Assembly: GCA_031370005.1 (NCBI GenBank)
Contig: JANMPT010000028.1
Coordinates: 64,001 to 128,000, forward strand
Origin: Bdellovibrionales bacterium
GTDB taxonomy: Bacteria; Bdellovibrionota; Bdellovibrionia; Bdellovibrionales; Bdellovibrionaceae
DNA length: 64,000 nt
Direction: 5' to 3'
Below are positions 1-64,000 of the stretch, one piece after another. Within the stretch, counting starts at the first letter, position 1, and each line of letters starts with the position of its first letter. Below the pieces are notes generated by a model. That model saw only the letters and a list, made by a program, of their open reading frames with translations. It was not told where the DNA came from and searched no databases. A program made the translations under genes and the position numbers.

Positions 1-1
1 T

Positions 2-628
2 GGGGTATTTTTAGCGGTAGTAATTAATCAGGTACTTCCAGTAAAGACCTTCTGGCGAACGCTGTTTATAATTCCGTGGGCGGTGCCACAGTATATTACA
101 GCACTGACTTGGCGTGGGATGTTCAATCAGGAGTATGGACCAATTAATTTATTCCTTCAGCGATTCCTACATTTATCTCCTGTTCAGTGGTTGAGCCAAC
201 CCTTCACTGCTTTTGTCGCTTGTATCGTAACAAATGTTTGGCTGGGCTTCCCATTTATGATGATCGTTGCTTTGGGGGGACTTCAATCCATTCCGCAATC
301 ACTTTATGAAGCGGCCTATCTGGATAAGGCTAATGCCTGGCAAAGATTTCGACATATTACTTTGCCTCTGCTGATGCCCGTGATGGTCCCAGCAATCCTG
401 CTTGGTTGCATTTGGACTTTCAACAATTTGAATATCATTTGGCTTGTTAGTAATGGCGGCGAACCCGGGGACCAAACCCATATCCTCGTCAGCTATGTTT
501 ACAAAGCGGCCTTCAATCTCTATCGCTATGGCTATGCGGCCGCCGTTTCAATGTTGATCTTCCTGATTCTGATTGCTTGGAGTCTGGGCTCATTGCGAAC
601 ACAATTTAAAAAGGAGCAAAAATCATGA
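2..628 (+). CDS. malF: Sugar (maltose/maltodextrin) ABC transporter permease, MalF-like; 5' end lies outside the window
   Basis: Frame open from position 2 (GVFLAVVINQ…IIPWAVPQY); EAA loop 'SLYEAAYLDKANAWQRFRHITLP'; followed by a second permease, an ATPase and an amylase. Confidence 0.8.
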   Translation, partial: GVFLAVVINQVLPVKTFWRTLFIIPWAVPQYITALTWRGMFNQEYGPINLFLQRFLHLSPVQWLSQPFTAFVACIVTNVWLGFPFMMIVALGGLQSIPQSLYEAAYLDKANAWQRFRHITLPLLMPVMVPAILLGCIWTFNNLNIIWLVSNGGEPGDQTHILVSYVYKAAFNLYRYGYAAAVSMLIFLILIAWSLGSLRTQFKKEQKS

Positions 629-1443
629 TCAAGAAACTTCTTGCATGGTTGGGCGCCCTGCTTTTTGCGATTTTTTCGATTTACCCTATGCTTTATGTTT
701 TGGGAGTCTCCCTGCGCGGAGATAACGCCTTTCAGTCCCAGACCCTTGAGATCATCACATCAACATCCACAGTGAAAAATTTTATTAGCCTCTTTACTCA
801 AACCGATTTTTTAATGTGGATGCGAAACTCACTCTTAGTGGCAACAGTAACTACCTTCTTGGGAGTGGCTTTTGCTTCGACCAGTGCTTACGCACTTTCT
901 AGATTTCAATTCCGAGGCCGCAATATGATGCTGTTCTCGCTACTGGCAACCCAAATGTTTCCACCCACGATGTTGATTCTGCCTTTTTATATTATCCTTT
1001 CAAAGCTGCACTTGATTGACAGTTTCTTTGGGCTCTTTCTAATCTATTCCTCAACAGCATTGCCCTTTTGCGTTTGGCAAATGAAAGCCTACTACGACAC
1101 AATCCCAAAAGAACTTGAAGAAGCCGCTGTTTTAGACGGCTGCTCGCGCTGGTTAACATTTTATAAAATCATACTTCCCGTGTCAGCACCCGCGCTTGTG
1201 ATCACGGCACTTTTTAGCTTTATGGCCAGCTGGAGTGAGTACGTGATTGCGGCCGTAGTTTTGCAAGACCCTCAGATGTATACACTTCCATTGGGTCTTC
1301 GCTCCTTTCAAGCAAGTCTCGCCACTCAGTGGGGACTTTATGCCGCAGGAGCCTTGATTGTAAGTATTCCTGTCTTAGTTTTATTTATTAGTATTTCACG
1401 TTATTTGGTTTCGGGCCTAACGATAGGAAGCGTGAAAGGATAA
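625..1443 (+). CDS. malG: Sugar ABC transporter permease, MalG-like
   Basis: EAA loop 'ELEEAAVLDGCSRWLTFYKIILP'; multiple TM segments; ATGA overlap with the upstream permease. Confidence 0.85.
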   Translation: MIKKLLAWLGALLFAIFSIYPMLYVLGVSLRGDNAFQSQTLEIITSTSTVKNFISLFTQTDFLMWMRNSLLVATVTTFLGVAFASTSAYALSRFQFRGRNMMLFSLLATQMFPPTMLILPFYIILSKLHLIDSFFGLFLIYSSTALPFCVWQMKAYYDTIPKELEEAAVLDGCSRWLTFYKIILPVSAPALVITALFSFMASWSEYVIAAVVLQDPQMYTLPLGLRSFQASLATQWGLYAAGALIVSIPVLVLFISISRYLVSGLTIGSVKG

Positions 1444-1445
1444 TT

Positions 1446-2498
1446 ATGACTCATATCGAATTCTCTCAAATCACAAAAAGCTTTAAAGACAATCATATCC
1501 TTAAGGGAATTGATCTTGAAATCTCCGCCGGAGAATTTCTAGTCTTGGTCGGTCCTTCGGGTTGTGGCAAATCCACTCTTCTGCGCACTTTGGCTGGGCT
1601 TGAAAAAATGGATGGTGGTGACATTAAGGTAAATGGAAAATCCATTAAAAACATAGAGCCGCAGAACCGCGATGTGGCCATGGTTTTTCAAAATTATGCG
1701 CTTTATCCGCATATGAATGTGGCTGAAAACATGGGCTTTGCCATGAAGCTGCAAAAGCGCAGTGCCAGCGAAATCCATACTCGTGTAAAAGAAATCGCTC
1801 AGCTTTTGCAAATTGATCATCTCTTAGAAAGAAAACCCAAAGAACTTTCAGGCGGTCAACGTCAACGTGTGGCCCTGGGCCGCGCCCTGGCTCGCCAGAC
1901 CTCCATCATTCTTTTTGATGAGCCCCTTTCAAATTTAGACGCTTACCTGCGTAGTCAAATGCGGATCGAGATCAAGCGTCTTCATCAGGCTGTAAAAAGC
2001 ACCATGATCTATGTAACCCATGATCAAATGGAAGCCACCACCATGGGTGACCGTATTGCCGTTTTGAAAGATGGTCAAATCGAGCAAATCGGCACACCAA
2101 CAGAAATCTACCATCGCCCTAAAAATCTTTTCATTGCGAGTTTTATTGGCTCCCCTGAAATGAACTTTATGGAGGGCTCTCTTGTGCAAAAACTTCCATG
2201 GCCTGAGGCTCAAAAACCCGGACAAATTCTCGGGGTTCGTCCTGAGGTCTTTAAAATCAGCCAAGGAAGCCTTAAAACCAGTGAGTTGGAGCTCGGCAGC
2301 TTCCAAGTTGAGCTTTCTGAAAACCTCGGTGGCCAACAGATGCTCCACGGTCGAATTGAGGGCCAAAGCATCAGAATCTTTGCTGACTCTACGGAGTTTT
2401 TTAGCAAGGACCAAAAAATTTCTGTGAAGATTGACCTGACAAAATCGCACTTATTTGATAAAAAGACTGGGCTCAATCAAAGACTTCTGGGAGCCTAA
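1446..2498 (+). CDS. malK: Sugar ABC transporter ATP-binding subunit, MalK/UgpC-like
   Basis: Walker A GPSGCGKST, signature LSGGQRQRVALGR, Walker B ILFDEPLSNLD, H-loop YVTHDQ. Confidence 0.9.
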   Translation: MTHIEFSQITKSFKDNHILKGIDLEISAGEFLVLVGPSGCGKSTLLRTLAGLEKMDGGDIKVNGKSIKNIEPQNRDVAMVFQNYALYPHMNVAENMGFAMKLQKRSASEIHTRVKEIAQLLQIDHLLERKPKELSGGQRQRVALGRALARQTSIILFDEPLSNLDAYLRSQMRIEIKRLHQAVKSTMIYVTHDQMEATTMGDRIAVLKDGQIEQIGTPTEIYHRPKNLFIASFIGSPEMNFMEGSLVQKLPWPEAQKPGQILGVRPEVFKISQGSLKTSELELGSFQVELSENLGGQQMLHGRIEGQSIRIFADSTEFFSKDQKISVKIDLTKSHLFDKKTGLNQRLLGA

Positions 2499-3893
2499 AT
2501 GTCTTTTCGTTGGATTGTGAAATTATTAGGACCTATGTTGCTGCTAGGGACACTGCAGCTTCAGGCTAGCTCCCGCACCGCCTTCGTTCATCTTTTTGAA
2601 TGGCCCTGGAACGACATCGCCCTAGAATGCGAGAACTCCTTAGGCCCTGCAGGATTTTCTGCAGTCCAAGTTTCCCCTCCACAAGAGCATATCCACTGGA
2701 AAAACAATCCATGGTGGGAGCGCTACCAAGTTGTTAGCTATAAGTTAGACTCTCGCAGCGGTAACGAAGCTGATTTTGCAAAAATGGTTCAACGCTGTCA
2801 TAAAGCCGGAGTCGCTATCTATGTTGATGCCGTTTTAAATCACATGACTGGAATCCCCGGAGGTATTGGCTCTGGCGGCACCTCATTTAGTCATTATAAA
2901 TATCCGGGCCTTTATTCCTACACAGACTTTAATCACTGCGGCCGCAATGGCAATGATGATATCGTTAATTTCAGTGATCGCTATGAACTTCAGAATTGTG
3001 AGCTGCTGGATCTTGCCGATCTTGCAACCGGATCTGAAAAAGTCCGTAGTACTCTGGCAAATTATCTAAATCATCTTTTAGATCTTGGCGTTGATGGCTT
3101 TAGAATTGATGCCGCCAAACATATTCCAGCAACGGACTTGGCTGCAATCAAATCAAAACTTAAAAGATCCGCTTATATATACCAAGAAATTATCTATGAC
3201 CCCAATGGTCCGATTCAGTACAGTGAATACTTCCCCGTGGGCGATGTCATGGCTTATGACTACCCTCGCATAATCGCCAGTGGCTTTCAGGATAAAAATA
3301 CGAATACGCTCTTGCACATTGCTGATGGATTTCCCCCGAACGATAAGGCCATCGTTTTTATCACCAACCATGATCTAGAGCGCGGCAGTGATGTTCTTAG
3401 CTACAACACCAACCAACAAGGCCTCTATCGCCTGGCTCAAATCTTTATGTTGGCATGGCCCTATGGTTATCCTCAACTCTACTCTGGCTATCAGTTCAAT
3501 GATAGGGAGGCCGGCCCACCCCTCAGCCCTAATCTTAAAACCTTAAGTGTTTTTGATTCTAAAAACCAATGCCGAGCACCTTGGACCTGTGAACACCGTC
3601 TGCCTGAAATCGCGCCCATGTTAGACTTCCGCAAACAAACAGAGAAATCCCCTCAAGTAGACCAATGGTGGAGCAATGGCCGAGATCTTTTGGCATTTAG
3701 CCGCAGCACTTCCGGCTTCGTTGTTATCAACTCCTCACAAAACGCAATCACACGAAATTTTTCTACCAGTATGAATTCTGGCTCTTACTGTAATATTCTA
3801 GATGCGAATTGTAGCCAGAAATTCAATGTGCAAAATGGCTTTGTCAGTGTGACGATTCAACCTTTGTCTGCAGTTGTGCTTTTAAAAAAATAA
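2499..3893 (+). CDS. Secreted alpha-amylase (GH13)
   Basis: Signal peptide; VHLFEW, VDAVLNH, GFRIDAAKH, YQEI and FITNHD motifs. Confidence 0.92.
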   Translation: MSFRWIVKLLGPMLLLGTLQLQASSRTAFVHLFEWPWNDIALECENSLGPAGFSAVQVSPPQEHIHWKNNPWWERYQVVSYKLDSRSGNEADFAKMVQRCHKAGVAIYVDAVLNHMTGIPGGIGSGGTSFSHYKYPGLYSYTDFNHCGRNGNDDIVNFSDRYELQNCELLDLADLATGSEKVRSTLANYLNHLLDLGVDGFRIDAAKHIPATDLAAIKSKLKRSAYIYQEIIYDPNGPIQYSEYFPVGDVMAYDYPRIIASGFQDKNTNTLLHIADGFPPNDKAIVFITNHDLERGSDVLSYNTNQQGLYRLAQIFMLAWPYGYPQLYSGYQFNDREAGPPLSPNLKTLSVFDSKNQCRAPWTCEHRLPEIAPMLDFRKQTEKSPQVDQWWSNGRDLLAFSRSTSGFVVINSSQNAITRNFSTSMNSGSYCNILDANCSQKFNVQNGFVSVTIQPLSAVVLLKK

Positions 3894-3896
3894 TAT

Positions 3897-4856
3897 ATGA
3901 AAAAAATGACCTATACCATTGGCTTTGATCTTGGCGGAACTAAACTTGCCGCTGCACTTTTAAATAACAAGGGAGAATCTCTCGACTTCATCAAGGTACC
4001 TGTTGATATGAAGCGCGAAGGCTCTGCCACAAAAACTCAAAAAAGAGTGATCAGTCTAATGACTGACATCGCCATGGATTTGAAAAACCGCTTCCCCAAA
4101 GAAACTACAGGCAAGACCTTCCTGGGAGTTGGCCTCGCCAGTGCGGGTCCATTAAATACCGAAGAGGGCAAACTGACTTATCCAGTGAACTATCCCGGCT
4201 GGAAGATTGTCCCGATTCGCGATCTCTTGCAAAAGGATATTCTGAATCGTGGTTTTAAAACCAAGGTCTTCTTCCAACATGATGCCACCGCCGCAGCACT
4301 TGCTGAGGGCTGGGTCGGAGGAGCTAAGAGCATGGCTTCCTATGCCGTTGTCAGCATTGGCACTGGCGTGGGATCTGGAGTGATCTTCAACGGACTTCCA
4401 GTACAAAACCGCGGGCGTGGTTCTGAGTACGGCCACACCATCGTCGATTATAAAAAACTTCAGGAAAATCCAACAAAACTTCACCACTGCACGGTGGAGG
4501 GCGTGGCCTCAGGCACAGGTCTTCTTCGTCGTGCGAAAGAAATGGGCTTCAACGGAGGCTCCGTCGAGGAGCTTATTGCTTCGCCAGAAGAAAAGTACAA
4601 AGTACTTTATAAGGATATGTCCTGGGCCTTGGCTTGTCTTTGCTATGACCTTTCCATTGGTTATAACTTAGAGAGAATCTTTTTGAGCGGTGGATTGATT
4701 AAAATCAAAAGTCTTTATATCGCGGATCTTCAATCACACTACAAAAATATGATTCGTCAAATGAATCCAGACTTTGAGTGTAAAATTGAAATCGCAAAAA
4801 CCAAAAACACCGCCGGCGTTCTTGGCGCGGGATATTTACCCTATCTCTATGGCTAA
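3897..4856 (+). CDS. ROK-family sugar kinase (glucokinase-like)
   Basis: IGFDLGGTK, GTGVGSG, EYGH and EGVASGTG motifs; no N-terminal HTH. Confidence 0.85.
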   Translation: MKKMTYTIGFDLGGTKLAAALLNNKGESLDFIKVPVDMKREGSATKTQKRVISLMTDIAMDLKNRFPKETTGKTFLGVGLASAGPLNTEEGKLTYPVNYPGWKIVPIRDLLQKDILNRGFKTKVFFQHDATAAALAEGWVGGAKSMASYAVVSIGTGVGSGVIFNGLPVQNRGRGSEYGHTIVDYKKLQENPTKLHHCTVEGVASGTGLLRRAKEMGFNGGSVEELIASPEEKYKVLYKDMSWALACLCYDLSIGYNLERIFLSGGLIKIKSLYIADLQSHYKNMIRQMNPDFECKIEIAKTKNTAGVLGAGYLPYLYG

Positions 4857-5995
4857 AAGTGATAAACCAGGAAACCCATATGGCGATTTTCCCCCTCAAT
4901 ACCTGAACCATAGTCTTTGATTTCGCTGCGATTTACGTGATGCTCAAAAGCAAACTTCACAGAGAAATTTTTTGTTAGCTGGTAAGAGACAAAAACCTCA
5001 GTCAGCAGACGAGAATCCGTAATCCGCGAGCTATCTGTAATTGCCGTTTGGTAAGATGTGCCTTTGTTGATAAAGTTCAAATCACGTTGAGTAATGGAAG
5101 CTCCAGAGTTCCAACGGCCGTACTCCACAATCACTTGCCCACGACTGGTCATTCCTGCTGCGTAATAATAATCTTGATTTTGTAAAACTGTTGACCAGCC
5201 TTGTTTGCCAGTTTCCCCAATGTACTTGTCGACAATATAAGTGGGGCGAACCATTGCCACATCACCATAGACATCCACAGTGGCAATCACTCTAAATCCG
5301 CCTCCATAATAGCTTAACTGCATCGTACCACCATGCACATTGATGATTCCAATGAAGTCACCCTTGTCGCCATTTTTCTGAGAATGATTGCCGAACTCAA
5401 TGGCACTTGCCGGACCGATATAGAGATTATATCCCTTCAATTGAGCTTCTTCATCTAGGTCTGAACTTTTCTCATGGTAGGCAGCGAGGGCTGTTTTCGC
5501 AAACAAAAAAAAGTCACTGGGCCCCCCTCCTGAAACTGTAGTTTTTGAAATTGCCTCCGAGAAATCCGAATCAGCTACAAGCTCTTGCGCCCGACTGTGA
5601 GAGCCTGCTGAAGGGTGCTCAATAAAATACTTCACGGCATTTGCTAAAGGTTGTGTAGCCTCTTGGCTGGTCGGTGCAGCCAAATCCACCACCCGCAAAA
5701 TATGCTCACCAGAATTCGTTTCACGCAGTTCAACTTGGTAGCGAATGTCACCGCGTTGTTTAATCTTTTGCACATCAGGATTGATCATTTCATTGTCACG
5801 AAGCCAAACGCAGTGAAGATTCACTTTTTGGGAAAATGAAAGAGCCACAGATCTCTGAAGCTTGAGGCAAGCCTCCTTCGCCCAGTCTTCTTTGGCTCCA
5901 TCTTTTCCCACAAGCCCAATAACCGTGAGCTCTGCAGGGGGGACCTGAGCAAAAACCGACATGCCCAAAAAAAATACGGTGAAAATGAAGTTCAT
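4853..5995 (-). CDS. Secreted/outer-membrane hypothetical protein; C-terminal half looks beta-barrel-like
   Basis: Signal peptide MNFIFTVFFLGMSVFA; alternating aromatic beta-strands; C-terminal …FLVYHF. Confidence 0.6.
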   Translation of the reverse strand: MNFIFTVFFLGMSVFAQVPPAELTVIGLVGKDGAKEDWAKEACLKLQRSVALSFSQKVNLHCVWLRDNEMINPDVQKIKQRGDIRYQVELRETNSGEHILRVVDLAAPTSQEATQPLANAVKYFIEHPSAGSHSRAQELVADSDFSEAISKTTVSGGGPSDFFLFAKTALAAYHEKSSDLDEEAQLKGYNLYIGPASAIEFGNHSQKNGDKGDFIGIINVHGGTMQLSYYGGGFRVIATVDVYGDVAMVRPTYIVDKYIGETGKQGWSTVLQNQDYYYAAGMTSRGQVIVEYGRWNSGASITQRDLNFINKGTSYQTAITDSSRITDSRLLTEVFVSYQLTKNFSVKFAFEHHVNRSEIKDYGSGIEGENRHMGFLVYHF

Positions 5996-6036
5996 AAACC
6001 CCTTAGAGTTGAGACTTAGGCTCTAAGGAGAGTTAC

Positions 6037-6052
6037 TGCAGAGCTTGTGCCA
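6037..6052 (-). promoter_or_regulatory. Putative sigma-54 (-24/-12) promoter for the 4853..5995 gene
   Basis: Minus strand reads TGGCAC-AAGCT-CTGCA, matching the TGGCAC-N5-TTGCW spacing, about 40 bp upstream of the ATG. Confidence 0.55.
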
Positions 6053-6355
6053 AGTCTTCCAAGCGTCAGTAGGAGTTGGCGTCTTAATTTTTAACATGCC
6101 CGTGACGCTTTTTGACCGCGGACAGGGGGTCTCAGCATTTGGATCTTCGATCAAGATACTGAATGCTCTGCAGGCAAGAGGCCTGCTTAGTCTCCGAAGT
6201 CCTTGTTAATACCCAACAAAACTCATTATTTGTCATTGAAATTAATTGCAGAGCTGGTCAATGTTGGAATCCCCATCAATTTTCACCATTTCTTCAGGAT
6301 TCAAAACTGGAAACAGTATTTTTGCCGGGGCCTCTTTTGGATATAGATTTTGAAG

Positions 6356-6628
6356 CTAGCCAGCTTTTTTCCTAATGGTGCTTTCAATTAAAATACGAAC
6401 ATATTTTTGAACACCCAAGCCTGATTGTTCAGCTTGTTTTTTAATTTCTTTTAAAAGCTTTTCGCTGAGCCTTACAGACAAGACTTTATCTTTCTTCTCT
6501 CTAAGCTCAAATTTTACAGCTTGCCAGCCACCCTCAGCTATAAAATCACTAAGGTCTCCAGCTAATGGGTCGTCAATATCATCAACAACTTTATTCATTT
6601 TCTTTGATTTTTTTGACTTCTCTTTCAT
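6356..6628 (-). CDS. BrnA/CopG-like RHH antitoxin
   Basis: C-terminal RHH-like 'KDKVLSVRLSEKLLKEIKKQAEQSGLGVQKYVRILI'; ATG at 6628 after GAGGAAGAGG; overlaps the toxin 3' end. Confidence 0.75.
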   Translation of the reverse strand: MKEKSKKSKKMNKVVDDIDDPLAGDLSDFIAEGGWQAVKFELREKKDKVLSVRLSEKLLKEIKKQAEQSGLGVQKYVRILIESTIRKKAG

Positions 6629-6917
6629 AAGCCTCTTCCTCTTTTTTATGAGTGTATCTAGCACTAATTGGACGAATTAACCTTTCATCGCCTTTAACCC
6701 TGACTGTGAAAGCTACAAGCAAACATCTCTTAGGGTCTTGGGTGTAGCCCATTGCCAAGAGCCTCTCTTCGCTAAATGAATGCCTGAGGTCTTCCTTAAT
6801 CAAAAGTTCCTGTTTAAAGAAATCCTCAAGAGTTTCCAGTGGAACTCTAGCCTCTATTTTGGCTGTATTTCCATCGTCCCAGTCTAATCCATCATATTCT
6901 AGTGTTGATAATCTCAT
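6591..6917 (-). CDS. brnT: BrnT-family ribonuclease toxin
   Basis: 'LDWDDGNTAK', 'DLRHSFSEERLLAMG' and 'LVAFTVR…LIRPISARY…KKE' are typical BrnT motifs; toxin-first order. Confidence 0.8.
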   Translation of the reverse strand: MRLSTLEYDGLDWDDGNTAKIEARVPLETLEDFFKQELLIKEDLRHSFSEERLLAMGYTQDPKRCLLVAFTVRVKGDERLIRPISARYTHKKEEEAYEREVKKIKENE

Positions 6918-7057
6918 AGTTGCTGTTTGTCAATATAGCACATTTGTAATTAAATTGTAATACATTTTTATATACATTCGTATATCTTTAATTTGACTAT
7001 GGGATTTAACATAATAATCTTTTGCCCAAATAGCTCACACAGACCAGGACGTTTTCC

Positions 7058-8266
7058 CTAAACTCCGGTGGATTGAATGAAGGTGGATTTATCAACTAAT
7101 GTATTGTCGCCGAGCTCACCGCCCCAATTAACTCCAGTGGCGAAAACTAAGCCATCTGATCTCAGGGCAGTGGTGTCATACCATCCACCCGCAATCGTTG
7201 CCACATTTGAAACGCCTAAGGCTTGCACAAAAGTTGACTTGCCAACTATTGTATTATCGCCGAGCTGGCCGTGGGAGTTTGCCCCGCAGGCAAAAACCAA
7301 ACCATCGGATCTCAAGGCGATCGTGTGACCAATTCCCGCAGCCACCGCCACCGCATTTGAAATTCCTAAGGCCTGTACGAAACTTGATTTATTGACTAGC
7401 GTATTATCCCCAAGCTGGCCGCTTGTATTTTGCCCCGTAGCAAAGACCAAACCATCAGCTCTCAAGGCGACCGTGTGGTAAAATCCGCAGGCAAGCGCCA
7501 CCGCATTTGAAATTCCCAGAGCCTGTACGTAAGTTAATTTGCCAGTAACTGTATTGTCCCCAAGCTGGCCCATGGAGTTATATCCACAAGCAAAGACCAA
7601 ACCATCGGACCTCAAGCTCACTGCGTGTCGTTTCCCAGCTGCGGCCGCCACCGCATTTGAAATTCCTAAGGCCTGTACGAAAGTTGATTTGGCAACCCCT
7701 GTTCCATCCCCAAGTTCACCGTCCACATTGTAACCAGCGGCAAAAACCAAACCGTCTGATCTCACCGCTATAGTATTACTCCCACCGCCAGCAATCGAGG
7801 CCACGCCCGAAACACCCAAGGCTTGCACGTAAGTTGATTTATCAACTATTGTATTATCCCCGAGTTGACCATAGCCATTTTGCCCAGTGGTAAATACCAA
7901 GCCATCAGATCTCAGTGCTATTGTGTGACGATAGCCACAGGCCACCGCGGTTGCACTGGAAACACCCAGGGCTTGCACATAAGTTAATTTATCTACTATT
8001 GTAGTATCGCCAAGCTGGCCCTTGCCATTATAGCCACAGGCAAAAACCAAACCGTCGGATCTCAAGGCAACTGCGAAATCTCCTCCAAAAGCCATCGTCG
8101 GCGACTTTCGCCATGCAACCCGATTGGGCAAACGACCGTGGCCCGTTACTGTTGTGATCGGGCCGAGTTTTTGCCAGGTTTGCGCTAAGGCCGGCTGAAG
8201 CTTTCCAAAAAAAGCTTCAGCTGCGCCAGCCATCCCTGCGAATTTTAGAAATTTTCGGCGATCCAC
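7058..8266 (-). CDS. Tat-signal RCC1/BLIP-II-like seven-bladed beta-propeller protein
   Basis: GTG start; twin-arginine signal MDRRKFLK…PALA; seven ~50-aa repeats of ALRSDGLVFxxGxNxxGQLGDNT…VQALG. Confidence 0.88.
   Translation of the reverse strand: MDRRKFLKFAGMAGAAEAFFGKLQPALAQTWQKLGPITTVTGHGRLPNRVAWRKSPTMAFGGDFAVALRSDGLVFACGYNGKGQLGDTTIVDKLTYVQALGVSSATAVACGYRHTIALRSDGLVFTTGQNGYGQLGDNTIVDKSTYVQALGVSGVASIAGGGSNTIAVRSDGLVFAAGYNVDGELGDGTGVAKSTFVQALGISNAVAAAAGKRHAVSLRSDGLVFACGYNSMGQLGDNTVTGKLTYVQALGISNAVALACGFYHTVALRADGLVFATGQNTSGQLGDNTLVNKSSFVQALGISNAVAVAAGIGHTIALRSDGLVFACGANSHGQLGDNTIVGKSTFVQALGVSNVATIAGGWYDTTALRSDGLVFATGVNWGGELGDNTLVDKSTFIQSTGV
7061..8095 (-). repeat. Seven ~150-bp tandem coding repeats (RCC1 blades)
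   Basis: Near-identical DNA such as 'caaaaaccaaaccatcggatctca' and 'gtattatccccaagctggcc' recurs at 150-bp spacing. Confidence 0.85.
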
Positions 8267-9049
8267 TTAGGCTCTTCCTGACTTCCAAAAAGACAAAGCA
8301 TCCGCTTGATGCCACAGGTCTGGCGGTAAAATCGGTTCCCGCACAATATGTGACAATTCCTTGCGGACTTTGTGCATGCCCTTTAGATTCACGTCTTGAT
8401 CGAATTCATCATAAGAGGCTTCGACGTCGTTAAAGTTATGAGCAAAATAAGGCTCATCTAAAAATTTATAAATATCACGCATCACAGCTTCTGGGGAACG
8501 ACAGAGGTCATCGTAGTTCACCAGCAAAATCATTTCACGCTCGCCGCCGTACACAGCTTGCTTAAGTCCATTTAAGGCAAAACCAATAGTCCTGTCTGGG
8601 CGTAAGAGTGCTGCAGTTCTGGCATACACATCTGCGGACTCTTCGGGGGAAAAAAGCGAACTCACGGAATAAGGATTTTTACGCAAGAGCTGTTCGAAAC
8701 TATCCAAAATCCAAGGGATATCTCGAACACAGCAAATCATTTTGGCTTGAGGATAAACGTCGTGGATTAGTGATGTCATCAAAGTCCACCCACGGTTGGT
8801 ATCAAATGCCACTTCGTGAGAATCCTCATAGTAAGTCTGAAGTAAACTTTTAATTAGCTTACGGCGCTTACTCTCGGGACACTGGGTCCGATAGCCCCCT
8901 TGGGCTTGGGCCTCATTCACAATTGCTCGGACCATTCGCGCGGCCGGTCCTGAAATCGAAGCAGAAAATTTTGGATTCTGATTCAGAACTGTTGAAAGAA
9001 GGGTTGTTCCCGATCGTGGTAAACCAGAAATAAAATGTATTTTCTCCAT
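8267..9049 (-). CDS. Sulfotransferase-family protein
   Basis: 5'-PSB motif ISGLPRSGTTLL and 3'-PB-like 'ICCVRDIPWILDS'; likely ATG at 9049 after GAGGGG; stop abuts the RCC1 start. Confidence 0.85.
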   Translation of the reverse strand: MEKIHFISGLPRSGTTLLSTVLNQNPKFSASISGPAARMVRAIVNEAQAQGGYRTQCPESKRRKLIKSLLQTYYEDSHEVAFDTNRGWTLMTSLIHDVYPQAKMICCVRDIPWILDSFEQLLRKNPYSVSSLFSPEESADVYARTAALLRPDRTIGFALNGLKQAVYGGEREMILLVNYDDLCRSPEAVMRDIYKFLDEPYFAHNFNDVEASYDEFDQDVNLKGMHKVRKELSHIVREPILPPDLWHQADALSFWKSGRA

Positions 9050-9124
9050 GACCCCACCCCTCAATAATCCCTTAATTATGGCGTGAATTTTGGCGCTGAT
9101 GCAAACTCTATTTAGAGCCAGCAC

Positions 9125-12100
9125 CTATTTGCAAATATATAAATCGCCATTAGAATCCCTGGTGATTGAGCCCGTTAGTCCAGCACAACTTGTCACTCCA
9201 GAAGTAATTACTCCACTATTTCCGGCCAATTGAACAACTGCACTACTAATAACTGTTTTACCAGTACCCGCAGGTGTAAGTGTGACATCATTATTTACAC
9301 CACCGGCTGCAAAGGCCAATGCTCCAGTTCCAGTAATCGAGCCTGTGGCAGTTCCTGTCCCGCCATTAGCAACCGGTAAAATTCCAGTAAGTTGAGTGGC
9401 AGCATCAATAGAGATATTGGCGCAGCTCATGATGTCACCCACTGAGTTGTAAGTCAGAGTTTGATTTGCTCCACAAGAAGATGCAAACATGCTGGCTCCG
9501 GTGACATTTGATCGCAAATCAGTCATGGCAATAAAACCTGAGGCCCAAGCCGTTCCATTCCAACGAAGAGCTTGGCCCGTAGAAGTCCCGGCCGTAATTG
9601 ACACCACTGGAGTTGTTGTCCCAGTAGCTACAGAAATTGGAGCCGTACCACTCACACTTGTTACAGTTCCACTGTTGCCACTTGCCCAACTTAAGTTACC
9701 CGCGCCATCAGTTTGCAAAAACTGACTTGCAGAACCCGCAGTACTTGGAAGAGTCAAAGTCGTATTTGTCACTGTACTTGGATAACGAAGGGAGGCCACA
9801 CCAGCCCCTGCGCCACCAATATCGACTCCTTTAGTAACTGCCACTGAAGCGGCCGTTAATTGCAAAATCTTACTTGCAACCCCAGCTTGGGTTGAATCCA
9901 CTGCTATAGTTCCAGTACTAGTGATCGTGCCGCCAGTGAGACCAGCTCCCGCCACAATACTGGTGACAGTGCCATTGGTACTGCTCACCATATTGGTCCA
10001 AGCACCGTTTTCGTAAGCCTCAAATTTATTCGTATCAGAAGCATAACGTATCATTCCGTTAACACCCACAGTTGGGCGATTAGCAACCGTATCCCGAGGA
10101 ATGATCATGGAGCTCGCAGCAACACCCGTCCCAGTGATATCAAGACGAGTCCCTGTTGTTGGGGATGTTGTGCCGATGCCGACGTTACCGGCAAAATAAG
10201 AGGGCGCAGTCGAGTCAGAAGCATAGACTGACCATTTATTCGTGCCTTGGATAGTTCCAGTATAAACGCCATATGCATTGGTGATTGTGCCAATCGGTTG
10301 TGTTATTGATGATTTCAAACCGTATGCGTTGGTGACAGTGCCAACGCCTACGGTTTGAACCGAGCCATTTAATCCTACCGCAGTCGTGATGTTTCCCGAC
10401 GCCGCGTTAATAATAACTCCACTTAAGCCGTATGCGGTAGTAACCGTGGCAATTCCGCCATTCTGAGCAAGCCCTTGGGCCCCTACCATACTAGGGGTAG
10501 CTATACCACTAGTGTAATAATTGGTGAAGTTAGCCGTTACACCGGATGAACCATTATTGGCGGTGTCATAGACCACGAAAGGAGAATTTGGCGTCGTTAT
10601 CCCAATCCCGACATTACCCCCCATAAAAGTTGCAGCATACCCAGCCCCAGCTTGAGTCACAGCAAGCGCAGTAGAGGCACTGCTTGAGTTATTTACCAAA
10701 GGCCCTGTCATTGTATCCCCAGCCTTAGCAACATAACCAGTAGCAACTGAGGCACTAGTAACTAAATCAGAGTAGGCCCCGCCGTTTTGTGAAGCTTTAA
10801 AGGTGTTGGATGTGGAATCAAAATAAATTCTGCCTTGTGTAGCAGGGGATAGGGCGGGGGCCACCATTCCCCGTTGGGTGATAGCGCCATTGATATCTAG
10901 GATCGAAGCTGGGGCTGTCGTGCCGATACCGACGTTGCCGTTATTTTTAATCGTCATCACCGAATTACTCAGCGTCGGAGTACTTGAATCAAGGGCAGAG
11001 TTTTGTAAAAAGTGAAAATCGCCTGTATTCCACGTCCCTGAGGTTTGATAAACAAGAGCGCCTTTTCCGCGATTGGGCGCAGGGTTACCCCCACCATCAC
11101 CATCAACTGAAAATAATATTCCCGTTCCACCGTTTATTCCATAATTGTCTAATTTTAATGAATAAGTAACACCTGCCACGGATTCTGCAATATGAAGTTT
11201 TTGTTGCGGAGTCGTGGTCCCAATTCCGACATTTCCAGAACTAAGAATAGTCATTCTTTCGGTGTTATTTGTTATGAATCCCAGATCAAAGTTATCAATA
11301 TTACCGATAGTTGATTTTGCACCAAAGCTATTACCGTTTTTTGCCCAACCAGTTGTTGAAGTCAATCCCGCAACCCAGCTCATATTTCCGGAAGCATCTG
11401 ATTGCAGACTTTGACCAGCACTTGGGGCCGCTGCTGGCCACTTTAATCCATATGTAGAGCTTGCTGCTTGCGCTGATAAAGTAACTGTTCCTGTATTTGT
11501 GAGCGCTAGGCCAGCGGCCGTTGCAACACCAGTTCCGTCTAGAGACAATAATTTATTTGATTGCCCCGTGGTGGTTTTGTTGGCAGTCACGACACCCGCA
11601 TTGCTGATTGTTGCATCCCCTGACATACTCACGGCTGTGGCTACGTTTGAAGCGTTACCAAGCCACATAAGACCATTATTAAGACCTGGCAAAGATGCTG
11701 CTGGAGCTGCCCAGCTTAAGTTACCCGCGCCATCAGTTTGCAAGAACTGACTTGCAGAACCCGCAGTCGGCGGAAGAGTCAAAGTGGTATTCGTTGCCGT
11801 GTTTGGATAGCGGATAGAGGCGACACCTGTGCCCGCACCACCAATGTCCTCACCTTTTGTTACGGCCACTGAGCCCGCTGTTAATTGCAAAATCTTACTG
11901 GCCGCTGCAGCTTGAGTTTTATCCACAGTCACCACACCACCAGAACTCATTGTGGCATCGCCTGATAAGGCAAACTCTTGGGCCTTGCTGCCAACGTCAC
12001 CGATCCAGATTTTTGTTGGTGACAGCGTGGCTGTATTTGTAACTGCTCCCAATTTAGTATTAAAGCTATCGTAGTCTGTCTTACTAATAAGACCAGCAGT

Positions 12101-13702
12101 GACTGCTGCTGTGGAAGCCATCGGGATATTCAAAGTGTGAGTGCTAGGAGCAGTAGTAAAGGCCGGAGCCGTGCCACTTGTGCCAATTGCAAATGTTTGG
12201 GTACCAGAGGTCAAGCCATTGAGTGAGGTAATGCCTGCCCCTGCGACTCCGAGAGCTTTTACTGCAGTTCCATCGTAGTACTTAATAACATTTGAAGTGG
12301 AGTTATACCAAACCTGACCTGTGGCCGGAATCACTGGATCCGCAGCATTGCTTGAAAGACCAAAGGTCTTACTCGCCGCCATTGAAATATTACCAGTATT
12401 GCTAATATCAAAGCCACCCATATTGAGGGCTCCACCCATGGTGTCCCCAGCTTTATTCACTGGAGTATAACCAAGAGCTGTTGTGATATCACCAGAAGCC
12501 AAATTAGAGCCGGAGGTCACACGACCCTGAGCATCCGTTGTGACTTTGTAGTAGGTTCCGGCCGTGCCCGTGTTTTTTAAAGTCACAGCTCCAGAGTTGG
12601 CCATAGTTGCGTCACCTGACATCGCCACGGCGGTGGCGACGTTTGAGCCATTACCGACCCAGATGCTGCCAGAAGTTAATGAAGATCCAATTTTAGAATT
12701 AAATATATTCCAATCCGCAGAAGTTAAGTAACCATTTGTGGTGGTGTTTGCCGCCGGAATATTAATAATAGGAGCTGCTGCTGTACCAGTGACAGTAAGA
12801 GGTGCTGTTGCCGACACACTCGTTACAGAACCAGAACCTAAAGATTGCAAAACCCAAGATGTTCCGTTTGAAACCAAAGCCTGACCATTCGTCGGGGCTC
12901 CTCCTGGAAGAGCCTGGCCTAATATTGTTGTCACTTTATTATTACCACTTACAACAGTCACATCACCAGTTACCGGAAGATAGGCAGCACTCGGATTGTT
13001 CACGAGACGGAAGAATTCAGCTAGTTTTGTGGCATTCAAGTCACTATTAACAGGACTGACAATTGTTGGATCGATTCTCAACAAATGATTTTGATCATAG
13101 CCATTTACTTTACTGGAATCAAAAGCCTGAAGGGCCATGGGAACCGGAGTGACTCTTAATGGAGGAAGAGCTTGGTCAGCGCCAGTGGCTCCAATTCTGA
13201 AGTAAATACCAAGGACACGGCCCTCGTTAGGATCCGTGGATGTTCCTGGATTATAAGCGGTGCTCACACAATTTGGCGAAGGGTCTAACCCTGTAAAACT
13301 TTTATTGTTATTAAAAACATCAGCAAGACTTTTAGGACCGCCAGCTAGCGGATTGTTAAAAGACGGTGTTCCATAAAGTGTCGTTGAATCGTTAGAGCCG
13401 ATTTCAAAAGAAAAGGTCCCAGCTGAATTGGACAAGTCGACTTTGCGTTGCTCAGTATAAAGCCAACATTTTTGATCAGGATCATAAACAGTAATAGTAA
13501 AGATAACTTGACTAGAAACAACGGGTACATCATTTGAGTCCAGAATTCGACCAGTATATGTAATTCCTGAAGTTGGAGCCACCGCCAAGGACTGCTGAGT
13601 AAACAGTAGTAAGAATAAAATAACAGCCGTCTTGATGGAATTTGGTGAATTTGTAATTATTCGACGAAGATTTATACACGTACAGCTAATAAGTGTTTTC
13701 AT
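9125..13702 (-). CDS. Phage-tail-fibre-like trimeric adhesin (Bdellovibrio MAT-like); no recognisable C-terminal S74 chaperone or tip domain
   Basis: Signal peptide; N-domain 'GITYTGRILDS…CWLYTEQ'; repeated GNVGIGTTxP, SGDATM, VNKAGDTM and LQTDGAGNLSW modules; G/T/S/A-rich. Confidence 0.85.
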   Translation of the reverse strand: MKTLISCTCINLRRIITNSPNSIKTAVILFLLLFTQQSLAVAPTSGITYTGRILDSNDVPVVSSQVIFTITVYDPDQKCWLYTEQRKVDLSNSAGTFSFEIGSNDSTTLYGTPSFNNPLAGGPKSLADVFNNNKSFTGLDPSPNCVSTAYNPGTSTDPNEGRVLGIYFRIGATGADQALPPLRVTPVPMALQAFDSSKVNGYDQNHLLRIDPTIVSPVNSDLNATKLAEFFRLVNNPSAAYLPVTGDVTVVSGNNKVTTILGQALPGGAPTNGQALVSNGTSWVLQSLGSGSVTSVSATAPLTVTGTAAAPIINIPAANTTTNGYLTSADWNIFNSKIGSSLTSGSIWVGNGSNVATAVAMSGDATMANSGAVTLKNTGTAGTYYKVTTDAQGRVTSGSNLASGDITTALGYTPVNKAGDTMGGALNMGGFDISNTGNISMAASKTFGLSSNAADPVIPATGQVWYNSTSNVIKYYDGTAVKALGVAGAGITSLNGLTSGTQTFAIGTSGTAPAFTTAPSTHTLNIPMASTAAVTAGLISKTDYDSFNTKLGAVTNTATLSPTKIWIGDVGSKAQEFALSGDATMSSGGVVTVDKTQAAAASKILQLTAGSVAVTKGEDIGGAGTGVASIRYPNTATNTTLTLPPTAGSASQFLQTDGAGNLSWAAPAASLPGLNNGLMWLGNASNVATAVSMSGDATISNAGVVTANKTTTGQSNKLLSLDGTGVATAAGLALTNTGTVTLSAQAASSTYGLKWPAAAPSAGQSLQSDASGNMSWVAGLTSTTGWAKNGNSFGAKSTIGNIDNFDLGFITNNTERMTILSSGNVGIGTTTPQQKLHIAESVAGVTYSLKLDNYGINGGTGILFSVDGDGGGNPAPNRGKGALVYQTSGTWNTGDFHFLQNSALDSSTPTLSNSVMTIKNNGNVGIGTTAPASILDINGAITQRGMVAPALSPATQGRIYFDSTSNTFKASQNGGAYSDLVTSASVATGYVAKAGDTMTGPLVNNSSSASTALAVTQAGAGYAATFMGGNVGIGITTPNSPFVVYDTANNGSSGVTANFTNYYTSGIATPSMVGAQGLAQNGGIATVTTAYGLSGVIINAASGNITTAVGLNGSVQTVGVGTVTNAYGLKSSITQPIGTITNAYGVYTGTIQGTNKWSVYASDSTAPSYFAGNVGIGTTSPTTGTRLDITGTGVAASSMIIPRDTVANRPTVGVNGMIRYASDTNKFEAYENGAWTNMVSSTNGTVTSIVAGAGLTGGTITSTGTIAVDSTQAGVASKILQLTAASVAVTKGVDIGGAGAGVASLRYPSTVTNTTLTLPSTAGSASQFLQTDGAGNLSWASGNSGTVTSVSGTAPISVATGTTTPVVSITAGTSTGQALRWNGTAWASGFIAMTDLRSNVTGASMFASSCGANQTLTYNSVGDIMSCANISIDAATQLTGILPVANGGTGTATGSITGTGALAFAAGGVNNDVTLTPAGTGKTVISSAVVQLAGNSGVITSGVTSCAGLTGSITRDSNGDLYICK
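9684..9877 (-). repeat. Internal repeat of the fibre gene, copy A (copy B at 11709..11902)
   Basis: Ungapped ~194-bp match encoding ASKILQLTAxSVAVTKGxDIGGAG…QFLQTDGAGNLSWA. Confidence 0.9.
11709..11902 (-). repeat. Internal repeat of the fibre gene, copy B
   Basis: Matches 9684..9877 and the external fragment at 17694..17887. Confidence 0.9.
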
Positions 13703-13709
13703 ATGTTAA

Positions 13710-13737
13710 AGATCGGCAAAGATTAGACCTTTCTAAA
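13710..13737 (-). promoter_or_regulatory. Putative sigma-28 (FliA)-type promoter of the fibre operon
   Basis: Minus strand TTAG-N15-GCCGATCT, 7 nt upstream of the ATG. Confidence 0.5.
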
Positions 13738-14240
13738 GAGGGCTTTTATTTTTTTTCTGGGGACCAGCCTATATTCGATTTAAAAATGAAATTCTTATTT
13801 TGAGATTTCTCGCTTTGAGAAAATCCAGCTATGAAACACGCAACACCCAGGCACCGTCTCGGAGTTCAAAGGCTAAAATTTTCTCGCCTTCACAGCCAAA
13901 TAAAGCAACGTCCAAGACTTTCATGACTCAAGCCAATTTTTTAACAAGGAGTTCCCATGAGCATTCAAGGTACTATCAAAAATTTAGTGAAAGTGTTTTT
14001 AGGTTTCCGCAGAAGATGATCGCCGATCTTCGCGGTAGAGCACTCACAGGTGCCTCCACCAGTTGGCATTGCCCTTCGATCTTCAGCAAGAATGCTTGCA
14101 AGGAGTATAATCCCAAGAACTATAAGTGAGAATTTCATGCCGATTCCAATAGGCCATTTTTCTAAGCAGATTCAACGGGTTCCTGCTCGCCAAACCCATG
14201 TTATATTGAAAGATTGAGCTGAGTGTCTTGTTTAATATAA

Positions 14241-14268
14241 TTGACATTTATATTTATATGTAGATAAT
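14241..14268 (+). promoter_or_regulatory. Putative sigma-70 promoter (probably leaderless) for the abiEi-abiEii pair
   Basis: TTGACA-N16-GATAAT, then 7 nt to the ATG; no Shine-Dalgarno. Confidence 0.55.
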
Positions 14269-14275
14269 AGTAAAC

Positions 14276-14917
14276 ATGGCAGCAAAGCGACAACCCTATC
14301 TTTACAAGAAAAACAAGTTGGCTTTAGGCTTGAAAAAGGCACTCACGCTTATCGAGAAGGGAGGGGGCATTATTCGCACCTCCGAAGCCATGGATTTGGG
14401 CGTTCATGCCGTCAGTCTATATCGTCTTCGTGACCAAGGCTTGATTGAACAAATAAGTCGCGGAGTTTTTCGTCTCAGCTCCCTTCCTTCAATTGCGAAT
14501 CCTGACCTCATCACTGTGGCTAAAAGGATTCCAAAGGGAGTCGTTTGCTTGATTTCAGCACTGGCCTTCCACGGCCTGACGACTCAGATTCCCAGGCATG
14601 TCTTTGTCGCCCTCCCTCGTCAAACTATGAAGCCACGGCTACAATATCCGCCGATAAGAATATTCTGGTATTCGACCAAAGCGATAAAAAATGGAGTTGA
14701 AATTCATAGGCTCGACGGAGTCCCTGTATCAATTTTCAGTGCTGAAAAATCTGTCGCAGATGCATTTAAATACCGTAACAAAATTGGCTTTGACGTGGCG
14801 CTAGAGGCGCTCCGGATGTGGCGACGAAAAAAAGGTGACCTCGATGGGCTTCTTAAATTCGCAAAAATTTGCCGGGTTGAAAAGGTGATGAGACCCTACC
14901 TGGAGGCAATACTTTGA
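14276..14917 (+). CDS. abiEi: Type IV TA antitoxin, AbiEi family
   Basis: N-terminal wHTH 'IEQISRGVFRL'; 'VVCLISALAFHGLTTQIP' and 'EKSVADAFKYRNKIG' motifs. Confidence 0.88.
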   Translation: MAAKRQPYLYKKNKLALGLKKALTLIEKGGGIIRTSEAMDLGVHAVSLYRLRDQGLIEQISRGVFRLSSLPSIANPDLITVAKRIPKGVVCLISALAFHGLTTQIPRHVFVALPRQTMKPRLQYPPIRIFWYSTKAIKNGVEIHRLDGVPVSIFSAEKSVADAFKYRNKIGFDVALEALRMWRRKKGDLDGLLKFAKICRVEKVMRPYLEAIL

Positions 14918-15612
14918 AAAAGAATATTTCGGCCTCAGTGAGAGACCGCCTTGCTACGTTAGCAAAAAAGACTGACCGGCCATTCAATGAGGTACTTGTT
15001 TATTATGGAATCGAGAGATTTCTTTATCGACTCGGACGGTCTGAATTTGAAAAGAAATTTGTTTTGAAGGGTGCCCTCATGATCCAAGTTTGGTCGCAAG
15101 AAATGGCAAGAGCAACCCAGGATGTTGATTTTCTTGGACGTATGAAAAATGACCTTGATGGAATTGCCCGAGCTCTCAAGATTGTGTGTGAGACGCCGCC
15201 TGAAGTCGACGATGGTTTGCGCTTTTCATCTGAATCAATCAAGTTGGAGCGTATTCAGGAGCAAGAGGGATACGAAGGTGTACGTGCTTTCTTAGTTGCC
15301 CATCTTGGCCAAGCAAGAATTCCGATTCAGATTGATATCGGATTCGGCGATCCGGTTGTTCCGTCACCATCAAGAGTTGAATACCCGACGCTGCTTGATT
15401 TTCCTGCGCCAAAGATCACTGGCTATCCGCGCGAAAGCGCAATCGCAGAAAAAGTTCAAGCTATGATCCGATTTAAAATTCTGAATAGTCGGATGAAAGA
15501 TTTCTATGACATTTGGCTCTTGGCGCGAAGCTTTGACTTTGATGGCGATGTTCTTTTCACGGCAATCAAACTAGTATATCGACGTAAGCCCCACCATTTT
15601 GCGAAGCTTTAA
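14914..15612 (+). pseudogene. abiEii: AbiEii-family nucleotidyltransferase toxin, 3'-truncated by a fibre-gene fragment
   Basis: VLKGAL, RATQDVDF, IDIGFGD, AEK and SRMKDFYD motifs; after '…VLFTAIK' (~15570) the frame runs into antisense fibre DNA and stops at 232 aa. Confidence 0.75.
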
Positions 15613-15797
15613 AGGTGTTGGATGTGGAATCAAAATAAATTCGGCCTTGTGTCGCAGGGGAAAGGGCCGGTGCCGCCATTCCGCGTTGGGTGAAGGCGCC
15701 GTTGATATCTAGGATGGAACTGGGTGCTGTCGTCCCAATACCAACAGTGCCCGCAACATCCAACTTAGCGCCCGGACCTGTAGTTCCTATCCCGACG
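15572..15797 (-). pseudogene. Isolated fragment 1 of a fibre-adhesin gene
   Basis: Encodes VGIGTTGPGAKLDVAGTVGIGTTAPSSILDINGAFTQRGMAAPALSPATQGRIYFDSTSNTFKASQNGGAY; DNA closely matches ~10770..10933. Confidence 0.9.
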
Positions 15798-15798
15798 A

Positions 15799-15827
15799 TT
15801 GACAAAGCTCCGGAAATGCACGACAAT
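15799..15827 (+). promoter_or_regulatory. Putative sigma-70 promoter for the AAA/DUF4143 gene
   Basis: TTGACA-N17-GACAAT, 8 nt before the ATG at 15836. Confidence 0.5.
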
Positions 15828-15835
15828 TTCGGAGT

Positions 15836-16996
15836 ATGGTCAATAGAATTCAAAAATTAAGTAAAACCAATAACTTATTCCTGTTTGGCGCAAGGGGATG
15901 CGGTAAATCCACGCTGTTAAAGGAACTCTTCCCAAGGTCAAAGACGCTCTGGATTGATCTGCTCACTGCGCAGGATGAAGAGCGTTTTCGCCGGGATCCT
16001 GATCAATTGTCTTATTTAATTGAAAGCCAAAAACCCAAAAGAGTCATCCTGGATGAAGTTCAAAAAATTCCAAAGCTCCTCGACATTGTTCACCGTCAGA
16101 TCGAACTGAATCCTGATTTGCAGTTTGTATTAACAGGTTCAAGTGCTCGAAAGCTGAAGCGGGGTGCGGCCAATCTTCTTGCTGGGCGGGCGATCGAGTA
16201 TTTTCTCTTTCCGCTGACGACTTCAGAACTAGGTTCTCGGTTTCAGCTGAGTGAGGTTTTGCGTTTTGGAAGTCTGCCGAAGCTTCTTCACCTGGCTTCA
16301 GAAGAAGAGAAATCCGATTACCTGCGGACTTATGCACGGACCTATCTCAAAGAGGAAATTCTGCAAGAACAAATTATCAGAAACATCGATCCATTCCAAG
16401 ACTTCCTCGAGGTGGCCGCGCAAACGAACGGCAAAATTTTAAGTTATTCAAAAATTTCGCGAGATTTGGGGGTCGATGACAAGACTGTGAAAAACTACTT
16501 CTCTGTCTTGGCGGACACCTACGTCGGATTTTTCCTTCCTTCCTTTCATCGCTCGATCCGCAAACGCCAGCGGGAAGCTCCCAAATTTTATTTTTTTGAT
16601 TTGGGCGTCAAGCGCGCCTTGGAAAGGAATCTGTCTGTCGATTTGAATTCAAGTTCCTATGCTTTTGGTGAAGCCTTTGAAACCTGGGTCGTACAAGAAT
16701 GTTTTCGCTTGAACGAGTATTTTAAGAGGGATTTTCGATTGTCTTATCTCCGCACACAATCCGATGTCGAAATTGACTTGATTCTTGAAAGACCAGGTCA
16801 ACCTGATTTACTGGTCGAGATTAAGTCGACCGGCTTCCTCCGTGAGGAGGATGTGAAATCAATTTCCAAAATAGCCAACGCCTGGGATCGCCCATGCCAA
16901 AGCCAAGTCTGGTCACAAGATCCAAGTTCAAAAACAATTCTTGGCGTTGAGTGCTTGAGTTGGAGAATTGGACTTCGCGATGCCTTCGAGAAATAA
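15836..16996 (+). CDS. AAA_14 ATPase with DUF4143 and C-terminal PD-(D/E)xK-like domain
   Basis: GARGCGKST, ILDEVQK, LTGSSA, LLAGRA, PKFYFFDLG and EIDLILE…LVEIKS motifs. Confidence 0.88.
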   Translation: MVNRIQKLSKTNNLFLFGARGCGKSTLLKELFPRSKTLWIDLLTAQDEERFRRDPDQLSYLIESQKPKRVILDEVQKIPKLLDIVHRQIELNPDLQFVLTGSSARKLKRGAANLLAGRAIEYFLFPLTTSELGSRFQLSEVLRFGSLPKLLHLASEEEKSDYLRTYARTYLKEEILQEQIIRNIDPFQDFLEVAAQTNGKILSYSKISRDLGVDDKTVKNYFSVLADTYVGFFLPSFHRSIRKRQREAPKFYFFDLGVKRALERNLSVDLNSSSYAFGEAFETWVVQECFRLNEYFKRDFRLSYLRTQSDVEIDLILERPGQPDLLVEIKSTGFLREEDVKSISKIANAWDRPCQSQVWSQDPSSKTILGVECLSWRIGLRDAFEK

Positions 16997-17239
16997 GTAT
17001 CGACACGAGAATTTAGCGAACTCAGTTGTTTGCCATTGATAAAAAATATGTTATCTTTAGTTAAGAAGATGCCGATCATTATTTTCAAATATACAGTGCA
17101 TACTTTTTGGTTTTGAGAATGACAGAAGCCGTTGAGAACTTTATCCATCGTAAAAACACGTAGGCCAAAAAAGCCAGTGAATCTGCAATGTTGGATCGCA
17201 ATAAGGTGTGGTATATTGTTCTTAGAAAGTGAGGAATTT

Positions 17240-17440
17240 ATGAATGAAAAAAAGAAGTCTTTTAAAACTTTATCTGAGGACATAAAAGCTCGTCGGAACA
17301 GTCCCATTCCAAAAGAAAAAGTAGATGCATTCAACAAAATCATGGAAGAAGAGGACCGTCTTCGCCAGGAAGATGAAAAAAATAACTCTGACAAAGCTGG
17401 CAAGAAAAAAATCGCAAGCCAATCTGAGATTGGCGTTTAA
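17240..17440 (+). CDS. Small charged protein, putative antitoxin of the downstream PIN gene
   Basis: GAGGA SD and ATG at 17240; 66 aa, highly charged; 3 nt before the PIN ORF. Confidence 0.5.
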   Translation: MNEKKKSFKTLSEDIKARRNSPIPKEKVDAFNKIMEEEDRLRQEDEKNNSDKAGKKKIASQSEIGV

Positions 17441-17443
17441 AAC

Positions 17444-17704
17444 ATGGGTCGCGTAATCGCTTTTTCCGAATTTACCTCTTACATGAAGGAACTCTCAAAA
17501 GGGGCAAGCGAGTTTGTGCGCGGAACTATTCTTGATACAAATATTTTGATTTCACTCACCTATGAAATCAAATCTGACAATGATGCCGTCATTGAATTTG
17601 TTGATGCTCTTGAAGATCACGGAATTAAGCTATTTACGACAGTCAGCACAAGATCAGAATACCTCGATTTTAATCGCCGAATGACAAGGGGCCGCCCAAC
17701 TTAA
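17444..17704 (+). pseudogene. PIN-domain (VapC-like) protein, truncated by a fibre-gene fragment
   Basis: 'TILDTNILIS' and 'LFTTVSTRSEYL' PIN motifs; frame enters antisense fibre DNA at ~17688 and ends at 86 aa. Confidence 0.7.
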
Positions 17705-18181
17705 ATTACCAGCGCCATCAGTTTGCAAAAACTGACTTGCTGAACCCGCAGTCGGCGGAAGAGTCAAAGTGGTATTTGTCGCGGTGTTTGGATAGCGGAT
17801 AGAGGCCACGCCTGCGCCCGCACCACCAATGTCCTCACCTTTTGTTACGGCCACTGAGCCCGCTGTTAGTTGCAAAATTTTGCTGGCCGCTGCGGCTTGA
17901 GTTTTATCCACAGTTACTACACCACCAGAAGTCATTGTGGCATCGCCTGATAAGGCAAACTCTTGGGCCTTGCTGCCAACGTCTCCGATCCAGATTTTTG
18001 TTGGCGCGAGTGTGGCCGTATTTGTGACCGCACTCAATTTAGTATTGAAGCTATCGTAGTCTGTCTTACTAATAAGACCCGCAGTGACCGCCGCTGTGGA
18101 AGCCATCGGAATATCCAAAGTGTGAGTGCTGGGTGCGGAAGTGAAAGCGGGAGCCGTGCCACTTGTGCCAATTGCAAATGT
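17688..18181 (-). pseudogene. Isolated fragment 2 of a fibre-adhesin gene
   Basis: 494-bp ungapped match to 11703..12196; six amino-acid differences by hand count and many third-position differences. Confidence 0.92.
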
Positions 18182-18476
18182 ATCCTCCCTAATCTCCGCT
18201 TCGAATAAGCTTGGCGTCATAAATGGTAAATTTATTTCATTCTAATTATTTTTTTCTTGCGGGTGAAACTCCGCACTCGCAAATGCCTGTGGTAGAAAAG
18301 TTTTTGAATCCCTAGGCTCCCTGGTGCTTTTCTGAAATATCTTTAACAGTGAGACGTGTAGTTCGTTTTACATTTGATCAGCTGCAGGTTTTGACCGCCC
18401 TCTTCGCTGCGCAGAGCTGCAAAAATGAGAGATAAAAACCCATGTTATAGTGCCTTCAAATTTTAGGAGGCACGGC

Positions 18477-19412
18477 ATGAATTTGCAAAACATATCTGAT
18501 CAGGATTTAGTTCTTAGGCTTGAAAAACTGACTCGAACGGAACGTAAAATAACTCATGTAATTCTGCTTCACATCAATGAAGTCGACTCGCGACAGCTTT
18601 ATGCCGGGCTTGGTTTTGAAAGTCTTTATGCTTACCTGACAAAAGGACTTTTCTATAGTGAATCCGCAGCTTACCGCAGGTTGCAGGCCGCCCGGTTACT
18701 AAAAACTATGCCGGAAGTGGCCGAAAAAATAGAATCCGGGGCTTTGAACTTATCCCAGCTCACCCAAGTACAGAAATGTCTCAAAGAAGAAAATAAAAAA
18801 GGCCTGAAAGTTGGAACTGAAAAAGTGCAGGAGATCTTAAACACACTTCAACATAAGTCTATCCTTGAAAGTGAGAAGATTTTAGCCTTTGAGTTTAAGC
18901 AGCCAGTGAAAGGCTGGGAAAGTGTCAAGCCTCAACAAGACGAGTCTGTCCGGCTTGAGCTTACATTTAGCAAAGTGCAATTTGAAATTTTACAACAAGC
19001 CCAGAGTTTGCTTTCGCATCTTTGCCCTGCAGGAAGTTGGAATGAAGTGCTAACCACTTTGGCTCAGAAATTTAACCAGTCCAAACTTGGCAAAGAACCC
19101 AAGCAAGATAACGTTTCGCAAAACAACACCGACGCGACCAAAGCGGAAATGACAAGCCAGTCCTCAGCACAAACCTATCGTCCTTATCTCTCTGTTAGAA
19201 CCAAACGAAGGCTGCTCGCAAAAGCGCATCATCAATGCGAGTTCGTGAACCCGCTGACTGGAAGAAAATGTAGCTCTCGGCATCAGTTGCAAATTGATCA
19301 TCGCCAGCCATTAGCTCTTGGTGGAAGCCATAATGAGTTTAATCTGAGGGTTTTGTGTCGTACTCATAATATCTATGAAGCGCGGAAGTCGGGCTTGCGG
19401 TGCTCCCGCTGA
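18477..19412 (+). CDS. HNH endonuclease with long N-terminal (DUF222-like) domain
   Basis: AGGAGG SD and ATG at 18477; C-terminal QCE…KC…LQIDHRQPLALGGSH…NLRVLCRTHN. Confidence 0.8.
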   Translation: MNLQNISDQDLVLRLEKLTRTERKITHVILLHINEVDSRQLYAGLGFESLYAYLTKGLFYSESAAYRRLQAARLLKTMPEVAEKIESGALNLSQLTQVQKCLKEENKKGLKVGTEKVQEILNTLQHKSILESEKILAFEFKQPVKGWESVKPQQDESVRLELTFSKVQFEILQQAQSLLSHLCPAGSWNEVLTTLAQKFNQSKLGKEPKQDNVSQNNTDATKAEMTSQSSAQTYRPYLSVRTKRRLLAKAHHQCEFVNPLTGRKCSSRHQLQIDHRQPLALGGSHNEFNLRVLCRTHNIYEARKSGLRCSR

Positions 19413-19587
19413 GAGTGTTTCAAAGCTACGCGCCAAGAGCCAAATGAAGCAACAACGGCTTGATTATTGCCAATACCACCCATGGACGGAGCAGAAACGA
19501 ATAGGCTCCTTACGACCCCTATTTGGTATCGCTATTTGGCGTTTCTGTCTAAGTCGTCGACAACATGAACGTGGAATATGAATATGG

Positions 19588-20646
19588 ATGTGCCTTGTGA
19601 TTAAAACACTTTTAACTCTTCAGCTGGGCGTAGCTCTGGTCTTAGCGACCTCTCCCGCCATTGCCGCCAGCCAAGAAAACGTCACCATTTCTGCAGTGGG
19701 TGATATTATGATGGGCACCAACTATCCCACCAATACACTTCCCGCAGATGGTGGCAAAAATCTTTTCAAGTACAGCAAAGAATATATAAAACAAGCTGAC
19801 ATACGCTTCGGCAATCTCGAGGGCACTCTCTTTGATGGAGAAAAGGGCGCAGACGGCAAAGCCGAAGGAGCCAATCGTTATCTTTTCCGCACCCCTACTG
19901 CATATGGAGCTTTGCTTGCAGATGCCGGTTTTAATGTCCTGAGTCTTGCAAATAATCATGCTCTGGATTTTGGCGCTGCAGGAATCAAGTCCACCCGTGA
20001 AATTCTTAAAACGAATGGAATTCAATTTTCGAGCAAGAGCGGCAAAGAAGTCGTTCAGTTTGATATTCGTGGAATCAAGGTGGCTTTGATTGCCTGTGAT
20101 TTTTATTCCGGCCATCGCAGCCTCAGCACCCCTGAAAGCACCTACAAGGAAATTCAAAAACTCAAGGAAAGTTTTGATATCGTCATTGTGTCAGTCCACG
20201 CTGGTGGCGAGGGCAAGGGTGCCGAGCGCGTGACAGATACAAATGAGGTCTTCTTAGGCGAAAACCGTGGAAACTCGGTTCTCTTTGCGCATACGGCTAT
20301 TGATATGGGCGCCAGCGTGATTCTTATGCACGGACCACACGTCGCTCGCGGGCTAGAAATCTATAAAAATAAACTAATCGCCTATAGCCTGGGAAATTTC
20401 ACCACTGGGCGCGGAGTCAACATTCAAGGTTATGCTGGCGCGGCCCCCCTTTTGCGTTTACAAATTGATCGAGATGGCAACTTCATCCAAGGACACTTGG
20501 CCTCTTTCCATCAGGTCCGTGACCTCGGCGCAGTTTATGACAAATCCGCATACGCTTTAAGATTTATAAATAAGCTTTCTGAACTTGATTTTCCCTACAC
20601 AATGCCACAATTTAATTTAGAAACTGGTGGAATTTACCCTCGATAA
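19588..20646 (+). CDS. CapA/PgsA-family metallophosphoesterase, secreted
   Basis: AVGDIMMG, GNLEG, LANNHALD, VSVHAG, MHGPHV and YSLGNF motifs. Confidence 0.88.
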   Translation: MCLVIKTLLTLQLGVALVLATSPAIAASQENVTISAVGDIMMGTNYPTNTLPADGGKNLFKYSKEYIKQADIRFGNLEGTLFDGEKGADGKAEGANRYLFRTPTAYGALLADAGFNVLSLANNHALDFGAAGIKSTREILKTNGIQFSSKSGKEVVQFDIRGIKVALIACDFYSGHRSLSTPESTYKEIQKLKESFDIVIVSVHAGGEGKGAERVTDTNEVFLGENRGNSVLFAHTAIDMGASVILMHGPHVARGLEIYKNKLIAYSLGNFTTGRGVNIQGYAGAAPLLRLQIDRDGNFIQGHLASFHQVRDLGAVYDKSAYALRFINKLSELDFPYTMPQFNLETGGIYPR

Positions 20647-20661
20647 AAATAGGTATAAAAG

Positions 20662-21054
20662 ATGACGAATTGTCCCTGCGGCTCTGAAAAGCAATATGAC
20701 TTCTGTTGCGGTCTTTATCATATAGAAAAAGAAAGCGCCCCAACTGCTGAAAAACTCATGAGATCGCGCTACTGCGCCTTCGTTAAAAAAGAGTATGCTT
20801 ATTTGGAAAAGACGCTGGATCCACAGACTGCCATGGATTTTGATCATGAGGGAAATCGCGAATGGGCCGAAAAAGTAAAGCTTGTAAGGCTGGAGATCCT
20901 GCGTGCTGAAGAACATGGAAACAAGGCTGTAGTTGAATTCAAAGCCTACTTCAAAGAGAACAATACCGAGCTTGTTCACCACGAAGTAAGCAAATTCCGC
21001 AAACAAGCAGGTATATGGTATTTTCGCGAGGGAAAGGTCTTTCCGCGTTCCTAA
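20662..21054 (+). CDS. ychJ: YchJ/SEC-C motif protein
   Basis: CPCGS…CC, 'APTAEKLMRSRYCAF', 'VEFKAYF…HHEVSKFRK…WYF'. Confidence 0.85.
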   Translation: MTNCPCGSEKQYDFCCGLYHIEKESAPTAEKLMRSRYCAFVKKEYAYLEKTLDPQTAMDFDHEGNREWAEKVKLVRLEILRAEEHGNKAVVEFKAYFKENNTELVHHEVSKFRKQAGIWYFREGKVFPRS

Positions 21055-21073
21055 CCTTGTCCCTCGTTAAAGT

Positions 21074-22180
21074 TTACATTTTATATGCTTTGTACTCCAT
21101 GCCTAAGTCGCGTGCAACTGGCTCGTAGACAACATGACCTTTGTAAACGTTCAAACCTTTCAAAAGATTTTTATCTTTTGCAACAGCATCTTCAACACCC
21201 ATAGCAGCAAGCATCGAAGCATATTTCAAAGTGACATTCGTCAAAGCATAAGTCGAAGTACGTGGCACAACTCCTGGCATATTGGGCACACAGTAATGAA
21301 TCACACCGTCAATCTCGTAAGTCGGCTGTTGATGTGAAGTTGGGCGGCAAGTCTCGATGCAACCACCTTGGTCTACAGCAACGTCGACCACAACAGATCC
21401 CTTGGCCATAGATGAAATCATGTCTTTAGAAACCAAAGTTGGAGCCTTTTGACCCGTGATGAGAACGCCACCAATAACAAGGTCAGAATCTTTTACTGAT
21501 TCCTCGATGTTTTTTGTATTTGAGAACAAAGTCATGCAACGACCCTGAAAAATATCATCAAGATATTCCAAACGAGCCGTATTCACATCAAGGATTGTTA
21601 CTGTTGCGCCAAGACCTATTGCCATTTTCGCAGCATTCGTTCCAACAACACCACCACCAATAATAGTCACCTTACCTGGTCTAACACCGGTCACGCCTCC
21701 AAGTAGGATCCCTTTACCTCCATGATCTTTTTGAAGGTAGAAAGCACCAATTTGAGTAGCCATACGACCTGCAACCTCAGACATAGGAGTCAAAAGTGGC
21801 AAAGTCCCATTGTTCAATTGGATTGTTTCGTAAGCAATGGCTTTTACTTTTCTCTCACACAAAACCTTTGTCAGTTTTGGCTCAGCGGCCAAATGTAGAT
21901 ACGTATAGATGATCTGATCCTCTTTCATAAGCTCATACTCATCCGGAAGCGGCTCCTTTACCTTCATGATCATATCGGCTTTGGCATACACTTCTTTTTT
22001 AGTGTCGATGACTTTCGCGCCAGCTTTTTCATATTGATCATTTGTAATACCGCTACCGAGACCAGCATCTTTTTCAACGATGATTGAATGACCTTCTTTT
22101 ACAAGCTGGCGAACGCCGGCTTCAGTCATACCCACACGGTTTTCAGAAATCTTAATTTCCTTAGGAACCCCTATAAGCAT
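21074..22180 (-). CDS. ald: Alanine dehydrogenase
   Basis: IGVPKEIK…[33 protein letters not shown] and [11 protein letters not shown] motifs. Confidence 0.95.
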
Positions 22181-22396
22181 AAATATCTCCTATTATTCTA
22201 CTCTTTGTAATGCCCTTGAAATATGCCAGATCGCCTTGGAATTGCAAGGCTCGTTCTTAGAGCATTAAACGCTGTCAGTTGCTCTTTGCGTCAAGTGTTC
22301 TCATTATGAAACGCCCGAGCCCGTTCTTTTTCATTTTTCTTTGAATAGCCTCTTCCTAAAGGTATTCTTAGTTATGCAACTCGGGGGGAGTTTATT

Positions 22397-23320
22397 ATGC
22401 AGAAGCTCATTTTGCGCACTGTCGCTATTGTCGCTTCCATCGCAAGTACTGTCGTTCTTTTTCAGAATTGCGGGAAAAGTTTTACTCTGGCCGATACCGC
22501 CGTCACTGTCGACAGCAGCAGTCTAAGCACTGTAGACAACCACCAGACCCCGCACATCGTTCCTGTCTCCATGAAAATAGAAGCCAATACTGATATTGAA
22601 TTCTCAGTCTCTGCGGATTCTTTACTCCCATCAATAAGTTATCAATGGTCTCATACCCTTAATAACGTTCCGGCGGCATGCACATTAAAAAATAGCAATC
22701 AAGCCACTAGCTACATTATCAATTGCAGTCAGGCAGGGACTTTGAATGTCTCCGTAACTGTGATGGAAGGCAATACTCCTTTAACTTTGCCAGTCTATAC
22801 GGCCCTCCTCGCCGGAACTCCAGCAAGTACGGGGGAAATCAATCTGCAAGTGATCTTTAATATTCCCGCAGGCACGGGGTCCGCACCTTGGAATACCACC
22901 AGCACAGTGGTTGAAACCTTCATTGGTCAAACTTTGAAATTCGTCAACATGGATAGCATTCCCCACCAAATACATACCAATGGAGCCCCTTGCCCCCATG
23001 GCTCAGCCATGGCCTCAGGAGCTTCCACGAACTGTGTGATTGCAAAGGCCTATGATTATAAAACTAATGGAATTCTCTACGACCACCAGCTGGGAACCAA
23101 GTCCGCTTTTTATATGGTGGCCTATGATGGCTCGGCTCTTTACACCAAAAACTGCGCAGGCTGTCACAATGCCTTAAGTATGTCCTCAAAAGCAGGAGCA
23201 AAAGTTTCTACGATTAAGCGTGCCTTAATGACAGTACAGGACATGAAATCAAACGCGAATTTGATGTCACTTACTCAAAGACAAATTGAAGCGATTTCAT
23301 TTGCCCTTGGCGCTAAATAA
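22397..23320 (+). CDS. Lipoprotein with cupredoxin-like domain and C-terminal cytochrome c
   Basis: Lipobox VLFQNC; 'FVNMDSIPHQIH…CPH…YDH'; CxxCH motif 'NCAGCH'. Confidence 0.7.
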   Translation: MQKLILRTVAIVASIASTVVLFQNCGKSFTLADTAVTVDSSSLSTVDNHQTPHIVPVSMKIEANTDIEFSVSADSLLPSISYQWSHTLNNVPAACTLKNSNQATSYIINCSQAGTLNVSVTVMEGNTPLTLPVYTALLAGTPASTGEINLQVIFNIPAGTGSAPWNTTSTVVETFIGQTLKFVNMDSIPHQIHTNGAPCPHGSAMASGASTNCVIAKAYDYKTNGILYDHQLGTKSAFYMVAYDGSALYTKNCAGCHNALSMSSKAGAKVSTIKRALMTVQDMKSNANLMSLTQRQIEAISFALGAK

Positions 23321-23325
23321 AAATT

Positions 23326-24234
23326 TTAACTAGGGACTTCCCATCCGGAAAAACGCCGAACCTCTTCGCTGATATCTGCACCGAGCTCCACATGACGGAA
23401 GCTCTGCGGAGAATCCATGATCTTGCGAACGAGCTTATTCATAATATCGTGCCCTGCTTTGTAAAGTACCACGTGGCCCATCAGCGGCATCTCGAGAGTC
23501 ACCAGGTCCCCTAAGGCATCAAGCGTCTTGTGACGGACAAATTCATCGGCGAAGCGCAGGCCCTCCGGATTGATCACAGTCTCATGATCCAAGACTATGG
23601 CGTTTTCAAGACTGCCGCCCTTTGCAAGGCCACGGGCTTTCAAGGCCTCTACGTCACGAAGAAAACCAAAGGTACGGGCATTGGCGATGTCACGACCAAA
23701 AGACTCCTCATTCACATCAATATCCATCTTCTGTAATCCAATGGCCGGGTGAGGAAAATCAATCGTCACACTTAGTCGAAGACCATGATAGGGAACCACA
23801 TAAGCGTGTTTCTCTCCTTCAGAGAAATAGATCGGTTCAGTGATATAGCAATACTTGCGAGGCTGGTCCTGCTCCACCATACCCACCTCTAGCAATGCAT
23901 TTAAAAACTCTTTCGCACTGCCGTCTCCGATGGGGATTTCAGGGCCGTCGAGCTCAATAAAAAGATTGTCAATGCGAAGTGCTGAAAGAGCCGATAAACA
24001 ATGCTCAACGGTAGCTACGCTAAAAGCTGCCCCACCCACGGTGGTGGCAAGTGACGTCGCCTGCACATTCTTCGCAGAAACCTTCAGGGAAGGCGACCCC
24101 GGAAGATCAGCCCTGATAAAATAAACCCCCGTGTTCGCCGGAGCTGGACGGAATGTTAAGACGCAAGGGTCTCCGGAGTGAATGCCAATACCATTTACGA
24201 CTGTCTTTTTCCGAATTGTTTTTTGTAAGAACAT
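23326..24234 (-). CDS. lpxC: UDP-3-O-acyl-N-acetylglucosamine deacetylase
   Basis: GIGIHSG, TVEHCLSAL, ARTFGF, RHKTLDALGDL and AGH motifs. Confidence 0.96.
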   Translation of the reverse strand: MFLQKTIRKKTVVNGIGIHSGDPCVLTFRPAPANTGVYFIRADLPGSPSLKVSAKNVQATSLATTVGGAAFSVATVEHCLSALSALRIDNLFIELDGPEIPIGDGSAKEFLNALLEVGMVEQDQPRKYCYITEPIYFSEGEKHAYVVPYHGLRLSVTIDFPHPAIGLQKMDIDVNEESFGRDIANARTFGFLRDVEALKARGLAKGGSLENAIVLDHETVINPEGLRFADEFVRHKTLDALGDLVTLEMPLMGHVVLYKAGHDIMNKLVRKIMDSPQSFRHVELGADISEEVRRFSGWEVPS

Positions 24235-24335
24235 GCGGCCACTCTACCCTAAAACTCCGGCCCCTGTCAAAAAATTCTGTTGGATTAATTATATGATATG
24301 TGGTATTATTATAGTACCAGCATGAGGTTGTTTAT

Positions 24336-24887
24336 ATGGAATCGCCTGATAGGTTAATTCGAGCCCTTAATGAACTAGATGATCTCTTGTCGAGCCTGTC
24401 TCTACAGCTTAAGATTGTCATCTGCGGTGCCTATGCAATTCAGCTTCACGGCTTTACCCGAAATCTCTATACGCAAGATATAGACTCCCTCACGCGCCTT
24501 GACTCTCCTATGATTCTTGAAGCCATTCAACAAATAGGCAAAAAATTAGGTCTTGGTTCTCGCTGGCTCAACGATCAAGCATCAACTGTCAGCATCCCTG
24601 ATGGCACCCTTGAAAGAGCAAAACCACTCGACCGCTGGAAAGCGATCCAAGCTTCACTGATTGACCGAAGCGACCTGGTCAAAATGAAAGTCTCTGCTTT
24701 TTCCATAAGACGCGAAGAAACAACCAAAGATTGGGAAGACTTAGAGCTTCTAAAACCCACGAAACAAGAGTTGGATGCTGCAATTGATTTTCTAAGGCTC
24801 ACCAATTCACCACCACCAAATGCAAGTCGGAAATTGAAATACGAGTTTGAGGAGACTATTAATGATCTCAAAAAACTTCTCAAGTAG
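24336..24887 (+). CDS. DUF6036-like nucleotidyltransferase
   Basis: 'VICGAYAI…TQDIDS', 'LGLGSRWLND', 'DLVKMK' and 'KDWEDL' motifs. Confidence 0.7.
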   Translation: MESPDRLIRALNELDDLLSSLSLQLKIVICGAYAIQLHGFTRNLYTQDIDSLTRLDSPMILEAIQQIGKKLGLGSRWLNDQASTVSIPDGTLERAKPLDRWKAIQASLIDRSDLVKMKVSAFSIRREETTKDWEDLELLKPTKQELDAAIDFLRLTNSPPPNASRKLKYEFEETINDLKKLLK

Positions 24888-25521
24888 GATGTCAGAAAAA
24901 GAGTTTCTGAGCGAAGCCAAGTATCTTGGCATCGCAATTGAATCCGACCGGATCGAATCAATTCATCACTATGTGGATTTGGAGTCATTTTTTCTCGCTG
25001 GAACTTACAGCCTTCACTCCTCCAGAATTACAGAAGGCTTTTTATGCTGGGTTCTCCGCTATGGTCACCTTTTAAGCCCCTCTAAGACGCGAAGACTTAT
25101 CCAATCTGGAGCTCCATGCGACACAGGTGTCCTTGGTGGCCTTATTTCCCTTATTGTTGAACACAGAATCAATTCTAAGCAGTGGGAGATTGTTAAGCCC
25201 TATACCCGGAAGGCTCCCAAAAAGCGGGCGCTGCTTAAAGGGCCACAGCCAAAAACGCCAAATCCACACTTCTTGAAATACAATATTATCACGAACAACT
25301 TCAAGATGGATCAGGAAAAATTCTTAGCCCCTATTTCATCAACTTATAGAAGCTCTATTGAGCTTAAGAATCGTGCGTTATTTGGATCTGTTGTCAACGC
25401 GGATGTCGCTAGTTATTTAAGTTGGAATCCTTCTGCGACTCCCTACCAAGTTTCAAAAGGTACTGGAAATCACAAGGCACGTGTCTTTGATGTTCATAAG
25501 GATATAAAAATCGCCCTTTAA
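24862..25521 (+). CDS. Hypothetical protein with possible C-terminal HTH; putative partner of the nucleotidyltransferase
   Basis: GAGGAG SD and ATG at 24862, overlapping the upstream gene; C-terminal 'ATPYQVSKGTGNHKARVF'. Confidence 0.55.
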   Translation: MISKNFSSRMSEKEFLSEAKYLGIAIESDRIESIHHYVDLESFFLAGTYSLHSSRITEGFLCWVLRYGHLLSPSKTRRLIQSGAPCDTGVLGGLISLIVEHRINSKQWEIVKPYTRKAPKKRALLKGPQPKTPNPHFLKYNIITNNFKMDQEKFLAPISSTYRSSIELKNRALFGSVVNADVASYLSWNPSATPYQVSKGTGNHKARVFDVHKDIKIAL

Positions 25522-25523
25522 CA

Positions 25524-26528
25524 TCACTCCGGCATTCGCACGCGAATATGGCCTACATCTAAATCTTTCCAGTTTTTTACTTTGGGCTCGATATATTTTT
25601 TAAGGCTGATGAGATTTTCCTCGTCAAAAATTCCTAATTTCTGCAATAAAAACACTGTTGCGGCTTGAGCGGCACGGGAGGCTCCATCTTCGGCCTTCAG
25701 AGCGAAAGCCAAACCCTTATCCGGAATGACTCCACAAAAAACGCCCTCAGCCCCGTTTTTAATAATACAACGACCCTGGGTTTTTTGAATAATATCTGAG
25801 GTAAAATCATCGCTCCCAGATAGGTAAAAAGCCTCACTCCGAACCGCCTGAAGGATTCGCTTTGCTGCTATTTTTCGAAGCTCATTTTCTTTCGAGTTGA
25901 TCAAGGCCCGCATTCCAACAGCCAGGTTTTGAAGAGGCACAGCGTAGGTCGGAATTCCACAACCGTCTATGCCATAACTTGCTTTTTCATGATCAAAACC
26001 CATAACTTCTGAAAGCGCTTTACGTATTCGCACTTGTGCCGGATGAGTATACTCTGCATAGCCCGCAGGATTTTCTTTAAAATGCAAACATGTCGCTATA
26101 ATTCCGCAGTGCTTACCAGAACAATTATTCATAATAGACGTAGGCAAAATTCCTTGCCGAATCAGCTCATGAGCAGAACCTTCATGGGCTGGGAGGTGGC
26201 CGCCGCAGAACAACTGGTCTTCGCTAATTCCTGTTTTTTTCATGATTTCAGTTATGCCAAGAATATGTTTTTTTTCACCACGATGAGAAGAGCAGGCCAA
26301 GCAAATATGTTTATCTTCAAAACCAAAGGCATCGGCAGCGCCAGACTCCATCAACGGCAACGCCTGCAACATCTTAATGGCCGAGCGAGGAAAGGTCAGA
26401 TGGTCAATATCACCCCAATAAAACACCGGCACAGCATTTTCATCCACAACCACCGCTATGACTTGATGCTGGCTTTCCACCCCAGAGCCGCGCGAAACTT
26501 CCACAGAAAGTGGACTTCTTACTTTCAT
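25524..26528 (-). CDS. Asparaginase II-family (Rhizobium etli-type) protein
   Basis: RSAIK, CSSH, NNCSGKH, DGCGIP and KNGAEGV motifs. Confidence 0.88.
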   Translation of the reverse strand: MKVRSPLSVEVSRGSGVESQHQVIAVVVDENAVPVFYWGDIDHLTFPRSAIKMLQALPLMESGAADAFGFEDKHICLACSSHRGEKKHILGITEIMKKTGISEDQLFCGGHLPAHEGSAHELIRQGILPTSIMNNCSGKHCGIIATCLHFKENPAGYAEYTHPAQVRIRKALSEVMGFDHEKASYGIDGCGIPTYAVPLQNLAVGMRALINSKENELRKIAAKRILQAVRSEAFYLSGSDDFTSDIIQKTQGRCIIKNGAEGVFCGVIPDKGLAFALKAEDGASRAAQAATVFLLQKLGIFDEENLISLKKYIEPKVKNWKDLDVGHIRVRMPE

Positions 26529-26548
26529 AACAACATCCTAGTACTGAT

Positions 26549-27547
26549 TTAATTAGTCAATGGCGAGTCAAACACTTGGCTTTTAGCAAATTCCGTAATT
26601 ACACGTCCTCGCTGAGTCTTTTGTATAAAACCTTCTTGCAAAAGAAAGGGCTCATAAACTTCTTCAATGGTATCACGCTCTTCACTGAGTGCTGCAGCAA
26701 TTGTATCTACGCCGACGGGGCCGCCTGCGTATTTTTCATGAATAAGCTGAAGGATTCTGCGATCCATTAGATCCAGCCCAAAACGATCAACACCCAATTT
26801 ATTCAGTGCAGAGTTGGCTAGATCCTGTGTAATTATCCCATTGCCTTGCACTTGAGCGAAGTCGCGCACACGTTTTAATAATCGAATAGCCACTCGTGGG
26901 GTTCCGCGCGATCGGCGTGAGATTTCCGCAGCTCCATTGGCCTCAAGTGCGATATTAAGAAGTTTGGCATCGCGCTCAAGAATTTGCTGCAAAGACTCTT
27001 TGTCGTAAAAATGCAATCTTTCGACAATCCCGAAACGATCACGAAAAGGAGCATTCAATAAGCCTGCCCGCGTGGTGGCTCCAATCAAAGTAAAGGGAGC
27101 TAACTGAAATTTCATCGAGCGAGCCCCAAGGCCATCGCCGGTGACAATATCGATATAGAAATCCTCCATCGCCGTGTAAAGATACTCTTCCACATGACGA
27201 CTGAGTCGATGAATCTCATCAATAAATAAAACTGACTGAGGTTTCAAACTGGTCAGGATCGCAGCAATATCGCCTTTTTTATCAATAGCAGGTGCCGACG
27301 TAGTTTTGAAATCCACGCCCATATCATTGGCAATAATTTTTGCCAGGGTGGTTTTTCCAAGCCCCGGAGGACCGCTCAATAAGGTATGGTCCAAGGCTTC
27401 GTTACGCCCCTTGGCTGCGCTTACAAAAATTTTTAACTTGTCTTTGACCTCATGCTGACCAGGAAAATCCTCAAAGTTTTGGGGCCTTAAGACATTTTCC
27501 CAGGATTTTTCACCCTCAGCTGGATCACCCTCTAAAATACGTCCCAA
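26549..27547 (-). CDS. ruvB: Holliday junction branch migration helicase RuvB
   Basis: LRPQ, GPPGLGKTTLA, FIDEIHRL and GTPRVA motifs; likely TTG start at 27547 after GGAG. Confidence 0.96.
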   Translation of the reverse strand: MGRILEGDPAEGEKSWENVLRPQNFEDFPGQHEVKDKLKIFVSAAKGRNEALDHTLLSGPPGLGKTTLAKIIANDMGVDFKTTSAPAIDKKGDIAAILTSLKPQSVLFIDEIHRLSRHVEEYLYTAMEDFYIDIVTGDGLGARSMKFQLAPFTLIGATTRAGLLNAPFRDRFGIVERLHFYDKESLQQILERDAKLLNIALEANGAAEISRRSRGTPRVAIRLLKRVRDFAQVQGNGIITQDLANSALNKLGVDRFGLDLMDRRILQLIHEKYAGGPVGVDTIAAALSEERDTIEEVYEPFLLQEGFIQKTQRGRVITEFAKSQVFDSPLTN

Positions 27548-27569
27548 GTTCACTCCATTTAAAACGGGT

Positions 27570-28154
27570 TTAAAACGGCTGTGCAAGTGCGGCCAAGCCT
27601 TGACGAACGCCCTCTTCTAAATTGGCATCTTTTGGCAAGGTCGATACAAAATGCTCCACAGCTTGCGGCTTAAAACCCAAGTTCAACAAAGCTGAGGTAA
27701 TGTCTGGCAAAAGACCGGGAGCTTTCTGTTTTGGATCATTTTTTTCAATTACAACTAATTTCCCTTTAAGGGTCAGAATAATTTGCTCAGCGGTTTTCTT
27801 TCCCACTTTCGGTAAACCAGACAAAGCCTTGGCATTGCTGCTTTCAATCATCTCATGAATTTGCTCAACTCGGCCCCCAGATAAAATACTCAGAGCCATC
27901 TTTGGCCCCACACCATTTACTTTCAAAAGAGATAGAAACAAATTCTTCTCTGGCCTTGAGTGAAAACCAAAAAGCTGAAAAGCATCCTCTCTTACGTGGG
28001 TATGAATCCACACGATGATTTCTTTGTTCATGAAATTCTGTAGATCCGACAGCGTATTGCCAGACGCTAAAATCTCATAGCCCACGCCATTAACATCAAC
28101 CAAGGCAGTATCTACTGTAACTTCTACTAAAATTCCTTTAAGGTAACCGATCAT
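27570..28154 (-). CDS. ruvA: Holliday junction branch migration protein RuvA
   Basis: MIGYLKG, DVNGVGYE, HVRED, VNGVGPKMAL and GKKTAEQI motifs. Confidence 0.95.
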   Translation of the reverse strand: MIGYLKGILVEVTVDTALVDVNGVGYEILASGNTLSDLQNFMNKEIIVWIHTHVREDAFQLFGFHSRPEKNLFLSLLKVNGVGPKMALSILSGGRVEQIHEMIESSNAKALSGLPKVGKKTAEQIILTLKGKLVVIEKNDPKQKAPGLLPDITSALLNLGFKPQAVEHFVSTLPKDANLEEGVRQGLAALAQPF

Positions 28155-28175
28155 AAAATCCCCAATAATAAATTT

Positions 28176-28685
28176 TTAAATCTCAATTGCACGACGAACA
28201 AGCTGCTGCCTTTGAATTTCATATGCGTGATGACAAGCCATAGCCAAGGCATCAGAGGCATCGAGACGATCGATTTTTTGCAAGCGCAACAAGGCTTTCA
28301 GAACCGCCTGCACCTGTTCTTTGCTGGCTCCACCATTCCCAGTCACCCCTTTTTTTGCCAGGCGCGTGGCATATTCAAAAACTTTGGCCCCACCGCAAAC
28401 AGACTCATACATCAAAATGCCACGGGCATGGCCTAATTTGAAAGCGCTATCAGTATTTTTACCTAGAAATATTTTTTCAATGACCACATGTTCCGGGCGA
28501 TATTTTTCCATGATTTCATGAAAGGCACTTCCGAGCTCCATCATGCGCTGAGGAAAGCTGCCATCCGTATCCATCACGATCACGCCATGACTGACATGTT
28601 CAAGGCGTCCCCCTTGTTGTATACGAACCAATCCAAAACCTGTAATACGTGAACCAGGATCTACACCCAAAATTAAATGACTCAT
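28176..28685 (-). CDS. ruvC: Holliday junction resolvase RuvC
   Basis: ILGVDPGSRITGFG, IEKIF, LGHARG and DASDALA motifs. Confidence 0.95.
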   Translation of the reverse strand: MSHLILGVDPGSRITGFGLVRIQQGGRLEHVSHGVIVMDTDGSFPQRMMELGSAFHEIMEKYRPEHVVIEKIFLGKNTDSAFKLGHARGILMYESVCGGAKVFEYATRLAKKGVTGNGGASKEQVQAVLKALLRLQKIDRLDASDALAMACHHAYEIQRQQLVRRAIEI

Positions 28686-28767
28686 CCGTGTATTTGAATT
28701 CGTCTCCCCTGGCAGGTCAATAAAAAGCTCTATTGAAATTCCTCAGTTAAGCTGTCATGATCAGCCC

Positions 28768-29601
28768 ATGCCCAAGATCGAAGCAAGTGCTATTGAAAAA
28801 TACCAAGTGATTCTGCAAAAAGATCCAAACTCCCAGGTGTTCGCGCCCTTGGCTGATGCTTATCGTGAGATGGGTATGTTGAAAGAGGCCGAGCAGATTG
28901 CCCGCATTGGAGTGAAGCGTCACCCTTCTTTTGCCTCAGGTTTTGTGGTTTATGCGCGTATTATGAAGGATCAGGGGCGTCCAGAGGACTGTTTGAAGCT
29001 CGCACAGAAAGCAGTGCAGCTATCGCCTGAAAATATTGTAGCCCACCACCTACAAGCAGAAATTTATTTGCAAAACAAACAGCCAAAAGAAGCTCTGAAG
29101 GCTTTTAAGATGGTTTTATTCTTAAATCCTCAGAGCGAACGCGCCCGCAAAGCCGTGGCAAAACTTGAAAGCTTAACTGCGGATGAGTACGACGATGATA
29201 TTTTTGAAATGAGTAAAATCGCCTCGCTCAAAGAACAATTTTGGATTGAAGATGAGGAAAAAGAAGACTCTGTAATTCATTCTGTGGCAAAAACCCCACC
29301 GACCTCGCCCCATGGCCTTGAGCGAATGCTTTCTTTAATCGATGCCTTTATCGTGCGCAATGATCTTAATAAAGCAAAAATGCTTCTGAGTGATACGCAA
29401 ACTGAGTTCGGAGACAACCCCGAAGTCTTACAAAGAATGAGGCTTCTCCATAGCCGCAGCGGTTCTATGATGGCAACTTCTGATGAAAATCAAGCCACCC
29501 CATTAAAACCTTTTGTCTCTCGAGAAAGAACTATTCAACAGCGAAAACTGGAGACTCTTGAGATGATGCTTCGCAATATTGATGAGTATCGGCAGCTTTA
29601 A
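28768..29601 (+). CDS. TPR-repeat protein
   Basis: 'DPNSQVFAPLADAYR' followed by TPR-like helical repeats. Confidence 0.75.
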   Translation: MPKIEASAIEKYQVILQKDPNSQVFAPLADAYREMGMLKEAEQIARIGVKRHPSFASGFVVYARIMKDQGRPEDCLKLAQKAVQLSPENIVAHHLQAEIYLQNKQPKEALKAFKMVLFLNPQSERARKAVAKLESLTADEYDDDIFEMSKIASLKEQFWIEDEEKEDSVIHSVAKTPPTSPHGLERMLSLIDAFIVRNDLNKAKMLLSDTQTEFGDNPEVLQRMRLLHSRSGSMMATSDENQATPLKPFVSRERTIQQRKLETLEMMLRNIDEYRQL

Positions 29602-29661
29602 TTGACCAGTCCCCATCCTCTTGGCTTATATTAATCCCTCATTATTTCAAATGAGGACACT

Positions 29662-30228
29662 ATGTACGAAACAGGCGATTTTAAAAAAGGGCTCAAGATT
29701 ATGGTTGAGGGAAAACCTTACGTGATCGTTGATTTTCAACACGTAAAACCTGGTAAGGGCAATCAGTTCTCTCGCACAAAATTAAGAAATCTTCTCACTG
29801 GGCAAAATCTCGAAGTTACTTTTAAATCTGGCGAGAAATTCGAGGTGCCTAATGTCGAAAACAAAGAAATGACCTATCTCTACAAAGACGATAACGGCTA
29901 TAGTTTTATGGACCAAGAGTCCTATGAACAAATCACCATGAACGAAGAAGAGCTTGGTGAGACTAGGTATTACCTTGTAGAAAACCTAAAAGTCGTCATT
30001 CTGATTTACAATGACAAAGCCGTCGCAGTAGACGTACCGAAGGCAGTAAACTTGAAAGTGGCAAAATCAGATCCAGGCATCAAAGGCGATCGCGTCTCCG
30101 GCGCAACAAAGCCTGCGACTATGGAGTCTGGACTTGTCGTCAATGTTCCCCTTCACATCAACGAAGGCGATACTCTTCGAATAGACACAGACTCCGGCGC
30201 CTACGTAGAGCGTGTTAATTTAAAATAA
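29662..30228 (+). CDS. efp: Elongation factor P
   Basis: HVKPGKG, YLYKD, PGIKGD…KPA and VPLHINEGD motifs. Confidence 0.97.
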   Translation: MYETGDFKKGLKIMVEGKPYVIVDFQHVKPGKGNQFSRTKLRNLLTGQNLEVTFKSGEKFEVPNVENKEMTYLYKDDNGYSFMDQESYEQITMNEEELGETRYYLVENLKVVILIYNDKAVAVDVPKAVNLKVAKSDPGIKGDRVSGATKPATMESGLVVNVPLHINEGDTLRIDTDSGAYVERVNLK

Positions 30229-30377
30229 GCCCACATTCAAACAAGGCCTTAGCCCAGGTTTTACTACCAAATACCCAGGGCTATATTTTAACAGATGCCT
30301 CGCGTTAAGCCTCCAGATTCACTGCAAAATAGCTGAAAATAATAAGGTTCATCCAAAATGAATTTTGGGGGCTATTT

Positions 30378-31427
30378 TTGACGCTTTCGCTTGAGCTGGA
30401 AATTAAAACCCTTCTGGAAGAATTTCGCGTTCCAGAAGCTGTTGCGGAAAAGCTGATCCAGCTTTTCGAAGACCATCCTGATGATTGGTCTGCAGAAAGC
30501 TTAAAAGAGCTTTCCCGCTTTCTGCTTTCTTGCGGCCTCTATAAACAATTAATTGGTTTTTGCCTAAGGCATCTCAGCGCTAAAGCATTTGTAATGCCCT
30601 GGCCATATTTCATCCAAGCTCTTGCCCTTGGCGCCCCAGAGCTTGAAGACGATATTGTGAAATTCATCGTCACAGGTATAGAGGAAGAAAATGCACTTGA
30701 GCAGGTCGCCCTAGGGCAGGGAGCGGAGCGCTTTATCCAAAATGTCGCGCAGTGGAGAAACGAGCTCAGACGCAAACGGCACAAGCAAGCAAGGGAACTT
30801 AAGCAGCAAATGCTAGATGAGCTTCTCACCCTGCGCACGCAGCAACTTTACGAACAAGAAAAGATCATGTTGGAAAAGCTGCAAAGAATGTTTCCTGGAG
30901 ACCAGGATATCAAGGACGAACTTCTCCAACATAAAGAACGCTATGCTCTAGAAATCCTCTCGCGTCGATCGCCTCTAGGGCGCAATACACACTCGGCTAA
31001 AGAAATGCCTACGAGTCCAGAGGTTCAGGCCGCCACAGATGCGCTTAAAAAATCTCTATTGGAAGCCGCAGTGATTTATCCTGAAATGGCTTTTGATTTT
31101 GCGGTGGCCACCTATATGCTCGATGAGCCACAAATCAGTTTAGCACTTCTTGAGACAACGGAACTCACTCCTGATCAGCGTTGGTTTTATTTGGAGGTGA
31201 AGTTAAAATGTCGTCATTTCCTAGAAGTACTCGCAGAGCTAAGTCCACTTGAGCTACGACTGGCAAATGAACCAGAAACATTCTTCGCCACGGCCTATCT
31301 TCGCGCCCAAGCCTATTGGGGGCTTGAGCAAAGATATGTCGCTATTGAAATTCTTGAAACTATTTTGGCTGCACGTCCGAACTACCGCGCTAGTTCCGCC
31401 CTTCTAGATCTCTGGAGATCGCAATGA
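30378..31427 (+). CDS. Helical/TPR protein, probable homologue of B. bacteriovorus Bd2492 (SgmX-like)
   Basis: C-terminal TPR 'YLRAQAYWGL…AIEILETILAARPNYR'; sits between efp and tamB-tamA (synteny recalled, not searched). Confidence 0.6.
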   Translation: MTLSLELEIKTLLEEFRVPEAVAEKLIQLFEDHPDDWSAESLKELSRFLLSCGLYKQLIGFCLRHLSAKAFVMPWPYFIQALALGAPELEDDIVKFIVTGIEEENALEQVALGQGAERFIQNVAQWRNELRRKRHKQARELKQQMLDELLTLRTQQLYEQEKIMLEKLQRMFPGDQDIKDELLQHKERYALEILSRRSPLGRNTHSAKEMPTSPEVQAATDALKKSLLEAAVIYPEMAFDFAVATYMLDEPQISLALLETTELTPDQRWFYLEVKLKCRHFLEVLAELSPLELRLANEPETFFATAYLRAQAYWGLEQRYVAIEILETILAARPNYRASSALLDLWRSQ

Positions 31428-34400
31428 GGCGCATACTGCTGATCCTATTGCCTCCTTTGTTTTTTCTAATACTTTTGGCAGTCGGCCTAAAATATTGGGC
31501 TATTCCTCATGCTGAAGTTTGGGCACTGCAAGAGCTAAAAGCATACTCTGAAGCAAATCTTCCGGTGGTGATTGGGGCAGAGAGCGTTCAATTCCATATT
31601 TTAAAAACTGCCGCCAGTATTGAAAAAATCACTATTACTCCGAAAAAAGATCTGCAAAAATTTACTGATAGCGTGAGCATTGAAAGCCTTAATATAAATC
31701 TGGATCTATTCCAACTTCTTACCGGTCGTCTGCTCATTTCAGCGATTTTAGTGAACTCACCAGTAGGTCGCATTCAACTGGATCCAATTTTAGACGACAC
31801 TTCCAAACCCAAGCCTTTGCCTCTAAATTTGATCTTCGAGTGGCTCGAAAAAACTCCCGTGGAGCGCATCTTTGTTCAGAATCTACAGCTTGAATTGCAA
31901 TCTAAAAAACATAAATCCTCCGCACTCCTGCAAGGTGCCGACCTGCTCTTGGGAAATCATCAAAACTCCCTCACTGGCCGATTGGATGTTCCACGTCTAA
32001 ACCTTACAATCTTTAACCATGGCCCATTGGAATCACGCTTCAGTGTCTCCGCAGCATTGGGCCGAGATACTTTACGCATTACAAGAGCCGTCGCACGCTA
32101 TGGGGAGTCTGAGGTGATCCTCAAAGGGGAGCTCGACAAGTTTTCCCAGGTCACACTTCATCCACTAGGAACTCTAGAGGCTACCGGGGATTTAAAGTTT
32201 CAGGAAATCATGCAACAAGTGCGTTTAATTTTTTCGGAAAACAAATTTCCTATTTTGAATGGCGAAGCTATTGCCAAGGTTAATGTCAGAATCAATGGCA
32301 AAGAACAAATCACAGGAAAAATGAATCTTAAAACAAAAAATGTTTCCTTGGACTCTTTTACCTTAGGAAACGCTTCCGTTCAGGGACTCTTTAAGGGCAA
32401 TAGTATTATCTTTCCTGAGGTTCAGATCAATCATCCGGCTGGCACCGCCCGTTTACTTAACACTGACATTCAACTAAACAACAATCTTGATTTTAAAACA
32501 CAAATTAAAGTTTCAAAACTCGATCTGCAAAAGCTTTTGCTTTCGTTGAATTTAAAATCCGTTCCTGTATGGATGAGTTTGCAAGCTGACCTTCCCTGCC
32601 AGGGGCAAATAAAATCTCCAATCAAAGTCACTTGCAATGCAGCCCTCAGTGCAGAAAATCTTTTCGTCACCTCAGATTATCGCAATCAAAAAGCCGTGAT
32701 TGCTGATATCGCCAAAATAAATGCTGAAGGGCAAGTCGAGATCACAGAAAAAGCTGTTACTTACAAGGCCAAGGTCTCTCTTGGTAACAGCACCGGTGAA
32801 AGTTCTGGCCACATTGAATTTGCTCAAGGTTTTAAAATCAATTATAGCTCCCCAAAGTTGGATTTATCAAATATTCGCAATCTAGCAAATCTCAAATTAA
32901 ACGGTTACGGCAGCCTTGAGGGTAGCACCTCAGGGGACGCCCGCTCGGCTGTTTTTGAAATGAAACTAAAAATGCAGGAATTTTCATTTGAGAATTATTA
33001 TCTTGGCCAACTCAATGGGCTCTTAGCCTTCAACCGTGGTCATCTTTTACTCAACGATCTGAATGGCTTTCTGCCAAAATCAAATTACCAGGGATCTATT
33101 AATGTAAATCTCACTGATTCAAAAATAGTGGGGCGGATTAGAGCCCCAACTTTAGATCTTGCGGATCTCATGAAGGTTTTTGAAGATCAATATCACTTCC
33201 CACTTTCGGTAAAGGCACCAGGCTCAGCCGACATTTCATTCTCCGGGCCATTGGACTTCTGGAAGCTCTCCTATCAGTTGGATTCCAAATTTAAAGGTGG
33301 CCAGTTCGCAGGCGAATCTTTTGATGAACTTGCCATTAACGTCCAATCCACCCAAGGAAATTTGCAAATTCAAAAGGCAACTGTCAGAAAAAATCAAGCT
33401 CTTCTCGTGGCTACAGGCGGAATCAGTCCTCAGAAGGATTTAAACCTGAAACTTGAGGGAAGAAATTTCCGCCTAGATGAGTCTGATTTTATTTCTAAAA
33501 TTAGCACCAATATTTTTGGCATTCTCAATTTCACCAGCCAAATTCACGGAAAAATCACTGAGCCAGATATTTCTCTTCGCGGCAGCATCACTGAAACCGT
33601 GCTTGATGAACAAGAAGCACCTTCCTCTTTTTTCGATATTAAAGTTCGTAAAACTGTCATGGAAGGCAATGCCAATTTCTTTGGTCACCGCATTCAAGCC
33701 GATTGGCTTCTTCCGTTTAACAGCTCGCCAATGCGCCTCAGACTTAAAACTGTGGATTGGAATTACGCAGCTCTATTGTCTATCCTGAGCGGCAATCCCT
33801 ATCAAAATGAATATGACTCAAGACTAACTGCTGACGTAGATTTACATTCTGAAACTGGTCAGTGGCAAAAAGCAAGTGGCCTGATCCAAATTAAGAATTT
33901 ATACTTAAGGCGTAGTAATCTGAGCTTTCGCAACCAAGATCCTATTCAAATAAAAATGGACACTGGCAAGATCCACATTCAAAACTTTAACCTCGAGGGC
34001 CCACAAAATAGTATTCAACTCAAGGGCGATGACTTTACACTCAATAATCTCAATGTAAACTTAGTCGCAAATACTGAGCTTCGCCTCTTCCAGATGTTCT
34101 TCCCATTTCTTGACGACTTAGGGGGCTCTATCCAGGCCTCTGCAACCTTTTCTGGCTCTTTGTTTAAACCACAGATTTTAGGAAGCCTGACGACAAATAA
34201 TAGCTTTGTAAAAATCAAAGGATTTCCACATCCAATTGAGCGCATCCAAGCGGAAGTAAATTTTTCACAAACGAAAGTTCTTATTAACTCGGTAAAAGCA
34301 CAAATGGCTGGCGGTGTGATTACAGCTGACGGCAATGTGACCATTAATGAGTACCGTGATATCCCAACTTCAATTCACATTGGCCTTGATGGCGTCAATC

Positions 34401-35395
34401 TCAATATTCCGGATAAAGTCCACACTTCAGGATCAGCTGACTTACTTCTTTCCGGTAAATGGTTCCCATTCCTACTTTCCGGCACCTACAAAGTGAGTAG
34501 CGGAATCTTTGAAAGAGAATTCACCGAAGGCGGCGACACCGGTTTAAATAATTCCCGACAAAGTGTTTATCTGCCAAAAATACTTCGTCAGACAAAATTC
34601 GAATCTTTGGTTTTAGATATTCAAATTCTTTTTGAGAAAAGTTTCCTGGTCAAAAACTCCCTCGTGGATGGTTCAGTACAGGGAAACCTCCAGGTGAAAG
34701 GTTCGACTTCAAACCCCATTTTACTTGGACGACTTCAAGCAGATAAAAATACCAAGCTAATTTTCAAAGATAAAAGCTTCGAAGTGCTGACCGCCAATAT
34801 TCTTTTCAATAATCCAAACGAGATCAACCCTGAACTTTATGTCTCAGCACAAGCACGAGTGAGTGACTATGACATTATGATCTTAGCACAGGGGCCTGCA
34901 AAAAATTTAAAATCCATTCGCCTCACCAGCGTCCCCCCATTGCCGGAGCAAGATATTATCTCGTTGTTGGCACTGGGAGTAATTTCCTCGCGCTCTGACA
35001 CCAACGCCCAGGGGCGCGAGCAATCAGTCCAAGCTGGATATGAATTGGGCTTTGCGATTATGTCTCAACCAATCAATAAGCAGCTGCAAGACCGCTTGGG
35101 CCTCAACGTGCAATTTACATCCTCATTCGATACCACTCGGAATATCAGCGTGCCTAAAGTCACTGTCAGTCGTAAATTATCCAACAAGGTGAATGCCTCC
35201 GCAAGCCGTACCTTAGGCTCTGATGCCAATGACGTAGAGGTGAAATTGCGTTATTTAATTAATCAGAATGTCTCGGCCATTGGTAGCTATGAAAATAGTC
35301 AAACTCTTCAGGGCGGACAAGGTCTTACAAACACAACTCGACAAAAAGAAAATGTCTTTGGTTTAGATCTCGAATTTAGAAAGGAGTTCAAATAA
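31424..35395 (+). CDS. tamB: TamB/AsmA-like translocation-assembly module protein
   Basis: N-terminal TM anchor, long beta-rich body, DUF490-like C-terminus 'LTSVPPLPEQDIISLLALG'. Confidence 0.85.
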   Translation: MRRILLILLPPLFFLILLAVGLKYWAIPHAEVWALQELKAYSEANLPVVIGAESVQFHILKTAASIEKITITPKKDLQKFTDSVSIESLNINLDLFQLLTGRLLISAILVNSPVGRIQLDPILDDTSKPKPLPLNLIFEWLEKTPVERIFVQNLQLELQSKKHKSSALLQGADLLLGNHQNSLTGRLDVPRLNLTIFNHGPLESRFSVSAALGRDTLRITRAVARYGESEVILKGELDKFSQVTLHPLGTLEATGDLKFQEIMQQVRLIFSENKFPILNGEAIAKVNVRINGKEQITGKMNLKTKNVSLDSFTLGNASVQGLFKGNSIIFPEVQINHPAGTARLLNTDIQLNNNLDFKTQIKVSKLDLQKLLLSLNLKSVPVWMSLQADLPCQGQIKSPIKVTCNAALSAENLFVTSDYRNQKAVIADIAKINAEGQVEITEKAVTYKAKVSLGNSTGESSGHIEFAQGFKINYSSPKLDLSNIRNLANLKLNGYGSLEGSTSGDARSAVFEMKLKMQEFSFENYYLGQLNGLLAFNRGHLLLNDLNGFLPKSNYQGSINVNLTDSKIVGRIRAPTLDLADLMKVFEDQYHFPLSVKAPGSADISFSGPLDFWKLSYQLDSKFKGGQFAGESFDELAINVQSTQGNLQIQKATVRKNQALLVATGGISPQKDLNLKLEGRNFRLDESDFISKISTNIFGILNFTSQIHGKITEPDISLRGSITETVLDEQEAPSSFFDIKVRKTVMEGNANFFGHRIQADWLLPFNSSPMRLRLKTVDWNYAALLSILSGNPYQNEYDSRLTADVDLHSETGQWQKASGLIQIKNLYLRRSNLSFRNQDPIQIKMDTGKIHIQNFNLEGPQNSIQLKGDDFTLNNLNVNLVANTELRLFQMFFPFLDDLGGSIQASATFSGSLFKPQILGSLTTNNSFVKIKGFPHPIERIQAEVNFSQTKVLINSVKAQMAGGVITADGNVTINEYRDIPTSIHIGLDGVNLNIPDKVHTSGSADLLLSGKWFPFLLSGTYKVSSGIFEREFTEGGDTGLNNSRQSVYLPKILRQTKFESLVLDIQILFEKSFLVKNSLVDGSVQGNLQVKGSTSNPILLGRLQADKNTKLIFKDKSFEVLTANILFNNPNEINPELYVSAQARVSDYDIMILAQGPAKNLKSIRLTSVPPLPEQDIISLLALGVISSRSDTNAQGREQSVQAGYELGFAIMSQPINKQLQDRLGLNVQFTSSFDTTRNISVPKVTVSRKLSNKVNASASRTLGSDANDVEVKLRYLINQNVSAIGSYENSQTLQGGQGLTNTTRQKENVFGLDLEFRKEFK

Positions 35396-38217
35396 TGAGT
35401 TTGAATTTCATTCTGCGAGGTTTATTACTTAGTGTTCTACTCATTGTACAGTTATCAATGGCGATGGCCGCAGAGGCCCCCCATCGCAGTCTAAATATTT
35501 CTCTGCTCGCTCCAGAAATTCAAAAAGAACTAACTCAACGCTATCCCCAACTCAACAGCAATAAAATCACCTTAGACACTGTCGACGACATCATCCGTTT
35601 TCTGCAACTCCGTCCAGAGTTTGACTTGGTCCAGGTCATTGACCTTGGCAATGGCAACTTAAAGCTCAATACCGAACGCTCAACCCGTGTAAGTGGTATT
35701 AAGTTTGAAGGCCTACATGCAATCTCTGAGTCCGAATCTAAATTGCTTCTTGGTATCAATGTCAATAACGTGCTTAATCAGGATCAGTTGATTAATGGTG
35801 CGGAGAAGTTACGCCAACAATATAGTCAAATTGGTTATAGAAATGCTTCCATTGATATTGAGATTCCACCTGATGGAAAGGGCGATGTACAGCTCGTAGT
35901 TAAAGTCAAAGAAGGTGTACAGACTTTAACGGGGTCAATCACCTTCAGCTCCATAAATCCCGAACTTAATAAAGACTTAGAAAGTCGCTTGTCCAGGGAA
36001 AAAGGCTATCCCTTAACAGACGCACAGCTTGCTGAGATACATAAAAAAATCCGTGATTATTTGAATTCTAAATTCTTTATCCGCACAGAAATTAAAGGTC
36101 CGGAAGTCACTTTTAATACCGACGAATCAAAGGCCCAGTTGGCATTCACACTTGAAAAAGTAGATTCCTACCGCATCGAATACCTTGGCAATCGTGAAAT
36201 CACAACGTCGACCTTGGATAACTCCTTGGATGTTGGAAACTTCTATTCGGCAAATCCAAATATTGGGTCTGAGTTGGCTTCAAAAATTAAAAATCTTTAC
36301 TTATCACGTGGTTTTGCCCGCGCTGAAGTTCAAAGTGAAGAAGGCGGAGGCCATAAACCCTTCACGCGTAAAATTAGCTTCAATATCGAAGAAGGACCTA
36401 AGGTCAAAATTACACAATTTAATATCTCGGGAAGCATTTCACGACCACCCGAGTACTACATAAAGCTTCTAAAAAAACAAAATTCAGATTTACTACAAAG
36501 AGGTTACTATAATAAAATAGAATTGGATCAGAGTTTTGAGGCCCTACGGATTGAGTTGCAAAATCAGGGCTACCTCTTAGCCCGTATTAACTCTACTCGG
36601 ACTCAGTACAACAAAGAAAAAAACCAGGTTTCAGTCTACCTCAACCTTGATGAAGGCCCCCTTACTCAGATAGAAAATATTCAATTTACAGGCAACGAAA
36701 CCGTGCCTGCACCAGAGCTCTTAAAGGTTATTGGTCTTCAGAAAAATCAGGCTTTGCGCTTGGCCGAACTCGAAAAAGCAATTCAGAGTCTCAAGATCTA
36801 TTACCATGAAAAAGGCTATATCGATATGGTTCTGCTGAATGAAAAAGAAGATCTTGTCACTTATAACGAAAACAATACGCAAGCAAAATTAAATTTCAAA
36901 ATTTATGAAGGTCCCCTCGTACGCATTGCAAGTATTGTATTAGACGGCAATACGTTCACCAAAGACTATGTTCTTTTGAAAGAAATTGACCTGCAAGCTG
37001 GTGATACCCTGACTCCCTCGAAGTTGGACGAAGCCGTCGCAAGACTTCAACGTACGGGTTATTTTAATACCGTGGACATAAAAACTCTTGAAGAAAAAAC
37101 CAGCGTCGCCAATCGCACACTCGTCATTAAGGTAACTGAAAGAGACCCCGGCCTCTTTACTCTTGGTGCCGGCGCCAACAGCGATCTGGGACTAACTCTC
37201 AAAGGCTATACAGGCCTTGCATATAATAATCTCATGGGAACCGGACGTGGGGTCTCTTTACGTCTTGAGGGAAATTACAACGTCAACGAAATCAAATACC
37301 TCGAGTCCAAAGTGACTCTCGGCTATGTTGAGCCTTACTTATTTGGCTCGAAAATTCGTGGCCGCGTGAATCTGACTCGATCGAGCCAACTCACTGATTA
37401 TTACACTAAAAAAGTCTCTGACATTAATCAAACTACTTGGTCTCTGGAAAAAGATTTAACCTCCCATGTGACAATTATTTATGAAATTTGGAATGGCGCC
37501 CACCTTCAAGATTTTTTCTTGAACCCCGCGCCGGGAACCCCAAAGCCAGAGCCACAGGACATCGTCACCACCGGCCCACGTCTTGATATTGATTACCGAG
37601 ACAATCCTTTCAATCCAACGAAGGGAAGCTTCACAACACTTTCTTATGAGTACTCCTCCCCGGAAATCGGAAGTTCACGCCAAGGTGAAATCAAATTCCA
37701 AAGGGCAACGGGTTCCTTCACTCATTATTTACGCGTCCCTTATCTCAAAGGTGATTTTATGGTTTGGGCCAACTCGGTGCGCGGCGGCTACTTGGAAAAC
37801 TTAAGTCAAGGCCGCGGCGCTACAGACGGTGTTCCTTACGATAAAAAAGGATTTTATTTAGGCGGCAGCTCGACAGTTCGAGGTTTCAATGGAACCACAC
37901 AATATTTTCCAACTTATGGCCAGTTAGGTATTCAATCAACAGAGACCTTTTACCTTAAAGCAATTGCAACCATGTATTTAGTGAAGTCCGAATTGCGCTT
38001 CCCAATTTCTGGAAACTTCGGAGGAGCAATATTCTATGATGGCGGGGCTGTTCACATTGAGAATCGAGATTTTGTCGATGAGTATCGAGATGCCGCAGGC
38101 TTTGGTTTTCACTACAACACCCCAGTGGGACCAATAAACCTCGAAATCGCCTGGAAACTCGATGCAAAGCCTGGCGAAGACCCTTATGCAGTGCACTTAT
38201 CAATAGGCAGCTTTTAG
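35395..38217 (+). CDS. tamA: Omp85-family (TamA/BamA-like) outer-membrane protein with multiple POTRA domains
   Basis: POTRA repeats; barrel motifs FYLGGSSTVRGF and YNTPVGPI; C-terminal IGSF. Confidence 0.85.
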   Translation: MSLNFILRGLLLSVLLIVQLSMAMAAEAPHRSLNISLLAPEIQKELTQRYPQLNSNKITLDTVDDIIRFLQLRPEFDLVQVIDLGNGNLKLNTERSTRVSGIKFEGLHAISESESKLLLGINVNNVLNQDQLINGAEKLRQQYSQIGYRNASIDIEIPPDGKGDVQLVVKVKEGVQTLTGSITFSSINPELNKDLESRLSREKGYPLTDAQLAEIHKKIRDYLNSKFFIRTEIKGPEVTFNTDESKAQLAFTLEKVDSYRIEYLGNREITTSTLDNSLDVGNFYSANPNIGSELASKIKNLYLSRGFARAEVQSEEGGGHKPFTRKISFNIEEGPKVKITQFNISGSISRPPEYYIKLLKKQNSDLLQRGYYNKIELDQSFEALRIELQNQGYLLARINSTRTQYNKEKNQVSVYLNLDEGPLTQIENIQFTGNETVPAPELLKVIGLQKNQALRLAELEKAIQSLKIYYHEKGYIDMVLLNEKEDLVTYNENNTQAKLNFKIYEGPLVRIASIVLDGNTFTKDYVLLKEIDLQAGDTLTPSKLDEAVARLQRTGYFNTVDIKTLEEKTSVANRTLVIKVTERDPGLFTLGAGANSDLGLTLKGYTGLAYNNLMGTGRGVSLRLEGNYNVNEIKYLESKVTLGYVEPYLFGSKIRGRVNLTRSSQLTDYYTKKVSDINQTTWSLEKDLTSHVTIIYEIWNGAHLQDFFLNPAPGTPKPEPQDIVTTGPRLDIDYRDNPFNPTKGSFTTLSYEYSSPEIGSSRQGEIKFQRATGSFTHYLRVPYLKGDFMVWANSVRGGYLENLSQGRGATDGVPYDKKGFYLGGSSTVRGFNGTTQYFPTYGQLGIQSTETFYLKAIATMYLVKSELRFPISGNFGGAIFYDGGAVHIENRDFVDEYRDAAGFGFHYNTPVGPINLEIAWKLDAKPGEDPYAVHLSIGSF

Positions 38218-38314
38218 ATTAACGCGCCACGCAGCACGTGACTAAACCCAAGGTTTTTCGTACCTCTATTCGTTCTGAAAATCTTAAACAAATTCAACGA
38301 CGGAGTTTTTTAAA

Positions 38315-40375
38315 ATGACAAGTGATTCTTTGCTGTTAGTTCCAGCAATCGCCGGAGCTGTGGGTCTTGTTCTTGCCCTGATTTTGTATTTCCGTGTGAA
38401 GTCTCAACCAACTGGCAATGAGACAATGAACCGCATTGCTCAATATATTCGTGAAGGCTCTATGGCCTTCTTATCCCGTGAGTATAAAGTGTTGGCTGGC
38501 TACGCCGCAGTCGTGAGCTTAGTCCTTGGTTTTTCTTTGGGATGGCTCTCTGCTGGCTGCTTCGTTTTAGGTGCTTTTTTAAGTCTTCTGGCCGGTTTCT
38601 TCGGTATGAAAGCCGCAACCTATGCCAATATTCGTACAACACAAGCAGCTGCCAGTGGCTCCAAATCAAAAGCCCTTCTTGTGGCCCTAGACGGTGGAGC
38701 AGTGATGGGTCTTTCCGTTGCCGGTCTTGGTCTTTTGGGCCTAGGTATCCTTTTCCAAATTTACAACGGTACTCCTGAGGTTGGCACTGTCCTTCACTCT
38801 TTTGCTGTTGGCGCTTCTTCCATTGCTCTTTTTGCCCGTATCGGTGGTGGTATCTATACAAAAGCTGCAGATGTAGGAGCTGACATTGCTGGCAAGGTCA
38901 TCGAAGGCATTCCCGAGGACGATCCTAGAAATCCAGGTGTTGTTGCCGACAACGTCGGTGACAACGTCGGTGACGTTGCCGGCATGGGTGCAGATATTTA
39001 TGAATCCATGGTTGCAGCAATCGTTGCGGCAATGGCAATTGCCCTGACGGCCCCTGTAGAAACTCTCCAAGCTTTAACTGCGAATACAGAGATTCTGAGA
39101 ACATCTGCGATCTTCCTGCCTTTGGGTCTCTCCGCTTTAGGTATGCTCATCTCAATCTTTGTGATTTTTATCACTCGTCTATTCTGCAGTTCCGCTCCTG
39201 CGACAGTTTTGAGAAATGCGTTGCTCATTCCTCCAGTTATATTGACCCTTGCCTCTTACATCTTGATGCCAATCTATGACTTGAACCAAACAGTGACTGT
39301 TGCTTTGGCGGCAGGTGCCATCGGTGGCGCTTTGATTGGCTTGATCACTGAGTATTACACCGCAGCTCGACCTATTAGACTTGTTGCTGAAGCTTCCCTA
39401 ACTGGAGCAGGTACAAACGTTATTCGCGGCCTAGCTATTGGCATGGAGTCCGTAGCTATTCCAATGTTGATTGTTGTGGTTGCAGCTTTTATTGCAGATC
39501 GCGTTTTGGGCCTATATGGAATCGCCCTTGCTGCCGTGGGCATGCTGGCTGGAACTGCCGTTGTCATGACTGTGGATGCCTACGGTCCTATTGCTGACAA
39601 TGCGGGCGGTATTTCCGAAATGTCTGGTCTCGGAAAAAATGTTCGCGACATCACCGACGAGCTCGATGCGGTTGGAAATACAACAGCGGCAATTGGCAAA
39701 GGTTTTGCGATTGGCTCTGCGATCTTGACTGTGGTCGCACTTTTTTCTGCCTTCAATATGGAGGTAAATCACACACGAGCTTTGGCGGGTCTTGCCAACA
39801 TCAATTTGGATTTGACCTCTTCAGGAGTTTTAATCGGCTTGTTGATCGGCGCGATCCTTCCTTTCCTTGTTGGCGCAACAACAATGACTGCTGTTGGTAA
39901 GGCAGCTCAAAAAATTGTGACTGAAATCGGCCGCCAATTCAAAGAAATCCCAGGCCTTCTTCAAGGCACAGCAGATCCAGAGCCTGCTAAGATTGTAGAT
40001 ATCGCGACAAAGGCCGCTTTGATTGAAATGATCATTCCAGGTATGATTGCGGTTCTTGCTCCGGTGCTTATTGGCTTCTTGCTGGGCCCGACGGGTCTTG
40101 CCGGAATGCTTGCTGGCGCACTGGCAGTAGGCGCAACTATGTCATTATTCATGGCAAATGCTGGTGGAGCTTGGGACAACGCTAAAAAATATATCGAAAA
40201 AGGGAAGCTTCCAGGCCACAAAAAAGGCTCTGACGCTCATAAAAATGCTGTTGTTGGTGACACGGTGGGTGACCCCTTCAAAGACACTTCGGGCCCAGGC
40301 GTTGCGATCCTGATCAAAGTAATGAGTGTAGTTTCTCTTCTTATTGCTGGTTTGATTGCCACAATCGGCGGCTAA
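38315..40375 (+). CDS. hppA: Membrane-bound ion-translocating pyrophosphatase, K+-dependent type
   Basis: [39 protein letters not shown] and [10 protein letters not shown] motifs. Confidence 0.95.
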
Positions 40376-40486
40376 GCCGCCGGCCAGGGATCTAGAAACT
40401 GCCACGACTTTTCTGCATTATAGGACGTAAAGAGCACAACTCCGCGAAAATGGGGTGCTAGTCTTTCCCTGTAACAGGAGGTCTTT

Positions 40487-41176
40487 ATGATATCTCGTTT
40501 AATTTTGATACTCTCCGTTTTTATGTTGGTAAGCACGAATGTGCTTGCCGCTGATAATAAAGCCCAGCTTGACGACTTGATGACGCCAGATGAGCTGGCT
40601 GCTGAGATTGGAAATACGCAATCGACAGACTTGAGCCCTCAAGTAGAGCCTTTTACTGCCGAACAGATTTTCGACGCCTATGGTGTCGATGTCTATGCGG
40701 AGTTTCCCGTAGTCATAGTCATCAATAAAAACTTCCAGACTGCCACTGTTTACCAAAATGGCTACCAAGTAAATTCCTTCCTAGTCTCCACAGGGCGGGA
40801 GCGTTGGGAGACCGCGAAGTCAGGTAGACAATACTTTACGTCAACACCGTCGGGATGGTTTGCGCCACAAAGCTACGTTCGCAATCACTGGTCTAATACC
40901 TGGGCTGCCCTCATGGAATATGCCATTTTTTTTAATGGTGGTGTGGCTCTTCATGCAACAACTCCAGATCACTATAAGGAGTTAGGCCACACAGCCTCTG
41001 GAGGCTGTGTTCGCATGTATAAGGACGATGCAGCGTGGTTCTGGAACTTATCACTCGCTAATAAGACGGCAAATGTTCCTTACTTCACTCGCAGTGGTCA
41101 GTTACTCAGAAATAGAGATGGTAGCATCAAACATCACGCAGCTTCAGGAACCCTTGTTATTGTTAGCTCGAATTAA
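40487..41176 (+). CDS. L,D-transpeptidase (YkuD family), secreted
   Basis: Signal peptide; VSTG…TPSG and 'ALHAT…LGHTASGGCVRM' catalytic motif. Confidence 0.88.
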   Translation: MISRLILILSVFMLVSTNVLAADNKAQLDDLMTPDELAAEIGNTQSTDLSPQVEPFTAEQIFDAYGVDVYAEFPVVIVINKNFQTATVYQNGYQVNSFLVSTGRERWETAKSGRQYFTSTPSGWFAPQSYVRNHWSNTWAALMEYAIFFNGGVALHATTPDHYKELGHTASGGCVRMYKDDAAWFWNLSLANKTANVPYFTRSGQLLRNRDGSIKHHAASGTLVIVSSN

Positions 41177-41287
41177 ATTTAGCTAGGATGGGGGCCATTT
41201 GATTCGCAGCTTCCAAGTGGCCCTTCTTGACGCGTTTATCTCCTGGAGATAGCTTGGGTTGTTTACTCAACTCCAAGGACGACCTCA

Positions 41288-42796
41288 ATGAAAAAACATT
41301 CTGTTCGCGTTTATCCCTCCAAAGAGCAACTTAACCGCAAAGATCAACTTGCCTGGAAAATGGCCGAAATTGCTTCAGACAATGCTCCAATTAAAGCCAA
41401 TGTTCTTGATATGGTAATCAATCGTATGATCGACAATGCCTCTGTTGCCATGGCAGCCGCTAATCGTCACCCCGTGGCCTCTGCTCGAGCGATGGCCATT
41501 GCTCACCCTCGCGCCAAGGGAGCCACGGTATTTGGTATGCCGAATGATCAAAAATTTGACTGTGAATGGGCCGCTTGGGCAAACGGAACCGCCGTTCGTG
41601 AGCTCGACTATCACGATACTTTTCTAGCTGCTGATTACTCCCACCCAGGCGACAATATTCCGCCAATACTTGCCGTGGCCCAACAAATGAATAAAGGCGG
41701 CAAGGACTTACTCCGTGGCATAGTGACGGGTTATGAACTTCACGTCGACCTGGTCAAAGCCATTTGTCTTCATGAATTCAAAAAAGACCATATTGCTCAC
41801 TTATGCCCAGCACAAGCAGCTGGTATCGGAGCACTATTAAGTCTTCCAACTGAAACTATTTTCCAAGCCATCCAGCAAGCGGTTCACGTTTCTTTCACGA
41901 CACGCCAATCCCGCAAAGGGGAAATTTCTTCCTGGAAAGCATATGCTCCTGCACACGCAGGAAAATTGGCAATTGAAGCTGTTGACCGGGTCATGCGTGG
42001 CGAGGGCGCTCCGTCTCCAATTTACGAAGGTGAAGATTCTGTAATTGCTTACATGCTTTCTGGTAAAAATGGAAAATACGAGGTCCCATTACCAGAAGTA
42101 GGCGAAGAAAAATGTGCAATCCTTGAAACATATACCAAAGAACACTCAGCTGAGTATCAGTCACAAGCCTTGATCGACTTAGCATCACGCATGAAAACAA
42201 AAATTAACAACTACGATGATATCACGAAGATCATAATCCACACGTCACATCATACACACTATGTGATTGGCACCGGCGCCAATGATCCACAAAAAATGGA
42301 GCCAACCGCTTCCCGTGAGACGCTTGATCACTCAATCATGTATATCTTCGCGGTAGCGCTCCAAGATGGTGTTTGGCACCATGTGAAATCTTACGAGCCC
42401 TCTCGTGCTCAACGACCTGATACTGTGGCTTTATGGCATAAAATATCTACAGTTGAAGATTCGAAGTGGACTGAGGCTTATCACAATTCAGACCCGGATA
42501 AAAAACGTTTCGGTGGCCGAGTTGAAATCTTTTTTAAAAATGGCACGACACTTGTGGATGAATTAGGGTTGGCAAATGCCCACCCTGCGGGCGCAAAACC
42601 ATTCAAACGTGCTGACTACATCCGCAAATTCGATATGCTCACTGAGGAAATCATCACTAAAGACGAACGCAATCGCTTCGTCTCATTAGTCGAAAATCTG
42701 GCAGATCTGACTCCTGCGCAAGTTCAGCAAATCAACGTGCAAATCCCATTGGACAGACTTGTAAATAACAAACGCGATACTCAAGGGATTTTCTAA
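41288..42796 (+). CDS. prpD: 2-methylcitrate dehydratase
   Basis: RELDYHDT…SHPGDN, SSWK and SRETLDHSI motifs; operon with prpB and prpC. Confidence 0.93.
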   Translation: MKKHSVRVYPSKEQLNRKDQLAWKMAEIASDNAPIKANVLDMVINRMIDNASVAMAAANRHPVASARAMAIAHPRAKGATVFGMPNDQKFDCEWAAWANGTAVRELDYHDTFLAADYSHPGDNIPPILAVAQQMNKGGKDLLRGIVTGYELHVDLVKAICLHEFKKDHIAHLCPAQAAGIGALLSLPTETIFQAIQQAVHVSFTTRQSRKGEISSWKAYAPAHAGKLAIEAVDRVMRGEGAPSPIYEGEDSVIAYMLSGKNGKYEVPLPEVGEEKCAILETYTKEHSAEYQSQALIDLASRMKTKINNYDDITKIIIHTSHHTHYVIGTGANDPQKMEPTASRETLDHSIMYIFAVALQDGVWHHVKSYEPSRAQRPDTVALWHKISTVEDSKWTEAYHNSDPDKKRFGGRVEIFFKNGTTLVDELGLANAHPAGAKPFKRADYIRKFDMLTEEIITKDERNRFVSLVENLADLTPAQVQQINVQIPLDRLVNNKRDTQGIF

Positions 42797-43698
42797 TGCT
42801 GTTTCCAGAAGTTACTCCCTCACAAAAACGTAAAAATTTCCGCGATCAATTAAAATCCGGAAGGCTCTTGCAATTTCCAGGCTCATGGTCACCATTGGTA
42901 AGTATGGCGATCGAAAAAGAGGGCTTTGACGGAGTTTATATTTCCGGCTCTGTGCTTTCAAATGATCTTGGTTATCCTGACATTGGCTTGACGACTTTGA
43001 CAGAAGTGGCAAATCGTGGACGCCAAATTGCTCGTACAACTAAATTACCAACCATCATTGATATCGACACTGGCTTCGGCGAACCTATGAGTGCCACCCG
43101 CACGGTGCAAGAAATGATCGAGATGGGGCTTGCAGGTTGCCATATTGAAGATCAAATCAATCCAAAACGTTGTGGTCACCTTGATGGCAAAAGCATCGTG
43201 GAAACACAGGATATGGTTCGCAAGGTGGCCGCAGCAGCCCGCGGTAAAAAGCTTGATGAGAATTTTCTTTTGATCGCCCGCACGGACGCTAGAGCTGTCG
43301 AGGGCCTAGACAAAGCCATCGACAGAGCCAAAGCCTATATCGATGCGGGGGCAGATTGCATTTTCACTGAGGCCCTTGAAAGCGAAAAGGAATTTGAAAC
43401 TTTCCGTAAAGCTGTCAAAGTTCCGCTCCTCGCGAATATGACTGAATTCGGAAAAGGCCATTTGTATACTTACCAACAACTTTCAGATTTGGGCTACAAT
43501 ATCGTGATCTATCCGGTTACAACTTTCCGACTTGCCATGGGGGCAACAGTTGCAGGACTTGCTGAAATCAAAGCCAAGGGTAGCCAAGAAGGTCTTTTGG
43601 ATAAAATGCAACATCGCAAGGACTTGTACACCCTGACTCGTTATGAAGAATACAATAATTTCGACACTAGTATCTTTAACTTCACCCTTAAGAAATAA
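42796..43698 (+). CDS. prpB: Methylisocitrate lyase
   Basis: DIDTGFG, IEDQ…KRCGH, ARTDA and LANMTEFGK motifs. Confidence 0.94.
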   Translation: MLFPEVTPSQKRKNFRDQLKSGRLLQFPGSWSPLVSMAIEKEGFDGVYISGSVLSNDLGYPDIGLTTLTEVANRGRQIARTTKLPTIIDIDTGFGEPMSATRTVQEMIEMGLAGCHIEDQINPKRCGHLDGKSIVETQDMVRKVAAAARGKKLDENFLLIARTDARAVEGLDKAIDRAKAYIDAGADCIFTEALESEKEFETFRKAVKVPLLANMTEFGKGHLYTYQQLSDLGYNIVIYPVTTFRLAMGATVAGLAEIKAKGSQEGLLDKMQHRKDLYTLTRYEEYNNFDTSIFNFTLKK

Positions 43699-43716
43699 GG
43701 CTGCTAAGGAGCAAAT

Positions 43717-44901
43717 ATGGCTGAGTATATCAATCCCGACTACGTACCCGAACCAGAGAAAATGAACGTCAAAAAAGGTCTTGAAGGCGCGGTGATCGAC
43801 ACCACTTCAGTATCGAAAGTAAATCCTGATACGAATTCTTTGGTCTACCGTGGCTACCCCGTTCAAGATTTGGCAGAAAACTGCTCTTTCGAAGAGGTCG
43901 CATACTTAATGTACAACAGTGAACTTCCGGACGCGACAGAGCTAGCAAACTTCACAAAAAAAGAACGCGGCTATCGTGAAATTTCTAAAACATTGCTGGG
44001 TGTGATAAAATCACTTCCAACAAAATGCCACCCAATGGATGCCATCCGCACTGCCGTTTCATTCCAGGGCTGCGAAGACCCACGTATCTGGGATTCCTCT
44101 CCAGCAACAGACATGGATAAAGCAATCCAATTACTTGCAAAAATTCCGACAATGGTTGCCGCTGACTATCGCTTCAAAAAGGGTTTAGATTTTATTCCTC
44201 CAAACTCTGATTTAAGTATCGCTGAGAATTTCTTTCATATGTGCTTCGGCAAAGTTCCACAAAAAGAAATCGTAAAGGCCTTTGACGTTTCATTAATCCT
44301 TTACGCTGAACATAGCTTCAATGCTTCGACTTTTACGGCACGAGTTGTGACTTCAACTCAGTCAGACCTGTACTCGGCAACGGTGGCCGGCATCGGTGCT
44401 CTGAAGGGCCCTTTGCACGGCGGTGCAAATGAACAAGTGATGCACATGATGATCGAAATCGCTGACCCAGCAAAAGCAGAGCAATGGATGATCGATGCCT
44501 TGACACAAAAACGCAAAGTCATGGGCTTCGGCCACAGGGTTTACAAATCTGGGGATTCACGCGTCCCTACGATGAAAAAATATGCCCAGGTCATGGCCGA
44601 CGTTATTGGCGAACAAAAATGGATGAAAATGTACAACTCACTTGAAAAAGTGATGGTCGATAAAAAGAAAATCTATCCAAATCTCGATTTCCCAGCGGGT
44701 CCGGCCTACTATATGATGGGATTTGAAATCGATTTCTTCACTCCGATTTTTGTGATGGCACGAACCACTGGCTGGTCAGCACATATCATGGAGCAAGCGG
44801 CGAACAATCGTATCATTCGACCACTGAGCGAGTATATTGGTCATGAACAACGCAAAGTGATTAGCATCAAAGAAAGAGTCACCACTCCAGCTCACCGATA
44901 G
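43717..44901 (+). CDS. prpC: 2-methylcitrate/citrate synthase
   Basis: EHSFNASTF, GPLHGGANE, MGFGHRVY and YPNLDF motifs. Confidence 0.92.
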   Translation: MAEYINPDYVPEPEKMNVKKGLEGAVIDTTSVSKVNPDTNSLVYRGYPVQDLAENCSFEEVAYLMYNSELPDATELANFTKKERGYREISKTLLGVIKSLPTKCHPMDAIRTAVSFQGCEDPRIWDSSPATDMDKAIQLLAKIPTMVAADYRFKKGLDFIPPNSDLSIAENFFHMCFGKVPQKEIVKAFDVSLILYAEHSFNASTFTARVVTSTQSDLYSATVAGIGALKGPLHGGANEQVMHMMIEIADPAKAEQWMIDALTQKRKVMGFGHRVYKSGDSRVPTMKKYAQVMADVIGEQKWMKMYNSLEKVMVDKKKIYPNLDFPAGPAYYMMGFEIDFFTPIFVMARTTGWSAHIMEQAANNRIIRPLSEYIGHEQRKVISIKERVTTPAHR

Positions 44902-46447
44902 CGGATTTTATGGTCTGCATGATTTCGCCCCTATCCATCATGCCACGGATCGCCTCAACGTCTTTTGCGAAATAACGATCTTCTTTCGCAAAAGGCACTT
45001 GCAGGCGAATATGGTCATAAACCGCTTTTACAGCAGCTGTTGGTTTAAGCGGAGCAATCAGGTCCAGAGCCTGGCAGGCAGAAAGCATTTCCATTGCGAT
45101 AACATTTTCAGCATTGCGAAGAATTTTCTCAAACTTCCTGGCTGCGATCGTGCCCATAGAAACGTGATCTTCTTTTTCTGCTGAGGTTGGAATGGAGTCC
45201 ACACTCGCCGGATGGGCAAGCACCTTGTTCTCACTTACTAAAGACGCCGCTGCAACCTGCACAATCATGTGTCCGGAGTTCAAGCCGCCGTTTGGAGTCA
45301 AAAAAGCGGGAAGCTCGCTCATTTGCGGAGAAATCAATTTCGAAATACGACACTCACTGATACTTGCCTGAGAAGAAATTGCAATCCCAGCAAAATCCAT
45401 AGCATGTGCCACAGGCATTCCATGAAAGTTTCCACAGGACAAAACCTTATTGTCATCAACAAAAACCAAGGGGTTGTCCGTACTCGAATTCGCCTCGGTC
45501 TCAAGAACTTTCACAATATAACGAAGGGCATCTTTAGCCGCGCCGTGAACTGCTGGCATACACCGAAGACTATAAGCATCTTGCACGCGATGATCGTCAG
45601 AAATGTGGCTTTGGCCGATCTCACTTTTTGTGCCCATGAGCTTTAAAAGATTACGCGCTGTTTTTGCTTCGCCAGGATGTGGACGAGTCGCACTGATCAG
45701 TGGATCAAACGGTTTGCGAGAACCGCGAAGACCTTCTAAGGACATTGCTCCCGCAAGATCTGCCATCCATAAAAGACGTCGAGCCTCCCAGGCAGCTAAA
45801 AGACCAATAGCCGTCATCACTTGGCAACCATTGATCATTGAAAGGCCTTCTTTAGCCCTCAACTCAAGAGCTTGAATTTTTTTCTCAGCCAATACGGTTT
45901 TCACCGAAACAATCTGACCATTTTGCCAAACCTCGCCCTCGCCGATTACGGCAAGAGCTAAATGAGCCAGCGGAGCCAAGTCACCACTGGCTCCCACCGA
46001 TCCCTGACATGGAATTACAGGAATAATATCCATATTTAAAAACTCGAGGATCTTATCAACCACCACTGGGCGAATACCGCTATGTCCGCGAGCTAAGGCA
46101 TTCGCCCGTAAAACCATCATTGCGCGTGACTGAGTTTTGGTGAAGGGCTCACCAACTCCAGCAGAGTGAGATCGAATCAAATTGCGTTGTAGTTTTTCAA
46201 TATCCGAATCGGAAATACGTACAGAAGAAAAAGCACCAAAACCCGTATTCACGCCATATATTACCTCACCGTTTTTAATACGGCCCTCGATGTAATCGCG
46301 ACTTTTTTGCATCTCCGTGCGGGCCTTTGCCGCAAGCTCTACCTTGATCTCAGGTTTATTTGCAATTTCATAAAGATTTTCAAGAGTGAGACTCTCACCT
46401 GTTAATACCAGCACAAAAGGAGCAAGTTCAGATTTTCCAGTGCTCAT
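44879..46447 (-). CDS. hutH: Histidine ammonia-lyase
   Basis: YGVNTGFG, GSVGASGDLAPL (MIO-forming ASG), QDAYSLRC and GNFHG motifs. Confidence 0.95.
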   Translation of the reverse strand: MSTGKSELAPFVLVLTGESLTLENLYEIANKPEIKVELAAKARTEMQKSRDYIEGRIKNGEVIYGVNTGFGAFSSVRISDSDIEKLQRNLIRSHSAGVGEPFTKTQSRAMMVLRANALARGHSGIRPVVVDKILEFLNMDIIPVIPCQGSVGASGDLAPLAHLALAVIGEGEVWQNGQIVSVKTVLAEKKIQALELRAKEGLSMINGCQVMTAIGLLAAWEARRLLWMADLAGAMSLEGLRGSRKPFDPLISATRPHPGEAKTARNLLKLMGTKSEIGQSHISDDHRVQDAYSLRCMPAVHGAAKDALRYIVKVLETEANSSTDNPLVFVDDNKVLSCGNFHGMPVAHAMDFAGIAISSQASISECRISKLISPQMSELPAFLTPNGGLNSGHMIVQVAAASLVSENKVLAHPASVDSIPTSAEKEDHVSMGTIAARKFEKILRNAENVIAMEMLSACQALDLIAPLKPTAAVKAVYDHIRLQVPFAKEDRYFAKDVEAIRGMMDRGEIMQTIKSAIGELEW

Positions 46448-47709
46448 TTTTTAGATCCCATTTTTTTGCGACCGCCACCAAAGTGACGCTTTTTCGGGCC
46501 ATAACCACCTTGTCTTTTTTCCATCGCAGCCTTTGCCTTACCAACACTTGTGACAGGGGCACTCTGGCTTTCTGCTGAGTGAAAAGGGTGATCTACGATC
46601 ACGGTCACTGTTTGACGAGTCGTTTTCTCAATCGCGTACAAATAAGATTTTTCTTCCGCCGTGCAAAAGGCAATCGACTTTCCTTCAGCTCCGGCACGAG
46701 CCGTACGACCAATGCGGTGAACATAACTATCGGGCAGATGCGGAAGCTCAAAGTTGATTACGTGACTAATTCCATCTATATCCAAGCCGCGAGCAGCGAT
46801 GTCTGTTGCGACCAAGACTCGAATTTTGCCACTGCGGAATTCCTCTAGCGCCCTTTGACGAGCCCCTTGCGACTTATCCCCATGGATACCAGCTGTTTGA
46901 AAACCTTGCTTGAGAAGTTTTTCAACGATGCGATTGGCACCATGTTTCATCTGCATAAAGACCAAAACTTTGTTCAAACTTCGATCTTTCAAAAGATGAA
47001 TCAACAGATCAAGTTTTTTACTTTTATCAACAAACATCACGGACTGTTCAATTTTCTCCGCTGTAGTAGCCTGCGGAGTCACCTCTACTTTACGAGGCTC
47101 ATGCAAAATGCGAGTTGCCAATTGCTGAACCTCACTTGGCATCGTCGCCGAAAAAAACAAATTATGACGTTTTTTTGGAAGCAAGGGAACGATGCGCTTA
47201 ATATCTTGAACAAAGCCCATATCCAGCATGCGGTCGGCCTCATCAAGAACAAAAATTTCAATTTTATCCAGACGCAAATGCCTTTGCCCAAAAAGATCCA
47301 TTAAACGACCAGGGGTTGCCACAAGCACATCCAGGCCGCCGGCCAGCTCACGAACCTGATTTCCTTGTCCAACACCGCCAAAAATTACAGAGTGTTTCAT
47401 TTTTAAATGCTTGCCGTAGGTTACCAGGCTCTGGTGAATTTGGATTGCTAGCTCGCGGGTTGGAGTCAAAATCAAAGCCCTGGGGCACTTAGGCTCACGA
47501 CGAATATGATTTTTTGCTAAAATTTGCAATATCGGCAAACAAAAGGCAGCGGTTTTGCCCGTTCCAGTCTGTGCCACTCCCAAAAGGTCATGCCCTTCAA
47601 GAATCAAGGGAATCGCCTGTACTTGAATGGGGGTTGGGGTTTCGTAACCAGCGTCTTTAAGAGACGCAAGAAGAGGAGCCACTAAGGGGAGATCAGTAAA
47701 TTTTGCCAT
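46444..47709 (-). CDS. rhlE: DEAD-box RNA helicase, RhlE-like
   Basis: AQTGTGKT, PTRELA, DEAD, SAT and HRIGRTAR motifs. Confidence 0.88.
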   Translation of the reverse strand: MAKFTDLPLVAPLLASLKDAGYETPTPIQVQAIPLILEGHDLLGVAQTGTGKTAAFCLPILQILAKNHIRREPKCPRALILTPTRELAIQIHQSLVTYGKHLKMKHSVIFGGVGQGNQVRELAGGLDVLVATPGRLMDLFGQRHLRLDKIEIFVLDEADRMLDMGFVQDIKRIVPLLPKKRHNLFFSATMPSEVQQLATRILHEPRKVEVTPQATTAEKIEQSVMFVDKSKKLDLLIHLLKDRSLNKVLVFMQMKHGANRIVEKLLKQGFQTAGIHGDKSQGARQRALEEFRSGKIRVLVATDIAARGLDIDGISHVINFELPHLPDSYVHRIGRTARAGAEGKSIAFCTAEEKSYLYAIEKTTRQTVTVIVDHPFHSAESQSAPVTSVGKAKAAMEKRQGGYGPKKRHFGGGRKKMGSKK

Positions 47710-47734
47710 TGGCTATTCTTTTAGCAATAGCAGG

Positions 47735-48388
47735 CTAGGATTTCAATAAGTCGATAGCTTTTTTGTAATCATTGCGAAAGATATAACTTCCAGCGACCAA
47801 AACATCCGCATCTTTACAGTACGCCATGGTCTTTTCGTTCACGCCACCGTCAACTTCAATTAAGTAAGTGTGTTTGCGCTGCTCACGCACCTCTCGAAGA
47901 ATTTTCATTTTTTCTACCTGATCCATCATGAAGCTTTGCCCGCCAAAACCCGGCTCAACCGTCATGACAAGAACAAGATCTACTTCGGATAAATAAGGCA
48001 TGATTTCATCAAAGGAGGTTCCTGGTCGCAGTGTGATCCCCGCTTTGGCCCCCAAGTTACGAATTTGCCTCAAAACTTCCCGTGGCTTCTCGGTCGCCTC
48101 CACGTGAATCGTTAAATAGTCACTGCCCGCCCTGACGAACTGTTCAACATATCGCTCAGGCCTCTCTATCATAAGGTGGACATCTAAAGGCAAGGTGCTT
48201 ACTTTTTTAAGTGATTCCACAACCGGAATTCCGATGGTCAGATTCGGCACAAAGTGACCGTCCATGACATCGACATGAACCCAGTCAGCACCGGCTAAAG
48301 CAATTGCCTTAAGTTCACTTTCAAGATTAGCAAAATCCGCTGACAAAATACTTGGCGCAATAAGCTTGGGTATAGTTTTAGGCGCCAA
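47735..48388 (-). CDS. rpe: Ribulose-phosphate 3-epimerase
   Basis: IAPSILSADF, HVDVMDGHFVPN, MTVEPGFGGQ and VDGG motifs. Confidence 0.96.
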   Translation of the reverse strand: MAPKTIPKLIAPSILSADFANLESELKAIALAGADWVHVDVMDGHFVPNLTIGIPVVESLKKVSTLPLDVHLMIERPERYVEQFVRAGSDYLTIHVEATEKPREVLRQIRNLGAKAGITLRPGTSFDEIMPYLSEVDLVLVMTVEPGFGGQSFMMDQVEKMKILREVREQRKHTYLIEVDGGVNEKTMAYCKDADVLVAGSYIFRNDYKKAIDLLKS

Positions 48389-49328
48389 AACGGTCTCCTG
48401 ACTTCAGAGAATGCCCTTTAAGAAAATCTTTCACCATCATCCGTTTGCGAGACTCCGGCTGCACTTCGTAAATATTCAAAGCTCCTGATCCACACTGAAT
48501 AGTAATAAATTCCTGATTCACATCAAGCACGACTCCAGGCTCAAGATGTGTCCCAGATATTTCGCTGACTTTTGTTTTATGGATTTTTAATTTCTTAGCA
48601 GCCTCCAAAGTATAAGTTCCTGGCCCCATGGTCAGCGCCCGAATCTTATTGTGTATTTCCACGGCCGTTAGTTTCCAATTAATTTCACTTTCCGTCTTTT
48701 CAATTTTATAGGCATAAGTCACTTGAGATTCATCCTGAGGATGTGGCACTAAATTGCCGCGTAAATAGTCCATTAATTCCACGCGCAAAAGATCGGCTCC
48801 CAGAACTGCAAGTTTGTCATGCAATTCCATCGCCGTGATTTCATCATCCAATGGAAACCGGCGAATTCCGATGATATCACCAGCGTCCAATTTTTTTACA
48901 ACTTTTTGCAAGGTGACCCCAGATTCCTTATCGCCAGCCTCAATACCTCGCTGAATGGGAGCCGCCCCTCGCCAGCGCGGCAAAACACTGCCATGAGCAT
49001 TCACAGCTCCAAAGGGAAACATATCAAGAAATTCCTGGGTAAGAATTTGACCAAAAGCTACGACAACTGCAACTTCAGCTCCCCACTTTTTAATTTCTGC
49101 AAGAATCAACGGACTTTTTTTCAAAGTTTCAGGAGAGATCACCCGCAAGCCACGGGCCACAGCTAGGTTTTTCACGGGACTTGGAGTCAGTTGCATTTTA
49201 CGACCTGCCGGCCGATCCGGCTGAGTTACAACTCCAACAATTTCAAAGTGATCGTCCTCGATCATAGCTTTTAAAGAAATTGTCGCAAAATCTGATGTTC
49301 CAAGGAAACAAACACGAACTTTACTCAC
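48378..49328 (-). CDS. fmt: Methionyl-tRNA formyltransferase
   Basis: VVTQPDRPAGR and NAHGSVLPRWRGAAPIQ motifs; adjacent to def. Confidence 0.96.
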   Translation of the reverse strand: MSKVRVCFLGTSDFATISLKAMIEDDHFEIVGVVTQPDRPAGRKMQLTPSPVKNLAVARGLRVISPETLKKSPLILAEIKKWGAEVAVVVAFGQILTQEFLDMFPFGAVNAHGSVLPRWRGAAPIQRGIEAGDKESGVTLQKVVKKLDAGDIIGIRRFPLDDEITAMELHDKLAVLGADLLRVELMDYLRGNLVPHPQDESQVTYAYKIEKTESEINWKLTAVEIHNKIRALTMGPGTYTLEAAKKLKIHKTKVSEISGTHLEPGVVLDVNQEFITIQCGSGALNIYEVQPESRKRMMVKDFLKGHSLKSGDRFGA

Positions 49329-49927
49329 ACTTTAACGCTTTCTGCTTCCTCTTCTTCAACTTCTTCAACATCTTTTTTGTCTGGGTAACCGTATTTTTTG
49401 ATTTGATTCTTAATCCTGTTGCCCTTGATAAAACTCAAGTGATCAATGAATAAGGTGCCCTCAAGATGATCCATTTCGTGCTGTATGCAAATCGCTAACA
49501 GACCATCAGACTTTACCAGAATCTCTTCGCCTTTTTCATTTAAAGCTTTGATCTCGACGTATTCAAAGCGCTCAACTGTTTCGTAATAACCAGGAAGACT
49601 AAGACAGCCCTCATCAAAGGTAGTTTTGCCCTCACCCTTAACAATTACTGGATTAATCAATACAAGTGGCTGGGTGATAGCTTGCTCTAGTTCCGTCATT
49701 TCGTCGTACTTATAGCGACGGCCTACTTTGTCCCGAGGCCGAGTATCAACAGCAAGCATGCGAATAAGTTCACCTACTTGCGGAGCTGCCAAGCCAATGC
49801 CCTGTGCGGCATACATTGTCTCAATCATATCCGCAGCAAGCTTCGTATGCTTGGCTGTGACTTTGTCCACAGCTTTAGAAACTTCACGTAAACGTGGGTC
49901 TGGGAATTTTAAAATTTCGAGAATCAT
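49325..49927 (-). CDS. def: Peptide deformylase
   Basis: GIGLAAPQVG, EGCLS and QHEMDHLEG motifs. Confidence 0.97.
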   Translation of the reverse strand: MILEILKFPDPRLREVSKAVDKVTAKHTKLAADMIETMYAAQGIGLAAPQVGELIRMLAVDTRPRDKVGRRYKYDEMTELEQAITQPLVLINPVIVKGEGKTTFDEGCLSLPGYYETVERFEYVEIKALNEKGEEILVKSDGLLAICIQHEMDHLEGTLFIDHLSFIKGNRIKNQIKKYGYPDKKDVEEVEEEEAESVKV

Positions 49928-49981
49928 ACTTCGACCTCCGTGACGGCCTGCATCTTGGCTCTAAATAGCGGTAATACCTGA

Positions 49982-51061
49982 TTATCTCTTAAGTCGCAAC
50001 ATAAAGAAATAGGCAAGACCACCCATCAATAGGTTAGGCGCCCAGGCGGCAAAAATAGGGCTTAAATGCCCATGAGTCCCCAAAGTTATGAAGGAACTAA
50101 GAAGTATCCAATAGGCAAATACCAGGGCAATGACGATTCCAACATTCATCATTGTACCCCCTGAGCGGGCTTTTCCCACGCTAAATGGGATTCCAAGAAG
50201 GCACATAACCAGGCCCGCGAAGGCAAAGCTATACTTGGAGTAATAATCGACCTCGTAACGAACGGTATCAAGGCCGGCCTCTTTATTGCGCTCAATAAAC
50301 CTAGAGAGCTCTGTTTGATTTAGCATATCCGAAGTTTGACCTGAGGAGCGAAGGTCCTTTGCGTCTTCGTCCATGGCGATTTTCTTGGTTTTAAATTGAC
50401 TGGTTAAAGGGAAACTCGAGTTGCCAGTGAAAAGAGTCACTGACCCATTAATCAGATTCCATGAGGAGCCCCGCAGCTCAACATTATCTGCCGTGATCAT
50501 CTGTAACAGATCCCAATTAGGACTAAAAAAATACAAGGTCAAGCTTTGTGCTGTGTCCCCCTGAAGACTTAAAGTCTTAATGTTAAAAATGGCATTTTTC
50601 GAACGATACCAAATTTTATTGGTCTTCACGACTGAGAAAAGTGAGGGTTTCTTTTCGATATCATTATACAAAATAAAATTCTTTTTCCGTGCCATGGCCG
50701 GCCCCACACGATCCATGGTGACAAATACCACAGCTGAAATCACCATTACCCAAACCAATAAAGGAAGAGTAATTCGAAATAAACTCAGGCCCGAAGCAAA
50801 AAGCGCCACAAGTTCATTGGCTTTATTCATAGAGGAAATCGTCAAAATTGTGCCCAGCAAACAAGCGATGGGTAGCATCTTATTGAAAATTTCAGGCACA
50901 TAGTAAATATAAAAATTAAATAAAACAGAGAGCGATAGCCCCTTGTGACTGACCATTGTAGACATCGCATCCACTGCAAGAAAAATCGTTACGAAGACAA
51001 GGCTGCCGCCAATAAAAAAAGCCCAGAATAAGCCAGAGACGTAACGATCGATTCGATTCAT
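49982..51061 (-). CDS. lptG: LPS export permease LptG/LptF family
   Basis: 'IDRYV', 'NELVALFASGLS' and 'AAWAPNLL' motifs; 3+3 TM layout. Confidence 0.8.
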   Translation of the reverse strand: MNRIDRYVSGLFWAFFIGGSLVFVTIFLAVDAMSTMVSHKGLSLSVLFNFYIYYVPEIFNKMLPIACLLGTILTISSMNKANELVALFASGLSLFRITLPLLVWVMVISAVVFVTMDRVGPAMARKKNFILYNDIEKKPSLFSVVKTNKIWYRSKNAIFNIKTLSLQGDTAQSLTLYFFSPNWDLLQMITADNVELRGSSWNLINGSVTLFTGNSSFPLTSQFKTKKIAMDEDAKDLRSSGQTSDMLNQTELSRFIERNKEAGLDTVRYEVDYYSKYSFAFAGLVMCLLGIPFSVGKARSGGTMMNVGIVIALVFAYWILLSSFITLGTHGHLSPIFAAWAPNLLMGGLAYFFMLRLKR

Positions 51062-51109
51062 AAAACTATTATTGTTGACTCAAGACTAAATTCCTACTTT
51101 ACTTTGCTT

Positions 51110-52159
51110 ATGGCTTTACGCGTCTTATTAGCAGATGAAAGTTCCACCATAAAACGAGTTATGCAATTGGCCCTTCAAGATTTTAGTGTGGAGGTAAGGT
51201 CTGTTGCTGTGGGCCTTGATGTTTTGGAGGCAACAAAAGCCTTCAAGCCCGACGTCATTTTCGCCGATGTGCTTTTAGCCAAACGAAATGGCTACGAAGT
51301 CTGTGCGGAAATTAAAGCTGATGCAGAGACCAAAAATATTCCCGTCATTTTGATGTGGAGTAGTTTTATGGAAGTCGATGAATCCAAAATCTCTATGGCA
51401 GGCCCGAACGCCCGCCTTGAAAAACCCTTCGATGCCGAGGCTCTTCGCAAACTAATTCAGGATCTAGTACCAAAAACTCAAAACAACCCGATCAGCTCAT
51501 ATTTACAATTTCCAAAAATGCCGGAATTCAAAGAGGCCTCTATGCCGCCCCTCTCATCTAGGGCCTCAGAACCCAAAGCTTCAGGAAAAATTCCGGATAC
51601 TACTCCGGTGAATTTTGATCAATTTGACCCGACAGCAGCAGAAGATGAAGGCCTCTACAATATTCCTGAAGACGGCACAATCTCTGGTGTCGCTCGCCCA
51701 GATAAGAATCTTATGAAAATAACATCAGACGAAGAGTTCACATCTGTCCCCTTAACCTCCTTTCAGCAAAAAAACCAACTTGAAAAAGACGATGGATGGC
51801 TGAACCAAGATTTGAAGAAATTCAAAATTAAAATGCCAACTGAAGACGCTAGTCCCACAAATGATGATGATTTTGCTAAGAAGTTTGTCATTCCACAGGA
51901 TGATCTTGATAATGCGCACATTAAAGCTGATGGTGAGTTCGAAGAAATTCACTTTGGCAAAGATGAAACTAGAATTCAGATCACCCCTCGGCCCAATGCC
52001 ACATCCCAAACAACACCGGACATAGAAATGATTGAGCGAGTCATTCGCGAAGAAGCTCGAGAAGTCATTGAAAGTATCTGCTGGAAAGTGATACCAGAGA
52101 TAGCTGAACGAATCGTCCGGGAAGAGATCACTAAAATCCTCCGCGACGTCGAAAAATAA
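51110..52159 (+). CDS. romR: RomR-like response regulator
   Basis: N-terminal receiver 'VLLADESSTIKRV', acidic/Pro-rich linker, C-terminal 'EVIESICWKVIPEIAERIVREEI' resembling the RomR C-domain. Confidence 0.75.
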   Translation: MALRVLLADESSTIKRVMQLALQDFSVEVRSVAVGLDVLEATKAFKPDVIFADVLLAKRNGYEVCAEIKADAETKNIPVILMWSSFMEVDESKISMAGPNARLEKPFDAEALRKLIQDLVPKTQNNPISSYLQFPKMPEFKEASMPPLSSRASEPKASGKIPDTTPVNFDQFDPTAAEDEGLYNIPEDGTISGVARPDKNLMKITSDEEFTSVPLTSFQQKNQLEKDDGWLNQDLKKFKIKMPTEDASPTNDDDFAKKFVIPQDDLDNAHIKADGEFEEIHFGKDETRIQITPRPNATSQTTPDIEMIERVIREEAREVIESICWKVIPEIAERIVREEITKILRDVEK

Positions 52160-52192
52160 AACTAGATTTAATTAAAATTAGATGAGGTTGCT

Positions 52193-53017
52193 ATGACTCT
52201 TATAGAATTGATCCGTGCAGCAATCAAAGAGGACATGCCATCTGGTGATGTAACCACAGAGGCCTTGGCTTTAAAACCTCGCCAAGGACGCTCTCGGTTA
52301 AAAGCTAAGGAAGACCTTGTCCTCTCAGGCGCCATGGCTTTTGAACAAACCATACTAAACCTTGAGCCTAACTGCAAAGTGAAGTGGCACTTTGAAGAAA
52401 GCGATTTGGTTTTAAAAAACCAAATTATCTGTACGGTTGAAGGCGATCTTGTCCAAATCCTGAAAGCCGAACGCGTTGCTTTGAATTTCCTGGGCCATCT
52501 TTCAGGTATTGCCACCATCACTCGCCATTTTGTCAATGCCCTTAAAGGCACAAAGACCCGGATTCTAGACACTCGTAAAACCACACCTGGATTTCGCGAG
52601 CTTGAAAAAAAAGCTGTAGTTCATGGTGGAGGCCTTAATCACAGAATGGATCTTTCTACGGCAATTTTAATTAAAGACAATCACATTGCAGTCATGAAGG
52701 GTATTGCGGCAGCTGTCAGCCGAGTGCGCGAACATAGCCAACTGCCAATTGAAGTTGAGGCAACAGACCTCGAAGATGTAAAAGCCGCTGTGGCCCAAAA
52801 GCCTCAACGTATTCTTCTCGACAATATGGATAACGATACCTTGAGAAAATCTTGTGCAATTATCCCTGATGAAATTGAAACTGAAGCCAGCGGCAATATG
52901 ACTTTAGACCGCGTCCGTTCTGTTGCCGAAATCGGCATTGATTTTATTTCTGTGGGTGCCTTAACGCATTCTGCTCCCTGTGCCGATGTGAGTTTAGTTT
53001 TTGACTGGGAGAACTAA
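52193..53017 (+). CDS. nadC: Quinolinate phosphoribosyltransferase
   Basis: ERVALNFL, DTRKTTPG, LIKDNH, ILLDNM and EASG motifs. Confidence 0.95.
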   Translation: MTLIELIRAAIKEDMPSGDVTTEALALKPRQGRSRLKAKEDLVLSGAMAFEQTILNLEPNCKVKWHFEESDLVLKNQIICTVEGDLVQILKAERVALNFLGHLSGIATITRHFVNALKGTKTRILDTRKTTPGFRELEKKAVVHGGGLNHRMDLSTAILIKDNHIAVMKGIAAAVSRVREHSQLPIEVEATDLEDVKAAVAQKPQRILLDNMDNDTLRKSCAIIPDEIETEASGNMTLDRVRSVAEIGIDFISVGALTHSAPCADVSLVFDWEN

Positions 53018-53772
53018 TGCAAGATACTCCCTTAATCGATATTCGCCTGGGGACAATTACAAAAAAATGGGCTGAAAACAATCATCTCTTTGTTCAGTAT
53101 GAAGCGATTATGACCAGCACCAATGATCGCGCCAAAGAGCTCGCCTTTGATGAATCCCTTCTCAAGGAAGGGCTATGTCTGTTTTTAACGGACCAACAAA
53201 CAGCGGGTCGCGGTCGGGGGAAAAACCTTTGGCTAGGATCAAAACCCGGAAGCATGCTGCTAAGTTCTTGGAGCTATTTACTCAATGTTAAGCCCCAACC
53301 AACCACGTCCTGCCTTGTAGGTCTTGCGGTTTACCGCGCGCTTTCAACAACTTGGCCTTTTCTGAACTGGAACCTCAAAGCTCCGAATGACGTCTACATT
53401 GGTGATAAAAAAATCGCTGGTATTTTACTAGAATCCATAATTCAAGGGGATGAAGTCCGTCTAATTTTAGGCATTGGAGTCAATGCACTGTCATCTCCAG
53501 AGGAAATAAATACTTCGAGTTCTATCTTAAAGTCTCTTCCTTCCGGAGTTCCACTTCTCGGGCAAGATTGGACAGCATGCTTGGATCGCTTGATATTTGA
53601 AATGACCGATGCGGTCTCTCATTGTGAAGATCCGCTGAGCCCCTCAGATCAGCGATCTCTATTGATGGCTTTAAATGCGCACCCTTTGCTAAAAGAAAAA
53701 TATATAGGACTCGAAGCTAATGGCACTTTGATTATGAATAGTGGCAAAAAAATCAAATGGCAGGAGATTTAA
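53017..53772 (+). CDS. birA: Biotin-protein ligase (no N-terminal HTH)
   Basis: STND, QTAGRGRG, KAPND and KIAGILLE motifs. Confidence 0.9.
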   Translation: MQDTPLIDIRLGTITKKWAENNHLFVQYEAIMTSTNDRAKELAFDESLLKEGLCLFLTDQQTAGRGRGKNLWLGSKPGSMLLSSWSYLLNVKPQPTTSCLVGLAVYRALSTTWPFLNWNLKAPNDVYIGDKKIAGILLESIIQGDEVRLILGIGVNALSSPEEINTSSSILKSLPSGVPLLGQDWTACLDRLIFEMTDAVSHCEDPLSPSDQRSLLMALNAHPLLKEKYIGLEANGTLIMNSGKKIKWQEI

Positions 53773-54321
53773 ATGGCGCTCACAACGACACCTTACCCGG
53801 AAATCGGCTTAGATTGCCCTGACTTCACCTTGCCCGCAGTGGATGGGAAGACGTATTCGCTAACAGATTGTGCTATGGGAACTCCTTTGGTTGTGATGTT
53901 TATTTGCAATCACTGTCCTTATGTTAAGGCTATCGAAGACCGTTTGATTCAACTAGGTCATGATCTTAAGGCTTTGAACGTGCCTGTGCTTGCGATTTGC
54001 TCTAATGATGAAAAAACTTATCCAGAAGATAATTTTGAAAATCTCAAAAAACGATGGAAAGAAAAAGCCTATCCCTTCCCCTACCTTCATGACAAAAATC
54101 AGCAGGTCGCAAAACACTTTGGTGCTCTTTGCACGCCTGATTTTTTCGTTTATGACCGTCAACATAAGCTGGCTTATCGTGGACGCCTTGACGATTCTTG
54201 GAAAGAGCCAAGCAAGGTGACCCAGCGTGAACTCTTTGAGGCAGTGAAACTCTTGGCCAGCGAAAAGCCCGCCCCACAACAACAAATCCCTTCAATGGGA
54301 TGTTCCATTAAGTGGCTGTAA
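53773..54321 (+). CDS. Thioredoxin-family (AhpC/TSA-like) protein
   Basis: FICNHCPYV, CTPDFF, YRGRLDD and SMGCSIKW motifs. Confidence 0.9.
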   Translation: MALTTTPYPEIGLDCPDFTLPAVDGKTYSLTDCAMGTPLVVMFICNHCPYVKAIEDRLIQLGHDLKALNVPVLAICSNDEKTYPEDNFENLKKRWKEKAYPFPYLHDKNQQVAKHFGALCTPDFFVYDRQHKLAYRGRLDDSWKEPSKVTQRELFEAVKLLASEKPAPQQQIPSMGCSIKWL

Positions 54322-54322
54322 T

Positions 54323-54877
54323 ATGAGACTATTAAGAAGTTTATTGATCGCTATTTTTTTGGTTATACTCACTATCGGAGCTTGGTTGTTTTACTACTTA
54401 GGCGCCTTCAAACCTGTCGACATTACAGAAATACAAAAAGCGCCGATGAAAATGATCTACAAAGATCATACAGGCTCATATCATAAAATTGTGACCGTGA
54501 TTGAAGAGGTCGAGACTTGGGCAAAAACTCATAATATCGACTGTACCGAATCTTTTGGTGAATATATTGATGATGCCACTGTAGTTGAAGAACCTCGCCT
54601 GCGCAGCCGCGGAGGCTGTATCGTAAAAGACTTACCTGTGAATCTTCCCAAGGATTTCAAAACCCGCGAAATACCAGCACGTAAATATGTAATGGCAATT
54701 TTCGATGGCTCACCTGGTATTGGCCCGATGAAGGTGTACCCAAAAGCCGAAAGCTATATGCGTAACCACCAACTCACAATGGATGGATCAGTGATTGAGA
54801 TCTATGTCGTCCATTCAAAAAAAACCATGACAACGACATATCTCTTCCCTCTAGCTGAGGTCCCCCAAACTCACTGA
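54323..54877 (+). CDS. Membrane-anchored GyrI-like domain protein
   Basis: N-terminal TM; 'HTGSYHKI', 'RSRGGC', 'MKVYPKA' and 'IEIY' motifs. Confidence 0.7.
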   Translation: MRLLRSLLIAIFLVILTIGAWLFYYLGAFKPVDITEIQKAPMKMIYKDHTGSYHKIVTVIEEVETWAKTHNIDCTESFGEYIDDATVVEEPRLRSRGGCIVKDLPVNLPKDFKTREIPARKYVMAIFDGSPGIGPMKVYPKAESYMRNHQLTMDGSVIEIYVVHSKKTMTTTYLFPLAEVPQTH

Positions 54878-55605
54878 ATATCGTACTGAGCCGTTACCTC
54901 AACACGGACCTTCACCTGACCAGCCATGATCTCTGTGTTGGCCCCGCCGCCGGCATCATAAGCCATAGCCTTCATCATGCCACTTCTTATAGGCATTGGA
55001 CTATTACTGGCTGCAACTCCGTGACTAAGCATCGAAACGCCTTTGATTTTTACATTTGCCGCTTTTGCGAGCTCATCAGCCTTCAGGCGTCCATTTTTAA
55101 CCGCATCACCTAGGGCGGCCAGCTCCAACTGCTGGCGCTTATCCGTGTCCCATTGAATTGAGTTTACATTCACACCGGAACTGTTTTTAGTAGCAGACAT
55201 CACCACAGAATCTAGGAGTGCGCCCAGCTCCTCAGTTTTTTTCAAAGTTACTCTCAACGTTTGTAAAGCCTGGAAGCCCACCATTTTATTTTGTTGGGTT
55301 TTCTGATCATAAATGTATTCGGGATTCAAAGAGTAGTTCTCGGTCTGTATGTCTTCTTTTTTAATTTTGAAAGCATCCAAAGTCTTTTTAACTTTTTGAA
55401 ACTCAGTAGCATTGAGGCTCTGCGTCTGCTTGGCACTGGTCCCTTTACTCCACACCTCGATGTTAAGAGAAACCAGATTTGGCTCCGCAGTCTTCTCAGA
55501 AAAACTCGAGACCACGATAAACCTTTCTTCTGCAAAACTTGTCGCGGACATCGCAAATGAAAAAACTAGGCCAAGTGCCACAAAAAAACTTCTGAAACTT
55601 TTCAT
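54871..55605 (-). CDS. SIMPL (DUF541) domain periplasmic protein
   Basis: Signal peptide; '[12 protein letters not shown]', '[13 protein letters not shown]' and '[13 protein letters not shown]'; ATG overlaps the aconitase stop. Confidence 0.85.
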
Positions 55606-57878
55606 AAAACTCCCGCTGTTTTTATACGAATTAAGTTCAATGCGGAGCCTGCCTTGAACCAATTGATTTGCTCAGCGATATAGCTATGTTTCAACTCGAT
55701 GGTCTCTTTTGATCCATCTTTATGTTTGATTTCCATTTTCACGCTTTTACCAGGAGCCATGTTCGCCAAATCAAGCAAAGACACATGATCATCTTCTTTG
55801 ATTTTTTCGTAATCCGCAGGAATCGCGAAAGTCAGAGCCAAAACGCCTTGTTTTTTTAAATTGGTCTCATGGATACGCGCAAAGGACTTCGTCACTACCG
55901 CCGTACATCCCAAAAATCTAGGCGACATTGCTGCATGCTCGCGAGAGGAACCTTCGCCGTAATTCTCATCTCCGATGATCACCCAGCCTTTGTGGGCTTT
56001 TTGATACTCACGAGCGATTTTTGCAAACTCTTGGCCGGTTTGGCCAGTGATTTGGTTTTTACCTTTACCGATTTCAGCTGTGAAAGCATTATCAGCACCC
56101 AAAAGCATATTGTTAGAGATATTGTCCAAGTGACCGCGGTATTTCAACCACGGACCACCGGGGCTGATATGGTCCGTTGTACATTTGCCTTTTGCTTTGG
56201 CAACCACCAGTTGGTCAACGAAATCCCGACCATCCCATTTCGTGAATGCTTGCAACAATTGCAAGCGATCTGACGTTGGGCTCACCGCCACTTTTGCAGT
56301 ACTGCCTTCTGGCTTTTGATAACCTTCGGTGTCTGGAACAAAGCCTTTTGCTGGAAGCTCAGGAGCCTCCGGTGCCTTCAATTTCACTTTGCCTTTTGGC
56401 GTCTCAAGCTCATCTAACAACGGATTGAAATCCAAGCGGCCCGCCAACCCCAAAGCCATCACTAATTCCGGAGAGCCAATAAATGCCAAAGTCTCAGGGT
56501 TCGAATCATTACGACCACGGAAGTTACGGTTGAAAGAAGTCACAATTGTGTTCTTCTCGCCGTTTTTGACATCGTCACGTTTCCATTGGCCTATGCAAGG
56601 ACCGCAGGCATTAGCCAAAACCGTGGCACCCACTTCGTTCAAAATAGCCATTTGACCATCCCGCTCGATGGTATTTTGGATTTGCGTAGACCCGGGACTT
56701 ACTAAGAACGGCTGTTTCATTTTCACGCCGTTATCCAAAGCCTGTTTTGCCACAAAGGTCGCGCGACCGATATCTTCATAGGAAGAGTTCGTGCAAGAGC
56801 CCACCAGTGCTGAAGACAATCTTGTTGGCCAACCCCTTTCCACAGCTTCTTTGGCAATCGCAGAGATCGGGCGAGCAATATCGGGAGAATGAGGTCCCAC
56901 CAAGTGGGGCTCCAAAGCCGAAAGATCAATTTCATATACTTCGTCATAATATTTTTTAGGATCTTGAGCCACCTCAGGATCTGCCGTGAGAAGATCCATA
57001 TTTTGATCAGCCACTGCCGCAAGCTCTGCCCGGGCTGTGGAAGCCAAATAGGCTTTCATCCGTTCGTCATATGGAAACACCGAGCAGGTGGCCCCGAGCT
57101 CGGCCCCCATATTTGTGATTGTACCTTTACCAGTGCAGGAAATGGATTTCGTGCCCTCGCCAAAGTACTCCACGATTTTGTCCGTTCCACCTTTTACCGT
57201 AAGCATTCCACACAGTTTCAAGATCACGTCTTTGGCTGAAGTCCAACCGTTCATTTTACCTTTAAGGTGAACACCAATAAGTTTTGGATTTTTTACTTCC
57301 CATGCAAGACCTGACATGACGTCAGAAGCATCAGATCCCCCCACGCCAATCGCACACATTCCCAAACCACCTGCATTCGGCGTATGAGAGTCCGTTCCAA
57401 TCATTAAGCCCCCTGGGAACGCATAATTTTCAAGGATCACCTGATGGATGATCCCAGCTCCCGGTTTCCAGAAACCAATATTGTAACGTGATGTGGACGT
57501 CGCTAAGAAGTTGAAAACTTCTTCATTCACTTTGTTTGAAGACGCCATGTCTTCGACTTTGCCATGATAAGCCTGGATCAAGTGATCACAGTGAACTGTT
57601 GAGGGAACAGCGGCCTCTTCTTTTCCTGCCAGCATAAATTGCAAAAGCGCCATCTGGGCTGTTGCATCTTGCATCGCTACGCGGTCAGGACGTAGCTGCA
57701 AAAAAGAAGAACCACGAACAAGCTCTTGATTTTGTGGATCATCTAAGTGCCCGAAAATAATTTTTTCCGCCAAAGTCAACGGACGGTTAAGGCGCTTACG
57801 AACAATTGCCAAGCGCTCTTTAGATTTTGTGTAAACATTTTTGACCATTTCTGGAGTGGTCTCGATTTTTGCCGACAT
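55602..57878 (-). CDS. Aconitate hydratase, mitochondrial-type (short AcnA-like)
   Basis: [48 protein letters not shown] and GSSREHAA motifs. Confidence 0.92.
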
Positions 57879-57996
57879 AAGAGCCTCTTTCGAGTTGATT
57901 TAATTAACATAATTTTGACGTTTTTCATGTTAATGAGAATCATCTGAAAGCTCAATCCTTAGAATGGCTTACGCAAAGGGTCGATGTCGGCTGATC

Positions 57997-58314
57997 TTAA
58001 CGAAAATCGCTAAAGTCATCACTGGAATCGGACTCTGGCATAGCCGACATTGGCGCAGACGGGAAGCTGGACACCGCGCTTGCATGGAGCTTTTTGAGGT
58101 CTTTCCTCAGCTGAGGGCAGCTGGCCGCCTTATCCATTGCCCGAAAAAAGTCCTTAGCCGTAACTATGCGCATTTCATAAGCGGCTTGAAGATCCTGAAA
58201 AACTGATCTTGTCGACTTATCCGCGTTGATGCACCTCATAGATTGCTGATCACTCAGTTTCCCTTGAGCAACAATTGACACTAACATAAGAAGCAAACCG
58301 AATAACTTTTTCAT
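57997..58314 (-). CDS. Small secreted hypothetical protein
   Basis: GGAGGA SD; signal peptide MKKLFGLLLMLVSIVAQG; two Cys. Confidence 0.55.
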   Translation of the reverse strand: MKKLFGLLLMLVSIVAQGKLSDQQSMRCINADKSTRSVFQDLQAAYEMRIVTAKDFFRAMDKAASCPQLRKDLKKLHASAVSSFPSAPMSAMPESDSSDDFSDFR

Positions 58315-58514
58315 AAGTCCTCCACCGCCGGGCAAATCATTAGCAAACTAAGTGACATGCCAAATGGAAGCAAATGGCTTTTAAGCGACAAAACCGCGAA
58401 TCGATACGCCAAAAAGCGTCACCATAAGAATCTCTTATAGATCTAATCCAAACAATCGTCTTGAGAAGATCCTGGAATTCTGATGAAAAGGATATCGGGA
58501 AAAGGGAGGGGCTC

Positions 58515-59426
58515 ATGAAACAGTCAATACTTAAAATAAGCTTACTAGCTGGTGCTCTTATATTTACAGCTTGCTCAAAGATGCATATGGGTGATGCTGG
58601 CTCATCTAGCTCTAGCAACGGAATTATCGGCGGCAACGATGTTGCCGCAAACGACGACATCTCTAAAACCACAGTGCAAATTTATACGATCCAAACCCAA
58701 CGTGATAACTTGGGGCACACCTCCATTTCTGGCGTTGCCGGATGCACAGGTTCAATCCTTGCTAAGGATATCATCCTCACTGCCGCACATTGCACGACCG
58801 AGAACCCTAATTACATCATTCTGTATTTTTCAGCTGTGCCGCCAAAAGACATGCGAGCCTTTCTTAATTCCATTCCAAGCAATCCGCTGGTTCGACGTGT
58901 GACGGGCGGCAAAGTGGGTGACAACTGGCCAAAACTTACCGCAGGCAAGACAACTGACTGGGGGGACATTGCACTCTTGAAATTCCGGGGCGGCCTTCCC
59001 GCTAGCTATAAAACAGCACAGCTTTTGCCAGAGAATATTGCATTACATGCTCAGCAATCAATCACTCTCGCTGGCTTCGGCATTACCGACGGCTTAAAAG
59101 AGACTCCGCCAACGAGTCTTTTAAAAGTAGACGTCGACATTCTTGATCCGAACTTTAGCAAAAGCGAAATGATGTTGGATACTCGGAATGGAAAAGGACC
59201 TTGCCATGGAGACTCTGGCGGGCCGGCTTATGTCTCTGTGAATAATCAGCGCTATGTTGCCGGGACCACCAGTCGCGCTGATGATAAAACCGATCCAAAA
59301 GGCCTTTGCATAGGCGATACAGTTTATACTAAAGTTCAGCCATACGCGGCTTGGATTGAGAACTCGATGAAAATTCTGCAATCACCGAAGTTCAAACCCG
59401 TGATGATCCCCCAACCTCGCGGCTAA
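58515..59426 (+). CDS. Trypsin-like (S1) serine protease, lipoprotein
   Basis: Lipobox IFTAC; IIGG, LTAAHC, DIALL and GDSGGP motifs. Confidence 0.93.
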   Translation: MKQSILKISLLAGALIFTACSKMHMGDAGSSSSSNGIIGGNDVAANDDISKTTVQIYTIQTQRDNLGHTSISGVAGCTGSILAKDIILTAAHCTTENPNYIILYFSAVPPKDMRAFLNSIPSNPLVRRVTGGKVGDNWPKLTAGKTTDWGDIALLKFRGGLPASYKTAQLLPENIALHAQQSITLAGFGITDGLKETPPTSLLKVDVDILDPNFSKSEMMLDTRNGKGPCHGDSGGPAYVSVNNQRYVAGTTSRADDKTDPKGLCIGDTVYTKVQPYAAWIENSMKILQSPKFKPVMIPQPRG

Positions 59427-59447
59427 GGGGGCCGACGGACACGATAT

Positions 59448-60326
59448 TTAACGAGCGCCTGAGTTCATTTTTTTTAAAATACGTTTCAAAATAAATAAAC
59501 TTAGGCGTTGAAGAGGATTCTTAAAACCCCAGGGCCTCCATGTTTTAATAAATCTATATGAATAAGCATCAAATTGATATGCAACAGGTGCTGAGTTTAT
59601 ATTTTTTCTTTTTAGCAAAATCTTTAAGGCCTCTGTCGAAGCAGCACCTGCACACATTTGGCAAGCACTAGCTGTGGAGGGGCCTTTCTTTTCATGTATA
59701 TTTACTGAGCTGGGGTCTACTAAATATTTTCTGTGCAACATCCTCGGAGCCATCCCCAGCAAGAAACGAATCGACTTTTCAGTATCGTTATTGGCTTTAG
59801 AAAAGCCAAAATATTGATCGTATGTCATTCTGCCTGGAAGAAAATTTACCACAGCTGTCCCCATTCCTAATGGACCGGCTATCACAATTGGTATATTTTT
59901 TTCTTCGCAGGCTTTATAAACTAGTTCTCGAGCCCCCATCGCGAATACATCAATTCCATCGACATACACATCTACATCTTTTAAAAACTCATCAATATTT
60001 TTATTAGTTACACCATGAGCAAAAATATTTAAATCTAAGCCAGGGTTTATTAATAAAGCTTGTTCAGCCATAACTTTGACTTTTTCTTTATTAACTGTGC
60101 TCATATTTGCGCCTGCTTGACGATTGAAATTTACAATGTCAAAAGCATCCATATCAGAAATATTAAATTTACCAATACCAAGACGAGCCAACGTCAGCAA
60201 ATAAATACCACCGACGCCGCCCATGCCCGCGATTGCAACGCGGGAGGAACCTAATTTTTTTTGCTCGTCACGAGTCACCCAACCGATATTTCTGGAGAAG
60301 GCTTGATCATAATTAAAATCTGGCAT
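59448..60326 (-). CDS. ThiF/MoeB/E1-like adenylyltransferase
   Basis: VAIAGMGGVGG, DMDAFDIVNFNRQ and VDGID motifs; lacks MoeB CxxC zinc motifs. Confidence 0.88.
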   Translation of the reverse strand: MPDFNYDQAFSRNIGWVTRDEQKKLGSSRVAIAGMGGVGGIYLLTLARLGIGKFNISDMDAFDIVNFNRQAGANMSTVNKEKVKVMAEQALLINPGLDLNIFAHGVTNKNIDEFLKDVDVYVDGIDVFAMGARELVYKACEEKNIPIVIAGPLGMGTAVVNFLPGRMTYDQYFGFSKANNDTEKSIRFLLGMAPRMLHRKYLVDPSSVNIHEKKGPSTASACQMCAGAASTEALKILLKRKNINSAPVAYQFDAYSYRFIKTWRPWGFKNPLQRLSLFILKRILKKMNSGAR

Positions 60327-60399
60327 TTTTTATTCCCTGCTGAGATATAAAATTTGGATTTGTCTCAAAAAGAGACTTCATTTTATTTTAATTTTAAAT

Positions 60400-60426
60400 T
60401 TAAGTAAACTCGCAAATAGTCGATAA
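60400..60426 (+). promoter_or_regulatory. Putative sigma-28 (FliA)-type promoter for the acyl synthase gene
   Basis: TTAA-N15-GTCGATAA, about 30 bp upstream of the ATG at 60456. Confidence 0.5.
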
Positions 60427-60455
60427 GTACTATGGTGACATAAGTCGAGGCTTTA

Positions 60456-61670
60456 ATGGGAAAATTAAAGAACATTATACTCAATAAACTACCGAATTGG
60501 ATATGCTACCCGCTTATCCGCGAATTTATGGACGTAAACATTGAGCCTCCTGGCGGATTGGAAATAAAACTAGCTTCAACAAAAGAAGAATTGCTGGAAT
60601 CATTTCGGATTCTACATGATGCATATGTAGAGCACGGGTATATGAAAGCTAGTTTTAACGGGAAAAGAATTATTAAGCATTTCTGTTTACCAACAACCTC
60701 GATAATTGTAGCGAAAATTGACGGAAAAGTAGTTGGAACATTGTCCATAATTCAACGAACAAGTCTAAAATTGCCTTTTGAAAATTTATACGAGATCCCA
60801 GAAGAGGAAAAAAAAAGAAGGATTGCAGAGGTCTCCTCCTTAGCCATTGATCGGAATTATAGGCTCAAGGGTGGGGCTATCTTTCTACCGATGTGCAAGT
60901 TTTTTTATCAATACGTCGCTAATTATCTGTATATTGATCGCGTGTATATCTCCGTGACCCCACAAGCCAGTAAGTTTTATGAGTCTATTTTACTATTTGA
61001 TCGCGTTACCCCCAAACCACTTAAGTATACCTTTGTTGATGTCAGCGTTGTTGTCTTAACCGCAGACTTGGCAGATCTTAAAAAACGCTTTGACAAAGTG
61101 TATTCAAATAAATCGGACAAAAAAAATCTATACAAGTATTTTGCTGAAACCATGTTGGATTCGTTGCTGTTTCCCGAAAGAAGTTTTTACAAATTTTTTG
61201 ACAACATATTGTCAGCCGAACTTATAACTGAATTTTTCGTCAAGGAATCAAACATATTAGAAAATATGAGTGTCGATGAAAAAAAATCAGTATCAGCTTT
61301 CCTGCCAACGGAACAATTCCAGGAAGCCCTTTGGGGACGCTTTGGAGCAAATAATGTACGCGGCCAAAGATTTTTATCCAAGCTATTGGTTGATTGGGCG
61401 GACACCATCGTTGACGTGTCCCTGGTTGGCCTGCGGGCCGTAAATCCAAAGAAGATAACAAATCAAATGTGGCTTGATGTTTCCGTGTCGTCTCATGAGA
61501 TTGCAAAAATTCAAATTGAAATTGTATGGATAGACACTGAGCAACGTCAAGTGGGGCTAAAAATCATTCAAAGCAACGACACCTGGAAAGACTACATTTC
61601 CTATCTAAGTGATGATTTTAGCAGTTCCAATCACGACAATAACATTCAGAAAAAAACAAAAGCCTCCTAG
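60456..61670 (+). CDS. FeeM-like N-acyl amino acid synthase (GNAT fold) with C-terminal PilZ-like domain
   Basis: 'IKLASTKEELLESFRILHDAYVEHGY', 'VVGTLSII…LPFE' and 'IAEVSSLAID'; tail has R-x-x-R-F and DVSLVG (DxSxxG), IVW and VGL. Confidence 0.72.
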   Translation: MGKLKNIILNKLPNWICYPLIREFMDVNIEPPGGLEIKLASTKEELLESFRILHDAYVEHGYMKASFNGKRIIKHFCLPTTSIIVAKIDGKVVGTLSIIQRTSLKLPFENLYEIPEEEKKRRIAEVSSLAIDRNYRLKGGAIFLPMCKFFYQYVANYLYIDRVYISVTPQASKFYESILLFDRVTPKPLKYTFVDVSVVVLTADLADLKKRFDKVYSNKSDKKNLYKYFAETMLDSLLFPERSFYKFFDNILSAELITEFFVKESNILENMSVDEKKSVSAFLPTEQFQEALWGRFGANNVRGQRFLSKLLVDWADTIVDVSLVGLRAVNPKKITNQMWLDVSVSSHEIAKIQIEIVWIDTEQRQVGLKIIQSNDTWKDYISYLSDDFSSSNHDNNIQKKTKAS

Positions 61671-61695
61671 TCGCAGCTAAGTGCAAGTTGTCTCC

Positions 61696-62859
61696 TTAGA
61701 CATAAGAACCGCGTTTGATTTTCTCGAGAATGATCTTCTCAGTTTTGATGGGATCGTTTGGATCCACGGAAAAATAACTTTGTTGCTCACAACGAATCTT
61801 TTCTTTGATTAAAAATCGGAGGATATCCGAAAGCTCTTTATTTTTCTTATCCAAGAAAAAGGGATCATTTTCAAGAACGTCTTTGGCTTTTTTTAAAGCG
61901 CGAGCCTCGGCCGGATCTGACTCCTTCACTTTGTAATGGGGAAGATCATACTTCTTCACGTCCTCTGGCAAGACGCCTAAAAATCTCACATTCGGAGCCG
62001 AAAAATCGGCATTCCGAATTAAAGACGCCGCTGATCCTGCTTTCAAGGTACGGAAAATATTTTGCATAGTATAAGCATCCAGATCGCCGAAGAAATACAT
62101 TGGAACGTCGAGTTCATCTTGGATCAACTTGCACCATCCACGAACACCATTTGATGGAACCCCTTGCGCGCCCATTAAAATACAGTTGTTACGTTTAGTA
62201 AAACCCATAGTCATCAAGGTATTTGCGGTACCTTCAGACTCCACCACCAAGCAGAAATCAATTTTCTTTTTGGCTTTTAGTCTTAAGCTTTGCGGCTTAT
62301 TTTTTGGCTGGTAAGGGGAAGTTCCCAGCGTGGAAAGATCCACCGTCGCTTTTTCACCATCTGCCATGGTTTCAGTCACCACCAGCTGTTGAGAATAAGT
62401 CTGCCCACCGCGATCATTGGCAAAACAGTTTAATTCCTCGCGGTAAACTTCAAGCATGTCACCGATAAAATCAACTATGGAATCGGACTCCGTCTGATCG
62501 TCGAAATCCAAGGGCTTCAGACGGGAATTGCCCTTAATCAAACCTTTGCTAATGTAGTACAGCTCCCTCTTTGTATTCACTGAGCCGATTTTCAGATTTC
62601 GCAGAAGAATTTCAAGCACGAAAACCACTCGGGCCAACTTTTGCACTGAAGAAACATTCAATTCGGTGCGAACAACTTTATCTCCAGGAGTCAAATAACC
62701 AACTTTAGAGTTGTAAAATGAGTTGTCCAAAGAGGTCTTGACGGCCTCAAGTACAGGGCGCTTCGAGTTCTCAAGGTCTTTAAGCATTCTCTCGGCCAAA
62801 ATTTTGGCCTCTCTAGGAATATCAATTTTGAGTTCACGAATAGCTATGAGCTTTGCCAT
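61696..62859 (-). CDS. top6A: DNA topoisomerase VI subunit A (Spo11-like)
   Basis: TKRELYY catalytic Tyr region; TOPRIM VVESEG, GVP and GDLD. Confidence 0.9.
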   Translation of the reverse strand: MAKLIAIRELKIDIPREAKILAERMLKDLENSKRPVLEAVKTSLDNSFYNSKVGYLTPGDKVVRTELNVSSVQKLARVVFVLEILLRNLKIGSVNTKRELYYISKGLIKGNSRLKPLDFDDQTESDSIVDFIGDMLEVYREELNCFANDRGGQTYSQQLVVTETMADGEKATVDLSTLGTSPYQPKNKPQSLRLKAKKKIDFCLVVESEGTANTLMTMGFTKRNNCILMGAQGVPSNGVRGWCKLIQDELDVPMYFFGDLDAYTMQNIFRTLKAGSAASLIRNADFSAPNVRFLGVLPEDVKKYDLPHYKVKESDPAEARALKKAKDVLENDPFFLDKKNKELSDILRFLIKEKIRCEQQSYFSVDPNDPIKTEKIILEKIKRGSYV

Positions 62860-64000
62860 TATTTGCCACCCTTCTTAGTGCCAGATTTTTTAGTAGTGGT
62901 TTTTTTTGCAGATGAAATAATATCTTGCTCTTCTTCCTGCTCCACTTCACTTTCGTGGCCAACGCCCTTCTGGCGTTCCTTTTTTTTCTGCGCTAAAAGT
63001 TTGCTTTCCGCATCTTCCAAGTCAGCAATCGCCGCCTGTGAATCGCGACCAAGAAGCTTTTTAAGACCTTCTTCGGCTTTTTTCTTGCGCGCCTCATTGG
63101 CTCCGACGATACGAGCCAAGCTCTCAACCAAAATAGGCCCAAATTGCTCAATGTGAGCTAGTTTCCTCTCGAGATCTGCCTCTTTAGATTCTTTTTTGAT
63201 ATGACGAGAAAGTTTTTGACCAGCTTGAATCAATGCCAAACGAATTTCAGCCACGAGCTCTTCGGAGGCATCAATAGTTTCTTTCGATGCATTTTTAAAC
63301 TTAATAAATGGCGATACGACAGAAACGGCAAAAATGTAAGGCCCAATTGGCAAACTATCCTTTGGCTGTTGAAGCCCGTAAGCCTTCCAGTTTACAGACT
63401 CAATGGCCCATGTAATTGCACAACCTGATTTATCAAACTGCAATGGCACACGATTGGCAAACCGAAGCAATTGAACTGGGGAATCGAGTTCCATCTGGCG
63501 TGTTTTAAAACGCGCCAAAGCAACCTCCACCACCACCGGTTTAAAATCACAAATGCAGGGTTTACGAGTCACAACTGCAAAGAAATCAACTTCTCCAAGA
63601 CGCTGAATGGATTTAGAAAGAGACTCTTCGCCCACTGTTAAAACCGACTTCGTACTAGGTGCCATTAAGTCAGTGGCTTGTACTGCTTGAAATGCTTTTT
63701 TAAAATCTTCCTCACTGAGTGACGTGATGGGTTTCTCAACCAAGCCTTTTGGCAATCCGTTTTTCACGAAGTCTTTGATTGATTGATCAGAAATGCGCGA
63801 GAAGCCCGTTTTAAGAAACTTTGATAAAGATACTTTACCAAACAAAGTCGCATGAGTGATGAACTCCCCTAGCTTGAAAGTATGAGGATGTGGCAGAGTT
63901 GCTTCTGGCAATTCCGGAGATTCATTGCTGACACGAGGGATGGAAATGAAGTCATTTTCAGCCAATTTGTATGTAATTGACATATGTGGATTCACGAGGA
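62859..64000 (-). CDS. top6B: DNA topoisomerase VI subunit B, C-terminal part (5' end outside the window)
   Basis: PHPH, H2TH-like segment, LLRFANRVPL, VNWKAYGL (WxxY) and FKNASKETI motifs. Confidence 0.9.
   Translation of the reverse strand, partial: LVNPHMSITYKLAENDFISIPRVSNESPELPEATLPHPHTFKLGEFITHATLFGKVSLSKFLKTGFSRISDQSIKDFVKNGLPKGLVEKPITSLSEEDFKKAFQAVQATDLMAPSTKSVLTVGEESLSKSIQRLGEVDFFAVVTRKPCICDFKPVVVEVALARFKTRQMELDSPVQLLRFANRVPLQFDKSGCAITWAIESVNWKAYGLQQPKDSLPIGPYIFAVSVVSPFIKFKNASKETIDASEELVAEIRLALIQAGQKLSRHIKKESKEADLERKLAHIEQFGPILVESLARIVGANEARKKKAEEGLKKLLGRDSQAAIADLEDAESKLLAQKKKERQKGVGHESEVEQEEEQDIISSAKKTTTKKSGTKKGGK

Follow-up and report, generated by a model that had tools for sequence, protein, structure and literature searches.

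A candidate two-gene MAT fibre in the Bdellovibrionaceae: a hairpin-ended stalk and a Tat-signal tip predicted to dock by one short strand

Two closely spaced genes of a Bdellovibrionales bacterium probably encode a mosaic adhesive trimer (MAT) fibre in two parts: a tip-less stalk that ends in a hairpin and a separately exported tip that would dock on it by one short strand. Our computations found a conserved motif at each of the two ends, co-occurrence of the motifs across genomes, adjacency of their genes, three kinds of passenger behind the same tail, a tail that is free in the structural model, and a modelled interface between tail and stalk end.

Results

Locus layout

The locus lies in a window of 64,000 nucleotides, by which we mean the whole stretch of DNA analysed. 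It consists of three tightly packed minus-strand ORFs, encoding the fibre (9125..13702), a sulfotransferase (8267..9124, with the likely start at an internal ATG) and a protein of RCC1 repeats (7058..8266), whose GTG start abuts the stop of the sulfotransferase ORF. The features are these:

9125..13702, minus strand: MAT-family fibre stalk, 1525 aa (NF053851 Bdello_MAT_N, 91.5 bits, cut-off 60)
13583..13702, minus strand: predicted Sec-type signal peptide, stalk aa 1-40 (..QQSLA VAPTSG, cut between; read from the translation)
13076..13609, minus strand: MAT N-terminal (cell-proximal) domain, aa 32-209 (NF053851 Bdello_MAT_N)
12248..12319, minus strand: complete three-strand module 1, aa 462-485, GQVWYNSTSNVIKYYDGTAVKALG (script)
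10763..10834, minus strand: complete module 2, aa 957-980 (script)
9986..10057, minus strand: complete module 3, aa 1216-1239 (script)
9422..9475, minus strand: internal, presumably Cys-bridged hairpin C1410..C1427 (Cys positions by script; aligned with the terminal hairpin by eye)
9128..9187, minus strand: terminal, presumably Cys-bridged hairpin C1506..C1524-K1525, CAGLTGSITRDSNGDLYICK, proposed docking socket (conservation of seven termini; complex model)
8267..9049, minus strand: cytoplasmic sulfotransferase without signal peptide, 260 aa from the ATG at 9049 (PF13469, 66.6 bits)
7058..8266, minus strand: Tat-signal RCC1 propeller, 402 aa, proposed tip (ORF, Pfam, TIGR01409, AlphaFold2)
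8183..8266, minus strand: twin-arginine signal peptide, aa 1-28, MDRRKFLKF..PALA (TIGR01409, 18.5 bits, cut-off 16.7)
8162..8182, minus strand: proposed donor-strand motif QTWQKLG at the predicted mature N-terminus (W31 and K33 invariant in 15 sequences)
8108..8182, minus strand: free N-terminal tail and linker, mature residues 1-25 (AlphaFold pLDDT below 50)
7061..8107, minus strand: seven-bladed RCC1 beta-propeller (AlphaFold2; PF25390, PF00415, PF13540)

The closest solved relatives of the sulfotransferase are protein-tyrosine sulfotransferase 1 (TPST1), a weak match (E 7e-4). Its orthologues adjoin RCC1 tips in G008, G192 and G180, and sulfotransferase and PAPS-synthesis genes are linked to RCC1 copies at four loci (the window, G008, G192 and G180:C261). 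A fibre remnant lies near the locus at 15566..15853, toxin-antitoxin genes stand on its flanks, and the G192 version has a damaged appearance. A promoter and terminator scan of 6800..14300 gave counts at the level of shuffled sequence and was uninformative.

The fibre stalk and its terminal hairpin

The MAT family is recognised by a beta-rich, conserved N-terminal domain of about 130 aa right behind the signal peptide, and the stalk carries this domain. Farther along the chain, residues 800-945 weakly match the solved MAT fibres 8ojn (E 1e-4) and 8ond (E 2e-4), and three copies of the last 130 aa modelled together reached a pLDDT of 83-84. The preliminary description had quoted three complete fibre modules, which a script places at residues 462, 957 and 1216 with the sequences as given. 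It had also described the fibre as lacking both an S74 chaperone and a tip domain, and this holds because no Pfam domain was matched over the whole chain; a different MAT of the same genome ends in an S74-like SDxxxK region.

The chain closes with GDLYICK and a stop, and here the earlier claim of a cut-off module survived in part. The short last module is present at residue 1511, with its coordinates exact (9125..9190, 21 aa plus stop), while the idea of an accidental cut-off fell, since the terminal element aligns with the complete internal hairpin C1410..C1427 of the same fibre, so that it counts as a natural, conserved end; 'one strand short' describes how this end may be read, not a demonstrated fact. 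The hairpin follows a 20-residue pattern, C-x4-G-x-[IVL]-x-x-D-x-x-G-[DN]-L-[YF]-[IV]-C-[KN], and its two cysteines would form a disulfide. An alignment of seven termini shows nine invariant residues (C, G, R, D, G, D, L, Y and C). Stalks ranging in length from 398 to 1525 aa, from five genera and two metagenome contigs, share these conserved last 20 residues, and on the strength of this terminus we reject a truncated or inserted fibre end. Four further hairpin-ended stalks, those with a readable N-terminus, are MATs by their N-terminal domain (G028, G092, G167 and L082).

The Tat-signal RCC1 protein and its tail

Two genes downstream of the fibre, the RCC1 protein was said to bear a Tat signal ending in PALA, a predicted mature N-terminus QTWQKLG and, behind a linker, a seven-bladed propeller, and all three descriptions proved accurate. 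The signal passes the TIGR01409 cut-off, which 3 of the 10 partner proteins examined reach, and stays below that of Pfam TAT_signal (16.2 vs 22.7); the coordinates of the N-terminal motif are exact; and seven repeats were recognised (PF25390 at 265 bits, plus PF00415 and PF13540). AlphaFold2 folds the protein as a seven-bladed propeller of 28 strands (mean pLDDT 93.0, pTM 0.89), closed by its own strands (residues 30-32 and 365-370), with the propeller above 90 and mature residues 1-25 below 50.

Across 15 aligned tails the twin arginine is RR in 14 and KR in one, with R3 nearly invariant, and at positions -3 and -1 A26 is nearly invariant and A28 invariant. W31 and K33 are found in all 15. 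The genome encodes TatC (PF00902, 244 bits; G000:C31), and the RCC1 protein would be exported by Tat and presumably cleaved after AxA. Since the conserved AxA stands before xTWxK, cleavage would expose the motif and not remove it, as had been proposed. The motif was further expected to be kept in homologous Tat-RCC1 proteins, and besides the 15 tails it occurs in 13 of the best 120 metagenomic RCC1 homologues; in some tails it is repeated two or three times.

Stalk and tail co-occur across genomes

We surveyed 182 genomes of the family, finding stalks by a DNA pattern for the hairpin and tails by a profile. Hairpin-ended stalks were present in 7 genomes, tails with Tat signal, AxA and xTWxK in 8, and both in 7; one genome had the tail only and none the stalk only (Fisher 7e-12, over related genomes from five genera only). 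The strict pattern GDLY[IV]C[KN] plus stop misses GDLFVCK and GNLYICN, variants that were reached through the tail profile, and a looser pattern was used for the counts. It matched 9 of the 182 genomes against 2 control matches, with 7 true after inspection; pattern matches in G094, G152 and L084 were false. At E<=6e-5 the tail profile recovered 15 genes, spread over 8 of the 182 genomes, and xTWxK was absent from all 11 genomes with weaker profile matches. An apparent tail match in L097 was non-coding noise.

Where both parts are present, the tail gene follows the stalk within two genes in 5 of 7 genomes (as the next gene downstream in G008, G192, G092 and G167, as the second in the window); in one more, G028, it lies upstream, two genes before the stalk. 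Fibres with the hairpin terminus thus have the Tat partner foreseen for them within two genes in 6 of 7 genomes, and somewhere in the genome in 7 of 7. Judged from the sequences, the pattern is beyond chance, with both end motifs conserved and co-occurring in other genomes.

Most tail-bearing RCC1 genes stand away from a stalk: two in G005, five in G180, one on G000:C82 (where the upstream DNA is unassembled) and a second copy in G008, 9 kb away. G180 has no detected hairpin-ended stalk in an assembly that is 94% complete in 280 contigs; a very loose stalk pattern gave 5 matches there vs 7 in controls, none of them a fibre. For one stalk end from a metagenome, the 3.7 kb that follow downstream contain no Tat gene, and in G005:C26 tail-less Tat-RCC1 genes come after a MAT with its own tip.

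Three passengers behind one tail

Varied domains had been predicted behind the same N-terminus, and three types were found: the RCC1 propeller, a Peptidase_S74 fibre tip and a fibre-tip beta-sandwich. The S74 passenger is a fibre piece with Peptidase_S74 (56.9 bits). The beta-sandwich forms the very C-terminal end of longer fibre-like proteins in 45 of the 45 alignments listed among 120 matches. In the model of the G167 tip the N-terminus is likewise free, and a Foldseek comparison of this model with the PDB returned nothing at E<=0.001, the top weak rows being phage spikes. A pattern search for a single-chain form, hairpin followed by W strand, gave 2 matches vs 2 control matches; the candidates in G134 and G199 were chance matches on inspection. 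None of five large RCC1 ORFs from five genomes is a MAT.

A predicted interface between tail and stalk end

The interaction itself, as proposed beforehand, is predicted by a complex model of three stalk ends (last 130 aa, covering the terminal region of the stalk only) with three tails. The 3:3 model scored an ipSAE of 0.76 vs 0.01 for the best of three controls, from shallow alignments of our own (7 and 21 rows) and with 3+3 chains, unlike the tool's calibration, in which 116 of 157 complexes of solved structure attained the ipSAE mark, as did 2 of 215 mismatched pairs. The controls, two with an unrelated 30-residue partner and one with an unrelated protein replacing the stalk, gave 0.00-0.01. 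Runs share at least 94% of contacts, with low partner pLDDT (49-53).

On the stalk side the interface comprises residues 101, 104-115, 118-119, 121 and 125-130 of the 130-aa piece; on the tail side it comprises mature residues 1-8 only, lying against stalk-piece residues 125-130. The modelled contacts C129-W3, I128-Q4, Y127-K5 and L126-L6 indicate that the tail pairs antiparallel with the LYIC strand of the hairpin, although the model may just complete a recognised fibre module, which would reflect likeness and not binding. In the six adjacent gene pairs, a stalk I is matched by a tail L (4 of 4) and a stalk V by a tail I or V (2 of 2), and a stalk ending in CK goes with TWQK, or in CN with TWKK, in 5 of 6, giving a weak hint of covariation.

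Discussion

We propose that the stalk, exported unfolded by Sec, would consist of the MAT anchor domain, a long trimeric shaft and a hairpin instead of a tip. The RCC1 tip would reach its folded state in the cytoplasm and be carried over the inner membrane by Tat. Cleavage after AxA would leave x-[TN]-W-x-K-[LIV]-G exposed at the free end of a flexible tail some 25 residues long. Each of the three chains of the trimer would then bind one such strand, which would run antiparallel to the L-Y-I-C strand of the hairpin and fill the place held by the W-x-x-L strand in complete internal fibre modules. Because socket and plug are constant and the passenger is variable, different tips could hang on one stalk type; such exchange of tips, like the site of docking, the passage to the cell surface and the ligand of the propeller, is something we infer. 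No refuting check that was run contradicted the plug-in tip interpretation of the preliminary description, on computational evidence. A broader version of this proposal is tentative: a general plug-and-socket in which one stalk takes several Tat-exported tips, the 'orphan' RCC1 proteins included, tandem motifs (1-3) suit monomeric propellers to a trimeric socket, and the use of Tat for RCC1 tips would follow from their folding, and perhaps their tyrosine sulfation by the linked TPST-like enzyme, before they leave the cytoplasm.

The RCC1 protein could instead help, in the periplasm, to assemble or modify the fibre, perhaps together with the sulfation genes, its tail serving export, anchoring or another partner. 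This would suit the linkage of sulfotransferase and PAPS-synthesis genes to RCC1 at four loci, the tail-less Tat-RCC1 genes that also stand behind a MAT with its own tip (G005:C26), the many RCC1 copies distant from any stalk, and the ease with which structure predictors give false-positive beta-strand addition. We consider it unlikely, however, given that a helper role leaves unexplained the same tail on two true fibre tips (the S74 piece and the common C-terminal tip domain), that the control models score just 0.00-0.01, and that stalk and tail co-occur genome by genome. It is quite improbable that the tail docks elsewhere (on internal Cys-hairpins of this or other MATs, on the MAT anchor domain, or on itself) with the terminal hairpin as a mere cap: terminal hairpin and tail share a near-identical patchy distribution over the 182 genomes, whereas MAT fibres in general are far commoner (6 to 29 N-domain matches per genome in five complete genomes of genus g10). 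Elsewhere-docking does draw on the similar internal hairpin of the fibre, on G180 with its tails and no detected terminal hairpin, and on the tails with two or three motifs.

We see very little chance of the fibre gene being a shortened or decaying copy that has RCC1 beside it by accident, despite the nearby fibre remnant, the flanking toxin-antitoxin genes and the apparently damaged G192 copy of the locus, since the last 20 residues keep nine invariant positions in five genera and two metagenome contigs and tail genes with different passengers are repeatedly found next to the stalk. Almost no credence is left for TWQKLG as the propeller's own closing ('velcro') strand of blade 7, a reading that starts from its likeness by eye to the repeat strand STFVQALG. 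Seven such strands are already there for seven blades, the same tail occurs on non-propeller proteins, and the AlphaFold2 model leads us to reject this reading, with closure by residues 30-32 and 365-370 and low confidence (pLDDT below 50) for residues 1-25.

The proposed two-part fibre has partial counterparts. In T2-type phages, gp38 is a separate receptor-binding tip on the distal end of the trimeric gp37 fibre and permits host-range change. The position of the separate tip protein on a trimeric fibre would be alike, while gp37 and gp38 assemble in the cytoplasm without a Sec or Tat step, unlike the system proposed here. PF05268 (GP38) had no match among the window proteins; a GP38-family gene is present in the G092 locus. 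In chaperone-usher pili (Fim/Pap), the N-terminal extension of one subunit gives a strand to the next and attaches the adhesin end of the fibre. Our model predicts a similar joining by an N-terminal strand, with the differences that there is no Ig-like pilin fold, that the acceptor would be the hairpin ending a trimer, and that the tip would donate its strand to the stalk. Nothing among the ORFs and Pfam matches at the loci was recognisable as a chaperone, an usher or a Taf assembly gene. Donor-strand complementation in chaperone-usher pili is also covered in PMC11821415. In the Tat-dependent Tafi pili of haloarchaea, according to the portions available of PMC12337348 and PMC11821415, Tat-exported subunits join via an N-terminal donor strand, and unrelated proteins share the N-terminal ~40 residues of TafA (Tat signal plus strand). 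Tat export and an N-terminal donor strand would be common to both systems, both being predictions in ours. As portrayed in those portions, Tafi are archaeal linear pili of repeated pilins without an outer membrane, whereas here unlike partners would meet on a Sec-exported trimeric phage-like fibre, and a sequence relation between the two is not expected.

The nearest relatives are the MAT fibres described by Caulton et al. 2024 (PMC10769870), with which the stalk shares its N-terminal domain (NF053851) and whose solved Bd2133 fibre its shaft weakly matches in sequence. In the portions available of that account, the tip, S74 or non-S74, lies on the same polypeptide, whereas our stalk has a 20-residue hairpin as its end and the proposed tip is encoded by a separate gene with a Tat signal; both arrangements fit tip swapping during evolution. 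'RCC1' and 'twin-arginine' have no occurrences in PMC10769870, and we found no account in print of a bacterial MAT fibre with a plug-in tip exported by Tat. MAT fibres are thought to determine prey recognition by Bdellovibrio-like predators, with tip exchange, assembly and export listed as open questions in the same portions of PMC10769870. If our proposal is true, a bacterial Tat substrate would be built into a surface fibre by strand donation, hitherto described for haloarchaeal pili, and the 20-residue hairpin and 7-residue strand would make a small natural docking pair, reusable for displaying folded proteins on fibres. A constant socket and a constant plug would offer a testable way to swap specificity with the stalk untouched, by which predators could change what their fibres bind.

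A three-gene fibre unit in the window

The fibre gene of the window encodes a 1525-aa stalk that we assign to the mosaic adhesive trimer (MAT) family of Bdellovibrio-like predators, because it matches NCBIfam NF053851 (Bdello_MAT_N) at 91.5 bits (cut-off 60) and because residues 800-945 are similar to two MAT fibre pieces of solved structure, 8ojn (E 1e-4) and 8ond (E 2e-4). A Pfam scan of the window proteins matched no family in the stalk. The ORF listing of the window places this gene in a tightly spaced set of three, all on the minus strand:

9125..13702, minus strand: stalk, 1525 aa
8267..9124, minus strand: sulfotransferase ORF as listed; translation probably begins at the ATG at 9049
7058..8266, minus strand: RCC1 protein, 402 aa; its GTG start follows immediately after the sulfotransferase stop

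The preliminary description had counted three complete copies of a small module in the stalk and a final copy cut short; we located the three at stalk residues 462, 957 and 1216, with the shortened fourth at 1511, and all coordinates it reported are exact. The RCC1 protein carries seven RCC1 repeats, and its signal peptide scores 18.5 bits against TIGR01409 (cut-off 16.7) and 16.2 against Pfam TAT_signal, under the cut-off of 22.7. TatC is encoded in the same genome.

Toxin-antitoxin pairs border the unit, with BrnT and a CopG-type antitoxin downstream (6356..6917, minus strand) and an AbiEi/AbiEii pair upstream (14276..15612, plus strand), and GC drops to 0.39-0.40 at both borders, which suggests a variable or mobile region. 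A 95-aa remnant of a second MAT fibre, similar to stalk residues ~900-980, lies between the AbiEii gene and an AAA_14/DUF4143 ATPase gene (15566..15853, minus strand) and stops just past a complete GRIYFDSTSNTFKASQNGGAY.. module. The whole genome holds only three genes with the MAT N-terminal domain, whereas five complete genus g10 genomes give 6-29 matches each; of the other two genes, one has an S74-like end and the second is interrupted by the end of its contig.

The stalk ends in a conserved hairpin

A stalk that seems to stop one strand short could be a broken gene. Judged by its recurrence, the end is a conserved terminus and not a break. Its final 20 residues (C1506 to C1524-K1525) would form a Cys-bridged hairpin, which aligns with a second Cys-to-Cys hairpin inside the stalk, C1410..C1427. 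The back-translated pattern G-D-L-Y-[IV]-C-[KN]-stop matched in 6 of the 182 family genomes with no control matches, and a looser pattern in nine with two control matches; on inspection, seven of these nine were genuine fibre ends (G000, the window genome, and G005, G008, G192, G028, G167 and G092), and the matches in G094 and G152 were chance. A stricter 36-base pattern gave four loci among species-representative genomes, all with terminal sequences of loci already found and so no new instance, and three in metagenomes (two genuine fibre ends, one chance match). Nine positions (C, G, R, D, G, D, L, Y, C) are invariant across seven aligned termini, with the G167 and G092 termini, found after that alignment, differing at some of them. 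The shortest hairpin-ended stalk has 398 aa and the longest 1525, and Bdello_MAT_N is above cut-off in all five with a visible N-terminus.

A conserved tail behind the Tat signal

Across 15 tail proteins from eight genomes, A28, W31 and K33 never vary, and R3 and A26 hardly do. With A26/A28 and W31/K33 conserved, a cut after AxA would expose x-[TN]-W-x-K-[LIV] as the mature N-terminus. Only 3 of 10 tail partners reach the TIGR01409 cut-off. The same signal-tail layout occurs in 13 of the best 120 metagenomic RCC1 homologues, and a signal-plus-tail profile run against 1.84 billion representative proteins returned only 29 at E<=0.001. Two of these had been seen before and six were giant proteins with internal multi-stretch matches, left out of the reading; the 21 read comprised 19 RCC1-type proteins, one S74 protein and one beta-sandwich tip. 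The tail system is rare.

One alternative is that TWQKLG, the tail motif of the window protein, is simply a blade strand of its own propeller. For the mature protein, AlphaFold2 predicts a propeller of seven blades (70 aligned sequences; pLDDT 93.0, pTM 0.89), and we rejected this reading because residues 1-25 fall below pLDDT 50 and the propeller is shut by its own strands without them.

The donor motif occurs twice in a second RCC1 protein of the window genome (locus L037, G000:C82:403-1629) and three times in the metagenome protein P0246, the copies being spaced by Gly/Ser/Ala/Pro linkers of ~8 residues. Such tandem motifs could allow a single monomer to fill several trimer sockets.

Three types of passenger are borne behind the tail. 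In G092 it is a short fibre piece with a Peptidase_S74 match (56.9 bits) and the SDxxxK motif; whereas ordinary MATs carry the S74 element at their own C-terminus, here the same element sits on a separate tail protein. The G167 and G028 passenger is a beta-sandwich predicted at pLDDT >90, again with a free N-terminus, and this domain lies at the extreme C-terminus of longer proteins in all 45 alignments shown of 120 matches. Both passengers are encoded separately, behind a Tat signal and tail. Since the S74 piece and the beta-sandwich are usual C-terminal elements, two of the three passenger types are fibre tips themselves. Further adhesin genes of phage-like type in these loci encode a GP38-family protein (PF05268, 33.4 bits; L116:4544-5452, in G092) and ALK/LTK glycine-rich-domain proteins (L075:2669-3553 and L117:8991-10766).

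Stalk and tail occur together

Strong tail-profile matches were found in eight of the 182 genomes (the seven with hairpin-ended stalks and G180), and the motif was absent from all 11 genomes with weaker matches. All seven hairpin-ended stalk genomes are thus tail genomes (Fisher's test, 7e-12), though the genomes are related and represent only five genera. In most, the two genes are close:

Where the tail gene lies with respect to the hairpin-ended stalk, and its passenger
G008: directly downstream; RCC1
G192: directly downstream; RCC1 (one repeat)
G092: directly downstream; Peptidase_S74 piece
G167: directly downstream; beta-sandwich tip
G000 (window): second downstream; RCC1
G028: two genes upstream; beta-sandwich tip
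G005: elsewhere in the genome; RCC1

Several results weigh against the two-part reading, among them the TIGR01409 scores of the tail partners given above. In G180, a hairpin-ended stalk was not detected despite five tail-bearing RCC1 genes; this assembly, at 94% completeness, is spread over 280 contigs, and one of the copies begins 70 bases from a contig end. RCC1 copies mostly do not adjoin any stalk, and the 3.7 kb downstream of one metagenome stalk contained no Tat gene. A single-chain form joining stalk and tip was not found by a pattern search for hairpin plus W strand or among five large RCC1 ORFs checked for MAT.

The G192 tail protein (133 aa, L077:3384-3785) has a single RCC1 repeat and apparently collapsed through recombination between repeats; its neighbours, a stalk gene and a sulfotransferase gene, are both broken into two ORFs. 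Short versions with one to three repeats are numerous among metagenome proteins. In G005 (L035:177-5116, G005:C26), two Tat-signal RCC1 genes in tandem, both without the TWxK tail, follow the gene of an 849-aa MAT that bears its own tip and ends ..YASQTWKEQ*. The association of RCC1 with MAT genes may therefore take more than one form.

Predicted docking of the tail on the stalk

The preliminary description had proposed that the tail strand inserts into the stalk end, and a complex model combining the final 130 residues of the stalk with mature residues 1-30 of the RCC1 protein, three copies of each and both with an alignment, predicted such an interface. The ipSAE was 0.76 (runs 0.76, 0.80 and 0.76) versus 0.01 in the best of three controls; in the tool's calibration, 116 of 157 solved complexes and 2 of 215 mismatched pairs score this high, though our own alignments and multi-copy design fall outside that calibration. 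Contacts agreed between runs by at least 94%, with pLDDT of at least 49 for the partner and 83-84 for the stalk. On the tail they involve residues 1-8 only, and on the stalk piece residues 101, 104-115, 118-119, 121 and 125-130. The nearest pairs (C129-W3, I128-Q4, Y127-K5 and L126-L6) indicate that, in the model, the tail pairs antiparallel with the last stalk strand. The prediction may instead reflect the completion of a familiar fibre module, a likeness and not binding. Across the six adjacent gene pairs, stalk I accompanies tail L (4/4) and stalk V accompanies tail I or V (2/2), and in five of six the stalk end ..CK is matched by TWQK or ..CN by TWKK; this apparent covariation is a weak hint, the pairs being too few and too closely related for proof.

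Sulfation genes accompany RCC1-type tips

A sulfation gene set lies beside RCC1-type tips and not beside other tip types:

Window, 8267..9049, minus strand: sulfotransferase
L033:3043-4551 and 11733-13867: sulfation genes
L077:3786-7893: sulfation genes
L114:2-2949: sulfation genes
L074:1411-5057: sulfation genes

The sulfotransferase is predicted to be cytoplasmic, and its best solved relatives, at a weak E of 7e-4, are protein-tyrosine sulfotransferases. The set includes an APS kinase fused to DUF2061 and further ORFs that, on reading their sequence, look like cysD, cysN and a glycosyltransferase. Candidate substrates would be the tip, the stalk or a glycan.

Relation to known fibres

In mechanism, the three nearest systems are chaperone-usher pili, phage fibres with a separate distal adhesin, and Tafi pili. 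The last are haloarchaeal, Tat-dependent and, in the sections of the sources consulted, assembled via N-terminal strand donation (PMC12337348; PMC11821415). As outlined in the consulted parts of PMC10769870, MAT proteins keep the N-terminal domain constant and vary the C-terminal tip, which is an S74 chaperone-protease in some and a different tip domain in others; our stalk has the defining N-terminal domain but lacks a tip on the same chain. Our literature searches, supplementary tables aside, yielded no account of a MAT or other bacterial trimeric fibre fitted with a Tat-exported plug-in tip. The terms RCC1 and twin-arginine each occur zero times in the searched text of PMC10769870 and PMC13147790, likewise apart from supplementary tables, and the single paper found to mention both Bdellovibrio and RCC1 does no more than note RCC1 repeats in mis-annotated RTX toxins.

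The sequence features noted in the preliminary description are confirmed, and several independent kinds of computation back its interpretation. We consider it fairly probable, from sequence and modeling, that stalk and tail protein form a two-part fibre joined by strand docking. Such a fibre would be a variation on MAT fibres, donor-strand assembly and Tat-dependent surface filaments.
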